The notes under the pieces: generated by a model
Told to the model about the DNA's origin: nothing
Seen by the model: only the letters and a program-made list of their open reading frames with translations
The model's database searches: none
Part shown: one piece after another, positions 1 through 23,788 of the stretch
How the letters are laid out: each line of letters starts with the position of its first letter
Position numbering within the stretch: the stretch's first letter is position 1
DNA from: Shigella phage fPSFA
Sequence record: OR670332
Reading direction: 5' to 3' (one strand)
DNA length: 23,788 bases
Made by a program: the position numbers and the translations under genes

Positions 1-1143
1 GCGGCGCTGGAGTCGGACGCTAATGTGGTGTGCACTAACTACGAAGTTATCGAGTGGCTGATTGACTACTACGGCAAAGATGACTGGCCTTTTACGGTTA
101 TAGTTGCCGATGAAAGTACGAAGCTTAAATCATTCCGTAGCCGTTCGGGCGGGAGCAAACGGGCAAGGGCGCTTAGTAAGGTGGCATTTGGAAAGGTTAA
201 GCGTTTCATCAACCTGACCGGTACACCGTCACCTAACGGCCTAAAAGACTTATGGGGCCAGAACTGGTTTATCGATGCTGGCGAGCGCCTGGGGTCTTCG
301 TACACAGCATTCACTGACCGCTGGTTTAACTCGGTACAGAAAGGGAAGTCAGCTATGGCACGGGAGTACCACGCCCGCCCCGGCGCGGATAACGAGATTC
401 ACCAGAAGATGAAGGATATCAGCCTTACCATTGATGCCGCCGAGTGGTTCGGTTGTGAAGCGCCTGTTATTGTACCGGTTGAGATTGACCTGCCGAAGAA
501 AGCGCGTCAAGCCTACATCGATATGGAGGAGAAGTTATTCGCGGAACTGGAGAGCGGAGAAGTTGAAGCGGCTAACGCCGCCGCTAAAACGGCTAAGTGC
601 TTGCAGATTGCTTCCGGTGCCGTGTATGTGTCAGGGCCGGATGGTGAAGCAACGAAAGACTGGGAGAAAGTGCACGACGCGAAACTCGATGCGTTAGAGT
701 CCATTGTCGAGGAGTTGCAGGGTGCGCCGCTGCTGGTGGCCTATCAGTTCAAGCACGAACTTGAGCGCATTCTTAGGCGATTCCCCCAGGCGCAGGCGTT
801 TGCGAAAGGTGCTAAGGGTAATAAGCAGATGGAATCTTGGAACCGCGGGGAAATCGAGATTTTGTGCGTGCACCCTGCATCGGCGGGCCATGGTTTGAAT
901 TTACAGGACGGCGGGCATCATCTGGCGTTTATTTCGCAAGGCTGGAACCTGGAGCACTATTTGCAGGTTGTCGAGCGTATAGGTCCTGTACGCCAGAAAC
1001 AGGCTGGCCACGAGCGTCCAGTGTTCCTGTATCACATAGTCGCTAAAGACACGCTGGATGAGGTCGTTGCCGCGCGTACGGACGAGAAAAAATCTGTCCA
1101 GGAAGAGTTGCTTAATTATATGAAGAGACGAGGTAAGAGATGA
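1..1143 (+). CDS. SNF2-family helicase/ATPase, C-terminal part (5' end lies outside window)
   Basis: Reading frame is open to window position 1. Motifs VIVADESTK (motif II-like), INLTGTP (motif III), and SAGHGLNLQ...GWNLEHYLQVVERIGP...TLDEVV (SNF2-type C-terminal helicase motifs). Confidence 0.7.
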   Translation, partial: AALESDANVVCTNYEVIEWLIDYYGKDDWPFTVIVADESTKLKSFRSRSGGSKRARALSKVAFGKVKRFINLTGTPSPNGLKDLWGQNWFIDAGERLGSSYTAFTDRWFNSVQKGKSAMAREYHARPGADNEIHQKMKDISLTIDAAEWFGCEAPVIVPVEIDLPKKARQAYIDMEEKLFAELESGEVEAANAAAKTAKCLQIASGAVYVSGPDGEATKDWEKVHDAKLDALESIVEELQGAPLLVAYQFKHELERILRRFPQAQAFAKGAKGNKQMESWNRGEIEILCVHPASAGHGLNLQDGGHHLAFISQGWNLEHYLQVVERIGPVRQKQAGHERPVFLYHIVAKDTLDEVVAARTDEKKSVQEELLNYMKRRGKR

Positions 1144-1301
1144 ACATCATAGCCCCGATTCCGGCATTGCAAAAACGTATTAAGGAACTAGAGGAGGAGG
1201 CTCTACGACTACGTCAGCAAAGAGACGCCGCTAATGCGCAACTTGACTTTATTATGGAGAATCTGAAATGCGATACACTACCGGAGCAAAATGCTTCATA
1301 G
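1140..1301 (+). CDS. small hypothetical protein (53 aa, coiled-coil-like), translationally coupled to helicase
   Basis: ATG at 1140 overlaps the helicase stop (ATGA), GAGG sits 6 nt upstream, and the ORF was translated by hand to TAG at 1299-1301 (MNIIAPIPALQKRIKELEEEALRLRQQRDAANAQLDFIMENLKCDTLPEQNAS). It is below the ORF-track size cut-off. Confidence 0.35.
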   Translation: MNIIAPIPALQKRIKELEEEALRLRQQRDAANAQLDFIMENLKCDTLPEQNAS

Positions 1302-1359
1302 CAGGACTTATTATTGCCGGTGTTTTTACTATGTACGCTTTGTACAGCGTAATTTGAAG

Positions 1360-1393
1360 AAGGCCCCGAAAGGGGCCTTAATTTTTTTTTTTA
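1360..1393. terminator. bidirectional intrinsic terminator between convergent helicase operon and tailspike gene
   Basis: Stem AAGGCCCC (1360-1367), loop GAAA, stem GGGGCCTT (1372-1379), followed by AATTTTTTTTTT on the plus strand. It lies between converging genes. Confidence 0.65.
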
Positions 1394-3421
1394 GGATAAG
1401 GTGTAGGTTACGTAAGTCCCGTCTGGTTTCTTGGCGAGGATTCTCAGCACCCCATCACTTCCAAAGAAAAAGCCTATAGATGAGTTATGTTCTAAAGCAC
1501 TTTCTGGTAATTGTAAAGACGCAACAGGTATGCTCATGTGCTTAAAGCCTAAGCGGTTAAGCTGCATCTCACCCACACGCTCCCCTCCCTGGATTGCCGA
1601 AAGCTTGACAATACTAGCTTCATTACCAGGCGATGCTACTTGGCAACTTGCTGTCATAAGTAATGATGGATTTATTGTGCCCCCCATTGCCGGGCGCATA
1701 GCCAGGGTCATGTCGTTATCACCATGCTGTACGTTTATGTTCCCACCCTGAATATCACCAACATACGTACAAAGTATCTTTTTCGTACCAGAACCCGCGC
1801 ACGAAACAGACGATATTTCGGAACCCGGCGCGTATACGGCATACCCTTGTGTAGAGTATGCGTGAATCATCACTCCGCGCAATCTGCTGCCGCCTTCGCA
1901 TGTAAGCTGATTTAGGTTAGTTAAATCCTTGTTTGCACCTATAACTGTTACATTAGTAATATCATTGTTAGTACCCCTGTCGAAAATCCCCTCTTTATGG
2001 GCTTCGTAGGTTACAACATTATCAATGATATTTTTTTGCCCATCCCACCACGCGCCGATACCCATACAGTCACGTGTAATGATATTGCGGATGATGTGCT
2101 GAGTAGGTAAATGGAACCATGGGTACTCAGCAAGAGTGTAATCGTCTACACGTTCGGTTGGCGCCCCCGTGTCAGCATTAACATCAATCCCATCATAATA
2201 ACACTGGATTGTAGTTATATTGTCGAACACCAAACGGTAGTTCCTGGCTGACCGTCCCCCGATTTCATTCTGATATGTCTTAACACCAGATTCGCCAACG
2301 CGATATGATATTAAATCCCTTACCCCTCCATTGTGATCATCACCACCGTCATTTCTGATAAATAAAACTGCAGAACCAGAACCGTATTTTATCTCACCAC
2401 CGACCACCCAGTTACCAGTACCCCATGCGGCTGTTTGATGGTTCTCAAATGTAATACCAGACTCCCAGGCAATAAAATTACGTGGATTTTTTACGAGAAT
2501 ACGATTACAGAGTGTGAACAGATACCCACCAAATGTAGCTTCTGGGTTCTCTACGATGATATTATCGCCGCTCATTATTCGCAAAGTTGCACCAGCAACC
2601 TGATTTTTTACATTATCAGGAAGGTTGGTCCAAATATCTAAATCGTTAACGCTTGGCTTATACCCCTTATCCATCCTTTGGGCTACCGACGCCAGCACCG
2701 TTGATGGGTTAGTCACCCAGTTACCGTTGTCGTCGAATCTATACACCGTGTACGGCGTGGTTTGTGTCTGCATGTGCGGCTGGTTCACAACAGACCCTTC
2801 GCCGAGTTGCTCCCATATTAACATGCCATCACCAATAAACTTCGCTTTACAGTCGATGGTCAGGGTCTTCCCGCCGAAGTTAACGGTCTCATTGTTGCTG
2901 AAGTTGTAATCGCGGTCGATAAGAACACTATCAACAGCGGCATCCGCCAATTGTTGTAACGTAGTAAAGTCAGACAGCTTAACGGAGTACTTAAATTTCT
3001 TATCCGCTTCCGCACGGAAGGTGATGTCCCCAAAAGCTACCCAAGCAGAATCAGAAATGCCACCGGTTGTTAGAGGGGTAGACGCCGCGGGGATAACTTT
3101 CGGCAGGGAGCCACGCCATGCGTAATAATTACCGTCCCCGCCATCTTCTTTCGGCCAAAGAACCGCTTTATTGGCGTCGTTAATTCCCAGGGTTCCGCCG
3201 GTTGTGAAGTTAAAAGACGCCGGAGAGAAACCGGCGTCACGCAAGACCGCGGGCAGCGTCTTCTGCGTCTGCCCGGTTACCTGGTTAGTAGCGTAGTCGA
3301 TATCTGCGCCACCCGCTACACCACCCTGTCTGCCGGTGATCACCTCGGCTTCGAAAATCTGGTGTTTTTTAGCTACCTGTAAATCGTAAAGTGACAATAC
3401 ATCACCGCAACCACTAGACAT
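1391..3421 (-). CDS. tailspike protein, P22-like endorhamnosidase domain with a distinct N-terminal attachment domain
   Basis: From about residue 136 onward the sequence (AEADKKFKYSVKLSDFTTLQQLADAAVDSVLIDRDYNF...TIDCKAKFIGDG) closely parallels the P22 tailspike receptor-binding/catalytic domain (recalled from memory). ATG at 3421 with AGAGGA 7 nt upstream. Confidence 0.9.
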   Translation of the reverse strand: MSSGCGDVLSLYDLQVAKKHQIFEAEVITGRQGGVAGGADIDYATNQVTGQTQKTLPAVLRDAGFSPASFNFTTGGTLGINDANKAVLWPKEDGGDGNYYAWRGSLPKVIPAASTPLTTGGISDSAWVAFGDITFRAEADKKFKYSVKLSDFTTLQQLADAAVDSVLIDRDYNFSNNETVNFGGKTLTIDCKAKFIGDGMLIWEQLGEGSVVNQPHMQTQTTPYTVYRFDDNGNWVTNPSTVLASVAQRMDKGYKPSVNDLDIWTNLPDNVKNQVAGATLRIMSGDNIIVENPEATFGGYLFTLCNRILVKNPRNFIAWESGITFENHQTAAWGTGNWVVGGEIKYGSGSAVLFIRNDGGDDHNGGVRDLISYRVGESGVKTYQNEIGGRSARNYRLVFDNITTIQCYYDGIDVNADTGAPTERVDDYTLAEYPWFHLPTQHIIRNIITRDCMGIGAWWDGQKNIIDNVVTYEAHKEGIFDRGTNNDITNVTVIGANKDLTNLNQLTCEGGSRLRGVMIHAYSTQGYAVYAPGSEISSVSCAGSGTKKILCTYVGDIQGGNINVQHGDNDMTLAMRPAMGGTINPSLLMTASCQVASPGNEASIVKLSAIQGGERVGEMQLNRLGFKHMSIPVASLQLPESALEHNSSIGFFFGSDGVLRILAKKPDGTYVTYTLS

Positions 3422-3433
3422 ATGACTATCCTC

Positions 3434-5992
3434 TTAGTTAAAACCGTTATCGAATCCGCTGGAGAACGCACGACCGAAAGGAGGCACGTTGTCGAACTTA
3501 TAGAAATCCTTGTCATAGTTAAACCCGGTTATTTTGACTGTTCTGTCATCGCCGGGGTCTACCGTAGAAACAAGAATCATCTGAGCATTATGCCTTGCTT
3601 CGTTGCCGAATGAAAATTCAGTTTTCAGGGCGCTATTACCCGTGTAAATGGCTTCCTGCGGTACAGAAGTCATAATCACCTGCCTGTCGTGCGCTCCAGG
3701 GACTACATTAACACTTTGCACGCCGCCGTCACGTAACTTGAGAATCAAAGAATGGTCATCTCCCGAGGTGAACTTAACTGGTTGTGACAGTTCTACGGTG
3801 AGCCCGTTTACCGCGGTTACGTAGCCGTCGTAGGTCGCCATACGTGAACCCTTAACCACACTAATGGCACGATTCGGAAGGGCAAAAATACCCTCTTCAG
3901 TGGCGGTAAACGACACCGAAATTTTCTTTAAAATGTTCTTCTGGTGGCGACGGTTTGCCGCCCAGAAAGCCTGCTTATAGTTGCGGATTCCTTTTGAGTC
4001 GTAAGTCTCCGTTTTAAGGCCCCCGGTTTCGGGTATGGTTATAGTCTCTTTGACGTTCGTCTTAGGGTCTATGTACGAGAATTTAAGGCTGTCAAAAACC
4101 TGAGCATCGTTAAAGGTTCTGGTCCATTTTTCGGAAGTACCAGCCTTGCTTCGGTGGGTGAACACCATCTCAGGGCCCATGCGAGGGCGTTCAAAATCGA
4201 GAAGGATATCCGCCCCACGCCTATATGGAGTACAGAAGATAGCGTCGGCTATAGTACTAACTATATCCTGCATAGTGGTTTTATAGTCATCAAACGTGTA
4301 ACAAAATTCTCCGGCCTGTTTGTCGCCAAAATACGCTTCGACCTCGTTCTGCACGGCAAGTAACTTATCCATGTTGCGTACTGTCAGGTTTAAACCGCCC
4401 ACATCTGGGTCACGCGCCAGGCGGATGAGGGATTGTACAGCCTGTGTATTAGGTGTCATCGTATCTTCGAAAACACCGTTACCGAGGTATTTGTACACCA
4501 TTTCAGTAGCAATCATACGCAACTGCGGTTGCTTTACTTCCGCAGCACGGGGGGTCTGCTTGCGCATCGAGTGTACTGTTGTTCTGTTGCCGTAGTGTGG
4601 GGTGTTGTCACGTGTTTGCCCGTATAAGTTAACGTACGTTATCTCATCGACTACAGACCCCTCGAAATTAAAGTCCAGGTCTGTTACCCTTCTGGCGCGC
4701 ACCCGCACCCGTGACACAACCGGCAGGTCGGCGTAAATAGTGACGCCGTTGTAGTCCGGTGTACGCCCGGACACAGTTCCTTGCGCAGTATATATCGGTC
4801 CGTAAGGAGTGCTGTTTTCATCGAGCAATTGATACTGTATTTCGGCGGTTACAGACGCCAGTGTTTTCGATTTGCCGTTGTCTTTATACATGCCGTTCGC
4901 GGCGGCGATATTGGCGACTATACGCTCAACCTCGGTACGGTTTATTGAAACCCAATCGGTTAATGTTTTCTCATACGTGTTGTCTGGTTGCAGCGAGGCC
5001 TCTCCATCACCGCGGAAAAATGAACCGGGTCTTATTTCTTGCCACCGCCCGATAAGGCCGCCAGGCACGATAAAGGTAACGGCCCCTTCGGATACGCTTA
5101 ACACCTGATACCCACCGCCGGATAGGTCGACGTCCGTATTTGTCCACGCTGACACCAGCGAAAATGTATCATTAGGCACCAGTACCCCAGAAAAATCCGA
5201 ACCACCTGTTGGGTCATATATCGTGCCAATGTTTCCGGACAAAGACGGATACCCGGACATGTAAGAGAAAGAAATGCCCAGGCCGTTGGGTGCTTTCAGA
5301 ACCACGCCGTCTACTTCGTTAGATTCTACGGTGATATACAGGCCCTGCTCTATGGGGTCTCCGACCATGACCTGGGGTGTCGATGTGTTATTGGGTGATG
5401 TATATGGTGCGTACACGGCAACCGACGTACCTGTTATATCCGATACACGGGTATCCCCGTCCGTTATACCTTCCGGGTGTATGTCGAGGTAGCCGCGCCC
5501 GGCGTCGTAATAACCGTACTCTACAATTTTACCGGCGGCGTTAAACACCTTATAAGTAGTCATAAGGTTATTAGGGATGGTTTGCACCGTCCCGCAGATG
5601 TCATAACTGCGCTCGTAAGGGCGTGCCTTGTTGTTACGGTCGGTGAGACTGTTGTTCGGGGAATCCGCCTGCGAGTTCGCCAGGTTAGAGGACGCCCCTT
5701 TCACGGATGGTGATAGTAGTTTCGCTAGCGGTTTAAGGATAACGCTAAAAATCTTCATGACGCCTTTAATAGCGCCACCACCGGCAGATTCCACAATGTG
5801 GAAAGTCGCGTTTTCTTTCAGTGCTTCGAAGTCTTCTGTTACATCGTTATCTTCTCCGATTTCGTCGATGAAAACGCGAACCGGCACCCCATCGGGAACG
5901 TGGTTCACGACGAAGTTCATCGGATTATCGCGATATCGTTTAACGTCAAATGTGCCGTCTTCGTTACGGGTATAGTGGATTACTAGCGCCAA
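3434..5992 (-). CDS. tail tip / host specificity protein (lambda J-like central fibre), 852 aa
   Basis: Large ORF immediately downstream of the M/L/K-like genes and upstream of the tailspike. Apparent TTG start at 5992 with GGAG 8 nt upstream; first ATG is at residue 25. Call is by size and position. Confidence 0.55.
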   Translation of the reverse strand: MALVIHYTRNEDGTFDVKRYRDNPMNFVVNHVPDGVPVRVFIDEIGEDNDVTEDFEALKENATFHIVESAGGGAIKGVMKIFSVILKPLAKLLSPSVKGASSNLANSQADSPNNSLTDRNNKARPYERSYDICGTVQTIPNNLMTTYKVFNAAGKIVEYGYYDAGRGYLDIHPEGITDGDTRVSDITGTSVAVYAPYTSPNNTSTPQVMVGDPIEQGLYITVESNEVDGVVLKAPNGLGISFSYMSGYPSLSGNIGTIYDPTGGSDFSGVLVPNDTFSLVSAWTNTDVDLSGGGYQVLSVSEGAVTFIVPGGLIGRWQEIRPGSFFRGDGEASLQPDNTYEKTLTDWVSINRTEVERIVANIAAANGMYKDNGKSKTLASVTAEIQYQLLDENSTPYGPIYTAQGTVSGRTPDYNGVTIYADLPVVSRVRVRARRVTDLDFNFEGSVVDEITYVNLYGQTRDNTPHYGNRTTVHSMRKQTPRAAEVKQPQLRMIATEMVYKYLGNGVFEDTMTPNTQAVQSLIRLARDPDVGGLNLTVRNMDKLLAVQNEVEAYFGDKQAGEFCYTFDDYKTTMQDIVSTIADAIFCTPYRRGADILLDFERPRMGPEMVFTHRSKAGTSEKWTRTFNDAQVFDSLKFSYIDPKTNVKETITIPETGGLKTETYDSKGIRNYKQAFWAANRRHQKNILKKISVSFTATEEGIFALPNRAISVVKGSRMATYDGYVTAVNGLTVELSQPVKFTSGDDHSLILKLRDGGVQSVNVVPGAHDRQVIMTSVPQEAIYTGNSALKTEFSFGNEARHNAQMILVSTVDPGDDRTVKITGFNYDKDFYKFDNVPPFGRAFSSGFDNGFN

Positions 5993-6348
5993 AATTCAAT
6001 CTCCGAATAAGTATCTTTAAGGTCTTCCAGACTATCCAGTCTAACCTGTCTGGACGCCAGCTCACAGTGGCTAACCATTCCTTCGTAATATACCCCAGCG
6101 TGCCACACTATTCGCCCCCTATGTTTTACGCCCAGCAAGACCGCATCGAAATTCTGGGGGGTAGTCACACGTGTAAGACCTTTCGGATTAGCGTGGCCGT
6201 CGTCGAAAGCCGCACCTATTGCCGTTGGGCTGGTGACGTCAAACATTGGGGTGGATAGCCCCGCGTCAGCCCGGACGTTGCGGACGTGGTGCCAGCAATT
6301 ACGGCGACGGAAGTCATACGGCAAACCAGTGTAGCCATTAATGTTCAT
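5983..6348 (-). CDS. tail assembly protein with NlpC/P60-like fold (lambda K C-terminal-like)
   Basis: Candidate catalytic Cys in RRRNCWHHV and downstream GRIVWHAGVYYEGMVSHCE, resembling the NlpC/P60 His region. ATGA overlap with the upstream gene. Confidence 0.5.
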   Translation of the reverse strand: MNINGYTGLPYDFRRRNCWHHVRNVRADAGLSTPMFDVTSPTAIGAAFDDGHANPKGLTRVTTPQNFDAVLLGVKHRGRIVWHAGVYYEGMVSHCELASRQVRLDSLEDLKDTYSEIEFWR

Positions 6349-6860
6349 GATGTCAGTATTCCCCGAAGTAAAGGAATCTCCTCCGGTGTCATCAAAATGC
6401 CAGTAGCCCGTTGGTTAAGCATCGGCGTACCGGTTTCTGCGGTGAATACGCCTTTTTCTTGCGTGAGTGTTTGTAACTCATAAACCACCGGACCGTCACA
6501 TGGATAGGACAGGTCGGTACTTACATAACGCCGAAAGATGAATTTAGGTAATTCCTTATTATCATAAGGAATGCGGTCCATTTCCTCGTCCAGTATATTA
6601 AGCACATCCGGCAACGAAAATGACGCGGTCTGGTCCATATCGTTATTGTTAGCTGCGGCCTTAGCCTCCATTGGTGTACCTTCGAACGTCACGACCTCCC
6701 CGGTCTCGAGAGTTGCGGTCAGGTCATTAGCCCCGCGCACGAGTAACCACCGTTTCGAAAGAAGTGGGTGGTATATCTCAAGAGTAATAAAATCCATTTC
6801 ACCGTCTGGATTGGACGCCAGCTTACGCCGGTATGCCGCTTCTACTGATTCCTGACTCAT
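6345..6860 (-). CDS. minor tail protein (lambda L-like)
   Basis: Position between the M-like and K-like genes. Start taken as the ATG at 6860, which overlaps the upstream stop as ATGA; the ORF track starts 5 codons earlier. Confidence 0.45.
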   Translation of the reverse strand: MSQESVEAAYRRKLASNPDGEMDFITLEIYHPLLSKRWLLVRGANDLTATLETGEVVTFEGTPMEAKAAANNNDMDQTASFSLPDVLNILDEEMDRIPYDNKELPKFIFRRYVSTDLSYPCDGPVVYELQTLTQEKGVFTAETGTPMLNQRATGILMTPEEIPLLRGILTS

Positions 6861-7357
6861 TGCATGGGGTCCCATATTCTCGGGAATGTAGTCTGATACA
6901 CTCCGTAGGTTTTAAGGAATTCGCCAAGGCAATCACCATAGCACCCGTACAAATCGGGTAGGTTCTGGTTCAGGCAAGCGTTGTTGGTTTCCTGGAATGG
7001 TGATTTCTCAGCGGTGGCCGTGAAGGTGATTACCCAATTCTTTCCGTCATCTGTGGACTCGTTCCACGTGGATGTTAACGTTACCTGGTAATCGTCAATA
7101 CCCTGGCCAAGGTCGTGCTTCATCCAGAAACTGGACGCACCACCGTCTACCTTTTCCATGAAACTGAGGAATGCCTGGCGGCCCAACGGCGATACGACCA
7201 GGGTAACGTTAATTGGAAACACGTCAAAATAGGTGTCTCGTCCCTGTCGAACTCCGCCACCGGCCAGGTCTACCCGCCACACGTTGTTACCGCGGGTCAT
7301 CGAGTAGCCTTTAGATACTATAGGCCTCAAAGAGGCCGGGAAATGGTAATCGCTCAT
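6857..7357 (-). CDS. minor tail protein (lambda M-like distal tail protein)
   Basis: Lies immediately after the tape measure gene. The pattern SKGYSMTRGNNVWRVDL...QAFLSFMEKVDGGASSFWMK resembles lambda gpM (recalled). Confidence 0.5.
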   Translation of the reverse strand: MSDYHFPASLRPIVSKGYSMTRGNNVWRVDLAGGGVRQGRDTYFDVFPINVTLVVSPLGRQAFLSFMEKVDGGASSFWMKHDLGQGIDDYQVTLTSTWNESTDDGKNWVITFTATAEKSPFQETNNACLNQNLPDLYGCYGDCLGEFLKTYGVYQTTFPRIWDPMQ

Positions 7358-7358
7358 A

Positions 7359-9668
7359 TCAATATCCTGGTTGGCCGCGTGTAGCGCGACGTGACTTAGA
7401 AATGGCGCTGTTACTATCCTGCAACGCTGAACTTACGGTTTCACTGATTATAATACGTAAACGACCTTCGTCGTCACGTTCCGTTGTTGCCGAATCAATT
7501 CTTCCAGTGGTGTTGTTCACAATAGTAACATTATCTCCGCCGGATTTAGCGCCACTCTCCCCCATAATCTGTCGCATCTGCTCCGCCGTTCGGACACGGG
7601 AGGCGCTGGCGGGCATAATCACTTCTGGTTTACCGCGTTCGGCAATAGTAGACATCTGGCCTGCGGCCAGGTTGCCGCCCTGCTCGCGCGCCGACCGTAT
7701 TTTACCTACGTTGGCAAGACCAGCAGCTACCGCCGCCGCCGCGGCAACAGGGGCCAGATATGGGCCGACTACCGGTATGGCTGCTGTTGATTTATACGCT
7801 TCTACGGCTGACGTGTACGTGGCGATTGTCGCCTGTGCGATTGCAAATGCCTTGTACGCGGTGGACGCTTCCCCCAGTGCTGACCCGATGTTGCTTGCCA
7901 TATTGCCGAAAGCTGCACCGGTTGCCTTCGCCCGGTCAAGGGAGTAGGACTCATCCATAGCGCTTAACGTTTGCTGGTATGTTTCTTCGGCAATTAAACC
8001 CTGAGCATGGAAATCATTAAGTTTTTGCAGCTTAACCTCATACTGGCGGTCTAACTCCGCAAATTCTCCTTCAGCAAGGGCCTGCATCTGAGCGACATAC
8101 GCATCCGCGGAGAACTGTTTTTTCATCCTCTCTTCGGTCTGCTGCTCTAAAATCTCGTTCCTCTTGGCGTCGGCGTCTACCGCTATCTGTGTCTTGGCTG
8201 CTTCGAACTGTTCTTGGGAGATAGCCCCCTGTTGCTGGAACTCCTGCAATTTGGCTAATTTCTGTTGTTCCTGTGCATCTATAGCCGCGAGTTCATCGGA
8301 ATTCTGTCTGGCTATAGTATTCAAGAAGTCATCCGCGGCTTTTTTCTGCCTTTGTGCCTGGGTTTCTTCTCTTTTTATCTGCGCCGCTTCTCTTTTCTCG
8401 GCAGCGGCATTTACTCGTTCTGTTTTTGCTTTTTCGGTTGCGTCTATACGTGCAATATCTTGCTGGGCCTCCGTGTCGCGGGCCGCGTTATAGGCTGCTA
8501 TCTGCTCCTTTGTAACGCCTTCACGTTTCGCGAATGCTTCCTTGTCGGCTTGGGCTTGCGCCTTAACGCGCTCCCGGTCGCTGAGAATCGCTATCTGTTG
8601 GTTTTTGACAATAGCGTCATTCTGCTCTCGTAAACGTTGCGTAGTTGCGTTGACATTACTACCTAAATTCTTCTGTGCTTCCGCCGCGGCCCGAGTGGAC
8701 TTCTCCGCATTTTCCAATGCAGTGGCATTATCATTGGCGCTTTTTGTAAGTCGAACCAATTCGGGATTAAGGTTTTTAGACGTCCCCAACCATTCAGTAA
8801 ACACGTCCGATATGCGGCGAGCATTTTCGGCGGTTGGTTCTTTGTTAAAGGCGCTTTGCGCCGCTATCATTTCTAATGCTTGCTCACGGTTAACACCGAA
8901 TTTATCGCTAAGTTCCCCTATGTTTTGCGCCAGCATATTGACGCCAACGATATTCCCCTCGTAGGTGCCGCCGAGTTTTTCGAGAGTATCGCCTACGTCT
9001 GCTCCTTTAGCCACTAGTGCATCGTATTGACTGATAGCCGCGGATGTCGAAGCTTTCCATGTTTCCCAAGATTTAGCGTCTTCTTGGATAGCTTTGGCCG
9101 TTTGCTGTGCAATTATATCAGCGTTAGCCTTAGCCAGCGCTAACTGTGTTTCAGCGGCTTCACGGCTTATTTGCGTCAGTTGGATAAGGCCATCGGTGAG
9201 TTCAAATGTGCCGGACGAAGTTTGCTGAAAGGTACTCTTTAGTTGTTCCTGAGCAGCTTCCAGGTCTTTAGTACTGGCTTCTGCGGATGTTAGTGATTTG
9301 TACAGAACCCCACCAACGGCAGAAGCTAATGCAATTATCGCACCGAGTACCGCACCGCCCGGCCCAAACGCCCCGGCCAACTGTGAACCCTGCTGCCCTA
9401 TCGCGACGAACGCCGATGTGCCGGATTGCAACTGGACAACCATATCCTGCACCTGAAAGCCAACTTGCCCAGCCGCGTTACGGAATTTTGACAAGCCGTC
9501 GCCAGCGGCTTTTGACGTCGCTGAGTTAGTTTTATCCACTGCTGGGGTTAACTTCTGTACTGCGCCCTCGGCGGTGTTGGCCGATGTGGATAATTTGTCG
9601 AGTTCCTGCGCGGCCTGACGGGCACCTTCGGTCTTAACTCGTGCAATGAGTGATGCGGTATCAGCCAT
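7359..9668 (-). CDS. tail tape measure protein
   Basis: About 770 aa, dominated by Ala/Gln/Glu-rich coiled-coil sequence, with a Gly/Ala-rich hydrophobic segment near the C-terminus (AIPVVGPYLAPVAAAAAVAAGLANVG). Follows overlapping chaperone ORFs. Start taken as ATG at 9668 (GAGGG upstream); the ORF track begins at TTG 9683. Confidence 0.85.
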   Translation of the reverse strand: MADTASLIARVKTEGARQAAQELDKLSTSANTAEGAVQKLTPAVDKTNSATSKAAGDGLSKFRNAAGQVGFQVQDMVVQLQSGTSAFVAIGQQGSQLAGAFGPGGAVLGAIIALASAVGGVLYKSLTSAEASTKDLEAAQEQLKSTFQQTSSGTFELTDGLIQLTQISREAAETQLALAKANADIIAQQTAKAIQEDAKSWETWKASTSAAISQYDALVAKGADVGDTLEKLGGTYEGNIVGVNMLAQNIGELSDKFGVNREQALEMIAAQSAFNKEPTAENARRISDVFTEWLGTSKNLNPELVRLTKSANDNATALENAEKSTRAAAEAQKNLGSNVNATTQRLREQNDAIVKNQQIAILSDRERVKAQAQADKEAFAKREGVTKEQIAAYNAARDTEAQQDIARIDATEKAKTERVNAAAEKREAAQIKREETQAQRQKKAADDFLNTIARQNSDELAAIDAQEQQKLAKLQEFQQQGAISQEQFEAAKTQIAVDADAKRNEILEQQTEERMKKQFSADAYVAQMQALAEGEFAELDRQYEVKLQKLNDFHAQGLIAEETYQQTLSAMDESYSLDRAKATGAAFGNMASNIGSALGEASTAYKAFAIAQATIATYTSAVEAYKSTAAIPVVGPYLAPVAAAAAVAAGLANVGKIRSAREQGGNLAAGQMSTIAERGKPEVIMPASASRVRTAEQMRQIMGESGAKSGGDNVTIVNNTTGRIDSATTERDDEGRLRIIISETVSSALQDSNSAISKSRRATRGQPGY

Positions 9669-10203
9669 TATCTCGGCCCTCAAAAATAGCGTCTATTCCC
9701 ATGATAAGCTCAGCTTCCAGCATACTTATCTCTTCCCCCGTTGCCGATTTGAACGCTTCGAGGTCATGCCAGTTTAGCATTTCCCGTGCTATAAGCGTTA
9801 TCTCGGATGTTGTTTCGCGCTGTATGAACTTCAATTTTCGGTACTTATCCATTAATTCATGGAAAATAAAAGGCGGATGCTTGTCTTCCGCCTTAGCAGT
9901 TTTAGTGGCTGCTATTTTCCCCATCGCGATAAGGGCCGCCTCATGCCCGGCGGCTATGTTGTCGAATTTTTGTTTAGCGTCTCGTTCGACGAACAACCAA
10001 CGGGCATAGTCATACAGCGCCTCTACTTTTCCAACAATAATTCCTTGCTCTTGGTGTGATGCGCCAAAATTAACTCGCTTAACCCCCGGTACTGTAGCAG
10101 GAGATTTTCCAGGGACTCTAGTGTGAACGGTTCGTCGAAGGACCAACCGGTTACTATCTCTTTCGCCATCTGATGGTTTAGTTTTTCGACGGCCCACGTA
10201 TAT
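9661..10203 (-). CDS. tail assembly chaperone, -1 frame extension (gpT-like part of a putative G-T fusion)
   Basis: ORF in the -1 frame relative to the upstream chaperone. It overlaps that gene's 3' end for about 180 nt and ends 8 nt inside the tape measure gene. This is the G/GT architecture conserved upstream of tape measure genes. Confidence 0.45.
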   Translation of the reverse strand: MYVGRRKTKPSDGERDSNRLVLRRTVHTRVPGKSPATVPGVKRVNFGASHQEQGIIVGKVEALYDYARWLFVERDAKQKFDNIAAGHEAALIAMGKIAATKTAKAEDKHPPFIFHELMDKYRKLKFIQRETTSEITLIAREMLNWHDLEAFKSATGEEISMLEAELIMGIDAIFEGRDNG

Positions 10204-10439
10204 TCATTGTTATACAGGGTCCAGTCCCCTTTTTCCTTGCATTGGCCATCCAATTCGGACAGCGAGTCTTTCAGGGCGTATACCGCTCGCGTATAAGCCC
10301 GTCCTGCTCTAATCGCGGCATCGCAATCAGGTCCAACTACTTGAAGCCACTCACCGGAGTCTTTGCCGTTGGGCAGGGGAATGGGCATCCTGGTCCCTTC
10401 CTGGTGCTTTTCTACAAAATAAAAATCGCTAAGTTTCAT
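10023..10439 (-). CDS. tail assembly chaperone (gpG-like)
   Basis: 138-aa ORF directly upstream of the tape measure gene, with AAGGA 7 nt upstream of the ATG, and overlapped by the -1 frame ORF. Confidence 0.6.
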   Translation of the reverse strand: MKLSDFYFVEKHQEGTRMPIPLPNGKDSGEWLQVVGPDCDAAIRAGRAYTRAVYALKDSLSELDGQCKEKGDWTLYNNEYTWAVEKLNHQMAKEIVTGWSFDEPFTLESLENLLLQYRGLSELILAHHTKSKELLLEK

Positions 10440-10546
10440 AATAATATCCTTTGGTTAGTCGGTTACAGGTTGGATAGTTGCGTCAGGCGGGAACCACCCG
10501 CTTTTCCGGTGCGACCGTAGACGCTAAATAAGAATAGCAAAATAGC

Positions 10547-10575
10547 TTGCGCAACCGTTAATAGTGTCCTATTAT
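10547..10575 (+). promoter_or_regulatory. putative sigma70-type promoter for the plus-strand accessory module
   Basis: TTGCGC (10547-10552), 17-nt spacer, TATTAT (10570-10575), about 40 nt upstream of the AAGAGG RBS of the 10617 gene. Located in a divergent intergenic region. Confidence 0.4.
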
Positions 10576-10616
10576 CCTACACATCAACAATACATTGTTT
10601 AGTTAAAGAGGTTGCT

Positions 10617-10946
10617 ATGAAGACATTAATCGCTCTAGGTTTGCTAACTGTTTCTTTACAGTCATTCGCCCATCCTTGTGAAACTATTTTTAGCGAAACG
10701 GTCCTTAATACGTCAGGTGCCCTTGACGGTCACGACCAAAAGTTAGTACACGCGTTCCGAACTTCTGCGATAGATGAATGTATAGCCGCCGAAAAAATAG
10801 GTAAATCCGGTCTCCCGGCGCAGGTTGTCACTTATTCGGTTATTAGTTCAGTCGAAACTGGTGGAAATGCATTCTATAGTCTGTTAACCGCAACAAGGCT
10901 TCAAATGGCGTTGGCTGGGTGGGCCATGGGGTCGGAGAGTAAATGA
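10617..10946 (+). CDS. small secreted/periplasmic protein (signal peptide), function unknown
   Basis: N-terminus MKTLIALGLLTVSLQSFA-HP looks like a Sec signal peptide with an A-x-A-like cleavage site. AAGAGG RBS upstream. Confidence 0.6.
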   Translation: MKTLIALGLLTVSLQSFAHPCETIFSETVLNTSGALDGHDQKLVHAFRTSAIDECIAAEKIGKSGLPAQVVTYSVISSVETGGNAFYSLLTATRLQMALAGWAMGSESK

Positions 10947-11008
10947 TCTGGCTAAATTAAACTTACATTATTAGAATCAGATTTGTCTTAAACAATCAGG
11001 AAATAAGC

Positions 11009-12148
11009 ATGGTCACTCGCAAAATAACAGATGAACAGTTGCAGCAAGAGCTAAATGCGGGCCTCGGCCCCACAGAAATAGCTAAAAAGTACAATATGTC
11101 ACGCCGTAATGTTCAGCTTCGTTCTGCGCGCCTGGCGAAGAAAGGCGTCGGACACGGGCGCGACGTAAGCCACCTTGTGCCAGATGGGTATAAAATTAAA
11201 GGTACGTCGTCGCTGGTAGATGAATTCGGTAACACGAAACTTCAATGGGTGAAAACAGATACTGATGCTGAACGTCAGGTAGAATTAATGCGCGCGGTCA
11301 TCGACGGAATGAAGTCTGATATTACGCCGGTTTCTGCGGTCCCTCCTCCTAAAAAGCGGCTAAACGAAAAGTTGCTAAATCTTTACACTGTTTCTGACTT
11401 CCATTTAGGTATGCTGGCCTGGGCGGATGAGAGCGGTGATGACTGGGACATGAAGATTGCGGAAGACCTTTTCTCTAAATGGTTTGACGCCGCGTTTCAG
11501 AAAGCACCCGACGCTGGTGTTGGTGTTATTAATCTCTTAGGGGACTTTGCCCACTTCGATAGCCTTGACGCCGTTACACCCGAGTCACGCCATGTGTTGG
11601 ACGCGGATACGCGTTACCAGAAGTTGGTACGCTACATGATTCGTATGGTCCGCCGTGTTGTGGATATGGCGCTGGTTAAGCATCACACAGTCAAACTTTT
11701 AATCGTTCAAGGCAACCACGACCCTGTCGGTTCAGTATGGCTGTCCGAAATGTTCTGCGCATTGTATGGCAACGAACCTCGCGTATTTGTGGACACCTCC
11801 CCTGACGTATATAAGATGGTTCAGCATGGGAAAACTACGCTATTCATGCACCACGGACACCGTGCGAGATTCGACGCCATAGAGTCAGTAATGATTTCTA
11901 AATTCCGTAAGGCTTTCGGTGAAAGCACATACAGTTACGCCCATGTAGGTCATCTACATCATCAGAAACTAGTAGAGAGCCGTAATATGGTAGTCGAACA
12001 GCATCGCACCCTGGCGGCAAAAGATGCTTACGCATCGCGAGGGGGTTGGATGTCGGGCCGTAGTGCTAACGTGATAACCTATAGTGCCGAATATGGGGAG
12101 GTGGCGCGCCTCACAATATCACCAGAAATGATAGGGGGTATAAATTGA
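11009..12148 (+). CDS. HTH domain fused to calcineurin-like metallophosphoesterase
   Basis: N-terminal HTH-like segment (LGPTEIAKKYNMSRRNVQLRSARL). Phosphoesterase motifs VSDFHLG, LGDFAHFD, VQGNHD, MHHGH, HVGHLHH. AGGAAA RBS upstream. Confidence 0.7.
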   Translation: MVTRKITDEQLQQELNAGLGPTEIAKKYNMSRRNVQLRSARLAKKGVGHGRDVSHLVPDGYKIKGTSSLVDEFGNTKLQWVKTDTDAERQVELMRAVIDGMKSDITPVSAVPPPKKRLNEKLLNLYTVSDFHLGMLAWADESGDDWDMKIAEDLFSKWFDAAFQKAPDAGVGVINLLGDFAHFDSLDAVTPESRHVLDADTRYQKLVRYMIRMVRRVVDMALVKHHTVKLLIVQGNHDPVGSVWLSEMFCALYGNEPRVFVDTSPDVYKMVQHGKTTLFMHHGHRARFDAIESVMISKFRKAFGESTYSYAHVGHLHHQKLVESRNMVVEQHRTLAAKDAYASRGGWMSGRSANVITYSAEYGEVARLTISPEMIGGIN

Positions 12149-12618
12149 CATGGAATGATGTTTACGAATACGAAAACGGGAATCTTTACGCTAAGGACAG
12201 CGTAAACCCTAAGTACCAGAAAGGGCGTAAAGTAGGGTACGTTGATCAACGCGGATATGTAAGAACTAAACTAGGGCCAAAAATGACATTCGCCCACAGA
12301 ATTATATGGGAAATGTTTAACGGAGCTATACCGGAAGGCAAGGAGATTGACCATATAAACGGTGTGAAAAGCGATAACCATATAAAGAATCTTCGGCTAT
12401 GCGACCGGCGCATAAACTGCAAAAACGCGGCAAAGCGCAGGGATAACTCGTCTGGTGTTACTGGGGTCAGTAAAACATATAACGGTAAATGGGTAGTTCA
12501 AATTCAATATAACGGAAATAGAATAGCCAAGCGTTTCGACAACAAAGAAGACGCCATAAGATATGCCGAATGTTTTTACAAAGAAAAGAAAGACTTTACT
12601 GAGAGGCACGGAAAATGA
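12145..12618 (+). CDS. HNH homing endonuclease with AP2 DNA-binding domain
   Basis: HNH motif IDHINGVKSDNHIKNLRLCDRRINCKN, followed by an AP2-like segment SSGVTGVSKTYNGKWVVQIQYNGNRIAKRFDNKEDAIRYAE. Apparent TTG start overlapping the previous stop. Confidence 0.8.
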   Translation: MTWNDVYEYENGNLYAKDSVNPKYQKGRKVGYVDQRGYVRTKLGPKMTFAHRIIWEMFNGAIPEGKEIDHINGVKSDNHIKNLRLCDRRINCKNAAKRRDNSSGVTGVSKTYNGKWVVQIQYNGNRIAKRFDNKEDAIRYAECFYKEKKDFTERHGK

Positions 12619-12845
12619 CAAACAAATATAACCGTACAATGACAAACACCGAAGGTGACAGCATTACCTGTGATGTGTATGACGTTCTGAGAGCCTTTGA
12701 TATCCGCGACCCTGCACTACAGCACGCATTGAAGAAGCTGTTGTGTACTGGTTTACGAGGGCATAAAGATGCTGATACTGACCTACGCGAGGCAATGGAG
12801 AGTCTGGATAAATACCGACTATATCTGAGTAATCTTGAAGAATGA
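12615..12845 (+). CDS. small hypothetical protein (76 aa)
   Basis: ATGA overlap with the HNH gene stop; the ORF ends directly at the terminator. Confidence 0.5.
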   Translation: MTNKYNRTMTNTEGDSITCDVYDVLRAFDIRDPALQHALKKLLCTGLRGHKDADTDLREAMESLDKYRLYLSNLEE

Positions 12846-12849
12846 AATT

Positions 12850-12876
12850 AAGGCCCCGAAAGGGGCCTTTTTCTTA
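12850..12876. terminator. bidirectional intrinsic terminator between accessory module and major tail gene
   Basis: AAGGCCCC-GAAA-GGGGCCTT followed by TTTCTT on the plus strand, and a U-rich run on the minus strand as well. The 20-mer core is identical to the one at 1360-1379. Confidence 0.65.
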
Positions 12877-14043
12877 GGCATACTTAATGCGCTGGATAAC
12901 AATCGATGACTGGAACTGGTTCCCGGTTGCCTGTCCCTCAAGAGAAAGGGTGATAGACTCAGGGCCGCCGATTTCCGGAGTTGCAGACGTCAGTGAAGCA
13001 CGTTTTAGTGTAAAGCTCATTGCGCCATCCGGGCCATCAAGGACCGAAGATACCTCCATTTCTGTTTCATCCAGGAATTTATTTAACAGCGTCAGGTCGT
13101 ACAGTTTACCAGCCAGTGAGAAAGTGTTAGCCGCGCGGCCGCGCTCAACAAATGCCACGCTGTTATTTCCCAACTCGAACTGTGCGGATGCGCCGTTGTC
13201 GTTAGTAATGGTGAACGTGTCGATAAGTTTAAGCGGCGCGGCTCCGTCATAAGCAGATACATCAACCGATGCAAACGGACGGGCGCTAAAATTGGTCGTG
13301 AAATCTGAACCACTCGGCGGTGCTTGTAAGATTTCCTGATTCAAGCCGATGAACGGGAATGAACCTGTCACCATAGCGTTAACCGCCTGTTCTATAGTGA
13401 ACCCGGTAAACTCAACGCCACGGGTTACGATATATGAATCCGGGTTTCCGCACTTACCTTTCAACCACGTAAGAATCGAATATGTCTTACACAAGTTACC
13501 GGTTTCCAGTTTATCTGCGATACGCAAATTGGCCTGGACGTCGGATTCGGCGGTAAGGGTATGCTGGATACCCGCACCGGTTACGACTGTAGCGGTTACT
13601 GCGGTAACGAGGAAAGCTTTATCGTTATTACCCGACAAACCATCGAATTGCACCAGGTCGCCTACTTCAACGCCGTCTGTCACAAAGCTACCGGTAGCGC
13701 GTGTAAAAGTTTTCGCTGCTGGGGCTACGGTGATACCAATGCCTGATAGAGTTGACCCGGCCACCCATGAACTAGTCATCGCACCGGCCAACAGCTCGTC
13801 CTGACTGGTCGCGCTCAGTTCAATAGCGTATTCACCTGTTACCTGACGGTTGCCGGTGCGGATGGACGATGTTTCACGGCTGCCGTCGAGCTCGTTGGAA
13901 ATGAGGGCGTCGCGCGTTACGGCCGGAATGCCACCAGTGTTGCGGAGCGGCTGCCATACCGGATTATCGGGCGTCACACCCGGCGTCGTCTCAAGAACGT
14001 AAAATTGCGCGGTCATCGCGCCCTTATATGGTTGTAACGCCAT
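12874..14043 (-). CDS. major tail (tube) protein
   Basis: 389-aa ORF immediately downstream of the head-tail joining and terminator genes and upstream of the tail chaperone/tape measure block. Call is by position. Confidence 0.55.
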   Translation of the reverse strand: MALQPYKGAMTAQFYVLETTPGVTPDNPVWQPLRNTGGIPAVTRDALISNELDGSRETSSIRTGNRQVTGEYAIELSATSQDELLAGAMTSSWVAGSTLSGIGITVAPAAKTFTRATGSFVTDGVEVGDLVQFDGLSGNNDKAFLVTAVTATVVTGAGIQHTLTAESDVQANLRIADKLETGNLCKTYSILTWLKGKCGNPDSYIVTRGVEFTGFTIEQAVNAMVTGSFPFIGLNQEILQAPPSGSDFTTNFSARPFASVDVSAYDGAAPLKLIDTFTITNDNGASAQFELGNNSVAFVERGRAANTFSLAGKLYDLTLLNKFLDETEMEVSSVLDGPDGAMSFTLKRASLTSATPEIGGPESITLSLEGQATGNQFQSSIVIQRIKYA

Positions 14044-14462
14044 TATCTAATCCTCGCTGTAAAGGCTATGAAATTAATTGAGAGAGGCCTCTTCGCCCAT
14101 CCATTCTCAACAATAAGAGGACCGAGGCTTACTGATTGTACCTCAGCACAGATTTCGTTACGACTAAAACAGTTACCGGCGGCGAAGGTGGCGTTTAGCT
14201 TATCAGCTAACCGGTTGAGAGGGGCGCTACCCAAGGTAGACCCAACGTTAATGTCCACCTGATAAATACCTGCCCGTTGTTCGGTCCAGAACAGGTCAGC
14301 TTGTTCCGTATCGGCCAACAACATATAACTCGCCAAATATGGTACATCCGTAGACGTCGGTGCGTCTATGTTCTCTAACGCAACCATGATGTCGTTGTCG
14401 GTGCCAAATGCCGCCAGTGCCGTGTCGAATGCTTTCGTTAAGTCCTCAAAATATGTTGCCAT
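14043..14462 (-). CDS. tail terminator / tail completion protein
   Basis: 139-aa ORF directly upstream of the major tail gene, with a TAATG-type overlap. Call is by position. Confidence 0.45.
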   Translation of the reverse strand: MATYFEDLTKAFDTALAAFGTDNDIMVALENIDAPTSTDVPYLASYMLLADTEQADLFWTEQRAGIYQVDINVGSTLGSAPLNRLADKLNATFAAGNCFSRNEICAEVQSVSLGPLIVENGWAKRPLSINFIAFTARIR

Positions 14463-14857
14463 TATTTCACCTTAGAGGCTTCTTCATTTAATAGTTGCTG
14501 GAAACGCGATATGTTAGTCCTTACCATGCCCTGCGGGGCCTGTTGTGACCAACCGTACTCCAGACGTTGCGCATACGGCAAATTGTTAGTAAGAGTGAAG
14601 GTATGCCAGTCCGCGGCGTTTAGCACAAAACTAGTAGCATTACCGGTTGCCGTGTTGCCGGATTTATCGGTGGCGTCCGTAGTTCCATCGGCGGGGGTGC
14701 TTCCTGACGCCATCCAGTTCATACGAAATCGCCCTGTATCTACCGGACTCGCTTTGATAATCGCAGAAAACAACTTTATAGAAACCTGACGCATTACCTT
14801 CTCGGGATTCTTCTTAGCCTTTTCCACGAACTTGGACACATCAAGCGCAAAACTCAT
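14462..14857 (-). CDS. HK97 gp10-like neck / head-tail joining protein
   Basis: Motifs VDTGRFRMNW and NNLPYAQRLEYGWSQQAP resemble the HK97 gp10 family signature (recalled). Confidence 0.55.
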   Translation of the reverse strand: MSFALDVSKFVEKAKKNPEKVMRQVSIKLFSAIIKASPVDTGRFRMNWMASGSTPADGTTDATDKSGNTATGNATSFVLNAADWHTFTLTNNLPYAQRLEYGWSQQAPQGMVRTNISRFQQLLNEEASKVK

Positions 14858-15213
14858 TTTCTCACCTGAATAAAGTATGCCACAACATCATCGTTAACCA
14901 TCTTCTTCTCAATAGCAACTACAGACCATTGTTCACCGCTAAACCGCACCTTGTCATCCATCTTCGGCACCACACTGTAATCCGCTTTAACCATCATGTC
15001 GCCCGCCTGTATAGTAGTTCCGTTCACGAGCCCTGCATTAACGGGTACAGGAACCGCTTTAAGAGGGAGTACGACGTCAGGCCCCCACACGTACTCCCCT
15101 AAAACAGGGTCCCATGTTTTCTGGCCTTTGCGCACCAAAGTTACCGTGCTGCCGTATTTTGATAGTAGGCGAGTACCTACCCCTTGCATCCGTTTACTAA
15201 AAGCGGTGCTCAT
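14854..15213 (-). CDS. head-tail joining / head completion protein
   Basis: 119-aa ORF in the connector gene run, with overlapping start and stop codons on both sides. Confidence 0.45.
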   Translation of the reverse strand: MSTAFSKRMQGVGTRLLSKYGSTVTLVRKGQKTWDPVLGEYVWGPDVVLPLKAVPVPVNAGLVNGTTIQAGDMMVKADYSVVPKMDDKVRFSGEQWSVVAIEKKMVNDDVVAYFIQVRK

Positions 15214-15818
15214 TACAGACCCTCCAGTCTTGAGATGACTAGCAATGCAGACGGGGCCACACCCCAGGAGGTAACTGTTGCCACTTGAGGGTACAGCCCG
15301 CCGAAGTTAGAACCGGAGGCGTCGCGCATAATCTCTACCGTAAAAGTCTGCCCGGCGGTAGCATTCACAACTACACGAGATTCAATTGGGATTGTGGAAT
15401 CCGCACTCGTTAATTTAGTTGCGGCTGGTGACCCGAATTGCGCGCCACCTAGCATAACTCGCGACAGGATGATAGACGTTCCACTCGCACCGGTGCGCCC
15501 GGCCTGCAACTTAACACGGATAGCGTAGTTACCGGCGACGTTGAACGTAACTACCCCGGAAGCGCTAATCATTACAGGGTCGGCGCTTGTTTTCTGCGCA
15601 CCACCAAAGGCTACAGTTAATGCCGTGCCGGTTGTAGTAGGTGCCTGAATATCCGCAGACGATGCGCGAAGTACCTCCACTTCCTTGACACCATATAGCA
15701 TAGAGTCTGCCATCTGAGTGGTAACTTCGCGCAACTTTTCAGGTGTAATTAACCCGGACTGGTTATCAGGGAAGTTAGCGCCAATCAGGGCGAATATTTC
15801 CGATTTAGTTTTAGCCAT
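15213..15818 (-). CDS. hypothetical virion protein (Gly/Ala/Thr-rich, beta-type composition)
   Basis: 201-aa ORF within the structural run; N-terminus MAKTKSEIFALIGANFPDNQSGLITPEKLREV. Function not recognised. Confidence 0.5.
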   Translation of the reverse strand: MAKTKSEIFALIGANFPDNQSGLITPEKLREVTTQMADSMLYGVKEVEVLRASSADIQAPTTTGTALTVAFGGAQKTSADPVMISASGVVTFNVAGNYAIRVKLQAGRTGASGTSIILSRVMLGGAQFGSPAATKLTSADSTIPIESRVVVNATAGQTFTVEIMRDASGSNFGGLYPQVATVTSWGVAPSALLVISRLEGL

Positions 15819-15820
15819 AA

Positions 15821-16330
15821 TTAACCCCGGAAAACATTAAAGGAGTAGGCATTATTGTTCCCGCATAAGAGGGGGCGTAACGCGTCATCGGCGGCCGTGA
15901 TACTCACGGTCCCGCCTGAATAGCCGTTCTTAAAGTAGGACACGGTCACCGCACCCTCAACTCGTTCGGTCTGCACCTCGCGCCCGTCAGTGGACCCGCG
16001 AACGTCGGTGCCCGCGCCGTATTCAACCGCGGCCATTACCTGCGCCTGAACAACTAACGGCGGGATAACGTTAGACGGCTGAGGGAACCCATGCAGGGTA
16101 ACGCCAGTTCGGGGGTACGCCAGTGCCTGGTTTGCGGATACACGGCGGCCGCACATCTGAGATTCAAAAAGCCCAACGTATACCGCGCCGTTGCGTAGCG
16201 CCGCTTCGGCCTTAGCATTATCTTCCGGCAGTTCAAGACCATACTTAGCGGCCAGCGCGCGTCCGTCTTCCAGGCTGACGTAAGAGTCGGCATTTGGGAG
16301 GCCTTGCCCCGTTTCCACGATAAGCGGCAT
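15821..16330 (-). CDS. hypothetical structural protein, possible head-tail connector/adaptor
   Basis: 169-aa ORF with GAGGAA 6 nt upstream of the ATG. Call is by position after the capsid genes only. Confidence 0.4.
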   Translation of the reverse strand: MPLIVETGQGLPNADSYVSLEDGRALAAKYGLELPEDNAKAEAALRNGAVYVGLFESQMCGRRVSANQALAYPRTGVTLHGFPQPSNVIPPLVVQAQVMAAVEYGAGTDVRGSTDGREVQTERVEGAVTVSYFKNGYSGGTVSITAADDALRPLLCGNNNAYSFNVFRG

Positions 16331-16333
16331 AAA

Positions 16334-16522
16334 TTATTCCTCTACGCTTTTGCGGCGACGACGTTGCTTAGGCTCCCCACCACCGTTGTAATGTGGTTCT
16401 TCTGCGACCGGTTGAGTCTCGATTAATGCACCCCGGTTAGCTTCTTCGCGCATCGGGACTAACTGCCCGTCAACCTTGACCACACCCTTGTATTGTTCCC
16501 GTACTACGTAATTATCTGTCAT
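16334..16522 (-). CDS. small hypothetical protein (62 aa)
   Basis: ORF fills the gap between flanking genes and has an AAGGA-like RBS. Confidence 0.4.
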   Translation of the reverse strand: MTDNYVVREQYKGVVKVDGQLVPMREEANRGALIETQPVAEEPHYNGGGEPKQRRRRKSVEE

Positions 16523-16558
16523 GTCTAATCCTTAAAGCGGCCCGGAGGCCGCGTGTAT

Positions 16559-16909
16559 TTAACTTACGGTAACTACCGTACTATCTGAAATGATATTACC
16601 GTAACCGTCGTGCGCTACGACTTTGTAAGTACCGGAATCCGCCGCTGCGGAGTTGGCCTTAGTGTAAGTCAAAGCGGTTGCACCAGCGATAGCGTTATTA
16701 TCCTTATACCATTGAACGGTTTTAGGGTCCATGCCGTCGGCGAGTTCCACGGTTAGTGTGATAGCCTGACCAGCGGTTACCGCGGTAGTATCATTGAGAC
16801 CGGTAGAGAAACGCAACGGCATTACGTTTTCCATATCAATCTCAACCTGCCCGTCCTGCGGACTATCATCAGATACACCAACAATACGACGTTTAATTAC
16901 ATCAACCAT
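16559..16909 (-). CDS. Ig-like domain protein (possible capsid decoration/accessory protein)
   Basis: Ig I-set-like segment TVQWYKDNNAI...SGTYKVVAHDGYGN. GAGGAGG 6 nt upstream of the ATG. Confidence 0.55.
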   Translation of the reverse strand: MVDVIKRRIVGVSDDSPQDGQVEIDMENVMPLRFSTGLNDTTAVTAGQAITLTVELADGMDPKTVQWYKDNNAIAGATALTYTKANSAAADSGTYKVVAHDGYGNIISDSTVVTVS

Positions 16910-16920
16910 TTTTATCCTCC

Positions 16921-17205
16921 TCAGGATACAGTACCAGCGTTTTTAAGGGCAGTTAGCAGACTAGCAACGGTGGTGCGCAATGAAGTCACATCCGTACGCA
17001 ACTTATTGTAGTTCGACACCAGTGCGTCAAACTCTTCTTTCGTCGGTGCGGCCGCGGCTGCTGCACCGCTCCCCGCGGTAATCGCTGGAGGTGCCGCTAC
17101 CGTTGCGGACTTTTTAACCCCTCCGATTGCCGTTGTGGTTGCAGCGGGAATATCTAGTTCCGCGTTAACCAGGCTGCGGGGTAGCCCTTTACCTGTCTTT
17201 GACAT
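16921..17205 (-). CDS. small hypothetical protein downstream of the capsid gene (94 aa from internal ATG)
   Basis: ATG at 17205 is preceded by GGAGG at 7 nt. The ORF track begins 15 codons further upstream without an RBS. Confidence 0.45.
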   Translation of the reverse strand: MSKTGKGLPRSLVNAELDIPAATTTAIGGVKKSATVAAPPAITAGSGAAAAAAPTKEEFDALVSNYNKLRTDVTSLRTTVASLLTALKNAGTVS

Positions 17206-17265
17206 TATATAGCCTCCGTATAAATGAAAAGAGGGACCGAAGTCCCTCAAGAGTATACCCTACGA

Positions 17266-18315
17266 TTAAGCACCGACGCCAGTTACCAGGAACGCAATCG
17301 GCACATGCTTACGGTCGACTACACGGTTCCAGTTAGCGGCGTTAGCAAGGTCTTGCCAGCTAGCGGAGCGGGCAATAGTCTCGGTGCCGTTGCCGGTGAT
17401 TACGGCGCTGGTGAAACTGTAACCGAACGGGTGTAGCAACCAGGTCTTACGAGTCCACAGCGTTTCTACACCACCGCCGTTAGCGCGAGATGCTTCACGC
17501 TCGTATTCCAACGGCATCACGGGGTTTCCTTCGCCGTAGCCGATTGCGCCCTGGCCAAAGATGATGGAGATGAACTTGCGCTGCGCACCCTGGCCTACTA
17601 CGGTCATGCTGTCGTCGACGATGACGCGATAGCCCTGGTAGGTGGCGAACATGGTGTCGTTCTCGGCATCACGGATGAAGTCGATAAGCTGGGCTTTACG
17701 GGCCTGTGCGTATACGAAGCTGTGCATTGCGATAGCGCCGAGAACCTCACCGCCGTTACCCATCAATGAGTCACCCATAGTCTGAGTAGCATCAATGAAA
17801 GCGCCGGCGTCGAAACCCAGGGTAGCGGAAACGTCCACCACCATGTCGTTCTGCTCGTGATACGCATCAGTAGCGGACACGTTGTCGTTGTACAGACCGA
17901 GGGCAGTTGCGATAAGACGACGCTGCGCCTGACGCTGCCAGAAGTTATCCAGACGAGACGCTACGGACTGCAACGGATTCTGGCTGGTCAATTCGACGGT
18001 AAGGTCCGCCTGACCAAAGCCTTCGTTCAGGTAGGCAACACGGGCCATCATTTCACCAGTCTGAATAGCGCGCGGAGTAGCGATATCCTGATACACATCG
18101 TTCGAATAGTTAGGTTCGATAGAGGTATCGATAGCTTTCCAGAACGGCAGGTTAGCAATGTTTGACGGACCGTTAGCAATCTCAGCCGCATACGGGGTAG
18201 GGGTGAGGATACCGGAGTCAAAAAACGCGGTTTTCTCTACCGGGTCTTCGGTCATATAAGACGCCAGTACAGGGATGTTGCCGGTTACGATATCGCCAAT
18301 AGTGGTAATTGCCAT
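17266..18315 (-). CDS. major capsid protein (HK97-fold type)
   Basis: 349 aa, directly downstream of the scaffold-like gene, with GAGGAAA 6 nt upstream of the ATG. Size, composition and position are typical of siphovirus major capsid proteins. Confidence 0.8.
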   Translation of the reverse strand: MAITTIGDIVTGNIPVLASYMTEDPVEKTAFFDSGILTPTPYAAEIANGPSNIANLPFWKAIDTSIEPNYSNDVYQDIATPRAIQTGEMMARVAYLNEGFGQADLTVELTSQNPLQSVASRLDNFWQRQAQRRLIATALGLYNDNVSATDAYHEQNDMVVDVSATLGFDAGAFIDATQTMGDSLMGNGGEVLGAIAMHSFVYAQARKAQLIDFIRDAENDTMFATYQGYRVIVDDSMTVVGQGAQRKFISIIFGQGAIGYGEGNPVMPLEYEREASRANGGGVETLWTRKTWLLHPFGYSFTSAVITGNGTETIARSASWQDLANAANWNRVVDRKHVPIAFLVTGVGA

Positions 18316-18318
18316 TAT

Positions 18319-19020
18319 TTATTTCCTCAGGGCTTTAAGTTGCCGTTCAAATTCGGCAGGGTTAGATTTATAGAGCGCTAAACGCTCGCTTTCACTCATG
18401 TCTTTAAACGCTGGTGCGGCCCCGCCGCCTTTATTCCCGGAAGCCCCGCCACCGGAAGCCGCATTTGCTTTAATCAAATGTGAAAAAGCTTTATGTTCGC
18501 GCAGGTATTTGCGGAACTGCTCAGGGTCGGTAGTAACAACATTGCCATCCGCACCCATGAATTTAGTCACTACGTCTTCACCGTCGAACTCGGTCTTGAC
18601 GAAAGGTGCCAGGATTTCTACCGCTTCTGGGGTGATAAAATCACCAGCGAAAGAACCTAAAACAGCCTTACGTTCGCTGCCAAGAATACGCGCAGCTAAA
18701 GATGCGTAACGCTCTTCTTTCTCTTTCAGTACAGGTTCATACTGACTACGAATCGTCTTTTCAAATTCGTCCATTTTACCGGCAGCCTTCAACGCTTCCT
18801 GGTGGGCACGCTGCCGTTCTTCTTCGGCTTCTTTAGCACGGCGTGCAGCTTCCTTTTTCTCGCTAAGTAGCGCTTCCTGGTTTGCCTTAAGCCCGGCAAC
18901 TTCTTTCTCAATCAGGGCCTGCACTTCTTCGGCGGTGTACATTTTTGGCACGTCACCTGCGCCCGGTTTATCTTCCACCCCGGCTTCTTCATGAAGCGGG
19001 TAACGTAAAAAACGATTCAT
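18319..19020 (-). CDS. capsid scaffolding protein
   Basis: Highly charged helical/coiled-coil sequence (EKKEAARRAKEAEEERQRAHQEALKAAGK...) immediately upstream of the capsid gene. ATG at 19020; the ORF track uses TTG at 19026. Confidence 0.65.
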   Translation of the reverse strand: MNRFLRYPLHEEAGVEDKPGAGDVPKMYTAEEVQALIEKEVAGLKANQEALLSEKKEAARRAKEAEEERQRAHQEALKAAGKMDEFEKTIRSQYEPVLKEKEERYASLAARILGSERKAVLGSFAGDFITPEAVEILAPFVKTEFDGEDVVTKFMGADGNVVTTDPEQFRKYLREHKAFSHLIKANAASGGGASGNKGGGAAPAFKDMSESERLALYKSNPAEFERQLKALRK

Positions 19021-19104
19021 AGTCAATATGTCCCCTGGACTTTAGGACACCGGGCCCCCCGGTGTTTCTGTAACAAGAATAAATTATTCCACTTACTAAG
19101 GCAA

Positions 19105-19386
19105 CTATTCCAGAATATTCCTTATGTATCCCTGTAACCGGAATACTTTCAGACGCAATTGCCGTGTGCACTCCGCGTTCTGCACATCGACGGCCAGGTC
19201 TTCATCGACATCACTACTCGGTAGCACCATTTTGCACGGTGGCTGCATCAACGTCGTATCCGGGGATGGAATTAGCATTCTCGGCGGCGCGTCGTTTGAT
19301 TGACACCCGTTCAGGAGGAAACTCACAGACAGTACGGCCAGGACGGGTAACGTATTTGATAACTTCACGGGTGATAGACTCCGCAT
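19105..19386 (-). CDS. o-spanin (Rz1-like outer-membrane lipoprotein)
   Basis: Signal peptide ending in the lipobox-like LLNGC, followed by a proline-rich segment (PPRMLIPSPDTTLMQPPC). It starts inside the Rz-like gene in the +1 frame and extends past its end. Confidence 0.6.
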   Translation of the reverse strand: MRSLSPVKLSNTLPVLAVLSVSFLLNGCQSNDAPPRMLIPSPDTTLMQPPCKMVLPSSDVDEDLAVDVQNAECTRQLRLKVFRLQGYIRNILE

Positions 19387-19600
19387 TTTCTTTACCTTCC
19401 GATTCGGCGGCGGCGGCTTGTGTATCGTCTTGCTGCTGCCGTTGTGTTTTCTTCGCTAGCTCGGCCTGTGCTTTCTGCTGTTGCTGCGAAACAAGATTCG
19501 CCCGGCCTTCCACCCACCCGCTTCTGTAGTTGTACTGGCCGTATAACCACAAAGAGAGGATACCGACTGCCGTGGCTACTGCGGTTACTTTCCAATTCAT
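19214..19600 (-). CDS. i-spanin (Rz-like inner-membrane protein)
   Basis: N-terminal transmembrane segment (VTAVATAVGILSLWLY) followed by a Gln/Ala-rich coiled coil. Overlapped by the lipoprotein ORF. Confidence 0.65.
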   Translation of the reverse strand: MNWKVTAVATAVGILSLWLYGQYNYRSGWVEGRANLVSQQQQKAQAELAKKTQRQQQDDTQAAAAESEGKENAESITREVIKYVTRPGRTVCEFPPERVSIKRRAAENANSIPGYDVDAATVQNGATE

Positions 19601-19894
19601 AGTATCCCCTTTCTTTATACGCTAAGCCCGACGTAAGTCGGGCGTTAAACTCGTATATCTGTAAACCTCATACGGCGAATCTTAGCTAAATACTGAAAGC
19701 AATATAGCTTGGCCCTTCCGAATGCGTTCGCGGTTACGCTAGGGCGTTGTGACGCCCGCTTCACGCGACCCGCACCGCGGTACGCTGAAAGCGTAGTTAG
19801 CGTAGCATTTAAAATAATAGAAATCTACTTTCTGAATAAAGTATTCCTTAATTTACATTGGCAAGGAATAATTGGAATAATTGAGGGCAAAATT

Positions 19895-19918
19895 AAGGCC
19901 CCTTGAAGGGGCCTTTCG
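19895..19918. terminator. intrinsic terminator after the Ig-like protein gene
   Basis: AAGGCCCC-TTGAA-GGGGCCTT with U-rich flanks on both strands. Confidence 0.55.
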
Positions 19919-20377
19919 TTACTTAGGTTCTGAGACCTTAGCTGCTTTGCTAACCACCGACACACCGTCGGCATCTACTGCCTTGACGAAATATTCTCCG
20001 GGGTCTTTAACGGTTAGTTCCCCTTCAACGTAAGGAACGTTGATTACCTCTTTACCATCTTTAAACCATTGCAAATCGTAGGGCGCTTTGCCACCTTTCA
20101 CGACAACGGTTAATTTTGCGGAACCATCCTTCAGTTGCACATCCGCCGGTTGCACATCGAAGTACACATCACCGGCCCCATCCAGATAAGGTACTTCGTA
20201 CAGGATGCCGTCCGAGATTGTAGCCAGTCCGGTCTTATCCGCAAACGGCATTTCGTCCACCGATTCACCGAGAACCGATTCATCTTTGATATACACGACA
20301 CCTTCACCGGCACCAGACACACGGGAGTACTGAACTACACGTCGTGAAGGCACATCTTTAACTTTGAAAAAGCCCAT
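19919..20377 (-). CDS. Ig-like domain protein (152 aa)
   Basis: C-terminal Ig-like segment YDLQWFKDGKEV...PGEYFVKAVDADG. AGAGGA 6 nt upstream of the ATG; directly follows the head morphogenesis gene. Confidence 0.6.
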   Translation of the reverse strand: MGFFKVKDVPSRRVVQYSRVSGAGEGVVYIKDESVLGESVDEMPFADKTGLATISDGILYEVPYLDGAGDVYFDVQPADVQLKDGSAKLTVVVKGGKAPYDLQWFKDGKEVINVPYVEGELTVKDPGEYFVKAVDADGVSVVSKAAKVSEPK

Positions 20378-20379
20378 CT

Positions 20380-22239
20380 CTATTCCTCTTTCAGATAATC
20401 GGCAACACGCTTATCGAGTTCCGCCATCTCTTTAAGAGTTAACGGACGCCCGAATCCGTCTACCGATATTACACGAAATTCTTCCGGGGTTATCCCACTA
20501 TTACGAAAAATCTTACCCCGAACAGGGCCGAGGGCTTCGTCCTGAAACCACGCCGGTTGCTGCTTGAGGAATTCGTAGTAGGTCGTGTCGGCGCTTACCT
20601 GCTGACCTCCATCTGCACCCCTGGCCGCCCGTTTCGCGCCCTTATCAAGGAAGTCAAATTCGGAACTAATTACCGGAGCGGTTGTTGAGCGACAGTTATG
20701 TGCTATAATTCCATTTGCAAGATACCAGTTCTGTTCATTTTCGAGGTTATAAACATGCCCGCAAAAATCAGCTTCACTAAAGACCAAATCGACAACATCA
20801 TCAAGCTCTACACCGACGGCGTCGGACCAGTTGAAATCGGAAAGATTATCGGCGTTTCGTGTAGCCCAGTCATACGCGTTCTCAGAGAGAACGGCGTTAC
20901 TATTCGCGGAGGCAGCGACGCTATGTTTATCAGAATGGCTAAAGCTACCCCCGAGGAGCGCCTCGCGCTCTCCGCCGCAGCGCATGAAGCCGCCCGAGGG
21001 AGAAAGGCCGACCATGCCGAACTGCTTCGCAGGGCCAAAGCCAGGGAGGGGGGCATCAACGCTGGCAGCCACTGGGAGTTCCTTGTCAACGATTTGCTTA
21101 TTCAGTCTGGACTTGACTTTATCCCAGGAAAGGCTGTCGACAAGTACAATCTCGACTTCGCCGTCGGTTCCGTCGCCGTGGAAGTCTTCGGGGGAGGTTG
21201 GGCTTGTACTGACCGCCGCCGGATTGGCCGCTACATTAGCCGCACTAAACAAATCGGAGAACTTGGCTACAACGTTGTGTTCCTTATGCTTGAGAGAGAG
21301 CGTAGCGTCCTTAGCGCACACGAGCTTGTCACCTACATTGAGAAGGCCAGAAGCAACCCAACCACTGGTAGTCAATACTTGGTGATTTGGGGTGATAGAC
21401 AAGGTGCGACCGGACTTTGTAGAGACATAGACTATAGTGCCTTTGTACGCCCTTTTAAAAATGTTAGAAACAGGGCTACCGGTAGATACTACAGTGTCCC
21501 CAAGTAAACAATTAGGATGGGCCGGCGGCAGCGGCCCTTTTCCTATTTCGTACTGCATAGAATCGCGCGACCGGCAAACAGCCGAAGTACGGGAATCAAG
21601 GGTAGATACCCACTCATATTTCGTGATGATATCGTCGTTCTGAGCGTAAACCTGTTGCCGTGCTTCGTTGGATACGTGCGCCAGCGCTGTCCGGATAACG
21701 GTTGCAGCGTTACGCTCGGAGATATCGGCCAGACCACCGGGCCCAACAACGTTCTTAACTATCTGCCGCGTGGTCATACCCTGTACGAACCCAGACTTAA
21801 CCCCCATCACCAGGCGATTCACCTCGGTTTGCCGCCAGCCATTCATTAGCGAAACAAAATCAACCGGTTTTTCGCTTAGTTCAAGTGGCGCGAAAGTCGC
21901 AGCGGCCCACACCTGCTCCGCAGCCGGTGTTACAAAGTTAGCATTAACGTTGGTCGACAATGTTTTTACATTCCAGTTAACCTCATAGTCGGAAAGCTCA
22001 CGGGCGTCGGCCAGTAGCTTCTCATACCACCCGGACGTAATTCCGTTCAGTGCTTGCTCAAGTTCCCGCAGCATGATGGTGAGTCTCGCTGCCGTTCTGC
22101 TGTCATCGCCAAACAGCAGCACCTGTCGCTTAACCTCATCACGCATTTGCGAGATAAATGGTGCCAGGTCTTTTACTTCGCTACTGGCGTTACGTTGCAG
22201 CAATATCTGGTGGCTGATAATCGATTCTAAAAGACTCAT
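20380..22239 (-). CDS. head morphogenesis protein (SPP1 gp7 / Mu F-like), intein-containing precursor
   Basis: N-extein ends ...TLDSRTSAVCRSRDSMQYEIGKGPLPPAHPN and the C-extein begins CRSTT, which restores the family's HPNC-type motif after excision of 272 aa. AGGAGG RBS upstream. Confidence 0.75.
   Translation of the reverse strand: MSLLESIISHQILLQRNASSEVKDLAPFISQMRDEVKRQVLLFGDDSRTAARLTIMLRELEQALNGITSGWYEKLLADARELSDYEVNWNVKTLSTNVNANFVTPAAEQVWAAATFAPLELSEKPVDFVSLMNGWRQTEVNRLVMGVKSGFVQGMTTRQIVKNVVGPGGLADISERNAATVIRTALAHVSNEARQQVYAQNDDIITKYEWVSTLDSRTSAVCRSRDSMQYEIGKGPLPPAHPNCLLGDTVVSTGSPVSNIFKRAYKGTIVYVSTKSGRTLSITPNHQVLTTSGWVASGLLNVGDKLVCAKDATLSLKHKEHNVVAKFSDLFSAANVAANPAAVSTSPTSPEDFHGDGTDGEVEIVLVDSLSWDKVKSRLNKQIVDKELPVAASVDAPLPGFGPAKQFGMVGLSPSGGFMRCGGEREALLGGSFSHSDKHSVAASANSNAVLSENAYDWATRNADNLSDFNWSDAVGVELDDVVDLVFSEADFCGHVYNLENEQNWYLANGIIAHNCRSTTAPVISSEFDFLDKGAKRAARGADGGQQVSADTTYYEFLKQQPAWFQDEALGPVRGKIFRNSGITPEEFRVISVDGFGRPLTLKEMAELDKRVADYLKEE
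20682..20709 (+). promoter_or_regulatory. putative extended -10 promoter for the antisense intein-nested gene
   Basis: TGcTATAAT at 20701-20709, with TTGTTG at 20682-20687 and a 16-nt spacer. Confidence 0.45.
20695..21510 (-). mobile_element. intein (Hint domain) inserted in the head morphogenesis protein
   Basis: Block A CLLGDTVV at the N-terminus, block B SITPNHQVLT, and C-terminal blocks VYNLENEQNWYLANGIIAHN followed by a +1 Cys. In frame with the host gene. Confidence 0.75.
20755..21507 (+). CDS. HTH + DUF559/Vsr-like (PD-(D/E)xK fold) endonuclease-like protein, encoded antisense within the intein
   Basis: ATG at 20755 with GAGG 8 nt upstream. N-terminal HTH (DQIDNIIKLYTDGVGPVEIGKIIGVSCSPVIRVLRENGV). 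DUF559-like core YNLDFAVGSVAVEVFGGGW...TDRRRIGRY...LGYNVVFL. Translation verified by hand. Confidence 0.65.
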   Translation: MPAKISFTKDQIDNIIKLYTDGVGPVEIGKIIGVSCSPVIRVLRENGVTIRGGSDAMFIRMAKATPEERLALSAAAHEAARGRKADHAELLRRAKAREGGINAGSHWEFLVNDLLIQSGLDFIPGKAVDKYNLDFAVGSVAVEVFGGGWACTDRRRIGRYISRTKQIGELGYNVVFLMLERERSVLSAHELVTYIEKARSNPTTGSQYLVIWGDRQGATGLCRDIDYSAFVRPFKNVRNRATGRYYSVPK

Positions 22240-22341
22240 ATGTCCTCCTGTAAATGCCCTCAGTTTACACGATTAAAATATTTGTTGCTTAACCAAATAT
22301 AATAGGGTACTATTATTCTTAGTTGAACAGGAGAAAGTTAA

Positions 22342-22710
22342 ATGGGTATGTATACGAAGTTATGGTTTGATGCTGACTTAAAACATAACGTAGATGAAAT
22401 TAACCTGCGCGCATTGGAGTACCTATTTGTCGGTGGTGACGTCCCTGATGTATTACCGTGCCACCCATTTTTCACACTAGAAAGATGGTCGTACATGTTT
22501 TATTCCCCTGCGTACTCGGGAGATGCCGTCACGGTTAAACTTGGCGATTACTACAACCATGTATCGGCGCATATAGAGGTTAAAAATTACTGCGGCGAGA
22601 TAGAGAGTTTCCTTGATTGGGTACGACCACTCTTGGACGTGGAGAAGGGGACTTGCATAGGGTGGAAATGGTATGAAGGAGACGATAACCCAATCCTGAT
22701 ATACGCGTAA
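22342..22710 (+). CDS. hypothetical protein (122 aa, aromatic-rich), moron between portal and head morphogenesis genes
   Basis: ORF occupies a gap with no minus-strand gene. AGGAGA RBS 7 nt upstream and a terminator directly downstream. Confidence 0.55.
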   Translation: MGMYTKLWFDADLKHNVDEINLRALEYLFVGGDVPDVLPCHPFFTLERWSYMFYSPAYSGDAVTVKLGDYYNHVSAHIEVKNYCGEIESFLDWVRPLLDVEKGTCIGWKWYEGDDNPILIYA

Positions 22711-22719
22711 CGAGACAGA

Positions 22720-22745
22720 AAGGCCCCGTTATGGGGCCTTTATGT
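22720..22745. terminator. bidirectional intrinsic terminator between moron and portal gene
   Basis: AAGGCCCC-GTTAT-GGGGCCTT followed by TATGTTT; lies between convergent stops at 22710 and 22746. Confidence 0.55.
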
Positions 22746-23788
22746 TTACTGTTCAGGTTGTTGCGCCGATTGAGGGATTTCCCCCTGAACTTCAGTAGCG
22801 ACCGGTAATGGCTGGTCCGCTACCGCGTCCTTAATATCGGCATCTGTCCAGTCGGTTACGCCAGCTTTACGCAACGCGGCATAGTAGGCCGTAACGGGCA
22901 GAAATCCTGCATTAATATCCGCCATCCAGGCGGCCCTGTCTTGTGCGGTCATAGGTTCCAGGAAGAAGTCCATATTAAGGCGGAATTCTACCTCGGTATC
23001 TTCCGGTTTGCCCAACATTACAGCCACCCAACGTAAGGCGTCCGTATAGGCCTGGCTTACGTTACGCGCAATTGTCGCCATGACGGACGTATCGGCACCG
23101 CGCTGTATTCGGGCGGATTGTGCGGTGATTTGCTGAGTGGGGGTGATAAGCTGCGCACCAATCTGGATAGCTTGCTGTTCTTTGTCCAGCATATTCTGGC
23201 GGGCAAGGTTGTTCTCGCCTGCCTGGATAAGCTGAGCGCTACCGCCATATCCCAGGTTATGCCCACACCGACTACCAAATTTGATACCGTTAGGGTTCGC
23301 TTCCTTGAATGATTGAGGTGTTAAGTTCTCGCCTGGGTAGATAAACAGGGTCGGCTGCCCAACAACGAAGCTGGATTCTTCGTTGTCCGCGCTGTTCCTG
23401 TAGTGCCCGATGTTAAGTTCCGCGAGTGGTAGTAGCGGAGCGTCGTCAATGGTGGCGTCGTTATTGGTCGCCCCAATAAAGGTAAACGGAATTACCCCTC
23501 GTAATGATTCTCCTAAGTCCGGGTAAATCTCCACAACGTCTTCCTGCGCACCACCTTCGGCATCGAAACGAAAAAGACGTTGACGGTAGTTGCCGTCGCT
23601 ATCGATGTCCAGAACGCGATACTGTTCGCCGTATTTAGTTTCGAACTCGTTTCCCGGTTCGTTGTACTCCCATGTCTCGCGCAGCACAACCATAGTTACC
23701 CGGTTTACAGAACCTACGCGCGTGAGTCGCCAGTTAACGATATTCTCGGTAGTGTAGAAAGCGATTGTAGGGTTAAGCAAACCTGCGT
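22746..23788 (-). CDS. portal protein, C-terminal part (5' end outside window)
   Basis: Frame is open to the window edge. The gene sits immediately upstream of the head morphogenesis gene, as in SPP1-type head modules, and has an acidic, Gln-rich C-terminal tail. Call is by position. Confidence 0.5.
   Translation of the reverse strand, partial: AGLLNPTIAFYTTENIVNWRLTRVGSVNRVTMVVLRETWEYNEPGNEFETKYGEQYRVLDIDSDGNYRQRLFRFDAEGGAQEDVVEIYPDLGESLRGVIPFTFIGATNNDATIDDAPLLPLAELNIGHYRNSADNEESSFVVGQPTLFIYPGENLTPQSFKEANPNGIKFGSRCGHNLGYGGSAQLIQAGENNLARQNMLDKEQQAIQIGAQLITPTQQITAQSARIQRGADTSVMATIARNVSQAYTDALRWVAVMLGKPEDTEVEFRLNMDFFLEPMTAQDRAAWMADINAGFLPVTAYYAALRKAGVTDWTDADIKDAVADQPLPVATEVQGEIPQSAQQPEQ

Follow-up and report, generated by a model that had tools for sequence, protein, structure and literature searches.

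An opposite-strand cargo hotspot and a putative int-alpA-like RNA leader between the tail tube and chaperone genes of a Jersey-like Shigella phage

The gap between the tail tube and tail assembly chaperone genes of Shigella phage fPSFA is, by comparison with related loci, a real accessory cargo hotspot. The 23,788-nucleotide stretch analyzed here (sequence record OR670332, hereafter the window) belongs to a Jerseyvirus, with Salmonella phage S4lw 99% identical. Taken as a whole, the locus is probably best explained as an old regulatory joint, combined with an opposite-strand cassette of changing content, a late-arriving HNH gene, and an int-alpA-like leader. The joint, old in this phage group, would consist of a terminator after the gene of the abundant tube protein, followed by a promoter and a structured RNA leader that serve the low-abundance chaperone, the tape measure, and the distal tail genes. 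Between terminator and promoter, the Guernseyvirinae would have built a cassette on the opposite strand, its content being turned over by recombination at conserved boundaries. As a gene module, this is ordinary, a further case of a phage accessory hotspot that houses a homing endonuclease, and a literature search on these four genes found no paper; it is the RNA leader that deserves more interest.

On the minus strand, the tail tube gene (12874-14043; Phage_tube_2, E 1.8e-37) is followed by the chaperone gene (10023-10439, with its ATG at 10439; Phage_TAC_4, phrog_15027/313), which is overlapped by a frameshift ORF (9661-10197, minus strand); the tape measure gene comes next. Four plus-strand ORFs lie between the tube and chaperone genes, as an earlier note on this DNA had described. 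These are sec109, the first gene of the cassette (10617-10946; 109 aa, with a signal-peptide-like N-terminus), a wHTH-metallophosphoesterase gene (11009-12148; 379 aa), an HNH homing endonuclease gene (12145-12618; 157 aa), and p76 (12615-12845; 76 aa). One rightward transcript, running from a sigma-70-type promoter at 10547-10575 to a terminator at 12850-12869, would yield the four products, and the tail genes would restart leftward at an extended -10 element (10539->10531).

Across 55 related loci, the gap between these two tail genes extends from 99-181 bp in the nine where the chaperone gene comes directly after the tail tube gene, up to 3855 bp (~3.9 kb), and its cargo lies on the opposite strand in every cargo-bearing case; it is from this range of sizes and this constant orientation that the hotspot is deduced. 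In the other loci, the gap holds between one and about seven opposite-strand genes, and their identity changes from locus to locus. The occupants include sec109, Imm (PF14373), a lipoprotein, the metallophosphoesterase, p76, and two HNH lineages, and further Rha/ANT, a DNA methylase, and HAD-PNKP plus kinase. This synteny, with cargo-free loci next to loci of changing content, bears out the accessory position that the earlier note had proposed. The same note had named the opposite case, that of the same genes at the same position in all relatives, which would make them core, and half of this was found: the metallophosphoesterase and p76 were found at this position in practically all Jerseyviruses and Kagunaviruses examined and are, therefore, genus-level core rather than recent cargo, while the other slots vary.

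Phage morons and accessory hotspots sit in the tail clusters of lambdoid and T1/T5-like siphoviruses, and cor of T1/phi80 and llp of T5 are envelope-acting exclusion genes. Like morons, the cassette is a self-contained unit with its own predicted promoter and terminator between conserved structural genes; some relatives carry it and others lack it, and its products are often small envelope proteins. The conserved predicted promoter, the terminator, and the presence/absence series were all found by sequence and comparison. Unlike morons, it is an opposite-strand unit that has a bidirectional terminator in common with the tail tube gene, and it has several slots, two genes of which are fixed within the genus. 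The gap is a natural and well-bounded site for gene swapping without harm to the tail operon. Salmonella biocontrol makes wide use of Jersey-like phages, and the gap could serve their engineering.

The second gene had been labeled an HTH-metallophosphoesterase, and this label holds. All five motifs are intact (D130-x-H132, G178-D179, G235-N236-H237, H282, and G314-H315-x-H317) and invariant (DxH, GD, GNH, H, GHxH) in eight diverse homologues of 29-73% identity, and the protein matches phrog_704 (E 5e-165), for which the PHROG label is 'DNA repair exonuclease'. The Pfam scores remain below the curated gathering cut-offs (Metallophos_2, 21.4 vs. 27; Metallophos, 19.8 vs. 21.5); one close homologue has a precomputed PF12850 match, and weak SbcD matches run across motifs I-II. 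The N-terminal helices resemble the wHTH of Lrp/AsnC, with an AF2 pLDDT of about 80 there, and the AF2 model of the metallophosphoesterase domain, built on a shallow alignment, is poor (mean pLDDT 48.5). A PDB profile search matched the HTH part only, and no close PDB relative of the metallophosphoesterase domain was retrieved. The protein has all five metal-binding motifs of the Mre11/SbcD type, from which it differs by its extra N-terminal wHTH and its Pfam scores below cut-off; no Rad50/SbcC-type ATPase partner was found in the cassette or in the homologous loci examined. Conserved across T1-like siphoviruses, the enzyme probably processes nucleic-acid ends or acts as a nuclease. A literature search gave no paper about this family of phosphoesterases in these phages.

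The family is present in 2008 phage records. In Dhillonvirus, Drexlerviridae, PY100, Vibrio, Rhodobacter, and Campylobacter phages, it lies elsewhere in the genome, where its neighbors are pseT, DNA ligase, or SSB-like genes. Such company, together with the invariant catalytic residues and with the presence of the metallophosphoesterase and p76 in every Jerseyvirus/Kagunavirus locus examined, speaks for a core DNA/RNA-metabolism operon, made of the phosphoesterase and its partners, that merely happens to sit in the tail cluster. We consider this explanation improbable, since relatives with 70-81% identical tail tube proteins are cargo-free or devoid of the phosphoesterase, slots 1, 3, and 5 vary inside one genus, one locus (L011) has a phosphoesterase shortened to 269 aa, and two alleles only 60% identical have been swapped among otherwise close phages. 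Its constant companion p76 matches phrog_2452 (E 4e-34), has tblastn matches in 773 phage records from many genera, and is 97-100% identical to the copies of HNH-less phages. No match to it was found in Pfam, NCBIfam, or PDB, and in a large-database search the matches were all short, unannotated close relatives. There is no similarity between p76 and K1H ORF15, and an origin of p76 as a remnant of the Kagunavirus kinase was rejected.

Slot 1 deserves separate consideration. Behind the same predicted promoter, it holds the Imm superinfection immunity gene in most Jerseyviruses, and sec109 in the window. The latter is the commonest occupant of the gap (24 loci), of which it is sometimes the sole gene, and it never accompanies Imm at any of the 55 loci; sec109 was found in 98 phage records, vs. 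262 records with Imm at least 90% identical. The two are alike in occupying slot 1 and in being small envelope-targeted proteins, but sec109 is not homologous to T4 Imm (PF14373): no common domain was found, and sec109, which lies outside PF14373, has no Pfam match at E<=1, nor any match in NCBIfam or PDB sequence searches. Whereas Imm is a membrane protein, sec109 is a predicted periplasmic helical protein with a cleaved signal and a likely disulfide. It matches phrog_14165, and the signal peptide and two cysteines are conserved in the family alignment. Its AF2 model is helical (pLDDT 74.6), with no structural analogue in the PDB, and in BFVD it matched only uncharacterised phage proteins; a large-database search with the sequence likewise gave only short unannotated close relatives. 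As there is no fold or family match, a role for sec109 can be read only from its position. The alternation of slot 1 between a known immunity gene and an uncharacterised secreted family, therefore, points concretely to sec109 as a candidate new exclusion factor; from its position, we infer that it acts at the cell envelope, where it may serve superinfection exclusion. In the Kagunavirus K1B4 transcriptome, which is coarse, the Imm gene peaks late (PMC12645636), and the resolution is too low for timing the cassette.

The third gene appears, by sequence comparison, to encode an I-HmuI-like homing endonuclease inserted late into an existing cassette. From the earlier label 'HNH-AP2', the HNH part stands, with a PF13392 HNH_3 match of 70.4 bits (cut-off 24.8) and an alignment to I-HmuI (1U3E, E 3.4e-5) that starts at residue 1, but the AP2 part does not, there being no Pfam AP2 match even at E<=1. 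A weak DUF2188 match (18.1 bits) lies under the cut-off of 22, and residues 108-150 are matched by phrog_11531 only. The TTG start overlaps the metallophosphoesterase stop codon (TTGA) and the stop overlaps the p76 start codon (ATGA); the gene would be selfish, have arrived late, and be coupled in translation to the genes on both sides. Relative to the HNH-less phages pink and AG11, it is a clean insertion of 479 bp (~12135-12613) between two pre-existing genes, and most relatives have the cassette without it (matches of 4022 bp vs. 4501 bp). At 90% identity or more, the window-type HNH was found in about seven of the phage records searched. It occupies the same junction in S4lw and CTH7, and a second HNH lineage occupies this same phosphoesterase/p76 junction.

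A co-conversion-like tract travels with the HNH gene, covering the 3' third of the metallophosphoesterase gene (11640-12140, plus strand). Sliding identity in this tract is 85-100% to HNH-bearing phages (S4lw, CTH7) and 61-82% to HNH-less phages, and the remaining metallophosphoesterase gene and p76 have the opposite identity pattern. Over codons 211-376, this amounts to 119 nucleotide and 22 amino acid differences from pink, vs. 46 and 4 from CTH7, and the nearest relatives differ between the two sides of the HNH gene. The endonuclease would cut alleles that lack its gene and so spread, carrying along about 0.5 kb of the phosphoesterase gene by co-conversion. The divergent upstream flank of about 0.5 kb is one-sided and common only to HNH-bearing phages, and a single recombination event, which would look alike, could have produced it instead of repeated homing. 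Free-standing phage homing endonucleases include mobE and segG of T4, while I-HmuI of SPO1 is intron-encoded and has a C-terminal HTH. The HNH_3 motif and the I-HmuI-like N-terminus are in line with I-HmuI, mobE, and segG; the intergenic position between two conserved genes, the sporadic distribution, and the one-sided, carrier-only divergent flank are those of free-standing homing endonucleases. Unlike I-HmuI, the HNH protein of the window is free-standing and has another C-terminal region, AP2-like by eye and not by Pfam.

The earlier note had suggested that the HNH gene brought in the whole module, as one mobile four-gene island with products for host takeover or anti-defence. The position is, indeed, a hotspot of changing content, and HNH genes of two lineages recur at the phosphoesterase/p76 junction. 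Nevertheless, acquisition through the HNH gene is largely refuted: the HNH-less three-gene cassette is the common state, the HNH gene is the 479-bp insertion within it, its two sides have different nearest relatives, and the majority of cargo-bearing loci are without any HNH. As for function, a role of the window genes in host takeover or anti-defence is suggested only by analogy with the slot occupants of sister phages (Imm, DNA methylase, polynucleotide kinase/phosphatase, and Rha/Ant). None of the four proteins matched an anti-defence family in Pfam, PHROG, and NCBIfam/PDB searches, and Kagunavirus relatives are reported to be highly sensitive to restriction-modification systems (PMC11990801). 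Taken together, a mobile island of this kind is very unlikely.

In the preferred explanation, that of an old regulatory joint with a turned-over cassette, the terminator after the tail tube gene and the extended -10 element predate the cargo, as far as comparison of the loci indicates. A bidirectional terminator had been proposed at this boundary, and the hairpin at 12850-12869 (AAGGCCCC-GAAA-GGGGCCTT) is terminator-like on both strands; its plus-strand T-run is good, whereas that of the minus strand (TTAATTTC) is weaker. Nearly all relatives, cargo-free ones among them, have the same hairpin immediately behind the stop codon of the tail tube gene, with stem flips that keep the pairing, and it is predicted to end both the cargo and the tail tube transcripts.

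Divergent promoters, which the earlier note had placed in 10440-10616, are supported by conserved elements on both strands, but not by a simple consensus promoter scan of this region, which returned nothing; overall, promoter-like sites showed no enrichment. On the plus strand, the predicted sigma-70-type cargo promoter (10547-10575) is composed of a -35 element TTGCGC (10547-10552), a spacer of 17 nucleotides, and a -10 element TATTAT (10570-10575), and falls below the threshold of the scan. TTGCGC-N17-TATTAT is conserved in Jerseyvirus and Kagunavirus K1H, whatever first gene follows, and just past the -10, sequence conservation stops and the sec109 cassettes diverge from the Imm ones. On the minus strand, the predicted extended -10 of the chaperone, tape measure, and distal tail operon (TGCTATTCT, 10539->10531) is conserved as well: diverse relatives have TGnTA(T/G)(T/A)(C/A)T some 99-100 nt ahead of the chaperone start, and in the cargo-free ones it reads TGCTATCAT, which fits the earlier proposal that the downstream tail genes need a promoter of their own. 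From this conservation, we infer both promoters.

The tail mRNA would open with a three-way-junction RNA, an int-alpA-like variant at the 5' end of the predicted chaperone mRNA (10480-10524, minus strand). On this strand, it is made of P1 (10524-10520/10484-10480), P2 (10517-10515/10509-10507), a GAAAA junction (10506-10502), and P3 (10501-10497/10491-10487), the loop of which is UGGUU (10496-10492). Downstream, the P3 loop has three complementary AACC sites (10471-10468, 10464-10461, and 10456-10453, minus strand), the third adjoining the chaperone Shine-Dalgarno sequence AAGGA (10451-10447). The loop could pair with sites beside the ribosome-binding site. As the folding energy is not unusual (z = -0.68), support for this leader comes only from covariation. 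In the alignment, 95.6% of cells are paired and compensatory changes occur in 12 of the 17 pairs; the covariation score reaches 0.376, vs. 0.11 in shuffles (0/500), with covariation in all three helices, and RNAalifold returned the same fold.

Against the Rfam int-alpA model (RF02996), the leader scores 26.7 bits (E 7e-4), which does not reach the gathering score of 35.8, and at this threshold RF02996 had no match in 13 related Guernseyvirinae-type loci. A covariance model built here, R1, finds one copy in the window (103.6 bits). The R1 and Rfam models cross-detect members, R1 giving Rfam-passing members 36-54 bits. A loose DNA pattern scan of viral contigs gave mostly chance matches, and a covariance-model filter was applied. 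Among 36 members with distinct loops, the complementarity between loop and downstream sequence averages 5.92 nt, vs. 3.79 nt for mismatched partners (0/2000 permutations). At least two loop-complementary sites are present in 31 of these members, and the one at the ribosome-binding site in 30; in two relatives, a loop/site U-A pair is changed to C-G. A -10 hexamer lies 3-12 nt upstream on the same strand in 20 of the 36, vs. a background of 10%.

The hairpins at 10480-10524 acting instead on the plus strand or as DNA, as a terminator or insulator (GCGGG-AACCA-CCCGC-TTTT) that keeps antisense transcription away from the cargo promoter, would make sense of the TTTT after the P3 hairpin on that strand, of seven A-C cells that are G-U pairs on the other strand, and of the unremarkable folding energy, but this is scarcely credible, given that the hairpins were not detected as terminator-like, that the three-helix junction covaries and not P3 alone, that the loop complementarity to sites beside the ribosome-binding site and the upstream -10 hexamer both lie on the minus-type strand, and that cargo-free phages have the element directly between two same-strand genes. 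G-U wobbles were dropped as proof of the minus strand, the counts (9 G-U vs. 7 A-C) not settling the matter.

The int-alpA motif is said to have been found by comparative genomics, by Weinberg et al. in 2017; Rfam lists it as an sRNA, and no paper on its function was found. Like int-alpA, the leader is a three-way junction with the same CUA, GAAAA, and CU joints, a GCGG..CCGC third helix, and a loop complementary to downstream sites. It differs from int-alpA by a P2 of 3 instead of 4 pairs, a P3 loop of 5 instead of about 9 nt, its three AACC target sites, and its fixed position before the chaperone gene. An analogy may also be drawn with P1 c4 and P4 CI, which are antisense RNAs of immunity regions: in both cases, a small structured RNA in an operon leader has loops complementary to repeated downstream sites, one of them at the ribosome-binding site. 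Here, however, the operon is that of a virulent phage's tail, not an immunity region, and no match to the Rfam C4 family, nor any sequence relationship to P1 c4/P4 CI, was found.

The leader of the joint would set or switch chaperone translation. More tentatively, and with the balance somewhat against it, int-alpA RNAs in general may be cis-acting leader switches that start gene cassettes in many phages, their third loop alternating between a decoy site and one at the ribosome-binding site, with the Guernseyvirinae variant (10524->10447) as a dosage valve for the chaperone and tape measure. If true, this valve would set the amount of both proteins relative to the tail tube protein, and the joint that bears it would also be the landing pad for opposite-strand cargo. 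At the predicted restart of the tail operon stands an RNA that is supported by covariation and related to an orphan Rfam motif, and the complementarity of its loop to the ribosome-binding site gives int-alpA a testable function. In an unrelated phage contig, a genuine int-alpA (50.6 bits) lies between a major tail protein gene (phrog_158) and a chaperone gene (phrog_313).

The module itself is ordinary, since its architecture can be seen in hundreds of genome records and obeys known principles; most worth following is an int-alpA-like RNA leader lying inside what the earlier note had called a divergent promoter region. The 4.5 kb around the module are 99.0% identical to Salmonella phage S4lw (Guernseyvirinae, Jerseyvirus), and 392 phage records, mostly Salmonella Jerseyviruses and Escherichia Kagunaviruses, match at the megablast level. 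The minus strand runs from head genes to tail genes, and carries the tail terminator (14043-14462), the tail tube protein (12874-14043; Phage_tube_2, E 1.8e-37), the chaperone (10023-10439; Phage_TAC_4, phrog_15027 and phrog_313), an overlapping frameshift ORF (9661-10197; Phage_TAC_18), and the tape measure gene (7359-9683). The chaperone gene and the ORF at 9661-10197 overlap in different frames, as a programmed frameshift of tail assembly chaperones would have; the record of the Kagunavirus K1H annotates the pair as a single joined, frameshifted CDS.

The four plus-strand ORFs of the earlier note were found exactly where it had placed them. The first, sec109 (10617-10946), encodes a 109-aa protein whose N-terminus is signal-peptide-like (MKTLIALGLLTVSLQSFA/HP), as had been proposed, and which has two cysteines conserved across its family. 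Its AF2 model is a small helical bundle (pLDDT 74.6), for which comparison with the PDB gave no analogue, and its relatives are only uncharacterised phage proteins. From its position, sec109 is a candidate for superinfection exclusion: it has its slot and promoter in common with Imm, the T4 Imm-like superinfection immunity gene of sister phages, and a lipoprotein occupies this slot in another relative. The second gene (11009-12148) encodes the 379-aa protein described earlier as an HTH-metallophosphoesterase, a description that is borne out by a phrog_704 match (E 5e-165), a wHTH-like N-terminus, and five intact metallophosphoesterase motifs, all invariant among homologues of 29-73% identity, with Pfam scores staying under the curated cut-offs. 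Confidence of the AF2 model is confined to the N-terminal three-helix unit, which is similar to Lrp/AsnC wHTH regulators (E 0.004). Judged from its motifs, the phosphoesterase is catalytically intact, and it presumably binds DNA.

The third product (157 aa, 12145-12618) had been called an HNH-AP2 homing endonuclease; the HNH part stands (HNH_3, 70.4 bits), but the AP2 domain is not confirmed by Pfam. The protein aligns from residue 1 with I-HmuI, the SPO1 homing endonuclease (E 3.4e-5), which supports the TTG start of its gene. The 76-aa protein, p76 (12615-12845), is a member of phrog_2452 with relatives in 773 phage records, and domain-family searches found no known domain in it. The earlier note suggested that the module could carry host-takeover or anti-defence functions; no gene of the window matches a known anti-defence family.

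The tube-chaperone gap was compared by locating both genes in 49 viral contigs encoding tail tube relatives and in annotated phage records, and then listing the intervening content. The gap is gene-free in nine loci (99-181 bp), holds a single opposite-strand gene, usually a sec109 relative, at 460-830 bp, several small genes at 1-1.6 kb, and the phosphoesterase at 1.8-2.4 kb, the largest reaching 3.9 kb; in every cargo-bearing locus, the cargo lies on the strand opposite to the tail genes. In Jerseyvirus loci, the phosphoesterase and p76 are constant, and the remaining slots vary. The first slot, beside the chaperone gene, is taken by sec109 or by a 59-aa Imm_superinfect protein (PF14373, E 3.5e-15), with no locus carrying the two together; 98 records of the phage collection contain sec109 and 262 contain Imm (at least 90% identity). 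The phosphoesterase-p76 junction is empty or filled by an HNH gene (two lineages), a membrane protein gene, or a DNA methylase gene that is split, and a Rha/KilAC antirepressor-like gene is added after p76 in many phages. The phosphoesterase family, present in 2008 phage records, occupies other genome positions outside Guernseyvirinae, adjoining lysis or terminase genes in Dhillonvirus, Hanrivervirus, and RcMcDreamy. This variable series of gaps, together with the phosphoesterase being located elsewhere outside Guernseyvirinae, identifies a true cargo hotspot in which two of the four genes are fixed at the genus level. The synteny comparison suggested in the earlier note, thus, upholds a cargo island for the wider phage group, but not the accessory status of the phosphoesterase and p76, which behave as core genes in Jerseyvirus.

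Genes that recur next to the phosphoesterase (PNKP phosphatase, kinase, ligase) suggest a role in processing nucleic-acid ends, whether as a nuclease, in end healing, or on other substrates. A DNA ligase gene adjoins it in a Campylobacter myovirus, and the gene of an OB-fold protein does so in a Vibrio phage. In K1H (L005, 3001-5167), the junction after the phosphoesterase encodes a PNKP phosphatase of the HAD type together with a small P-loop kinase-like protein, and in the unrelated Yersinia phage PY100 (L180, 2492-4784), the phosphoesterase is followed by pseT and an ORF of 195 aa; the recurrence of such a trio is a hint of nucleic-acid end repair. Two Jerseyvirus phosphoesterase alleles, about 60% identical (376-379 aa versus 384 aa; L015, L016, L012, L010, and L044 compared), are exchanged between otherwise close genomes, and one copy (L011) is truncated to 269 aa. 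The methylase in L044 (IMGVR_UViG_2597490042_000001; N6/N4 type, PF01555, E 1.5e-23) is apparently split into ORFs of 94 and 142 aa, at the junction that is the HNH site of the window.

The gene for the HNH endonuclease was inserted late and is probably selfish. In most relatives, the match to the query falls into two pieces spanning 4022 bp versus 4501 bp, and in the relatives pink and AG11 the stop codon of the phosphoesterase gene overlaps the start of p76 (ATGA), whereas 479 bp separate the two genes in the window, with overlaps TTGA and ATGA at the ends. HNH genes of the window type (94-99% identity) occur in only seven records, among them CTH7, in which the identical junction is used within a cassette that combines Imm with another p76 allele and an additional Rha/Ant gene. 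In a sliding comparison over the 3' third of the phosphoesterase gene (about 11640-12140), identity is 85-100% among HNH-bearing phages versus 61-82% to HNH-less ones, while upstream of 11640 and in p76 the window is closest to HNH-less phages; over codons 211-376, it differs from pink by 119 nt and 22 aa versus 46 nt and 4 aa from CTH7. This pattern is as expected either from homing with one-sided co-conversion or from a single recombination that moved the gene with its flank. On either origin, the endonuclease did not import the module, and the proposal that the module was acquired through it is wrong, the gene being a 479-bp insertion absent from most relatives.

The 177-bp divergent region between the chaperone gene and sec109 is near-invariant in an alignment of Jerseyviruses and K1H, irrespective of the first gene. 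Conservation predicts a plus-strand cargo promoter (TTGCGC 10547-10552, 17 nt, TATTAT 10570-10575) and a minus-strand extended -10, TGCTATTCT (10539->10531), with counterparts TGCTAGAAT, TGGTAGAAT, and GATAGAAT in relatives and TGCTATCAT in cargo-free ones. The claim of a divergent promoter region is, thus, retained in the form of conserved promoter-like elements on both strands, although a simple consensus promoter scan of the region found nothing. Similarity between sec109-type and Imm-type phages is lost a few bases past the plus-strand -10 and returns in the spacer of 62 nt that precedes the phosphoesterase, so that the first slot is a cassette with conserved-sequence boundaries. This spacer (10947-11008, plus strand) marks where the swappable first cassette ends on the right; its identity is 98-100% in most sec109- and Imm-type phages compared and 90-96% in four others. 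A perfect inverted repeat, AACAAT-AC-ATTGTT (10586-10599, plus strand), in the predicted sec109 5' untranslated region between the -10 and the ribosome-binding site, is found in sec109-type and absent from Imm-type cassettes, and could be an operator. The chaperone exists as two alleles, 93-99% versus 46-48% identical to that of the window (L004 and L008-L017 compared); the divergent one mostly accompanies Imm, with the exception of L015, whose combination of Imm and a window-type chaperone places a recombination boundary inside the control region.

At the other end of the module, the hairpin at 12850-12869 is terminator-like on both strands, in agreement with the bidirectional terminator proposed earlier, and is found 3' of the tube gene in nearly all relatives, cargo-bearing and cargo-free alike. 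As both the hairpin and the extended -10 also occur in cargo-free relatives, this terminator-plus-promoter joint predates the cargo. It was reasonable to argue that the distal tail genes depend on a promoter of their own, the predicted extended -10 being a conserved candidate.

Directly downstream of this extended -10 lies a 45-nt minus-strand leader (10524->10480) forming a three-way junction: an outer helix (GCGUC/GACGC) followed by UA, a second helix (3-bp hairpin CGG-UCGCA-CCG) followed by GAAAA, and a third (5-bp hairpin GCGGG-UGGUU-CCCGC) followed by CU. Among 24 distinct leaders, 95.6% of cells are paired, 12 of the 17 pairs show compensatory changes, and the covariation score is 0.376 versus 0.11 in shuffles (0/500) and at most 0.10 with slid partners. 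RNAalifold independently predicts the same junction; the single-sequence folding energy is unremarkable (z = -0.68). The leader is a sub-threshold match to Rfam int-alpA (RF02996; 26.7 bits versus a gathering score of 35.8, E 7e-4), with identical joints in the Rfam alignment, and none of 13 related Guernseyvirinae-type loci scored at or above the gathering threshold. When the leaders were used to build a covariance model, it found a single copy in the window and, at 30-40 bits, further elements from other viral contigs that do pass the Rfam threshold (36-54 bits); this cross-detection makes the leader a divergent variant of the int-alpA family.

Three downstream copies of AACC (10471-68, 10464-61, and 10456-53) are complementary to the loop UGGUU, the last of them abutting the Shine-Dalgarno AAGGA (10451-47); in two relatives, the loop is UGGUC and the first site GACC. 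For 36 family members with different loops, each loop matches its own downstream region over a mean of 5.92 nt versus 3.79 nt for those of other members (0/2000 permutations). At least two complementary sites are present in 31/36 members, and 30/36 have one at or next to the ribosome-binding site. A TANNNT hexamer lies 3-12 nt upstream of the element in 20/36 versus a 10% background, and elements often start 8-20 nt past the preceding gene's stop codon. In four cargo-free relatives, a leader variant directly follows the tube stop codon, and an unrelated GC-rich contig has a bona fide int-alpA flanked by a major tail protein gene (phrog_158) and a chaperone gene that belongs, as the window's does, to phrog_313. 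We hypothesize that the leader controls translation in cis at the joint between the tube and chaperone genes, and that it may alternate between a decoy and the site at the ribosome-binding site. Rfam lists int-alpA as an sRNA, and a literature search found no functional study of it.

In seven other viral contigs (L084, L116, L130, L072, L094, L127, and L108), bona fide int-alpA elements immediately follow genes for Mu-F-like head proteins, Rz lysis proteins, or terminases, these identities being Pfam-confirmed for L084, L072, and L127. They precede small unknown ORFs, and in L108 an HNH endonuclease gene, and look like a generic leader for inserted gene cassettes. The prophage-like contig L094 also has an above-threshold match to the STnc100 sRNA (11225-11409, plus strand, 66.7 bits), about 1.3 kb upstream of its int-alpA element.

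Follow-up and report, generated by a model that had tools for sequence, protein, structure and literature searches.

A very probable two-component spanin of the Jersey family within the head gene module of Shigella phage fPSFA

Our results indicate, with high confidence, that two overlapping ORFs in the head gene module of Shigella phage fPSFA encode a two-component spanin from a family already in the literature, the "Jersey" family, whose i-spanin and o-spanin genes overlap. The family, this type of member, and the arrangement have all been described before, and nothing about the pair as a spanin is substantively new; what we add is a corrected probable start for the o-spanin, which is missed or truncated in many Jerseyvirus records, and a description of conserved elements upstream. 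Further, the case illustrates that a reader without tools, as for the initial annotation of this DNA, can recognize a spanin pair from the sequence alone. The DNA studied, hereafter the window, is a stretch of 23,788 nt (record OR670332), and its sequence places it in Jerseyvirus: the 2.1 kb around the pair are 99.7% identical to the Jerseyvirus Salmonella phage SGPC and have DNA-level matches in 480 phage records, chiefly from Jerseyvirus and Kagunavirus.

All of the genes around the pair lie on the minus strand. Read along that strand, a MuF-like head morphogenesis gene (20380-22239) and a Hoc-like Ig protein gene (19919-20377) are followed by the i-spanin gene (Rz-like, 128 aa, 19214-19600) and the o-spanin gene (Rz1-like lipoprotein, 87 aa, 19105-19368), and then by the scaffold (18319-19020) and major capsid (17266-18315) genes, such that the pair sits between the Ig-like and scaffold genes, just as the initial annotation had it. 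The four flanking genes were identified by profile matches. The i-spanin call draws on the ORF, its PHROG match, hydropathy, an AF2 model, alignment, and codon-position diversity; the o-spanin call draws on the ORF, PHROG matches, start-codon comparison, and the lipobox; and coordinates and diversity delimit a dual-coding overlap of 155 nt (19214-19368), formed by the 3' end of the first gene and the 5' end of the second. For comparison, we used 20 related loci, comprising two full or near-full genomes, Kagunavirus Bas74, Klebsiella phage 37P2, the Salmonella phage SenTO17, the Dhillonvirus TheodorHerzl, and 14 IMG/VR contigs; the complete genome of the relative f18SE is 41.9 kb. Homologues of the i-spanin are present in 663 phage records, with tblastn identities of 84-100% among Jersey-like phages and 35-50% in Klebsiella and Dhillonvirus members.

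The i-spanin ORF starts with an ATG, with AAAGGGGA just upstream, and its protein begins MNWKVTAVATAVGILSLWLYG. Residues 1-23 form the sole hydrophobic stretch, with a transmembrane (TM) helix at approximately residues 5-21 (19538-19588) ahead of a periplasmic domain that is predicted to be helical, and the protein matches phrog_2536 ("Rz-like spanin") at an E of 5.7e-57, bearing out the earlier description of an Rz-like gene with a transmembrane segment. Single-sequence AF2 modeled one long helix (residues 3-83), with block-mean pLDDT values of 79-95 to about residue 60 and below 50 in the C-terminal 50 residues; published work describes the Jersey-family i-spanin as two helices with a beta-containing linker (PMC6139136). 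By analogy, an N-in/C-out topology would be expected. The single cysteine, Cys92, is periplasmic and is present in seven of eight aligned sequences, being missing from Klebsiella phage 37P2, and an ITxEVxKY motif, R89, and F94 are invariant in alignments down to 40% identity. Conservation is strongest in the C-terminal half of each protein, i-spanin and o-spanin alike, in alignments that go down to 39-50% identity.

The second gene has the signature of an outer membrane (OM) lipoprotein. Its longest ORF (19105-19386, 93 aa) lies in the +1 frame relative to the i-spanin and encodes a basic N-region, a hydrophobic core, and the lipobox LNGC (19303-19314), followed by Gln (context MKLSNTLPVLAVLSVSFLLNG, then CQ, hence a non-Asp +2 residue). 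The predicted acylated Cys is residue 22 counted from a GTG start, and the mature part, of 66 aa, contains seven Pro and two more Cys. All three cysteines (the lipobox Cys, Cys45, and Cys67 in GTG numbering) are invariant in eight sequences down to 39% identity. The protein has no C-terminal hydrophobic stretch, the transmembrane domain (TMD) being on the separate i-spanin. Its lipoprotein signal was called with an ad hoc, rule-based scan of six frames, as opposed to SignalP or LipoP; run on the window and on the complete f18SE genome, the scan recovered this one ORF and no other, against a chance level averaging 0.09 such ORFs per shuffled window. Hence, the phage has exactly one spanin candidate, and chance does not account for the o-spanin ORF. 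At all 20 related loci, the +1 frame is open and includes a lipobox. The out-of-frame, Rz1-like lipoprotein gene of the initial annotation is, in this respect, confirmed, as is its reading that this gene is overlapped rather than fully embedded: the ORF extends 109 nt past the i-spanin stop.

Two in-frame starts are available to the fPSFA o-spanin, ATG 19386 and GTG 19368, situated 18 nt apart, and they give overlaps with the i-spanin of 173 and 155 nt, respectively. Across 18 Jersey- and Kaguna-type sequences, the position of the ATG reads ACG, ATT, or AAT in 11, and in two of these an in-frame TGA also separates it from the downstream start; all 18 have GTG or ATG at 19368, with GGAG(G) ahead. 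This pattern of conservation makes GTG 19368 the probable start, rather than ATG 19386, giving an 87-aa precursor (MKLSNTLPVLAVLSVSFLLNGC...).

Nucleotide diversity by codon position, computed from 17 distinct sequences, shows the pattern expected of two real genes with a dual-coding segment, with both frames under purifying selection. Specifically, diversity at positions 1, 2, and 3 was 0.144, 0.097, and 0.247 in the part coding for the i-spanin only, and 0.033, 0.039, and 0.198 in the o-spanin frame of the 109 nt past the i-spanin stop, and it was flattened in the overlap (0.151, 0.087, and 0.154 in the i-spanin frame). These values bear on the idea that only the TMD protein is real and that the Rz1-like ORF is an accidentally open frame, an idea that could draw on the many public records that annotate the i-spanin only, or that reduce the second ORF to a truncated fragment of 47 aa (phrog_5672 itself models such a fragment). 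Given the third-position excess in the o-spanin's own frame where nothing else is encoded, a lipobox Cys that withstands divergence to 39% identity, and the low number of such ORFs expected anywhere in a window, we regard this idea as effectively refuted.

The family assignment is likewise well grounded. The o-spanin matches phrog_5672 (E of 1.5e-30) and phrog_1267 (E of 4.8e-19), both of which, as for the i-spanin, are "Rz-like spanin" families, and annotated relatives name the i-spanin gene as a spanin. Searches of both proteins against Pfam returned no family at E<=0.01 save one sub-threshold, spurious match, and NCBIfam returned none; thus, no relation to lambda Rz/Rz1 can be detected at the sequence level, and the pair is not a sequence member of the lambda-type Rz (Pfam Phage_lysis) and Rz1 families, though the architecture is alike. 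Kongari et al. (2018) placed Jersey, SETP3, SE2, L13, K1G, HK578, EP23, and others, 27 phages in all, in a "Jersey" family, which is larger than any other family of two-component spanins with overlapped genes, and listed a spanin overlap of 155 bp for phage Jersey (PMC6139136). Counted from the conserved GTG, the fPSFA overlap equals this figure. Further, a Jerseyvirus paper annotated the same two PHROGs as two spanins, standing apart from the holins and endolysin in the gene order (PMC9409062).

Based on the working model of spanin action from lambda and T4 (summarized in PMC6139136), the i-spanin would be anchored in the inner membrane via its N-terminal helix and would extend a largely helical domain into the periplasm, and the o-spanin would cross the inner membrane, acquire its lipid at the lipobox Cys, and be delivered to the OM inner leaflet, in keeping with Gln rather than Asp at +2. 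Binding across the periplasm would take place between the conserved C-terminal halves of the two proteins, and the conserved periplasmic cysteines would probably form intermolecular disulfides. The holin and endolysin, encoded ~8 kb upstream and outside the window, would first remove the peptidoglycan mesh, after which the spanin complexes would fuse or disrupt both membranes and thereby complete lysis. Topology, complex formation, and membrane fusion are all expected here by analogy to lambda and T4, and a spanin function for the pair is likewise argued from architecture and analogy.

A different function can be imagined for such a pair, namely as an envelope-protein module with a non-lysis role, e.g., superinfection exclusion or receptor masking of the kind exerted by T5 Llp or phi80/N15 Cor, acting with a membrane partner. 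An OM-lipoprotein-type product in a siphophage and a location away from the holin and endolysin would suit such a module, and our literature search found no experimental lysis data, or experimental test of any kind, for a Jersey-family spanin. We nevertheless consider this role very unlikely. Genes of the Llp/Cor type are single lipoprotein genes, unlike the pairing of a TMD protein with a +1-frame lipoprotein seen here, and both fPSFA proteins fall into spanin PHROGs and into the curated Jersey spanin family. Moreover, the phage would then lack a spanin, as the complete related genome offers no other candidate, and a T4 Imm-like exclusion protein has been separately reported in these phages.

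A two-component spanin thus remains our reading of the pair, and its position relative to the other lysis genes deserves consideration. In line with the initial annotation, which saw no holin or endolysin in the window, none of the other ORFs among the 15 scanned matched a lysis-category PHROG, and the remaining window ORFs correspond to tail genes in annotated relatives. Looked for elsewhere, as had been advised, both genes were found 7.5-8.3 kb upstream, on the same strand, in related genomes. Specifically, f18SE has its endolysin and two holin genes at 36373-37457, and its i-spanin gene (28461-28847) follows 7.5 kb downstream on that strand, after several small genes and the terminase, portal, and MuF genes. 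In SGPC, the endolysin (22079-22567) and the spanin (13356-13742) are 8.3 kb apart on the same strand, a distance that would put the endolysin ~4 kb beyond the right end of the fPSFA window. Similarly, the Dhillonvirus TheodorHerzl carries holin-holin-endolysin just upstream of the terminase genes and its spanins in the head module.

The gene order portal-MuF-(Hoc)-i-spanin-o-spanin-scaffold-capsid was found at all 20 related loci, including those of Kagunavirus, Klebsiella phages, and Dhillonvirus. On this comparative evidence, the head-module position of the spanins is ancestral and fixed in two phage groups, the Guernseyvirinae and Dhillonvirus. The suggestion that the arrangement is unusual therefore holds against the lambda paradigm only, and fails for these two groups: every locus in our sample is syntenic, 663 phage records carry an i-spanin homologue, and the arrangement is already in print. 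For Escherichia coli phage Schulenberg (Guernseyvirinae), a separation of the spanins from the holin and endolysin has been published (PMC6763661); Schulenberg is a different genus-level relative, and its announcement is silent about the head-module context and about regulatory sequence upstream. More broadly, two phage groups that consistently keep their spanins among the head genes show that lysis genes need not cluster, and searches for spanins that are limited to the neighborhood of the endolysin would produce false "spanin-less" calls.

The strictness of this placement between MuF/Hoc and scaffold across genera, together with a Dhillonvirus i-spanin whose start overlaps the stop of MuF, might be read as a sign that the pair acts in head assembly, e.g., in tethering procapsids to the membrane, instead of or besides lysis. 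We give this even less credence than an exclusion role. The products are predicted to be periplasmic and OM located, which is incompatible with the assembly of capsids in the cytoplasm, and the spanins evolve faster than, and as a mosaic relative to, the flanking scaffold and capsid proteins (84-96% versus 93-100% aa identity). Virion proteomics of Jerseyvirus T102 named no spanin component in the main text, which is not decisive, and the endolysin was also detected, such that the preparation was not clean.

Part of that mosaicism is visible within the i-spanin gene itself. Three Jersey-like IMG/VR contigs (L018-L020) join a Kaguna-type leader and a diverged N-terminal/TMD segment of the i-spanin to a Jersey-type remainder, which implies a recombination breakpoint within the i-spanin gene. 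In L018, the diverged segment is Kaguna-like, with Kagunavirus Bas74 (L003) as the reference.

Expression of the spanins together with head genes is plausible, since all late genes share one strand. Upstream of the i-spanin lies a gap of 318 nt (19601-19918, minus strand) that is non-coding and highly conserved, and that occurs as two diverged leader types, a Jersey type and a Kaguna type. Directly past the stop of the Hoc-like gene, the minus strand presents a terminator-like hairpin (AAGGCCCC-TTCA-GGGGCCTT, then AATTTTG; 19888-19915), in place of which L018 has a different but canonical hairpin with a T-run. Next come two TTATTCC direct repeats (19865-19881), a GGAATACTTTATTC palindrome (19834-19847), and a promoter-like element, TAGATT-17-TGCTACGCT (19799-19827), with TGC-TACGCT as an extended -10. 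In this element, TGnTAnGCT and the spacing are invariant in 17 loci spanning the two diverged leader types, and the -35 reads TAGATT in fPSFA and TTGACT in several relatives. Transcription from it would give an untranslated leader of ~190 nt, in which a few covarying pairs were seen, the effective number of independent lineages in this covariation analysis being ~3.

Close to the gene, a GC-rich hairpin on the minus strand (19626-19643), found by folding, lies 13 nt ahead of the Shine-Dalgarno sequence of the i-spanin (19605-19612). It has three compensatory stem variants across relatives, with a weak U-tract in fPSFA and a T-rich tail in Kaguna-type relatives, and might act as an attenuator or stabilize the RNA. 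Folding also revealed an 8-bp GC hairpin without a U-tract (19047-19065, minus strand), conserved in 17 loci, in the gap from the o-spanin stop to the scaffold start, where it is accompanied by a second copy of the palindrome, GGAATAATTTATTC (19077-19090, minus strand). A consensus sigma-70/terminator scan returned no minus-strand promoter and, owing to its strict T-run rule, missed the hairpins; Rfam gave nothing credible for the whole window at the gathering threshold or for 19000-19960 at E<=10.

On either side of the spanin pair are palindromes of the GGAATAnnTTATTC type and half-site repeats, TTATTCC/GGAATA (19834-19847, 19865-19881, 19077-19090, and 19106-19121). With up to one mismatch, the GGAATAnnTTATTC 14-mer has four sites in the window versus 0.22 expected, and f18SE, over its full genome, has these same four sites and no others, which argues against a general late-promoter motif. 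Two of the four, one-mismatch matches at 14868 and 16327, are probably coincidental; they lie at coding junctions, one of them in an RBS/start context. The repeats are possibly a candidate regulator binding site or a recombination scar.

The layout as a whole is suggestive of spanins that stand at the head of a transcription unit continuing into the scaffold and capsid genes. A stronger version, in which they form a separate late unit under the control of the terminator, the GGAATAnnTTATTC-type candidate protein-binding palindromes, the extended -10, the ~190-nt leader, and the hairpin abutting the RBS, strikes us as a speculative proposal with the odds against it. If true, such a unit would time or throttle the synthesis of the spanins (and of scaffold and capsid) independently of the holin and endolysin, in loose analogy to the attenuated pR'-6S-tR' leader of lambda.

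Several side observations concern the annotation and content of the surrounding DNA. In the S4lw record, the i-spanin is labelled "transcriptional regulator" and a 39-aa "fibritin" ORF is also annotated at the locus, and the Hoc-like gene is labelled "tail protein" in public records. A "tRNA-Ser" in SGP007 and SGP009 (equivalent to ~19870-19948, plus strand), which overlaps the end of the Hoc-like gene and the terminator hairpin, was judged a false call; ARAGORN detected no tRNAs anywhere in the window. A plus-strand ORF of 122 aa (22342-22710), located between the MuF and portal genes, matches phrog_4334, the function of which is not known, over positions 1-133 of the 190-position profile. 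Its f18SE counterpart has 216 aa and the RefSeq name "amidase", and the fPSFA ORF may be a shortened copy of a possible extra cell-wall hydrolase. Finally, two plus-strand ORFs (12145-12618 and 11009-12148) lie in a plus-strand island inside the minus-strand structural module; f18SE and SGPC both have a 231-nt hypothetical gene in their place, marking a variable, mobile-element-prone spot within the island.

A further observation, and probably one of more interest than the spanin pair itself, comes from the MuF-like gene, which holds a 272-aa intein (20695-21510, minus strand; Pfam Intein_splicing). A plus-strand ORF of 269 aa (20698-21507) runs codon-aligned antisense to the entire intein. 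Compared with distant phages, the central 152 codons are much more strongly conserved when translated in antisense than in sense: for Gordonia phage Fosterous, 48% identity (E of 2e-26) versus 27% (E of 3e-9); for Klebsiella RCIP0015, E of 2e-18 versus 0.004; and for the Aggregatibacter phage Aaphi23, E of 8e-17 versus 2e-5. In all three, the antisense homologue also lies antisense within an annotated host gene; in Fosterous and Aaphi23 this gene is MuF-like (minor capsid or head), and in RCIP0015 it is a hypothetical gene without a name. Among Jersey-type variants, substitutions in the central part are most frequent at the third position of antisense codons (67 versus 29 and 15; 48 versus 15 and 8), with aa identities of 0.80-0.88 in antisense versus 0.50-0.65 in sense. 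The sense frame is free of stops despite its lower conservation, and at the Hint-domain ends it is slightly better conserved (0.69-0.87 versus 0.65-0.80 in antisense). The antisense product has an HTH-like N-terminus, no match in Pfam, NCBIfam, or PDB sequences, and a pLDDT of 33 in single-sequence AF2. From these patterns, it looks like a DNA-binding, endonuclease-like gene lying within an intein that is kept open in the sense frame, possibly a homing-endonuclease-like gene carried on the intein's complementary strand. Our literature search found no description of an antisense gene within an intein.

Set against known systems, the fPSFA pair is closest to the Jersey family, with which it shares the sequence family (84-100% identity to Jerseyvirus members), TMD, lipobox, Cys layout, and genomic position, and from which it departs only in that fPSFA and some close relatives carry an extra in-frame ATG 18 nt upstream of the GTG. 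It resembles lambda Rz/Rz1 in combining a type II inner-membrane protein with a +1-frame OM lipoprotein, in its periplasmic cysteines, and in its proline-containing o-spanin; however, lambda Rz1 is fully embedded and sits in the S-R-Rz/Rz1 lysis cassette, whereas the fPSFA o-spanin is overlapped and lies outside of any such cassette. With P2 LysB/LysC it shares an overlapped, rather than embedded, architecture, although that pair lies inside a lysis cassette and belongs to a separate sequence family in the published grouping (PMC6139136). It fits neither the canonical contiguous holin-endolysin-spanin cassette nor the unimolecular spanins of the T1 gp11 type, in which one protein bears an N-terminal lipobox and a C-terminal TMD. 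Lastly, T4 PseT.3/PseT.2 provides a precedent for spanin genes unlinked to the holin (t) and endolysin (e) (PMC6139136, Fig. 8 legend), but the T4 spanin genes are separated, without overlap, and its holin and endolysin are also unlinked to each other, whereas in fPSFA-type phages the holin and endolysin remain together and the spanins alone stand apart.

Follow-up and report, generated by a model that had tools for sequence, protein, structure and literature searches.

We find that the 318-bp interval at positions 19601-19918 of a 23,788-nt stretch of Shigella phage fPSFA (OR670332; hereafter "the window") is, with good comparative support, a gene-free control region that appears to end one transcript, begin the next, and encode a folded RNA leader. 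In the reading we consider probable, this gap is the junction of two minus-strand transcription units, comprising an intrinsic terminator, an operator-flanked promoter, and a cis-acting leader module that we term R1. As a transcription-unit boundary the gap is of an ordinary kind, but it carries an undescribed leader RNA supported by covariation and an undescribed operator array, both common to two phage genera that are widely used in biocontrol. Literature searches on Jerseyvirus, Kagunavirus, and Guernseyvirinae yielded no relevant RNA-seq, promoter, or transcript data and no account of how these phages regulate their genes.

A 701-base segment spanning the gap shares 99.9% identity with Salmonella phages SGPC and PK2 and 90-98% with hundreds of Jerseyvirus records, and the window as a whole can be assigned to this genus. 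The gap separates the Hoc-like and Rz-like ORFs inside a head module whose genes, by gene-family assignment, all lie on the minus strand (Table 1); its elements are therefore to be read from right to left. No other ORF-free interval between credible genes of the window is as long, the runner-up being ~177 nt (10440-10616), which agrees with a first-pass annotation of the same DNA. The Rz/Rz1 spanins are the first genes of the downstream unit; holin and endolysin are located elsewhere in the genome. The whole gap is 90-100% identical in 265 Jerseyvirus records, a degree of conservation that answers one of the checks proposed in the first-pass annotation. For broader comparison we drew on viral contigs, metagenomes, and annotated phages, from which we took Hoc-to-Rz junctions and the sequences preceding Rz; this Rz is present in 621 phage records. 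In order of transcription, the gap holds a terminator, a spacer, operator-like repeats, a promoter, R1, and a GC-rich hairpin. What the first-pass annotation had observed here was confirmed and its interpretation was partly right, while the terminator, the operator-like repeats, and the minus-strand reading had all been missed.

Table 1. Features of the gap and of the adjoining genes, listed from right to left along the window; promoter and terminator entries are predictions.
Feature	Position	Strand	Basis or remark
Portal gene	22746-23780	minus	gene family
Head morphogenesis gene	20380-22239	minus	gene family
Hoc-like head decoration gene, last gene of upstream unit	19919-20377	minus	phrog_3945, E = 2.4e-87
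Predicted intrinsic terminator, stem AAGGCCCCU/AGGGGCCUU, tail AAUUUUG	19888-19915	minus	inverted repeat, fold, relatives
Hypervariable spacer, 12 nt	19882-19893	minus	7/12 positions variable within Jerseyvirus
Operator-like array	19834-19880	minus	about -88 to -42 from predicted start
TTATTCC repeats of array	19880-19874 and 19871-19865	minus	sequence
Palindrome GGAATAC-TTTATTC	19847-19834	minus	inverted-repeat search
Predicted core promoter: -35 TAGATT (19827-19822), 17-nt spacer ending TGc, -10 TACGCT (19804-19799)	19799-19827	minus	
R1 leader module, ~105 nt	19691-19797	minus	covariance model
R1 P1 hairpin, at predicted 5' end	19795-19781	minus	fold
R1 P2a, CCG/CGG, then bulged C	19780-19778 with 19720-19718	minus	fold
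R1 P2b, GGUGCG/CGCAUU, two tandem G-U pairs	19776-19771 with 19726-19721	minus	fold
R1 P3	19768-19764 with 19732-19728	minus	fold
R1 P4, tetraloop CACA	19759-19738	minus	fold
R1 single-stranded AAGGGCC, conserved	19717-19711	minus	fold, alignment
Linker with short conserved blocks UAUUGCUU and AGAUUCGCCGU	19644-19690	minus	Jerseyvirus/Kagunavirus leader alignment
Pre-Rz GC hairpin GCCCGAC-UUAC-GUCGGGC, 15 nt upstream of Rz ribosome-binding site	19626-19643	minus	z = -3.45
Rz ribosome-binding site AGGGGA (19610-19605) and ATG (19600-19598)	19598-19610	minus	sequence
Rz-like i-spanin gene	19214-19600	minus	phrog_2536, 5.7e-57
o-spanin (Rz1) gene, embedded in Rz-like gene	19105-19386	minus	phrog_5672, 1.5e-30
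Second candidate regulated promoter, before scaffold gene: TTGCCT (19104-19099), 17 nt, TATTCT (19081-19076)	19047-19104	minus	
Palindrome GGAATAATTTATTC, overlapping scaffold-promoter candidate	19090-19077	minus	sequence
Hairpin ACACCGGG/CCCGGTGT, after scaffold-promoter candidate	19065-19047	minus	sequence
Scaffold gene	18319-19026	minus	gene family
Major capsid gene	17266-18315	minus	gene family
Classical intrinsic terminator, directly after major capsid gene	17223-17248	minus	GAGGGACTTCGGTCCCTC then TTTTCATTTA

Directly after the Hoc stop codon lies a perfect 10-nt inverted repeat, AAGGCCCCTT/AAGGGGCCTT (19895-19915). The terminator stem has a folding energy of -16.3 kcal/mol (z = -3.0) and its tail reads UUAAUUUUG. 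Among relatives the loop varies and the stem is invariant, the Kagunavirus-type L017 has a different GC hairpin followed by U5 in the equivalent place, and the PVP-SE2 record annotates a terminator at the same site. Both the sequence and its conservation are those expected of a Rho-independent terminator, and we predict that the upstream transcript ends here. A simple terminator scan left the site unflagged: with the A-U pairs taken as part of the stem, its 8-nt tail window contains only 4 T. Hairpins of terminator type also occur at 12850-12869 and 22719-22741, where they mark other unit boundaries in the window.

Five records (SGP007, SGP009, horsemountain, demigod, and ER22) annotate a plus-strand tRNA-Ser in this place (~19870-19948 in the window), and ARAGORN calls a tRNA-Ser(tga) at the homologous position of SGP007. 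The same program finds none in the window or in SGPC, however, and the Rfam tRNA model, run with E up to 10, detects nothing in the gap region or in SGP007. The called tRNA takes in the terminator hairpin and the final 30 nt of the Hoc gene. We give a tRNA at this locus almost no credence, and the annotated tRNA-Ser is spurious.

The AT-rich segment recorded in the first-pass annotation has a GC content of 0.23-0.32 across 19780-19899, and it is here that we place the core promoter; the PVP-SE2 record also carries a predicted promoter in this segment. The elements follow the sigma-70 extended -10 arrangement, with the TG at 19807-19806 and a consensus match that is weak in the window (6/12 plus TG). 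Each hexamer matches only 3/6, which is why a simple scan missed the promoter. The elements stand in register with TTGACT-17-TGcTAAGCT in Kagunavirus and with TGaTAACCT in the L201 type. A late promoter was among the roles first proposed for the gap, and it gains comparative support from this -35/17 nt/TGn/-10 register in three phage lineages and from its duplication together with the leader in Kagunavirus. We infer a transcription start at about 19794-19791. The usual spacing would put the start at 19793-19791, within the 5' arm of P1, and P1 would then be shortened in the window phage. On the plus strand, we discounted a promoter-like match at 19852-19881, which consists of the operator repeats and faces the terminator hairpin directly, reading into Hoc antisense.

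Upstream of the promoter, the operator-like array is kept in the Jerseyvirus, Kagunavirus, and L201-type lineages. Its palindrome occurs in perfect form only twice in the 42-kb SGPC genome, once in the gap and once upstream of the scaffold gene. Near-matches in the window at 16327-16340 and 14868-14881 were discarded as ribosome-binding or coding sequence, and a scan of viral contigs with the operator pattern TATTCCARTTATTCC returned mostly chance matches in AT-rich contigs. The site upstream of the scaffold gene belongs to a second candidate regulated promoter, which is likewise conserved in the Jerseyvirus, Kagunavirus, and L201-type lineages. In Kagunavirus, which carries two copies of the promoter, the array is present only before Rz and absent from the second copy; the repeats are presumably a separate add-on that sets timing. 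They could bind an activator, given the weak -35 of the window. Alternatively they could bind a repressor, since the same core promoter seems to work without the repeats at the Kagunavirus early locus, and since the palindrome and the candidate promoter's -10 overlap ahead of the scaffold gene.

The predicted transcript opens with R1, in which P1 is followed by helices P2 to P4, stacked into an irregular hairpin of ~22 bp with internal loops; the minimum-free-energy and centroid structures are the same. Both parts had been noticed as inverted repeats in the first-pass annotation. The sequence TACGC-TGAAA-GCGTA, corresponding to P1, folds with z = -5.1, and the GC-rich nested repeat forms one extended hairpin at ~19718-19780 (-30.8 kcal/mol). 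A covariance model built from 26 distinct Jerseyvirus and Kagunavirus leaders gave a single match in the window (19797-19691, minus strand, 77.7 bits, E = 2.8e-18) and one match in the SGPC genome, even with filters off. The model weakly detected the leaders of the L201/L269 type (15.5 and 11.7 bits) and did not detect the more distant leaders of the L142/ZS and Otaku/L194 types, which are different leaders with no obvious terminators.

A plain MAFFT alignment of the Jerseyvirus and Kagunavirus leaders misaligned the inner helices, so that RNAalifold returned a poor consensus, and we replaced this alignment with a model-based one of 34 distinct sequences, on which we tested covariation against slid-partner and shuffle controls. 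Paired cells made up 92.9% of R1 cells, versus 30-43% in the slid controls, 13/29 pairs were changed on both sides, and the covariation score was 0.338 versus 0.128 in the shuffles, with 0/500 shuffles reaching it; these counts overstate the number of independent events, because few clades contribute, they recombine often, and the sequences were aligned by fitting them to the model. P4 takes five unrelated forms that all pair (GGGCGU/ACGCCC, GGGAC/GUCC, GGUGC/GCAC, GUGCC/GGCAC, and CACGUC/GACGUG), and the third pair of P2b is C-G, U-A, or A-U among relatives. The base of P2 (CCG/CGG, the bulged C, and the tandem G-U pairs) and AAGGGCC are invariant, while the upper helices vary and continue to pair. 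In structure prediction, another check suggested at the outset, the small hairpins fold better than shuffled sequences. On folding energy the large hairpin is unexceptional (z = -1.27, with 22/200 shuffles as good), so the case for it rests on covariation.

The conserved G-U pairs assign the structure to the minus-strand RNA; the plus-strand fold is ill-defined (z = -0.37). They also bear on whether the inverted repeats and the AT-rich tract act as DNA, either as a pac/cos packaging site, a role first proposed for the gap, or as a replication origin. AT-rich DNA and short repeats next to GC-rich inverted repeats superficially resemble such sites, but the conserved G-U pairs, which would be mismatches in DNA, and the G-U intermediates argue for RNA. 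The repeats also stand at fixed distances from the conserved -35 and -10, and the cumulative GC skew makes no turn here. Pac sites usually lie near the small terminase gene, and the terminase genes are ~4.6-6.4 kb from the gap. Jerseyviruses package by headful and have permuted ends (PMC10783031, PMC9409062), which excludes a cos site. Altogether, we regard a role for these repeats as DNA as very improbable.

Homology searches placed R1 in no described family. Rfam 15 at gathering thresholds matched no family in the whole window, and with E up to 10 on 19560-19960 it gave only chance-level matches (<=19 bits), mostly at the terminator hairpin. A scan of bacterial genomes with the R1 core GCRTTCGGAAGGGCC returned only chance matches in unrelated GC-rich genomes. 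By blastn, the leader had no match in 5,426 E. coli genomes, which argues against a host homologue, a host target, or a prophage copy.

Small proteins have been annotated in the gap, on both strands: a minus-strand 39-aa ORF with a GTG start (19764-19645) in PVP-SE2, Shelanagig, and S4lw, and a plus-strand 65-aa ORF (19709-19906) in SGPC. The 39-aa frame is open in all 13 distinct Jerseyvirus sequences examined. Its 18 variable sites, however, are split 6/6/6 by codon position, with 12 non-synonymous versus 6 synonymous changes; indels break the frame in Kagunavirus leaders, the ORF has no Pfam match, and it overlaps the covarying helices. The plus-strand ORF fares no better, having lost its start and acquired stops or a frameshift in 11 of the 13 distinct relatives, and the two annotations contradict each other. 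That the gap encodes a small protein is thus highly unlikely, and we consider the small ORFs annotated in these GenBank records spurious.

A linker with two short conserved blocks leads to the pre-Rz hairpin, ~48 nt beyond R1. This is the perfect 7-bp stem with a 4-nt loop described in the first-pass annotation, and relatives carry compensatory variants of it (GCCCGGC/GCCGGGC, GCCCCGC/GCGGGGC, and GCCCTGC/GCAGGGC). Between the hairpin and the Rz start codon, only 1 of 23 positions (19623-19601) is variable within Jerseyvirus. In the window the stem is followed by two U, within the tail UUAGCGUAU, and a terminator scan does not score it as terminator-like; its Kagunavirus counterpart has a U-rich tail and is flagged as terminator-like.

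This difference matters for another role that had been proposed, that of a small RNA. The promoter, R1, and the pre-Rz hairpin could constitute a stand-alone gene for a trans-acting small RNA of ~150-170 nt, with Rz expressed by read-through. A promoter followed by a structured RNA and a GC hairpin does resemble the layout of a small-RNA gene, the Kagunavirus hairpin looks like a terminator, and Kagunavirus genomes have two copies. The window offers less: the hairpin tail lacks a U-tract, the hairpin can be extended by pairing with its flanks, and the Rz ribosome-binding site follows with neither a gap nor a promoter in between. We found no candidate seed region, and the lack of a match in E. 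coli genomes leaves no obvious host target or mimic. We therefore judge a stand-alone small RNA unlikely.

Scanning with the conserved core identified two R1 matches in Kagunavirus contigs, both on one strand and ~10.7 kb from each other. The second copy belongs to a divergent early control region, where it stands opposite a small HTH gene and heads a leftward operon of small genes. When the two copies of one genome are compared, their similarity extends exactly from the -35 to ~115 nt within the RNA; the core promoter and R1 therefore behave as one reusable unit. A hairpin scored as terminator-like by the scan stands 58-63 nt beyond each copy. The early-left leader of SGPC, for comparison, comprises ~600 nt of non-coding sequence with hairpins of its own and a flagged terminator before the first gene.

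Taken together with the invariant parts of R1, this arrangement suggests how the junction might work. The intrinsic terminator would close the unit that finishes with the portal, head-morphogenesis, and Hoc genes, and the operator-flanked promoter, with its weak -35 and extended -10, would launch the Rz/Rz1-scaffold-major capsid unit. The first ~105 nt of the transcript would fold into R1 and there offer a factor a docking site that acts in cis, on the same transcript. Modification of the polymerase or of a bound factor at R1 would then let transcription pass the following hairpin and continue along the long structural-gene operon; the 5' hairpin may additionally protect the RNA end. Of this, anatomy, conservation, covariation, duplication, and the lack of a coding signal are observed; the start site, the activity of terminator and promoter, any function of R1, and the protein that would bind the repeats are inferred.

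Control of transcript elongation of this kind, similar to that by nut and put sites, is the mechanism we favor, though our confidence in it is limited. Four considerations point to it. R1 is transcribed first; its invariant parts resemble a docking site and not a simple stabilizer; in Kagunavirus it heads two different long operons, with terminator-like hairpins after both; and a modified polymerase would be an advantage where leaders are long and untranslated and where a strong terminator stands before ~16 kb of tail genes. Against it, we saw no boxA and found no similarity to HK022 put, and in the window phage there is perhaps nothing to antiterminate at the pre-Rz hairpin, given its two U and non-terminator-like score. 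A fuller version, which we put forward tentatively, holds that R1 is an undescribed phage RNA family that controls elongation through its invariant helix base and AAGGGCC, letting polymerase pass the next terminator. R1 would be used for the structural operon in Jerseyvirus and Kagunavirus and also for the leftward early operon in Kagunavirus, and the timing of the late copy would be set by a protein bound to the GGAATA-N-TTTATTC/TTATTCC array.

Nearly as likely, in our estimate, is that R1 and the pre-Rz hairpin are solely elements of RNA stability or processing that leave the elongating polymerase unaffected. The 5' hairpin would block 5'-end-dependent decay, and the 22-bp hairpin would either be cut by RNase III or form a barrier. 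In every lineage a hairpin starts no more than a few nucleotides from the predicted start, and the candidate scaffold promoter has one as well; protection of an RNA 5' end by a stem-loop is a well-established mechanism. RNase III substrates include helices of ~22 bp, the size class of P2-P4 with its internal loops. This explanation fits the window itself better than elongation control does, because the downstream hairpin there is not a good terminator. On the other hand, a stabilizer would need P1 alone, and the invariant base of P2, its tandem G-U pairs, and the conserved AAGGGCC are left unexplained, as are the terminator-like hairpins after both Kagunavirus copies. The RNA-processing or stability role listed in the first-pass annotation is accordingly plausible in that a structured leader with covariation support does exist, the function itself being only a candidate. 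Two other RNA mechanisms appear unlikely: a classical attenuator switch, since, by inspection, R1 and the pre-Rz hairpin have no convincing alternative way to pair with each other, and a riboswitch, since the internal loops differ between lineages.

We compared the leader with known systems, beginning with the antitermination sites that the elongation mechanism brings to mind. The nutL and nutR sites of lambda are, like R1, short cis-acting RNAs located just after a promoter, with a hairpin and with terminators downstream, and they stand at the heads of two long operons, as R1 does in Kagunavirus. Unlike nut, the R1 leader contains no boxA-like sequence by inspection, the nearest being UAUUGCUU. 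The loop of lambda boxB is the determinant of N binding, whereas the apical loop of R1 is not conserved (CACA, GUAA, AUUA, or UCGA); what R1 conserves instead is the helix base and AAGGGCC. The leader thus lacks the combination of a boxA with a boxB of conserved loop that is typical of a lambda-type nut site.

The putL and putR sites of HK022 mediate factor-independent antitermination through the beta' zinc-binding domain of RNA polymerase. They resemble R1 in having two adjacent stem-loops 1-2 nt apart, in their cis position downstream of promoters, and in their occurrence as two copies per genome at operon heads. In the leader, P1 and P2-P4 are adjacent hairpins; terminator-like hairpins come next in Kagunavirus, though not clearly in the window. 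The resemblance stops short of sequence: against the whole HK022 genome with filters off, the R1 model matched no put region, its best match being at 36890-36965 (11.8 bits, E = 0.42). R1 also differs from put in beginning at the very 5' end of the predicted transcript.

The gap as a whole shares with the lambda late leader (PR', 6S RNA, and the Q-dependent tR') a late promoter, an untranslated leader of ~190 nt, a hairpin, lysis genes (here Rz/Rz1), and head genes. It differs in having no recognizable Q-binding element, in the missing U-tract of the window hairpin, and in the location of holin and endolysin elsewhere. Among stability elements, the 5'-terminal stem-loops of the ompA 5' UTR type match the hairpin found at or near the predicted 5' end in all lineages, but R1 far exceeds them in size, and a simple stabilizer would not need its sequence-invariant parts. 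T7 RNase III sites such as R1.1 resemble our R1 in being irregular hairpins of ~22 bp that contain internal loops and occupy non-coding DNA between phage genes. They differ in their setting, being internal to polycistronic transcripts; R1, a candidate for cleavage, comes after a terminator and a promoter.

At the other end of the downstream unit, the classical intrinsic terminator after the major capsid gene is the probable 3' end of the transcript that would begin in the gap. Beyond it lie ~16 kb of same-strand tail genes, in which promoter-like matches did not exceed chance.

Few phages are isolated and put forward for biocontrol and therapy of Salmonella and E. coli as often as Jerseyviruses and Kagunaviruses, and the region provides a concrete, testable map of where their structural-gene transcript would start. 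R1 is a new conserved RNA motif suitable for Rfam, and the array is a candidate operator for a regulator. Should R1 control elongation, nut, put, and EAR-like elements, which make up a very short list, would be joined by a new RNA type. GenBank records of this locus have passed on the spurious ORFs and the false tRNA-Ser, which can be corrected.

The hypervariable spacer between the terminator and the operator-like array is an insertion hot spot among relatives, which carry extra genes of 0.6-1.6 kb there. L015 and L016 have ~600 extra bp containing a reverse-strand 141-aa ORF, which in L015 has no Pfam match, and L018 and L020 have 1-1.6 kb of extra genes. Situated between terminator and operator, the spacer is a natural insertion site tolerated by relatives and as such useful for phage engineering.

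Kagunavirus-type genomes carry two copies of the core promoter and of R1, the structured leader RNA upstream of Rz, about 10.7 kb apart. Alongside L470 (Table), paired copies are found in L431 and in the contig pairs L427/L461, L475/L418, L482/L417 and L433/L473. The TTATTCC/GGAATA array of operator-like repeats is missing from the second copy, which forms the head of the leftward early operon, with a small HTH gene opposite. The early-left leader of Salmonella phage SGPC has a near-consensus −35 element (TTGACA) and several hairpins, with a flagged terminator (25603-25583) ahead of the first gene, and a block, ACAACGGCAACGTAACTATT...CTATTCACTTATCGAAA, is common to the Jersey and Kaguna early leaders.

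Table. Coordinates of promoters, leaders, hairpins and annotated features in the window and its relatives
Feature	Sequence	Position	Strand	Remarks
R1 copies	L470	12231-12351; 1524-1642	minus	
Early-left leader	SGPC (L292)	25310-25948	minus	~600 nt, non-coding
Candidate promoter with palindrome and hairpin	window	19047-19104	minus	TTGCCT, 17 nt, TATTCT
AAGGCCCC-loop-GGGGCCTT hairpins	window	12850-12869; 19895-19915; 22719-22741		
Annotated tRNA-Ser(tga)	window; L001	about 19870-19948; 1971-2049	plus (window)	
122-aa ORF	window	22342-22710	plus	opposite strand, between portal and head-morphogenesis genes

In more distant Guernseyvirinae, of a ZS type (L142, L196, L261, L263, L276 and L284) and an Otaku type (L141 and L194), Rz is preceded by different structured leaders, and the R1 covariance model detected none of them. 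One of these leaders is a hairpin of three tiers closed by a GUAA loop; its arms vary yet still pair (for example, GUCGC..GGGAC..GCC GUAA GGC..GUCCC..GCGA versus GACGC..GGGGC..), and the motif ACGGCA(A/G)CAAUG recurs among these distant leaders. In HK022, the top R1 match (36890-36965) was non-significant, at 11.8 bits and E = 0.42. It lies between Q and the holin gene, directly 3′ of Q, and probably arose by chance.

On the minus strand of the window, CTACGCT occurs twice, 9 nt apart (19790-19805), one copy being the −10 region before Rz and the other the 5′ arm of P1, the first hairpin of R1; the Kagunavirus counterparts are CTAAGCT and CTGAGCT. Such a −10-like repeat close to the start could serve as a pause signal or as an additional start site. 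A candidate promoter upstream of the scaffold gene overlaps the palindrome GGAATAATTTATTC; the hairpin ACACCGGG/CCCGGTGT follows the palindrome, immediately 5′ of the gene. This layout is kept in three lineages, so Rz/Rz1 may have a promoter distinct from that of scaffold/capsid, with one regulator shared by both.

The three AAGGCCCC-loop-GGGGCCTT hairpins in the window stand at transcription-unit boundaries, the first of them with a terminator score on both strands. A tRNA-Ser(tga) is annotated in a number of GenBank entries for Jerseyviruses (SGP007, SGP009, horsemountain, demigod and ER22); we reject it as an ARAGORN false positive assembled from the last part of the Hoc gene plus the terminator hairpin.

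Between this terminator and the operator-like array lies an insertion hot spot (19882-19893 in the window; 2960-3640 in L015/L016; also L018 and L020), whose cargo in relatives is either a 141-aa ORF on the reverse strand, which matched nothing in Pfam, or other genes totalling 1-1.6 kb. Elsewhere in the window, the 122-aa ORF, likewise with no Pfam match, is followed by a terminator-like hairpin and looks like an inserted gene.

Follow-up and report, generated by a model that had tools for sequence, protein, structure and literature searches.

Inteins whose homing endonuclease (HEN) is encoded on the opposite strand have been known since 1998 in the form of anti-sense LAGLIDADG inteins, such as those of Synechocystis DnaX and a Chloroflexus SpoVR-like protein (Gorbalenya 1998 and Gogarten 2002, both as cited in bioRxiv 10.1101/2025.01.02.630785). 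In the same preprint, Gosselin, Arsenault and Gogarten describe anti-sense VSR-like homing endonucleases in the MuF-like minor capsid inteins of actinobacteriophages, and its table lists a 'VSR -1 ORF' for Vivi2, Angelicage, Affeca, Fosterous and Sejanus. I-Bth0305I, a member of the EDxHD (Vsr-like) family, is sense-encoded inside a group I intron in recA, and its H213 has been equated with the Vsr general base (Taylor et al. 2011, PMC3239194). In fractured genes, host gene and split intein are divided between two ORFs that act through trans-splicing, and a free-standing Vsr-like or GIY-YIG homing endonuclease gene (HEG) stands between the intein halves in the parent orientation, overlapping the downstream gene by 6–69 bp (Dassa et al. 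2009, PMC2677866).

The 23,788-nt stretch of DNA analysed here (the window) is from a Jerseyvirus-like phage and carries a head morphogenesis gene interrupted by an intein, inside which lies a plus-strand ORF. As far as the main text of the preprint describes them, the actinophage inteins share this layout, being full, unsplit MuF inteins with a separate antisense ORF between the splicing blocks, an in-frame region without recognisable structure and an antisense product that matches Vsr. A tblastn search with the window HEN returned these five phages (2e-17 for Vivi2, 7e-6 for Sejanus), each match lying antisense under the MuF/capsid gene. The earlier note on this DNA had known of no described precedent, a view overturned by the homologous actinophage MuF inteins that the preprint lists. 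The preprint surveyed PhagesDB actinophages only, whereas the present case belongs to Guernseyvirinae of Salmonella, Escherichia and Pantoea, with further members in Vibrio, Klebsiella and Aggregatibacter phages and on 236 IMG/VR contigs; four features described below were not found in its main text: the switch of selection between frames, the expression signals of blocks F and G, the free-standing relative and the replacement of His by Ala. Within the literature on antisense or opposite-strand inteins, Jerseyvirus and MuF, we found no report of an enterobacterial case, and one paper mentions just an 'intein-containing capsid morphogenesis protein'.

Compared by description, the anti-sense LAGLIDADG inteins likewise carry a HEN ORF on the strand opposite an intact intein, but theirs belongs to another nuclease family. 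I-Bth0305I shares with the window HEN a Vsr-like fold, an N-terminal HTH/NUMOD DNA-binding region and the metal-binding Asp (D196, here D134), but the two proteins are only ~16% identical, H213 is replaced by Ala150, and the window HEN is antisense in an intein. Fractured genes also place a Vsr-like HEG, with its own expression signals, at the endonuclease position between N- and C-terminal intein splicing regions in phage-like DNA; in the window, however, the host ORF is in one piece and the HEG, running antisense, overlaps it over its full length. Because the host ORF runs unbroken through 619 aa, as the host gene does in 79 of the 80 IMG/VR loci examined, the locus is not a fractured gene with a split intein, which consists of two separately translated ORFs.

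The Mu F-like head gene and its intein

The minus-strand gene at 20,380–22,239 encodes a 619-aa precursor, intein included, that matched Pfam Phage_Mu_F (PF04233) at 34.8 bits (gathering cut-off 29.6) and PHROG 241, head morphogenesis, at E 8e-144, and the records of related phages give the gene the same annotation. The N-extein (aa 1–243, ending ...PPAHPN; 21,511–22,239, minus strand) was delimited by alignment with the intein-less 1044-nt allele and by the position of Cys1, and the C-extein (CRSTTAP... through the stop; 20,380–20,694, minus strand) by junction alignment with intein-less alleles. Substitutions at codon positions 1/2/3 numbered 121/75/348 in the N-extein, an ordinary coding signature, and 21/12/118 in the C-extein. 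The intein (GC 0.516) does not stand out from its exteins (0.52) as foreign DNA.

The intein itself (20,695–21,510, minus strand) is a class-1 intein of 272 aa, CLLGDTVV...GIIAHN, inserted at HPN/CRS, where the slash marks the insertion point. The 619-aa ORF matched Intein_splicing (PF14890) at 39.3 bits against a curated cut-off of 35.8, and the class-1 motifs are present, namely C1, block B T40-P-N-H43, H271-N272 and Cys+1; across homologs T40, N42, H43, H271 and N272 are invariant and P41 is almost so. The insertion is precise and in frame, as seen by comparing the 1860-nt intein allele with the 1044-nt intein-less Jerseyvirus alleles, and the uninterrupted HPN/CRS junction was found in four intein-less phages, the allele of PVP-SE2 reading ...GCGCACCCTAAC directly joined to TGTCGGTCAAGC... 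at the insertion site. Intact motifs, purifying selection on the sense frame at both ends and the viability of 69 carrier phages suggest that the 272-aa intein splices.

The intein falls into three regions. In the N-terminal splicing region (residues 1–66, blocks A and B; 21,313–21,510, minus strand), residues 8–66 form β strands in the AF2 model, with pLDDT 56–72 over residues 21–70. The C-terminal splicing region (residues 234–272, blocks F and G; 20,695–20,811, minus strand) holds the invariant residues G251, H252, V253, Y254, N255, L256, H271 and N272. Between them, the central region (residues 67–233; 20,812–21,312, minus strand) was modelled mostly at pLDDT 23–34 and stayed below 50 at residues 67–226 and 229–233; the intein as a whole had pLDDT 40.3. 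When read in sense, these ~170 central codons are merely a stop-free linker. The earlier note had proposed that the usual place of a sense-frame endonuclease is taken over by the opposite strand, and the unconstrained, unfolded linker bears this out; a sense-strand endonuclease domain was sought in related inteins and none was found.

The plus-strand gene and its putative expression signals

The HEN gene (20,755–21,507, plus strand) runs from ATG 20755 to TAA 21505–21507 and encodes 250 aa. It lies wholly within the intein, spanning intein residues 3–252 and thus overlapping blocks A, B and F, and its codons are exactly opposite the intein codons, so that HEN residue i faces intein residue 253−i. 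The stop is the antisense of the TTA codon of intein Leu2, and in 43 of the 54 distinct relatives it likewise faces intein residue 2; in the dual-coding zone, where intein residues 1–66 face HEN aa 187–250, the antisense ORF is open in 50 of these 54. HEN homologs are 31–52% identical, and the record of phage PK2 lists the ORF as hypothetical protein XRA40007.1. A longer, 269-aa reading from ATG 20698 was rejected: that ATG falls inside the −10 region and has no Shine-Dalgarno motif, and all 15 homologs whose start is comparable use the equivalent of 20755. A third-frame plus-strand ORF of 184 aa (20,831–21,385), annotated in PK2, was set aside as spurious on account of its low complexity, and no counterpart of at least 150–180 codons was listed in the distant homologs scanned.

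Selection changes strand along the element. By the Nei-Gojobori method with 8–9 alleles, and with the reservation that overlapping frames are not independent, ω in the central region was 0.9–1.4 for the sense frame against 0.12–0.24 for the antisense frame, a relation reversed at both ends, with 0.16–0.46 (sense) against 0.39–0.93 (antisense) in the N-terminal region and 0.03–0.09 (sense) in the C-terminal region. Within intein residues 69–238, sense position 1, which is antisense position 3, carried 120 changes against 53 for position 3. Selection would thus fall on the sense frame at both intein ends and shift to the antisense frame in between, while stop codons would be selected against in either frame along the whole intein. 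When intein codons were resampled synonymously under the phage's own usage, an antisense frame stayed open over 250 codons or more in 6 of 20,000 trials. We consider it a far stronger argument that relatives as distant as ~30% identity keep both frames open, among them 79 of the 80 IMG/VR loci, each codon-aligned. Judged from the sequences of its relatives, the plus-strand ORF is a genuine protein-coding gene under purifying selection.

The sequence features named in the earlier note (TTGTTG, TGCTATAAT, GAGG, ATG 20755, TAA and the 250-aa product) all lie where it had placed them, and its claim of a complete gene nested antisense in an intein agrees with the selection asymmetry and the open frames of relatives. 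Its further claim, that the gene has its own promoter, has indirect support. The putative promoter (20,682–20,709, plus strand) combines a weak −35, TTGTTG (20,682–20,687), within C-extein codons, with an extended −10, TGCTATAAT (20,701–20,709), which is the antisense of block G Ile-Ile-Ala. A biased choice of the block G codons for Ile-Ile/Ala/Thr preserves TGnTATAAT in homologs from Salmonella, Vibrio and low-GC metagenomes: of 21 distinct low-GC contexts, 19 spell Ile-Ile as ATT-ATA, where Ile usage would predict ~9.5%. A sigma-70 consensus scan did not call the promoter because the −35 is weak, and it is retained as putative from this codon-level conservation only. Downstream, GAGG (20,743–20,746) precedes the ATG (20,755–20,757) by 8 nt; the two lie on the strand opposite the block F codons for Asn-Leu-Glu and for His, respectively. 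Of the 16 further homologs shown that are nested in inteins, 15 have a purine-rich, Shine-Dalgarno-like motif 7–8 nt 5′ of a start facing the block F His; the start picked for homolog L013 has none. A terminator-like hairpin on the plus strand just past the stop (21,519–21,537) was attributed to chance, as it is absent from other intein-bearing and from intein-less alleles.

The endonuclease fold and its catalytic positions

The 250-aa protein was modelled by AF2 at pLDDT 86.6. Its N-terminal DNA-binding region (aa 1–100; 20,755–21,054, plus strand) comprises an HTH (helices 9–20, 25–32 and 36–45) and a helical linker with a conserved AAHxAxRG motif (aa 75–84), followed by a Vsr-like PD-(D/E)xK nuclease core (aa 105–199; 21,067–21,351, plus strand) and a β-rich C-terminal extension with the stop (aa 200–250; 21,352–21,507, plus strand), in which aa 207–249 form strands at pLDDT 76–92. 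The segments YNLDFAVGSVAVEVFGGGWACTDRRR (aa 131–156) and LGYNVVFL (aa 170–177) belong to this protein, and the core residues E108, Y131, N132, D134, V142, E143, G146, G147, W149 and R163 are invariant in the family. This order of parts, one or two HTH modules at the N-terminal end followed C-terminally by a Vsr-like nuclease domain, is the architecture of I-Bth0305I.

Database searches with the single sequence gave little. Pfam and PHROG scans of the 250-aa protein returned weak HTH or DNA-binding matches alone, with no nuclease family, DUF559 and Vsr included, at E up to 1, so the protein by itself reaches no Pfam threshold for DUF559 or Vsr. Among 17 relatives, six matched PF18741 (REase_MTES_1575; best 6.9e-12) and one PF04480 (DUF559), and HTH families were also matched in the family. 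The family profile matched 3r3p at E 3.2e-5, with D134 aligned to catalytic D196 and E143 to the conserved acidic residue of the I-Bth0305I AIEVNG motif; D134 and E143 are both invariant in the 17 sequences. The link of the window HEN to DUF559/REase_MTES_1575 is therefore transitive and structural. Family profile and predicted structure together support a Vsr/DUF559-like PD-(D/E)xK nuclease fold with an N-terminal HTH, which is how the note had read the product.

The catalytic positions show two departures. The residue after W149, at the position of the general-base histidine (I-Bth0305I H213), is Ala150, and the position of the canonical PD-(D/E)xK lysine is Phe145; the catalytic competence of the HEN is therefore not assured. 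Among 63 distinct IMG/VR relatives, 52 have W/F-H and 11 have Ala or Ser at the general-base position, Ala or Ser being the state of the Jerseyvirus/Vibrio clade. The HEN is thus homologous to the EDxHD/Vsr-like family and would work like it, while its clade departs from the defining motif.

Mobility, competing explanations and meaning

The intein with its antisense ORF is widespread. The layout occurs in phages of Vibrio, Klebsiella, Aggregatibacter, Gordonia, Idiomarinaceae and Mycobacterium and in metagenomic contigs of GC 0.42–0.69. A search of IMG/VR gave 236 loci, of which 80 were kept, the minus strand being open across the match in 79; the relatives share the insertion site P-P-x-H-x-N/C...HN/CR, and Phage_Mu_F and Intein_splicing were matched in 8 and 9 of 10 sampled loci, respectively. 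The intein is carried, always at full length, by 69 of 347 related phage records. Matches to the HEN ORF cover at least 80% of the query in 95 of 98 records, two being partial or broken, in unannotated assemblies. No HEG-less mini-intein allele was seen among the 69 intein-bearing phage records or the 80 IMG/VR loci.

Window and phage dunkel are 67% identical in the N-extein and 97% in the intein; in the junction bin, identity climbs from 68% to 100%. The nearest extein to that of the window belongs to the PVP-SE2 allele (96.7%) and the nearest to that of dunkel belongs to ER18, both of them intein-less. Such near-identical inteins in divergent exteins, with identity breaking at the junctions, indicate homing, although sharp breaks of this kind could in principle also come from ordinary recombination. 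We favor, as the probable explanation, that the plus-strand ORF is the HEG of a composite mobile element, intein plus antisense HEG, that targets the conserved H-x-N/C site in the Mu F-like head morphogenesis genes of phages. In the early phase of infection, transcription by host RNA polymerase would start at the extended −10 in the antisense of block G, and ribosomes would use the Shine-Dalgarno motif and ATG in the antisense of block F. The HTH region would bind the uninterrupted HPN/CRS-coding DNA of an intein-less co-infecting phage, the nuclease domain would cut it, and recombinational repair from the intein-carrying genome would copy the 816-bp element. Late in infection, transcription of the minus strand would yield the 619-aa precursor, from which the Hint domain (residues 1–66 and 234–272) would excise the intein with its disordered loop, leaving a functional head protein. 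The earlier note had left three options, the intein's homing nuclease, a separate selfish element and a regulator; the first fits best, as intein and ORF move as one unit between divergent exteins.

An endonuclease already domesticated or in decay is an unlikely alternative. Nuclease activity would have been lost in the Jerseyvirus clade, and the protein would survive either because it binds DNA or regulates, perhaps by way of antisense transcription that runs against the late head gene, or as a remnant from a late stage of the homing cycle. Ala150 in place of the general-base His, an ExK position with neither Lys nor His, and the good conservation of the HTH region would all fit. However, the low antisense ω includes the nuclease core, in which E108, D134, E143, G146, G147, W149 and R163 are invariant, the near-identical inteins in 67%-identical exteins point to recent, precise transfer, and the ORF is at its full 250 residues in the great majority of ~68 Salmonella/Escherichia phage records that carry it, whereas a relic would gather stops, since changes between synonymous Leu/Ser codons of the intein frame are enough to create them on the antisense strand.

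It is less likely still that a HEG of free-standing type invaded an existing mini-intein and now promotes only its own spread, its target being HEG-less inteins or a site close by and not the head gene without an intein. Free-standing phage HEGs insert beside their own target gene. Acinetobacter phages IME285 and BUCT629, of the Obolenskvirus group, carry a free-standing homolog of the same protein family (hhalign probability 99.7%, E 7.6e-27), on the opposite strand to the MuF target, convergent to it and directly downstream; this MuF gene is intein-less and no gene overlaps the homolog, which is probably an ancestral or an escaped state. Relatives of the intein-ORF unit were also seen in RtcB and at another site in MuF, and Gosselin et al. 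proposed such an origin, as their preprint presents it (bioRxiv 10.1101/2025.01.02.630785). Against independent spread stand the failure to see any HEG-less mini-intein and the identity breaks, which fall at the intein junctions and not at the ORF ends. Moreover, promoter, Shine-Dalgarno motif, start and stop are all made of intein blocks G, F and A, so that intein and ORF are unable to move separately. Independent spread is plausible as history, not as the present mode. It is hardly credible that the plus-strand ORF is a non-coding artefact, open by chance or codon bias and mirroring the intein: one open antisense frame in one genome has a chance of 3e-4 to 3e-3, conservation at the ends does mirror blocks A, B, F and G, and the third-frame ORF in the same region looks spurious, but the central sense frame is neutral where the antisense frame is constrained, the Vsr-like fold is confident and matched by profile to a solved homing endonuclease, a homolog exists free of any overlapping gene, and the invariant intein residues F110-H111 face HEN E143-V142.

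For the composite element, we tentatively advance a combination that we regard as possible though doubtful: the enterobacterial/Vibrio clade, which has neither the general-base His nor the ExK Lys, is still under strong purifying selection in an element that appears still to move precisely between divergent head genes, ~64 codons (intein 3–66, HEN 187–250) would truly encode a folded segment on each strand, and −10, Shine-Dalgarno motif, start and stop would be hard-wired into blocks G, F and A. If His loss and precise movement both hold, the Vsr-like fold would have a new catalytic arrangement (e.g. involving E108, R163 or K165, or acting as a nickase), or else the element would spread by a route that needs DNA binding and not canonical cleavage.

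The locus extends a recently described and rare actinophage intein architecture to enterobacterial, Vibrio, Klebsiella and many uncultured phages, and the conserved codon register and placement of start and stop mark it as an old, stable design. It offers a clean natural case of full antisense dual coding in which selection switches strands along an 816-bp element. Most Jerseyvirus records examined annotate the head morphogenesis gene alone, and only those of PK2, PK1 and vB_StyS-sam list overlapping hypothetical proteins; the majority thus lack a real gene that is probably what drives a mobile element. The intein-plus/minus polymorphism of easily grown Salmonella phages makes antisense-HEG homing tractable, all the more as the nuclease could be knocked out by a change silent in the intein (a Leu codon to TTA or CTA, an antisense stop), and the element accounts for local mosaicism near the head genes of therapeutic Jerseyviruses.

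An antisense gene within the intein of the head morphogenesis gene

The window represents a Jerseyvirus-like (Guernseyvirinae) Salmonella phage, in which the head morphogenesis gene (20380-22239, minus strand) encodes a 619-aa ORF matching Pfam Phage_Mu_F and Intein_splicing, each above the gathering threshold, and PHROG 'head morphogenesis' (E 8e-144). This 1860-nt region matched 347 records, almost all of them of Salmonella phages; only 57 covered the whole query, and most others among the matches listed carried a 1044-nt allele. Comparison with four 1044-nt alleles located the insertion point exactly (...PPAHPN↓CRS(S/T)TAP...), delimiting a 272-aa intein (CLLGDTVV...GIIAHN; 20695-21510, minus strand) with Cys1, a block B T-P-N-H, a terminal His-Asn and Cys+1. 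The complete plus-strand ORF that the earlier note had described was recovered wholly inside this intein, with a putative -10 element TGCTATAAT (20701-20709), a GAGG Shine-Dalgarno (SD) sequence (20743-20746), an ATG at 20755 and a TAA at 21505-21507, all on the plus strand. The codons of its 250-aa product, HEN (a putative homing endonuclease), lie exactly opposite the intein codons, with HEN residue i facing intein residue 253-i.

Four independent lines of evidence, namely selection, structure, homologs and a free-standing relative, establish that the antisense ORF is a gene. When substitutions were counted by codon position in eight Guernseyvirinae alleles, the exteins displayed the usual third-position excess (121/75/348 and 21/12/118 changes at positions 1/2/3). 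Across residues 69-238 of the intein there were 120 changes at sense position 1, the third position of the antisense frame, versus 53 at sense position 3, and the sense-type pattern returned at both intein ends. Nei-Gojobori omega in the central intein was 0.9-1.4 for the sense frame and 0.12-0.24 for the antisense frame, while at the two ends (68 N-terminal and 34 C-terminal residues) it was 0.03-0.46 for the sense frame and 0.4-1.5 for the antisense frame; estimates from overlapping frames are not independent of each other, yet the difference is large and consistent. Selection changes strand along the element. The antisense protein was modelled with a mean pLDDT of 86.6 (17-sequence alignment). 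The intein model averaged 40.3 (10-sequence alignment), with residues 67-226 below 50, including blocks of 23-34, and moderate support only for Hint strands at 8-66 and 234-271. The 17 HEN homologs, at 31-52% identity, share the invariant residues E108, Y131, N132, D134, V142, E143, G146, G147, W149 and R163.

The free-standing relative is a lone HEN homolog on the strand opposite MuF in the Acinetobacter phages IME285 (locus L014, 455-1348, plus strand) and BUCT629 (locus L108, 2306-3199, plus strand), with an hhalign probability of 99.7% (E 7.6e-27, 258 columns). Convergent with an intein-less MuF gene (PF04233, E 6e-12, ending ...PMCKCRAKL) and directly downstream of it, abutting its 3′ end, it stands alone on the plus strand within a structural module encoded on the minus strand, and the strand facing it showed no open frame of 180 codons or more. 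This homolog may represent an ancestral or escaped state of the element.

Three further features lie in or near the intein. A third long ORF, in another plus frame (20831-21385, 184 aa, TTG start), carries a hypothetical-protein annotation in the related phage PK2; it is low-complexity, the scans of distant homologs listed no open frame of similar length, and it is probably spurious. A GC-rich hairpin with a T run (21519-21537, plus strand), 12 nt past the HEN stop in N-extein codons (GPLPPA), lacks conservation in the other alleles, whether with or without the intein, and is probably coincidental. Between the head morphogenesis and portal genes, a 122-aa ORF (22342-22710, plus strand), also found in PK2, takes the place of a ~650-nt amidase gene on the same strand in dunkel, BPS11Q3, PVP-SE2, SETP7 and MA12, which looks like a module swap adjoining the intein-bearing gene.

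The HEN family and its nested arrangement

The HEN family profile matched the homing endonuclease structure 3r3p over the nuclease core (E 3.2e-5) and, through its N-terminus, the HTH proteins 2lvs (2.4e-5), the Sleeping Beauty PAI subdomain and resolvase. Pfam searches detected REase_MTES_1575, HTH_7 and DUF559 in 6, 7 and 1 of the 17 family members, respectively, but none of the three in the window HEN itself. HEN resembles I-Bth0305I, the prototype of the EDxHD homing endonuclease family, in having N-terminal HTH modules and a C-terminal Vsr-like domain (Taylor et al. 2011, PMC3239194), and an hmmsearch alignment placed HEN D134 at its catalytic D196 and E143 at the conserved acidic residue of AIEVNG. 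The HTH plus DUF559/Vsr-like assignment proposed in the earlier note is therefore correct as to fold and family. The general-base H213 of I-Bth0305I aligns with HEN Ala150 (21202-21204). Among 63 distinct IMG/VR relatives, the two residues following GG[GH] were W-H in 51, F-H in one and W-A or W-S in 11, the last a clade that includes the window phage; in this Jerseyvirus/Vibrio clade, Ala or Ser takes the place of the His. Judged by alignment, the clade has a non-canonical active site, and its nuclease activity is putative.

Every intein-associated homolog inspected had the same layout, lying antisense inside the intein of a MuF-like head protein, with open frames on both strands; these homologs came from metagenomic contigs (L002-L008, from low to actinobacterial GC), Vibrio phage 1.197.A, Gordonia phage Vivi2, Aggregatibacter/Haemophilus phage Aaphi23, Klebsiella phage RCIP0054, Idiomarinaceae phage 1N2-2 and Mycobacterium phage Sejanus. 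An IMG/VR scan returned 236 loci; the minus-strand frame was open over the entire match in 79 of the 80 kept and always codon-aligned, the junctions read P-P-x-H-x-N↓C...HN↓CR(S/C), and ten sampled host ORFs matched Phage_Mu_F (8/10) and Intein_splicing (9/10). In Sejanus gp8 (L015), a MuF-protease fusion protein, the homologous unit occupies a different MuF-domain site (VWV↓C...HN↓CTIDGKTRPSH). An extein switch is seen in an RtcB RNA ligase gene (contig L026, 2761-4287, plus strand) that holds the same intein with its antisense Vsr-like ORF (3846-3172); gene calling there divides RtcB in two, a frame change lying immediately upstream of the intein, and the contig also bears a phage-type integrase gene. 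Two other loci differ in their host frames: a 953-aa head-protein ORF (L047, 2360-5218, minus strand; IMG/VR 3300040801_000142) has two separate Intein_splicing stretches and may hold two inteins, only one with an antisense ORF, and an intein-carrying frame at L084 (2378-5422, minus strand) contains portal (PF04860) and MuF domains.

In 43 of 54 distinct sequences the HEN stop faces the second intein residue, a Leu encoded by TTA or CTA, and only four have it 9-14 residues in; the ORF is therefore held open across the whole N-terminal Hint region, a predicted ~64 codons of true dual coding. The invariant intein residues F110 and H111, outside all splicing blocks, mirror HEN E143 and V142, respectively.

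Putative expression signals also fall within splicing blocks. Read in antisense, the conserved block F His (GHVYNLEN) supplies the HEN start codon, Asn-Leu-Glu/Gln the SD sequence and, in low-GC lineages, block G Ile-Ile-Ala/Thr the putative -10 box. Block G Ile-Ile was encoded by ATT-ATA, giving TATAAT, in 19 of 21 distinct low-GC contexts (~9.5% expected from 339 ATT, 318 ATC and 210 ATA codons in the same ORFs), with TG additionally at the extended -10 position in sixteen of them; as the sequences are related, this bias is supportive of the putative promoter but no proof of it. The candidate -35 (TTGTTG), which falls within C-extein codons, is a weak one, and a consensus promoter scan did not call the site.

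Mobility of the intein and its antisense ORF

The window and dunkel share 97% identity in the intein, 67% in the N-extein and 88% in the C-extein, and PK2 and dunkel share 99.1% in the intein and 68% in the N-extein. In 60-nt bins, identity rose from 68% to 100% at the N-terminal junction bin and fell to 78-87% past the C-terminal junction. The closest allele to the window exteins is the intein-less PVP-SE2 (96.7% and 93.3%), and the dunkel N-extein is closest to the intein-less ER18 (87.8%). Salmonella phage L223 (L019) combines window-like exteins with a mosaic intein, the N-terminal third of which (gene nt 781-1020) is SaI_NFG_5577-type (95-100%) and the remainder window type; hence intein variants recombine within the dual-coding zone. 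The intein was carried by 69 of the 347 related records, always at full length with no miniaturised form among the 69, and of 98 records positive by tblastn for the antisense ORF, 95 had a match spanning at least 80% of the query. Across the alleles compared, this sporadic, phylogeny-incongruent and junction-precise distribution is the pattern expected of homing and shows the intein and antisense ORF moving together. The same intein, at 82% nucleotide identity, occurs in the minor capsid gene of Pantoea phage AH01 (MZ501269.1, 9325-10136), and also in two Escherichia phage records; the element crosses host genera.

A probable composite homing element and its precedents

Most likely, the intein and the antisense gene form a composite homing element. 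The gene would be transcribed from its own block G promoter and translated from the block F SD sequence and ATG, whereupon the HEN HTH region would recognise the uninterrupted HPN↓CRS-coding sequence of a co-infecting phage that lacks the intein, to be broken by the Vsr-like domain. Repair would copy the 816-bp element, and the Hint domain would later splice the intein, including a disordered loop of 160 residues, out of the head protein. Of this scheme, the analysis shows that the gene is real, what fold it encodes, that it is inherited together with the intein and how the element is distributed among alleles, whereas its transcription and translation, DNA cleavage and protein splicing are predicted. 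That HEN is catalytically dead or domesticated, as Ala150 in the general-base place might indicate, is unlikely but deserves some weight. An independent homing endonuclease gene merely lodged in the intein is plausible as the origin of the arrangement but not as its present behaviour, and we consider it improbable. An artefactual ORF is scarcely credible. A 250-codon antisense open run in this single intein has a chance of ~3e-4 by codon resampling, but it is the comparative evidence that decides the question.

The antisense arrangement does have precedents, contrary to the earlier note. A preprint (Gosselin, Arsenault & Gogarten, bioRxiv 10.1101/2025.01.02.630785) lists in its supplementary table Vivi2 gp14, Angelicage gp15, Affeca gp15, Fosterous gp12 and Sejanus gp8 as 'minor capsid, MuF-like ... 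VSR -1 ORF', and the actinophage tblastn matches of the window ORF were exactly those five phages. The preprint also cites anti-sense LAGLIDADG inteins from 1998-2002, and Vsr-like homing endonuclease genes were described between split-intein halves (Dassa et al. 2009, PMC2677866); the window locus therefore belongs to a known, very recently described kind. The Jerseyvirus literature searched noted only an 'intein-containing capsid morphogenesis protein' (PMC8425127). According to the preprint, such ORFs typically lie outside the splicing domain, whereas the window ORF is nested totally across the splicing blocks. This total nesting appears new, as do the presence of the element in enterobacterial phages and many others that are non-actinobacterial, the selection signature that switches strands, the putative expression signals in blocks F and G with the stop in block A, the free-standing relative beside MuF and the loss of the general-base histidine in the window HEN clade. 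The nested antisense ORF is confirmed, and its original interpretation was largely right save for the claim of novelty, with promoter and activity putative. Although not categorically new, the locus is a striking, well-supported instance of dual coding in antisense and offers a good system for experiments.

Follow-up and report, generated by a model that had tools for sequence, protein, structure and literature searches.

A putative Vsr-like endonuclease gene lies antisense within a predicted intein of the head morphogenesis gene of Shigella phage fPSFA

The head morphogenesis gene of Shigella phage fPSFA is interrupted by an 816-bp element that is very probably a mobile composite, in which a class 1-type intein and an antisense Vsr-like endonuclease gene occupy the same DNA, read on both strands (positions 20695-21510 of the window, that is, of the whole 23,788-nucleotide stretch of sequence record OR670332 that was analysed; Table 1). 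The minus strand would give one continuous 619-aa precursor, in which insert residues ~1-105 and ~233-272 would form the Hint splicing domain; judging from its motifs, this domain would remove 272 residues and join ...PPAHPN to CRSTT..., leaving a 347-aa head protein. The plus strand would give a 250-aa protein with a helix-turn-helix (HTH) region and a Vsr-like nuclease, its ribosome-binding site and -10-like hexamer being supplied by codons of intein blocks F and G. Because the start, stop and signals of the nuclease gene lie within the intein, the whole gene travels inside it. The nuclease would most likely cut intein-free head-gene alleles of co-infecting phages at or near the HPN/C codons, and repair would then copy the intein with short flanks, a homing cycle suggested by the population patterns described below. 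The middle of the intein frame would have no function of its own, selection merely removing stop codons there, so that the essential head protein could still be made.

The host gene and its intein

The interrupted gene encodes a protein of the Mu F/SPP1 gp7-like type. In a Pfam scan the 619-aa protein scored 34.8 bits against PF04233 (Phage_Mu_F; cut-off 29.6), and in an NCBIfam scan it scored 36.8 against TIGR01641, slightly under the cut-off of 39.65 because the family domain is interrupted by the insert. Its PHROGs match was phrog_241, head morphogenesis (E=8e-144). The same gene is labelled head morphogenesis or minor capsid protein in the records of related phages, and it adjoins a portal fragment (22746-23780), with scaffold and major head genes close by.

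The insert corresponds exactly to precursor residues 244-515 (CLLGDTVV...SITPNHQV...NWYLANGIIAHN, then CRSTT). In the Pfam scan of the precursor, PF14890 (Intein_splicing) scored 39.3 bits against a cut-off of 35.8, and the NCBIfam models for the two intein ends also scored above threshold (intein_Nterm TIGR01445, 25.1 against 24.5; intein_Cterm TIGR01443, 22.1 against 15.6). An intein profile search matched the solved inteins KlbA, RecA, DnaB and RadA, and a Foldseek search with the low-confidence model of the intein frame returned inteins or Hint domains only. Both nucleophiles, Cys1 (CLLGDT) and Cys+1 (CRSTT), are present; TxxH, block F and the terminal His-Asn (G-I-I-A-H271-N272) contain residues that are invariant in the intein alignment, and of 34 non-duplicate IMG/VR loci, 31 have HN/C as their C-terminal junction. 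The original prediction had placed in-frame Hint blocks here, between the HPN and the C of the conserved Mu F/gp7 motif. Its coordinates and motifs were confirmed, and the resemblance is not due to chance.

Alleles that lack the insert bear out the further claim that removal of the 272 residues rejoins HPN to CRSTT. Deleting the insert in silico gives a 347-aa protein, and in an alignment the proteins of phages pink and Ent1 are likewise 347 aa long, with PPAHPNCRS unbroken; the intein-free DNA of Ent1 reads ...CCGCCCGCGCACCCTAAC/TGTCGGTCGACCAC... at the insertion point. The uninterrupted junction PPAHPN/CRS was found in 188 phage records (matches spanning 80% or more of a spliced 400-nt query), and 69 records contain at least 80% of the insert. 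Alignment with intein-free homologues had been proposed as a check, and pink, Ent1 and the 188 records show that close homologues lack the insert. On the combined evidence of motifs, profiles and intein-free alleles, the insert is an intein with a Hint domain of class 1 type, for which splicing is predicted. Since it lies in frame at a conserved motif and is missing from close homologues, the head protein must need splicing, as had been foreseen, insofar as such a dependence can be read from sequence.

Table 1. Features of the interrupted head gene and of the nested antisense gene (positions of the window)
Feature	Position	Strand	Basis
Precursor gene, 619 aa with the intein, for a head morphogenesis (minor capsid) protein of Mu F/SPP1 gp7-like type	20380-22239	-	ORF list, PF04233 and PF14890
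N-extein, 243 aa, ending ...GPLPPAHPN	21511-22239	-	End-to-end alignment with intein-free alleles
Predicted intein, 272 codons, Cys1 ... His271-Asn272, then Cys+1	20695-21510	-	Pfam/NCBIfam, PDB profile matches, alleles
C-extein, 104 aa from CRSTTAPV, plus stop codon	20380-20694	-	Junction mapping, allele alignment
Intein block B, T40-P-N-H43 (TxxH); other strand encodes V-I-W-G of the endonuclease	21382-21393	-	T40, N42 and H43 invariant in alignment
Central 127 intein codons (106-232), open yet unconstrained filler	20815-21195	-	dN/dS, pLDDT 22-41
Intein blocks F and G, G-H-V-Y-N-L-E ... N-G-I-I-A-H-N; antisense to endonuclease start, Shine-Dalgarno and promoter-like hexamer	20695-20760	-	dN/dS, per-codon table
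Antisense ORF for a putative homing endonuclease: 250 aa and a stop codon, HTH at the N-terminus, then Vsr-like (EDxHD-related) nuclease	20755-21507	+	ORF list, 3r3p match, AF2
Nuclease core strand: Asp134 (21154-56), Glu143 (21181-83), Trp149-Ala150 (21199-21204)	21154-21204	+	HMM alignment to 3r3p
GAGG, Shine-Dalgarno-like, 8 nt upstream of ATG; complement of block-F Asn-Leu codons	20743-20746	+	Sequence reading
TGcTATAAT, extended -10-like promoter element; complement of Ile268-Ile269-Ala270 codons (block G)	20701-20709	+	Sequence reading

The antisense open reading frame

The plus-strand ORF lies wholly within the intein, antisense to it and codon-aligned with its frame, its ATG being the complement of the intein His252 codon in block F and its TAA the complement of the Leu2 codon. 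It is open in all 15 aligned alleles (12 distinct enterobacterial, one Pantoea and two Vibrio, with identity down to 68% at the nucleotide level), and the minus-strand intein frame is also free of stop codons in all 15, one of which has a 53-codon insertion. Among 80 IMG/VR loci, whose endonucleases are 30-96% identical, 79 keep both frames open. Given phage codon usage, the chance of staying open is P=3.7e-4 for the intein frame and P=6e-6 for the antisense frame; in the window's 19 other genes, codon-aligned antisense frames stay open for 131 aa at most. The original prediction had called the insert a mini-intein. That it is an intein without an in-frame endonuclease holds, but the opposite strand of the same 816 bases encodes the 250-aa Vsr-like nuclease, and "mini-intein" is the wrong label for it: the insert is a mobile intein/endonuclease composite, neither decayed nor lacking an endonuclease.

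The family of the ORF is large. Word-indexed protein searches with the plus-strand ORF returned only 17 and 16 matches, a misleading look of rarity, and an exhaustive search brought over 1,200 matching 50%-identity clusters (1,202 at E<=1e-30). In the 80 viral loci sampled the family is almost always embedded in an intein. Most of the database records inspected annotate the head gene alone, and literature searches turned up no prior report of this antisense ORF from Jersey-like phages.

The strand under selection

Segment-wise Nei-Gojobori analysis, with each segment read in both frames, indicates that the constrained strand switches along the element. Across intein codons 106-232, dN/dS is 0.11-0.15 in the plus frame (dS 0.7-1.5) versus 1.1-1.9 in the intein frame; across codons 233-272 it is 0.02-0.10 in the intein frame, and across codons 1-105 it is about 0.3-0.5 in both. 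The Vibrio pair shows the same pattern: in the plus frame 16 changes are synonymous and 7 non-synonymous, and in the intein frame the numbers are 4 and 19, respectively. The plus-strand proteins of Salmonella and Vibrio phages are 48% identical, and the intein-frame centres of the same phages cannot be aligned. Where the centre does show a conserved stretch, PEDFHGDG, the opposite strand encodes the nuclease motif VAVEVFGGGW. Across the central 127 codons, the plus ORF alone is the selected coding sequence, and the intein-frame centre is stop-free filler, not a domain.

The possibility that the intein centre holds an in-frame endonuclease domain was considered and rejected, as this region has no family, PDB or fold match, a dN/dS above 1 and pLDDT values of 22-41 in an AlphaFold model of the intein frame with an overall pLDDT of 41.4 (9 sequences). 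The idea that conservation of the plus ORF is a shadow of constraint on the intein is ruled out for the centre by dN/dS. For the last ~100 codons of the plus ORF, the open frame itself (P=7e-3 in the window; the same is seen across lineages) is the sole functional argument. Endonuclease residues W212 and G213, which lie antisense to block B, are invariant in the alignment of the ORF proteins.

The predicted nuclease

The plus-ORF protein is a putative homing endonuclease, and this assignment follows from a family profile and a structure model rather than from single-sequence scans. Direct scans of the ORF for a nuclease family gave only HTH_7 at E=0.11 in Pfam and nothing in NCBIfam, and PHROGs returned weak "DNA binding protein" matches only. 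The family profile, searched against the PDB, matched I-Bth0305I (3r3p, E=2e-5), and the AF2 model (pLDDT 86.6) has a Vsr-like fold behind an N-terminal HTH/NUMOD-type DNA-binding region, as is expected of Vsr-like/EDxHD endonucleases; the HTH region is strongly conserved in the alignment.

With catalytic roles taken from PMC3239194, the acidic residues E108, D134 and E143, which are invariant in the family alignments, align to E170, D196 and E206 of I-Bth0305I. E108 and D134 correspond to E25 and D51 of Vsr, and E143 to a family-specific acidic residue at the position of Vsr F62. In the window, Ala150 (after Trp149) occupies the position of the general-base histidine (Vsr His69, I-Bth0305I His213), and in the Vibrio phages Trp-Ser stands in place of Trp-His; Ala or Ser is found here throughout the enterobacterial/Vibrio clade. 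Trp-His is kept in 114 of 149 family representatives, and also in the homologues P0014-P0017. D222 of I-Bth0305I (Vsr D97, the second metal-binding Asp) falls opposite Tyr160 in the HMM alignment, with a conserved Asp153 seven residues earlier.

Expression signals

The antisense gene appears to take its expression signals from codons of the intein. GAGGTTATAAACATG is invariant in 13 of the 15 alleles, those of the Vibrio phages among them, and TATAAT is invariant in all 15. At the -4 residue of block G an NTA codon, which gives TAnnAT, is used in 43 of 50 non-duplicate IMG/VR loci against a background of 15.5%, and the start is ATG (His codon CAT) in 46 of the 50 against a CAT background of 49%; binomial P values over these loci count related loci as independent. 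One locus (L018) reads TTGTCA-17-TATAAT followed by GGAGG. In the window, a sigma-70 consensus scan reported no plus-strand promoter ahead of the ORF, the promoter-like site being missed because it has no -35 element, and TGNTATAAT occurs in 2 copies against 0.67 expected, an enrichment that is not significant alone. The promoter argument therefore rests on codon choice across loci and not on the window alone, and it is from this that we infer the -10-like element to be the promoter of the antisense gene. A terminator-like hairpin after the ORF (21519-21537) was dropped as part of the element, as it is not conserved in other alleles.

It is possible, although we regard it as doubtful, that the antisense layout is an integrated design combining an early host-type promoter, silencing by late transcription and histidine-free cutting. 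In such a design the nuclease may owe its start to the block-F His, its stop to Leu2, its Shine-Dalgarno sequence to the Asn-Leu codons and its -10 element to the block-G Ile-Ile/Leu/Val codons. About 100 codons may be doubly constrained, with purifying selection on both strands, and it may be that neither partner can go or move alone. The nuclease may be expressed early from the host-type promoter and shut off by convergent transcription of the late head operon, and the enterobacterial/Vibrio clade may cut without the Vsr-type histidine.

Mobility

Comparisons between phages place sharp edges of identity at the ends of the element. The window and E. coli phage GZMU_E2010 share 95.0% identity over the intein and 80.7% and 73.3% over its flanks, and the density of mismatches rises abruptly at exactly the two ends of the intein. 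Between PK2 and MET_P1 identity is complete over the intein and about 30 to 85 nt of flank, and identical inteins occur in genes that are 8% diverged. Presence of the intein is sporadic among very close extein alleles; the window extein has 97% amino acid identity to that of the intein-free Ent1 and 68% to that of the intein-bearing SE1. An intein conserved beyond its flanks, with sharp edges, is a signature of homing, which would imply cleavage by the nuclease.

Dual coding slows divergence and could inflate the contrast between intein and flanks; it cannot account for 100% or 95% identity with sharp edges.

Alternative explanations

The insert could in principle be a plain, endonuclease-less mini-intein with a long linker, the plus ORF being a chance open frame without a product. 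Codon-aligned antisense frames are those most often open, as the 131-aa stretch elsewhere in the window illustrates, the head gene alone is annotated in most database records and the plus ORF has no significant direct Pfam match. We nevertheless consider this highly improbable, since a chance frame does not explain purifying selection on the plus frame of a centre whose intein frame has a dN/dS above 1, a protein that stays 48% identical between Salmonella and Vibrio phages where the intein-frame centre has become unalignable, a confident Vsr-like model, the 1,200 and more clusters at E<=1e-30, or an ORF open in 79 of 80 diverged loci. A fractured gene, in which two polypeptides trans-splice by way of a split intein, with a free-standing endonuclease gene located between the halves, is brought to mind by the nuclease, which is of the Vsr-like family seen by Dassa et al. 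to lie between the halves of split inteins (PMC2677866). This can hardly be the case here: the minus frame runs stop-free across the insert in 15 of 15 alleles and in 79 of 80 metagenomic loci, the C-terminal half has no visible restart codon or ribosome-binding site, and the endonuclease is on the opposite strand instead of between two same-strand halves. A split intein was rejected on the continuity of the minus frame in all 15 alleles.

It is unlikely, but less easily dismissed, that the endonuclease is domesticated or inactive, having lost cleavage with the change of His to Ala and been kept, for example, for DNA binding or late-gene regulation, so that the intein spreads by vertical descent and ordinary recombination. 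That the whole enterobacterial/Vibrio clade has Ala150 or Ser in place of the general base would fit this, as would the strong conservation of the HTH region, and the genomes of this phage group are mosaic, with frequent recombination (PMC8425127). However, the nuclease core is itself under strong purifying selection and E108, D134 and E143 are invariant. The distribution of the intein also argues for an active, homing element: in unrelated backgrounds, high identity starts and stops where the intein does, identical inteins sit within 8% diverged genes, and the intein comes and goes among very close extein alleles.

Relationship to known systems

The antisense Vsr-like architecture is already known from actinophages, and the intein of the Guernseyvirinae is known too; the window adds a member. 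A "large intein" has been described in the capsid morphogenesis genes of Guernseyvirinae, namely of Snoke (PMC6776784) and the UPWr_S phages (PMC8425127), and the Snoke paper states that LSPA1 carries a nearly identical intein (PMC6776784). The LSPA1 intein is 96.4% identical to that of the window, and the "large intein" is the same intein as the window's. Both papers note the intein only, and the antisense ORF is mentioned in neither (PMC6776784, PMC8425127). About 70 Guernseyvirinae genomes carry the conserved 250-aa gene, which is unannotated in most of the records inspected. Antisense Vsr-like inteins are now to be found in Salmonella and E. coli phages that are easy to grow and have natural intein-plus and intein-minus relatives, so that simple crosses can test homing, splicing and antisense expression. 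The nuclease can be given a stop codon, via TTA, CTA or TCA codons, that leaves the intein protein unchanged.

The closest characterized nuclease is I-Bth0305I (Taylor et al. 2011, PMC3239194; PDB 3R3P), in which an N-terminal HTH/NUMOD-like region likewise precedes a C-terminal Vsr-like nuclease, the Glu and Asp are conserved together with the additional acidic residue (here E108, D134 and E143), and the gene is also carried within a phage gene's self-splicing element. I-Bth0305I is encoded on the sense strand of a group I intron (PMC3239194), whereas the window nuclease is antisense in an intein. His213 is essential in I-Bth0305I, H213A having been used to inactivate it (PMC3239194), and is replaced by Ala150 here. 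The window nuclease also has an extra conserved, beta-rich C-terminal extension of about 50-100 aa. In the fractured genes of Dassa et al. (2009, PMC2677866), split inteins have a free-standing Vsr-like or GIY-YIG endonuclease gene between their halves. As in the window, an endonuclease of the same superfamily, with its own expression signals, occupies the endonuclease-insertion region of inteins in phage genes, but there are two ORFs and a split intein in those genes (PMC2677866), and in the window the endonuclease runs antisense within an unbroken intein and host frame. Inteins with antisense LAGLIDADG endonucleases, Synechocystis DnaX and others (Gorbalenya 1998; Gogarten 2002), also place the endonuclease on the strand opposite the intein; in these, the nuclease is of another family and the hosts are cellular rather than phages.

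The element is an unusually clean case of natural antisense double coding, with the constrained strand switching along 816 bp, and bears on the "splicing first, endonuclease invades later" model of intein evolution. Its nearest counterparts in layout are minor capsid inteins of actinobacteriophages in which a VSR-like homing endonuclease is encoded anti-sense (Gosselin, Arsenault & Gogarten, bioRxiv 10.1101/2025.01.02.630785), which by their description share a contiguous intein, an opposite-strand endonuclease and a minor capsid (Mu F/gp7-like) host gene. The hosts here, by contrast, are Salmonella, E. coli, Pantoea and Vibrio phages, the overlap of the window's ORF with the intein takes in residues 2-105 and 233-252, where both frames are constrained, and the catalytic His is replaced in the window's clade. 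A homologous endonuclease (P0017) was found at the same HPxC site in a high-GC contig (L019).

An intein in the head morphogenesis gene

The window belongs to a Jerseyvirus-like (Guernseyvirinae) siphophage. A search with the precursor gene of the head morphogenesis protein matches 347 phage records, nearly all of Salmonella phages, and the genes around it encode portal, scaffold, major head, tail and tailspike proteins. The original prediction was that a mini-intein of 272 residues, carrying intein blocks, interrupts this protein at HPN/C, and its coordinates map exactly. The 619-aa protein exceeds the Pfam gathering cut-offs of PF14890 (Intein_splicing) and PF04233 (Phage_Mu_F), TIGR01445 (intein N-terminal region) and TIGR01443 (C-terminal region) both exceed theirs, and a profile built from the intein and its relatives matches the solved inteins KlbA, RecA, DnaB and RadA. 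The insert is not a native domain of the protein, since the close relatives pink and Ent1 encode intein-free 347-aa proteins, 95-97% identical to the window exteins, in which PPAHPNCRS is unbroken; the junction is uninterrupted in 188 phage records and carries the insert in 69. The insert is thus an intein, although genetically it is no mini-intein, because the opposite strand carries an ORF for a Vsr-like nuclease.

Coordinates of the features discussed
Feature	Position	Strand	Description
Precursor ORF	20380..22239	-	619 aa
Intein	20695-21510	-	precursor residues 244-515 (272 residues), CLLGDTVV...SITPNHQV...NWYLANGIIAHN, then CRSTT
Antisense nuclease gene	20755-21507	+	250 codons; ORF listed as 20698..21507
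Putative -10 element	20701-20709	+	TGcTATAAT
Third open frame	20831-21385	+	inside the intein; 184 aa, low-complexity translation
GC-rich hairpin and T-run	21519-21537	+	12 nt past the nuclease stop, within N-extein codons GPLPPAHP
DNA-repair exonuclease gene	11009-12148
HNH endonuclease gene	12145-12618	+	free-standing; phrog_99, E=7e-49
ORF of unknown function	22342-22710	+	122 aa, phrog_4334

A probable nuclease gene antisense to the intein

The plus-strand ORF lies inside the same 816 bases as the intein, and we took the gene to begin at 20755 because in phage SE1 an upstream stop restricts the ORF to the equivalent ATG. The two frames are codon-aligned, with position 2 opposite position 2. 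The nuclease ATG is the complement of CAT, the codon for His252 in intein block F (GHVYNLE), and the TAA is the complement of TTA, the codon for intein Leu2. GAGG stands 8 nt upstream of the ATG, and TGcTATAAT is antisense to the Ile-Ile-Ala codons of block G. Among 50 non-duplicate IMG/VR loci, 46 use CAT for the block-F His and so supply an ATG, versus 49% CAT elsewhere in the same ORFs, and 43 have an NTA codon for block-G residue -4 (Ile, Leu or Val), versus 15.5% elsewhere, which yields TAnnAT about 46-51 nt upstream of the nuclease start. The binomial P values for these biases (1e-10 and 5e-28) overstate significance, as the loci are related, though the bias is still large. In 39 of the 50 the nuclease stop is the complement of intein codon 2, and almost all N junctions read PPxHx(N) followed by CLxGD(T/A/S). 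A distant relative, L018, has another solution at the same place: TTGTCA, 17 nt, TATAAT and then GGAGG. The codon choice in blocks F and G, seen at window 20695-20760 and in the 50 loci, is understandable only as a set of signals read on the other strand, and there is good indirect evidence for a putative host-type promoter and ribosome-binding site encoded within the C-terminal blocks of the intein.

The hairpin beyond the nuclease stop is broken in PK2 and other alleles and is therefore probably fortuitous. In the third open frame PK2 and vB_StyS-sam have a shorter ORF labelled 'hypothetical protein', and 130-155 aa are open in diverged alleles; this frame is probably a by-product of the double coding.

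Selection on the two frames

All 15 aligned alleles (12 distinct enterobacterial, one Pantoea and two Vibrio), which reach down to 68% nucleotide identity, keep both frames open. In the Vibrio phages 1.197.A and 1.113.A, whose records annotate only an 'intein C-terminal splicing region', a 53-codon insertion adds a second HTH-like repeat to the nuclease and lengthens the intein to 325 aa, with both frames still open. Calculated from the encoded amino acids and the codon usage of the phage itself, the probability of finding no TTA, CTA or TCA is 3.7e-4 for the endonuclease ORF (the condition for an open intein frame) and 6e-6 for intein codons 3-272. The longest codon-aligned antisense open stretch in 19 other window genes is 131 aa.

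Pairwise Nei-Gojobori dN/dS by intein segment
Intein codons	Plus frame	Intein frame
1-105 (N-terminal Hint domain)	~0.4-0.6	~0.3-0.5
106-232 (centre)	0.11-0.15 (dS 0.7-1.5)	1.1-1.9
233-272 (blocks F/G)	not meaningful (0.4 to >2; little or no synonymous change)	0.02-0.10

The central pattern recurs independently in the Vibrio pair, with 16 synonymous and 7 non-synonymous changes in the plus frame and 4 and 19 in the intein frame. Only one motif of the intein frame is conserved in this segment, (S/A)PEDFHGDG, and it simply complements the VAVEVFGGGW strand of the nuclease.

Identity and probable activity of the nuclease

The family profile of the plus ORF matches the homing endonuclease I-Bth0305I (PDB 3R3P, "mobile intron protein") at E=2e-5; six of its relatives match Pfam MTES_1575 and one matches DUF559. 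An AlphaFold model from 17 sequences averages pLDDT 86.6 across the full length. The model of the intein frame falls to pLDDT 22-41 at residues 68-223, and its structural matches are Hint domains only, through the terminal parts. E108, D134 and E143 are invariant and correspond to E170, D196 and E206 of I-Bth0305I. However, the general base, a histidine in both I-Bth0305I (H213) and Vsr (H69) (PMC3239194), is replaced by Ala150 in the window (GGGW-A) and by Ser in the Vibrio phages, whereas W-H is kept in 114 of the 149 best family representatives. The window protein thus has the EDxHD-family fold and most of the active site but lacks one defining feature.

I-Bth0305I is inactivated by H213A (PMC3239194), and the window protein might likewise be inactive and domesticated. 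We consider this improbable: the strong purifying selection on the nuclease core and the recent mobility in exactly its clade argue for an active enzyme, which may use another base or act by nicking.

Mobility

The window intein is 95.0% identical to that of E. coli phage GZMU_E2010, versus 80.7% and 73.3% for the 300-nt flanks; precisely at 20695 the mismatches per 30 nt drop from 5-8 to 0-4, and no more than about 25 nt from 21510 they are back at 10-16. PK2 and MET_P1 share an identical intein with about 30 and 85 nt of flank, and diverge by about 8% further out. The inteins of SGP009 and L223 are recombinants in which two types are joined near 21205-21235; the equivalent of window 21235-21505 (N-terminal Hint domain and nuclease C-terminus) resembles the SaI_NFG_5577 type and the remainder the window type. 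Alleles with and without the intein are intermixed, the window extein having 97% amino-acid identity to intein-free Ent1 versus 68% to intein-bearing SE1. These patterns are the footprints that would be expected of endonuclease-driven homing. Intein-bearing Jerseyvirus alleles also share silent differences from intein-free ones near the junction (AAT versus AAC at -1, CGC versus CGG at +2), such as co-conversion or target immunity would produce.

Starting from the observed sequence architecture, double coding, selection pattern, fold prediction, presence/absence polymorphism and transfer-like identity patterns, we propose that the 619-aa precursor would be spliced to the 347-aa head protein, while the antisense gene would be transcribed from the block-G -10 element and translated from 20755. 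Its product would cleave intein-free alleles, with gene conversion following. The centre of the intein frame would be translated as an unstructured linker of about 127 residues, its sole requirement being the absence of stop codons.

Distribution of the family

A word-indexed search returned only 17 nuclease relatives, all on contigs of 1-2.7 kb, and an exhaustive profile search 1,202 clusters at E<=1e-30 and 4,507 at E<=1e-10. In IMG/VR a relative is encoded by 239 stretches. Among the best 80 of these (30-96% identity) the codon-aligned antisense frame is open over the whole nuclease match in 79, with open frames of 288-954 aa, some ended by contig ends. The sole exception, IMGVR_UViG_3300028214_000030, in which both frames are fragmented, is decaying or else reflects a frameshift in the assembly. 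The antisense frame is also open in four distant relatives (L018, L019, L022 and L024), where the intein sits at H-x-x/C; the flanking protein is recognisably Mu F-like in all but L022, and the high-GC L019 lies near a gene for head decoration protein D (PF02924). In another locus, L023 (1950-3790), a related intein and an antisense nuclease of the same family are found inside an RtcB (RNA ligase) gene, which suggests that the composite element has moved between host genes. A phage integrase gene lies about 0.3 kb downstream in that locus, and the N-terminal part of RtcB is called in a different frame.

Relation to known inteins

An intein was already reported in phage Snoke of the same group (PMC6776784), and the UPWr_S phages have an "intein-containing capsid morphogenesis protein" (PMC8425127); the antisense gene goes unmentioned in both papers. 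The LSPA1 intein is 96.4% identical to that of the window. In 2025, inteins with anti-sense VSR-like endonucleases matching 1CW0 and 3R3P were described from actinobacteriophages, with minor capsid proteins among the hosts (bioRxiv 10.1101/2025.01.02.630785); by description their architecture is the same as that of the window element. Anti-sense LAGLIDADG inteins were known before, as cited in that preprint, and in the work of Dassa et al. (2009) nucleases of the same family lie between the halves of split inteins (PMC2677866). The window element is therefore a neat, experimentally tractable case of a rare architecture already reported. What this analysis adds is a host range that takes in enterobacterial, Pantoea and Vibrio phages, a quantitative demonstration of the strand-switching constraint, the depth to which the nuclease gene overlaps the N-terminal splicing domain, a measure of how large the family is and the absent histidine, together with apparently fixed start and stop rules and putative expression signals built from codons.

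Other genes in the window

The HNH endonuclease gene, directly after the DNA-repair exonuclease gene, gives this phage a second nuclease of mobile type. The 122-aa ORF lies between the portal and head-morphogenesis genes, opposed to the head operon, in a slot that is variable, as MET_P1_001_43 holds two different ORFs there.

Follow-up and report, generated by a model that had tools for sequence, protein, structure and literature searches.

A class-1 intein in the Mu F-like gene of Shigella phage fPSFA whose central linker mirrors a predicted antisense Vsr-like homing endonuclease

Canonical bifunctional inteins, such as PI-SceI, carry the DNA of an endonuclease between blocks B and F of their Hint splicing domain, and they spread by homing. 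Endonuclease ORFs running antisense to an intein have been described as well, those of the LAGLIDADG type in Synechocystis DnaX and other inteins (Gorbalenya 1998 and Gogarten 2002, as cited in the preprint of Gosselin, Arsenault and Gogarten, bioRxiv 10.1101/2025.01.02.630785). The portion of this preprint on which we draw reports inteins with anti-sense VSR-like HENs in actinobacteriophages, supported by an HHpred match to 3R3P, and counts minor capsid proteins among the surveyed host proteins, the HEN type of each host not being given in that text; the terms "promoter", "ribosome binding" and "synonymous" are not mentioned there. The EDxHD family, in turn, has I-Bth0305I as its prototype (Taylor et al. 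2011, PMC3239194; PDB 3r3p). Since anti-sense VSR-like endonuclease inteins were described in the 2025 preprint, the antisense layout is not new; what the present data add to that account is the frame-resolved selection, the conservation of register and insertion site over more than 80 loci, the putative embedded expression signals and the clade-specific loss of the general-base His.

We analysed a stretch of 23,788 nt (the window) from Shigella phage fPSFA (record OR670332), a Jerseyvirus-type siphophage. The host gene of the intein encodes a member of the phage Mu F/SPP1 gp7 family, as indicated by profile matches (PF04233, E 3e-8, 34.8 bits with a cut-off of 29.6; phrog_241 in PHROGs, E 2e-143) and by synteny, the portal and Hoc-like neighbours being annotated in relatives. 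Four intein-less alleles measure 1044 rather than 1860 nt, exactly 816 nt less, and read ...PPAHPN-CRS(S/T)TAP; the restoration of the uninterrupted motif in all four identifies an in-frame insertion at a conserved host site, which lies within the motif PPxHxN/CR(S/C). In intein-less Mu F alleles (e.g., those of Shelanagig and Jersey) the site DNA reads ...CATCCTAAC followed directly, at the insertion point, by TGTCGG....

The inserted element matches the splicing-domain profile PF14890 (E 7e-10, 39.3 bits, curated cut-off 35.8) and shows the class-1 residues Cys244, TPNH (intein residues 40 to 43), ...AHN515 and Cys516. These class-1 residues, among them T40, N42, H43, H271, N272 and Cys+1, are invariant in the intein alignment and in 80 boundary-mapped inteins, window included. 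From the intact blocks and the presence of the gene in viable isolated phages, we infer that the intein undergoes protein splicing. The intein contains no in-frame endonuclease domain (Table 1).

Table 1. Coordinates of the host gene, the intein and the antisense gene in the window
Feature	Position	Strand	Basis or remark
Host gene, Mu F-like head morphogenesis (minor capsid) precursor, 619 aa, intein-interrupted	20380..22239	-	PF04233, phrog_241, shorter intein-less alleles
N-extein, aa 1-243, end ...PPAHPN	21511..22239	-	Mapped junction; host-frame ω 0.05-0.09
C-extein, aa 516-619 + stop, start CRSTTAPV	20380..20694	-	Mapped junction; frame-resolved ω
Class-1 intein, 272 aa, host aa 244-515: Cys1...TPNH (block B)...GHVYNLE (block F)...GIIAHN (block G), then Cys+1	20695..21510	-	PF14890, invariant residues
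N-terminal splicing region, residues 1-66, blocks A + B	21313..21510	-	Intein frame mostly dominant, interleaved plus-conserved patches
Intein linker, intein residues 67-226, host aa 310-469	20833..21312	-	ω, pLDDT, column conservation
C-terminal splicing region, residues 227-272, blocks F + G	20695..20832	-	Host-frame ω, identity
Gene of the predicted homing endonuclease, antisense to the intein, 250 aa: resolvase/Tc3-type HTH at the N-terminus, then Vsr-like nuclease core and, at the C-terminus, beta tail	20755..21507	+	
HTH DNA-binding region, aa 1 to about 100	20755..21054	+	
Vsr-like PD-(D/E)xK-type nuclease core, aa about 105-200	21067..21354	+	
Predicted catalytic-site residues E108; D134; E143	21076-21078; 21154-21156; 21181-21183	+	
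C-terminal tail, aa 201-250 + TAA, overlapping blocks A and B	21355..21507	+	Predicted beta strands, pLDDT 76-92
Putative extended -10, TGcTATAAT, antisense of block G Ile-Ile-Ala codons	20701..20709	+	Inferred from sequence
Putative Shine-Dalgarno GAGG, opposite the Asn-Leu codons of block F, 8 nt before the ATG	20743..20746	+	

From block F to residue 2 of the intein, the opposite strand reads, codon for codon, as a separate gene. An earlier note on this DNA had proposed that the plus gene and the minus host frame share one codon register, and the coordinates bear this out: the plus codons start at positions ≡1 mod 3 (20755) and the lowest coordinates of the minus host codons are also ≡1 mod 3 (22237), so that the two frames are codon-aligned antisense. 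Codon counts likewise agree with its statement that the plus gene does without TTA, CTA and TCA, Leu (n=18) being encoded by TTG (2), CTT (10), CTC (5) and CTG (1) and Ser (n=15) by TCT (1), TCC (2), TCG (1), AGT (3) and AGC (8). These three codons are also absent from host codons 246-495 (21 Leu, 30 Ser); in the 20 other genes of the window, 26% of Leu residues are encoded by TTA or CTA and 16% of Ser residues by TCA, and the chance of total avoidance is P≈3e-4 for the plus gene and 7e-6 for the host side. The plus TAA (21505-21507) is, as had been read, the complement of the TTA codon of Leu245 (intein residue 2, adjoining Cys244), and the plus ATG lies opposite the CAT codon of block F residue His495.

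Two compositional claims of the same note stood only in part. The enrichment of C-ending codons in the plus gene is real (42% versus 20-40% elsewhere), but as a sign of foreign origin it is rejected, since the GC3 of the gene is ordinary (0.58, inside the window range of 0.45-0.64) and the mirror constraint explains the enrichment: GNC codons are self-complementary, and G-rich first positions in one frame make C-rich third positions in the other, C3 in the linker being 42% in both frames. The sense linker, which had been called low-complexity, has a modest compositional bias (A+S+G+D+V+N 58%, versus 38-42% in the exteins) and is not of truly low complexity (mean 12-mer entropy 2.76 versus about 3.0).

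The central proposal, that the linker is an antisense shadow of the nested gene, is supported and can be narrowed to intein residues about 65-240. In 12 intein-bearing Guernseyvirinae alleles, ω over host aa 316-489 was 0.08-0.34 in the plus frame and 0.7-1.9 in the intein frame, values from a pairwise Nei-Gojobori method that is biased in overlapping frames, a site that is silent in one frame being non-synonymous in the other, and for which the contrast between zones of one gene serves as the control. Variable linker sites in close relatives are concentrated at plus-frame third positions. Among 53 non-redundant family members, the plus frame is the better conserved in 151 of the 174 columns of host aa 316-489 (mean identity 0.37 versus 0.23), and in family members this applies to 136 of 158 columns across intein residues 67-226. 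The pattern that would speak for the linker itself, conservation of its sense residues and not of the plus protein, is contradicted, the reverse being seen in relatives. AF2 gave a pLDDT of 86.6 for the plus protein versus 40.3 for the sense frame, with intein residues 67-226 below 50 and residues 22-66 at 56-72, although the intein model was built from 10 sequences only, which makes its low pLDDT weaker evidence than it appears. Over the central ~175 codons, selection acts on the endonuclease frame, and the intein polypeptide is a passive mirror, bound only to avoid TTA, CTA and TCA.

At the intein ends this relation is reversed and the splicing blocks dominate. Opposite blocks A/B and F/G, frame dominance is reversed or mixed: mean identity is 0.43 (sense) versus 0.33 (plus) over intein residues 1-66 and 0.55 versus 0.32 over residues 227-272, and the host-frame ω of host aa 490-515 is 0-0.03. 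The 5' leader, start, tail and stop of the plus ORF are made of splicing-block codons.

The product of the plus gene is identified, by homologue profile and structure prediction, as an HTH plus Vsr-like (I-Bth0305I/"EDxHD"-type) endonuclease, its model showing a Vsr-type nuclease fold and a separate N-terminal module for sequence-reading DNA binding. This identification needed a profile of homologues, as the single protein found nothing in Pfam, nothing significant in PDB with phmmer and only weak "DNA binding" matches in PHROGs. Acidic residues are conserved (E108 in 52 of 53 members, D134 and E143 in all 53), and in the alignment with 3r3p D134 coincides with the position of D196A. The general-base His (I-Bth0305I H213) is missing from the window protein, which has Ala150 there. 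His occupies this position in 44/53 members, the window's clade having Ala or Ser, and a second His, present in 41/53, is Arg in the same clade, which conserves a replacement motif of its own, W[AS]x[ST]D..R. Catalysis must therefore differ or be impaired.

The codon choices of the splicing blocks appear to supply the promoter, the Shine-Dalgarno sequence with the ATG, and the stop of the endonuclease gene. The putative -10 element is kept in 9 of 12 close relatives, and family codon bias gives TAnnnT in 39 of 53 sequences (expected 9.7) and TGn in 19 of 43 (expected 9.1), statistics that assume independence of the 53 sequences (<=90% nt identity), an assumption that does not hold in full. A simple sigma-70 promoter scan found no plus-strand promoter, the putative extended -10 being missed because its -35 is poor. 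The start ATG, which is codon 20 of the antisense intein, is conserved and preceded by the Shine-Dalgarno sequence, in whose place most family members have TCGAGG, TGGAGG or TCAAGG; at the other end, the Leu2 codon is TTA or CTA in 40 of the 41 members having Leu there. Two further candidates were rejected: (i) the in-frame ATG at 20698 as the start, which is unconserved and lies upstream of the conserved -10, and (ii) a terminator-like plus-strand hairpin (21519-21537) as part of the element, because it falls within N-extein codons (GPLPPA) and is disrupted in relatives.

The antisense layout, the register and the Mu F site are common to 82 of 83 distant loci (Vibrio, Gordonia, Aaphi23 and IMG/VR), with a long minus-strand ORF running in the same register across the match, and in the 80 boundary-mapped inteins the Mu F junctions agree and the antisense frame has stops at the intein ends only. 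By tblastn, Gordonia phages Angelicage, Vivi2, Fosterous and Affeca match with 35-37% identity (E about 1e-17), antisense in MuF-like genes at the same register and site. Protein-level matches occur in 98 phage-collection records (65 Salmonella, 2 Escherichia), and 239 loci were found in IMG/VR; word-indexed protein searches returned 17 and 16 matches, DNA-level locus searches being far more informative. In three pairs (window/Snoke, window/dunkel and UPWr_S1/dunkel) extein identity is 71.6-76.3% versus intein identity of 95.7-100%, a discordance that shows horizontal origin; where the intein has 0/816 mismatches, flank mismatches resume at -19 and +24 nt. Such identical inteins in exteins only 76% identical suggest recent homing. 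The closest extein relative of the window, Shelanagig (96.2%), is without the intein. The antisense ORF is absent from the annotation of roughly 15 records whose feature tables were inspected, and gene callers report it only on fragments in which the host gene is cut off. The features annotated as "hypothetical protein" under the match in vB_StyS-sam were rejected as the endonuclease gene, being short ORFs of which one lies on the minus strand and the other, on the plus strand, is read in a different frame.

We regard it as highly probable that the whole is explained by a mobile class-1 intein in a Mu F-like gene with an antisense, expressed homing endonuclease, the linker being its passive mirror; the antisense-encoded enzyme probably spreads the intein. 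The endonuclease would be transcribed antisense to the late structural operon, from the extended -10 opposite block G, and translated from GAGG-N8-ATG opposite block F to the antisense of intein Leu2; with its signals and stop within the intein, the cassette would therefore be self-contained and independent of the extein. The enzyme would cut intein-less Mu F alleles of co-infecting phages, repair would copy the intein together with about 20 nt of flank, and protein splicing would free the head protein of an intein with a junk linker, thereby leaving the insertion nearly neutral for the phage. A bolder reading, to which we give slightly less than even chances, is that of an old, apparently obligate antisense pair, in which all endonuclease signals are synonymous splicing-block codons (-10 in block G; Shine-Dalgarno and ATG in block F; stop at residue 2) and ~50 codons encode structured parts both ways. 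If so, (i) the dual-coded codons would form N-terminal strands of the Hint domain and the beta tail of the endonuclease; (ii) the cassette would be fully self-contained, bidirectionally coding and persistent in phages of Actinobacteria and Proteobacteria; (iii) the element would have moved at least once into another host gene (RtcB); and (iv) the window's clade would work with a re-modelled Vsr active site devoid of the canonical general-base His.

The loss of both His residues in the window's clade, and the fact that mosaic phage genomes exchange modules without endonucleases, would fit a once-active enzyme that is now catalytically dead or domesticated (e.g., as a DNA-binding regulator or nickase), spread by ordinary phage recombination. 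We consider this unlikely, as the low plus-frame ω, the invariant or nearly invariant E108, D134 and E143, the clade's own replacement motif and the maintained stop, start and -10 codon signals speak against it, and intein identity ending 19-24 nt outside the element is the pattern expected from site-specific homing and not from random recombination.

Less probable still is that both frames are functional throughout, the sense linker being an unrecognised in-frame domain under dual coding over the whole intein. The sense sequence "DFHGD...EV.IV" is indeed conserved from Salmonella to Gordonia phages, and blastp aligns the sense frames end to end, but "DFHGD" was rejected as an intein motif since it is the exact mirror of the catalytic "VAVEV"; moreover, the linker shows a sense ω of about 1 or higher, most of its columns favour the plus frame, its sense pLDDT is low, the splicing domain is the sole Pfam match on the intein, and linker length varies in steps that correspond to an HTH repeat gained or lost by the plus protein. 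A last alternative, in which the plus ORF is no gene and stands open by chance or through the codon usage of the host, is refuted by the present data. In its favour, chance leaves codon-aligned antisense frames open more often than any others, and the ORF is unannotated in the inspected phage-collection records; against this stand the 272 open codons here versus longest codon-aligned antisense-open runs of 40-131 in the 20 other genes (P about 1e-5), protein homologues down to 27% identity in which the ORF is still open, the confident Vsr fold and the purifying selection on the plus frame.

The mobile intein with its antisense endonuclease matters in several respects. It contains a real, conserved gene that is absent from the inspected deposited records, and it offers a clean natural case of long antisense overlap, with the direction of constraint switching along one DNA stretch, as a benchmark for overlapping-gene and selection methods. 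It supports the association of splicing domains and endonucleases as separate genes and shows that the pairing can be kept without fusion. The element marks recent gene flow among Jerseyvirus, Kagunavirus and Cornellvirus phages, and it is relevant to phage therapy genomics, in which Jersey-like phages are commonly isolated for the biocontrol of Salmonella. For enzymology, an element that seems to be mobile although its clade has lost the general-base His suggests a variant mechanism of the Vsr type.

In comparison with known systems, the endonuclease of PI-SceI-type inteins is an in-frame domain of one polypeptide, whereas the in-frame translation here is junk. Like the predicted enzyme, I-Bth0305I combines an HTH-type DNA-binding region at its N-terminus with a Vsr-like nuclease at its C-terminus, has the conserved catalytic Asp (D196, equivalent to D134 here) and acidic residues, and is found in a self-splicing element of a phage gene; it differs in being encoded, as described in PMC3239194, within a group I intron and in the orientation of its host gene, with the start codon 88 nt from the intron start, and not antisense in an intein, in having His213 where Ala150 is found here, and in HTH repeats annotated as NUMOD type, those here being of the resolvase/HTH_7 type. 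In the fractured genes with split inteins (Dassa et al. 2009, PMC2677866), a Vsr-like endonuclease with its own expression signals is likewise associated with an intein without in-frame fusion, but there it is a separate gene between the intein halves, whereas here it is nested antisense in an intein that is kept in one piece by the avoidance of stops, in both directions, in the antisense frame; no antisense arrangement is described in that paper, in which "opposite" refers to charges. Inteins of the Synechocystis DnaX type, compared by their description in the preprint, also have the endonuclease opposite the intein strand, with a LAGLIDADG fold unlike the Vsr-like one here. The closest likeness in layout is to the actinobacteriophage inteins with anti-sense VSR-like HENs, as the preprint describes them: a full intein, a Vsr-like antisense endonuclease between the splicing blocks, a sense region without recognisable structure and a match to 3R3P/EDxHD. 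The feature that defines that class, an antisense endonuclease ORF in an intein whose sense translation there has no recognisable structure, is present at this locus, and the Gordonia homologues Angelicage and Vivi2 belong to the same sequence family as the window element, the class being matched by description and homology; the host differs, the survey in the preprint covering PhagesDB only and the element here residing in a Jerseyvirus of Gammaproteobacteria.

The endonuclease ORF and the minus-strand host frame share one codon register, such that plus residue p stands opposite host residue 496-p, the ATG is the complement of the His495 CAT in block F, and the TAA is the complement of the Leu245 TTA, i.e., intein residue 2. 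The avoidance of TTA, CTA, and TCA proposed in the earlier note is complete in the plus gene, whose 18 Leu and 15 Ser codons include none of the three, and likewise in host codons 246-495, with 21 Leu and 30 Ser codons; given the codon usage of the window's 20 other genes, total avoidance would arise by chance with a probability of ~3e-4 on the plus side and ~7e-6 on the host side. The antisense-open run spans 272 codons, compared to 131 for the longest comparable run elsewhere. Two compositional claims held in part: C-ending codons are enriched in the plus gene (42%, the window maximum) with GC3 being ordinary, and the "low complexity" of the linker amounts to a modest compositional bias rather than more.

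Features of the intein locus and their positions in the window
Feature	Position	Strand	Remark
Mu F-like head morphogenesis protein, 619 aa	20380-22239	-	PF04233; phrog_241, E 2e-143
Extein flanks of the insertion point	20662-20694, 21511-21540		silent changes adjoining the insertion point, intein-less alleles examined vs most intein-bearing alleles
Intein, Cys244 to Asn515, 272 aa, followed by Cys516	20695-21510	-	junction reading
TGcTATAAT, putative	20701-20709	+	upstream of ATG; antisense of block G Ile-Ile-Ala codons
GAGG, putative	20743-20746	+	upstream of ATG; antisense of block F Asn-Leu
Plus ORF, 250 aa	ATG 20755, TAA 21505-21507	+	codon-aligned antisense to host frame
WACTDRRR, plus aa 149-156	21199-21222	+	site of the clade's His replacement
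Terminator-like hairpin with T-run	21519-21537	+	12 nt past endonuclease stop; probably fortuitous

The distribution of constraint between the two frames was resolved by zone using 12 intein-bearing alleles of close relatives, with ω estimated by the Nei-Gojobori method. The codon position that varies most is the third host position in the exteins (variable sites at host positions 1, 2, and 3, corresponding to plus positions 3, 2, and 1, numbering 23-105, 15-69, and 91-223) and the first host position, i.e., the plus-frame third, in the linker (102, 22, and 51). In the exteins, ω is 0.01-0.19 for the host frame and above 1 in most pairs for the plus frame (0.77-7.3); in the linker (host aa 316-489), it is 0.7-1.9 for the host frame and 0.08-0.34 for the plus frame; in blocks F/G (aa 490-515), it is 0-0.03 for the host frame and not computable for the plus frame, where dS = 0; and in blocks A/B (aa 244-295), it is <0.5 in both. 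A sliding window locates the switches near host aa 256-327 and, on the other side, 472-495. Among 53 more distant family members (sharing ≤90% nucleotide identity), conservation is higher in the plus frame at 151 of the 174 columns spanning intein residues 65-240 (mean identity of 0.37 vs 0.23), and higher in the sense frame opposite residues 1-64 (0.43 vs 0.33) and 253-272 (0.55 vs 0.32). The single strongly conserved sense-frame motif of the linker, DFHGD, mirrors the catalytic VAVEV, and the linker has no confidently predicted structure (AF2 mean pLDDT of 40 for the sense-frame intein, <50 for residues 67-226). The earlier note had named conserved linker residues facing a nonconserved plus protein as the refuting observation; frame-wise ω, column conservation, the DFHGD mirror, and the low sense-frame pLDDT give the opposite, and the linker was thus correctly interpreted as an antisense shadow of the plus gene. 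The plus ORF extends past the linker: its last ~50 residues, predicted by AF2 to form beta strands, lie opposite blocks A and B, with VIWG of the plus protein, for example, mirroring TPNH of the intein. Constraint here is interleaved between the frames, the endonuclease motif (R/T)ATGRY showing higher conservation than the intein loop it faces (0.43 vs 0.25).

The plus ORF represents a genuine gene. Its protein was matched (tblastn) in 98 phage records, reaching past the Jersey, Kaguna, and Cornell phages to Vibrio phage 1.197.A (43% identity), Gordonia phages (35-37%), Aaphi23 and S1249 (32%), and Mycobacterium, Klebsiella, Idiomarinaceae, and Acinetobacter phages (27-30%). Nearly all the matches listed underlie genes for head, minor-capsid, capsid-maturation, or hypothetical proteins; in all four records whose annotation was inspected, the match runs antisense to a gene annotated as MuF-like or as containing an intein, and the codon register and insertion site are those of the window in all three distant records among those inspected. 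A scan of IMG/VR returned 239 loci with a match, and in 82 of the 83 analysed a minus-strand open frame of 288-1054 aa spans the match in unchanged register. At the exception, locus L027 (IMG/VR 3300028214_000030, 573-2160), the host Mu F/intein and endonuclease frames are interrupted together at ~1231-1285, which could be explained by (i) a frameshifted decaying copy, (ii) a sequencing error, or (iii) a de facto split intein. Across loci, the junctions follow the pattern PPxHxN/C(L)xGD ... (I)(I/L)(T)HN/CR(S/C), and stops in the antisense frame are confined to the first ~16 and last ~13 intein codons. Intein lengths fall into classes of ~270-280, ~316-334, and ~367-370 aa (loci L002, L022-L028, and others), at least the first two of which match antisense proteins carrying one or two N-terminal HTH repeats, so that the endonuclease domain count apparently sets linker length.

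Within an RtcB gene (locus L099, Logan SRR23815405 contig, 2501-3790), itself also divided between ORFs of 183 and 429 aa, we observed the same intein type and codon-aligned antisense Vsr-like endonuclease ORF, with junctions ...EAIN/CFPGDTDV and GIIAHN/CHHNY; this suggests that an intein of this type switched exteins between Mu F and RtcB. Some records and papers already annotate the Jersey-type intein, and the antisense gene is absent from all feature tables inspected. In phage vB_StyS-sam, the short overlapping "hypothetical protein" ORFs annotated within the intein, 754-1002 (-) and 930-1331 (+), do not match the endonuclease ORF, and the actual 250-aa ORF is missing from the annotation.

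Sequence similarity places the window with Jersey-like Salmonella phages (Guernseyvirinae). In addition, the host protein scores above the Pfam cut-off for the intein splicing domain PF14890. A DNA search matched the host gene in 347 phage records, only 57 of them with >80% covered, and four shorter alleles retrieved lack exactly 816 nt, giving the junction ...PPAHPN-CRS(S/T)TAP...; these results identify the intein as an insertion with a sporadic distribution. Extein and intein identities are strongly discordant between phage pairs: 71.6% and 95.7% for the window and Escherichia phage Snoke, 73.2% and 96.9% for the window and phage dunkel, and 76.3% and 100% for UPWr_S1 and dunkel, where mismatches restart 19 nt upstream of the intein and 24 nt downstream. 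Shelanagig, the nearest extein relative of the window (96.2%), has no intein. This pattern is the one classically left by recent homing with short tracts of co-conversion. At the insertion point, the intein-less alleles examined read AAC/TGTCGGTCAAGC or AAC/TGCCGAAGT, compared to AAT/TGTCGCTCAACA in most intein-bearing ones, with Shelanagig and Jersey showing a Ser-for-Thr change besides the silent ones; these differences could be either co-conversion tracts or cleavage-resistant target variants.

The core VAVE(V/I)(F/W)GG(G/H)WH is present in 44 of the 53 members, its final His aligning with H213, the general base of the EDxHD-family prototype I-Bth0305I. In contrast, the window's plus protein has Ala at this position; throughout its clade, Ala or Ser replaces this His and Arg replaces the second common His, and a conserved, clade-specific W[AS]x[ST]D..R stands in place of both. 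The protein thus departs from the strict "EDxHD" motif family at one residue, and the predicted fold, acidic residues, domain architecture, and mobility signature are consistent with an active EDxHD-type enzyme.

Putative expression signals of the plus gene appear to be embedded in the splicing blocks. In 39 of 53 members (not fully independent sequences), the codon of block G residue -4 ends in TA, giving TAnnnT on the antisense strand; the extein codon usage of each sequence would predict 9.7. Of the 39, 16 carry a perfect TATAAT. For residue -3, a codon ending in CA (antisense TGn) occurs in 19 of 43 (9.1 expected), and an ATG lies at antisense codon 20 or 21 in most members. Leu at intein residue 2, present in 41 members, is encoded by TTA or CTA in 40, and 39 of the 53 have the endonuclease stop there. 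These codon biases, which have no obvious sense-frame explanation, suggest a self-contained cassette that would be independent of extein sequence. The hairpin past the stop is built from codons of the N-extein (GPLPPA), and relatives do not keep it intact; it is therefore probably not part of the element.

The nested antisense endonuclease belongs to a kind recently described in the literature and is thus not a new class. "Anti-sense VSR-like HEN" inteins, whose sense frame is unstructured and which match 3R3P in HHpred, have been reported in actinobacteriophages (bioRxiv 10.1101/2025.01.02.630785), hosts of inteins with non-canonical HENs including minor capsid proteins, and older antisense LAGLIDADG cases are cited in that preprint. 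Its text contains none of the terms "promoter," "ribosome binding," "synonymous," "Salmonella," and "Proteobacteria." Free-standing Vsr-like endonucleases between split-intein halves were described by Dassa et al. 2009 (PMC2677866); there, the halves flank the endonuclease gene without antisense nesting, whereas in the window the endonuclease is nested antisense. To these systems, our analysis adds four points worth following: (i) a frame-resolved selection map, (ii) a register and site conserved at many loci, (iii) putative codon-level expression signals, and (iv) a variant active site.
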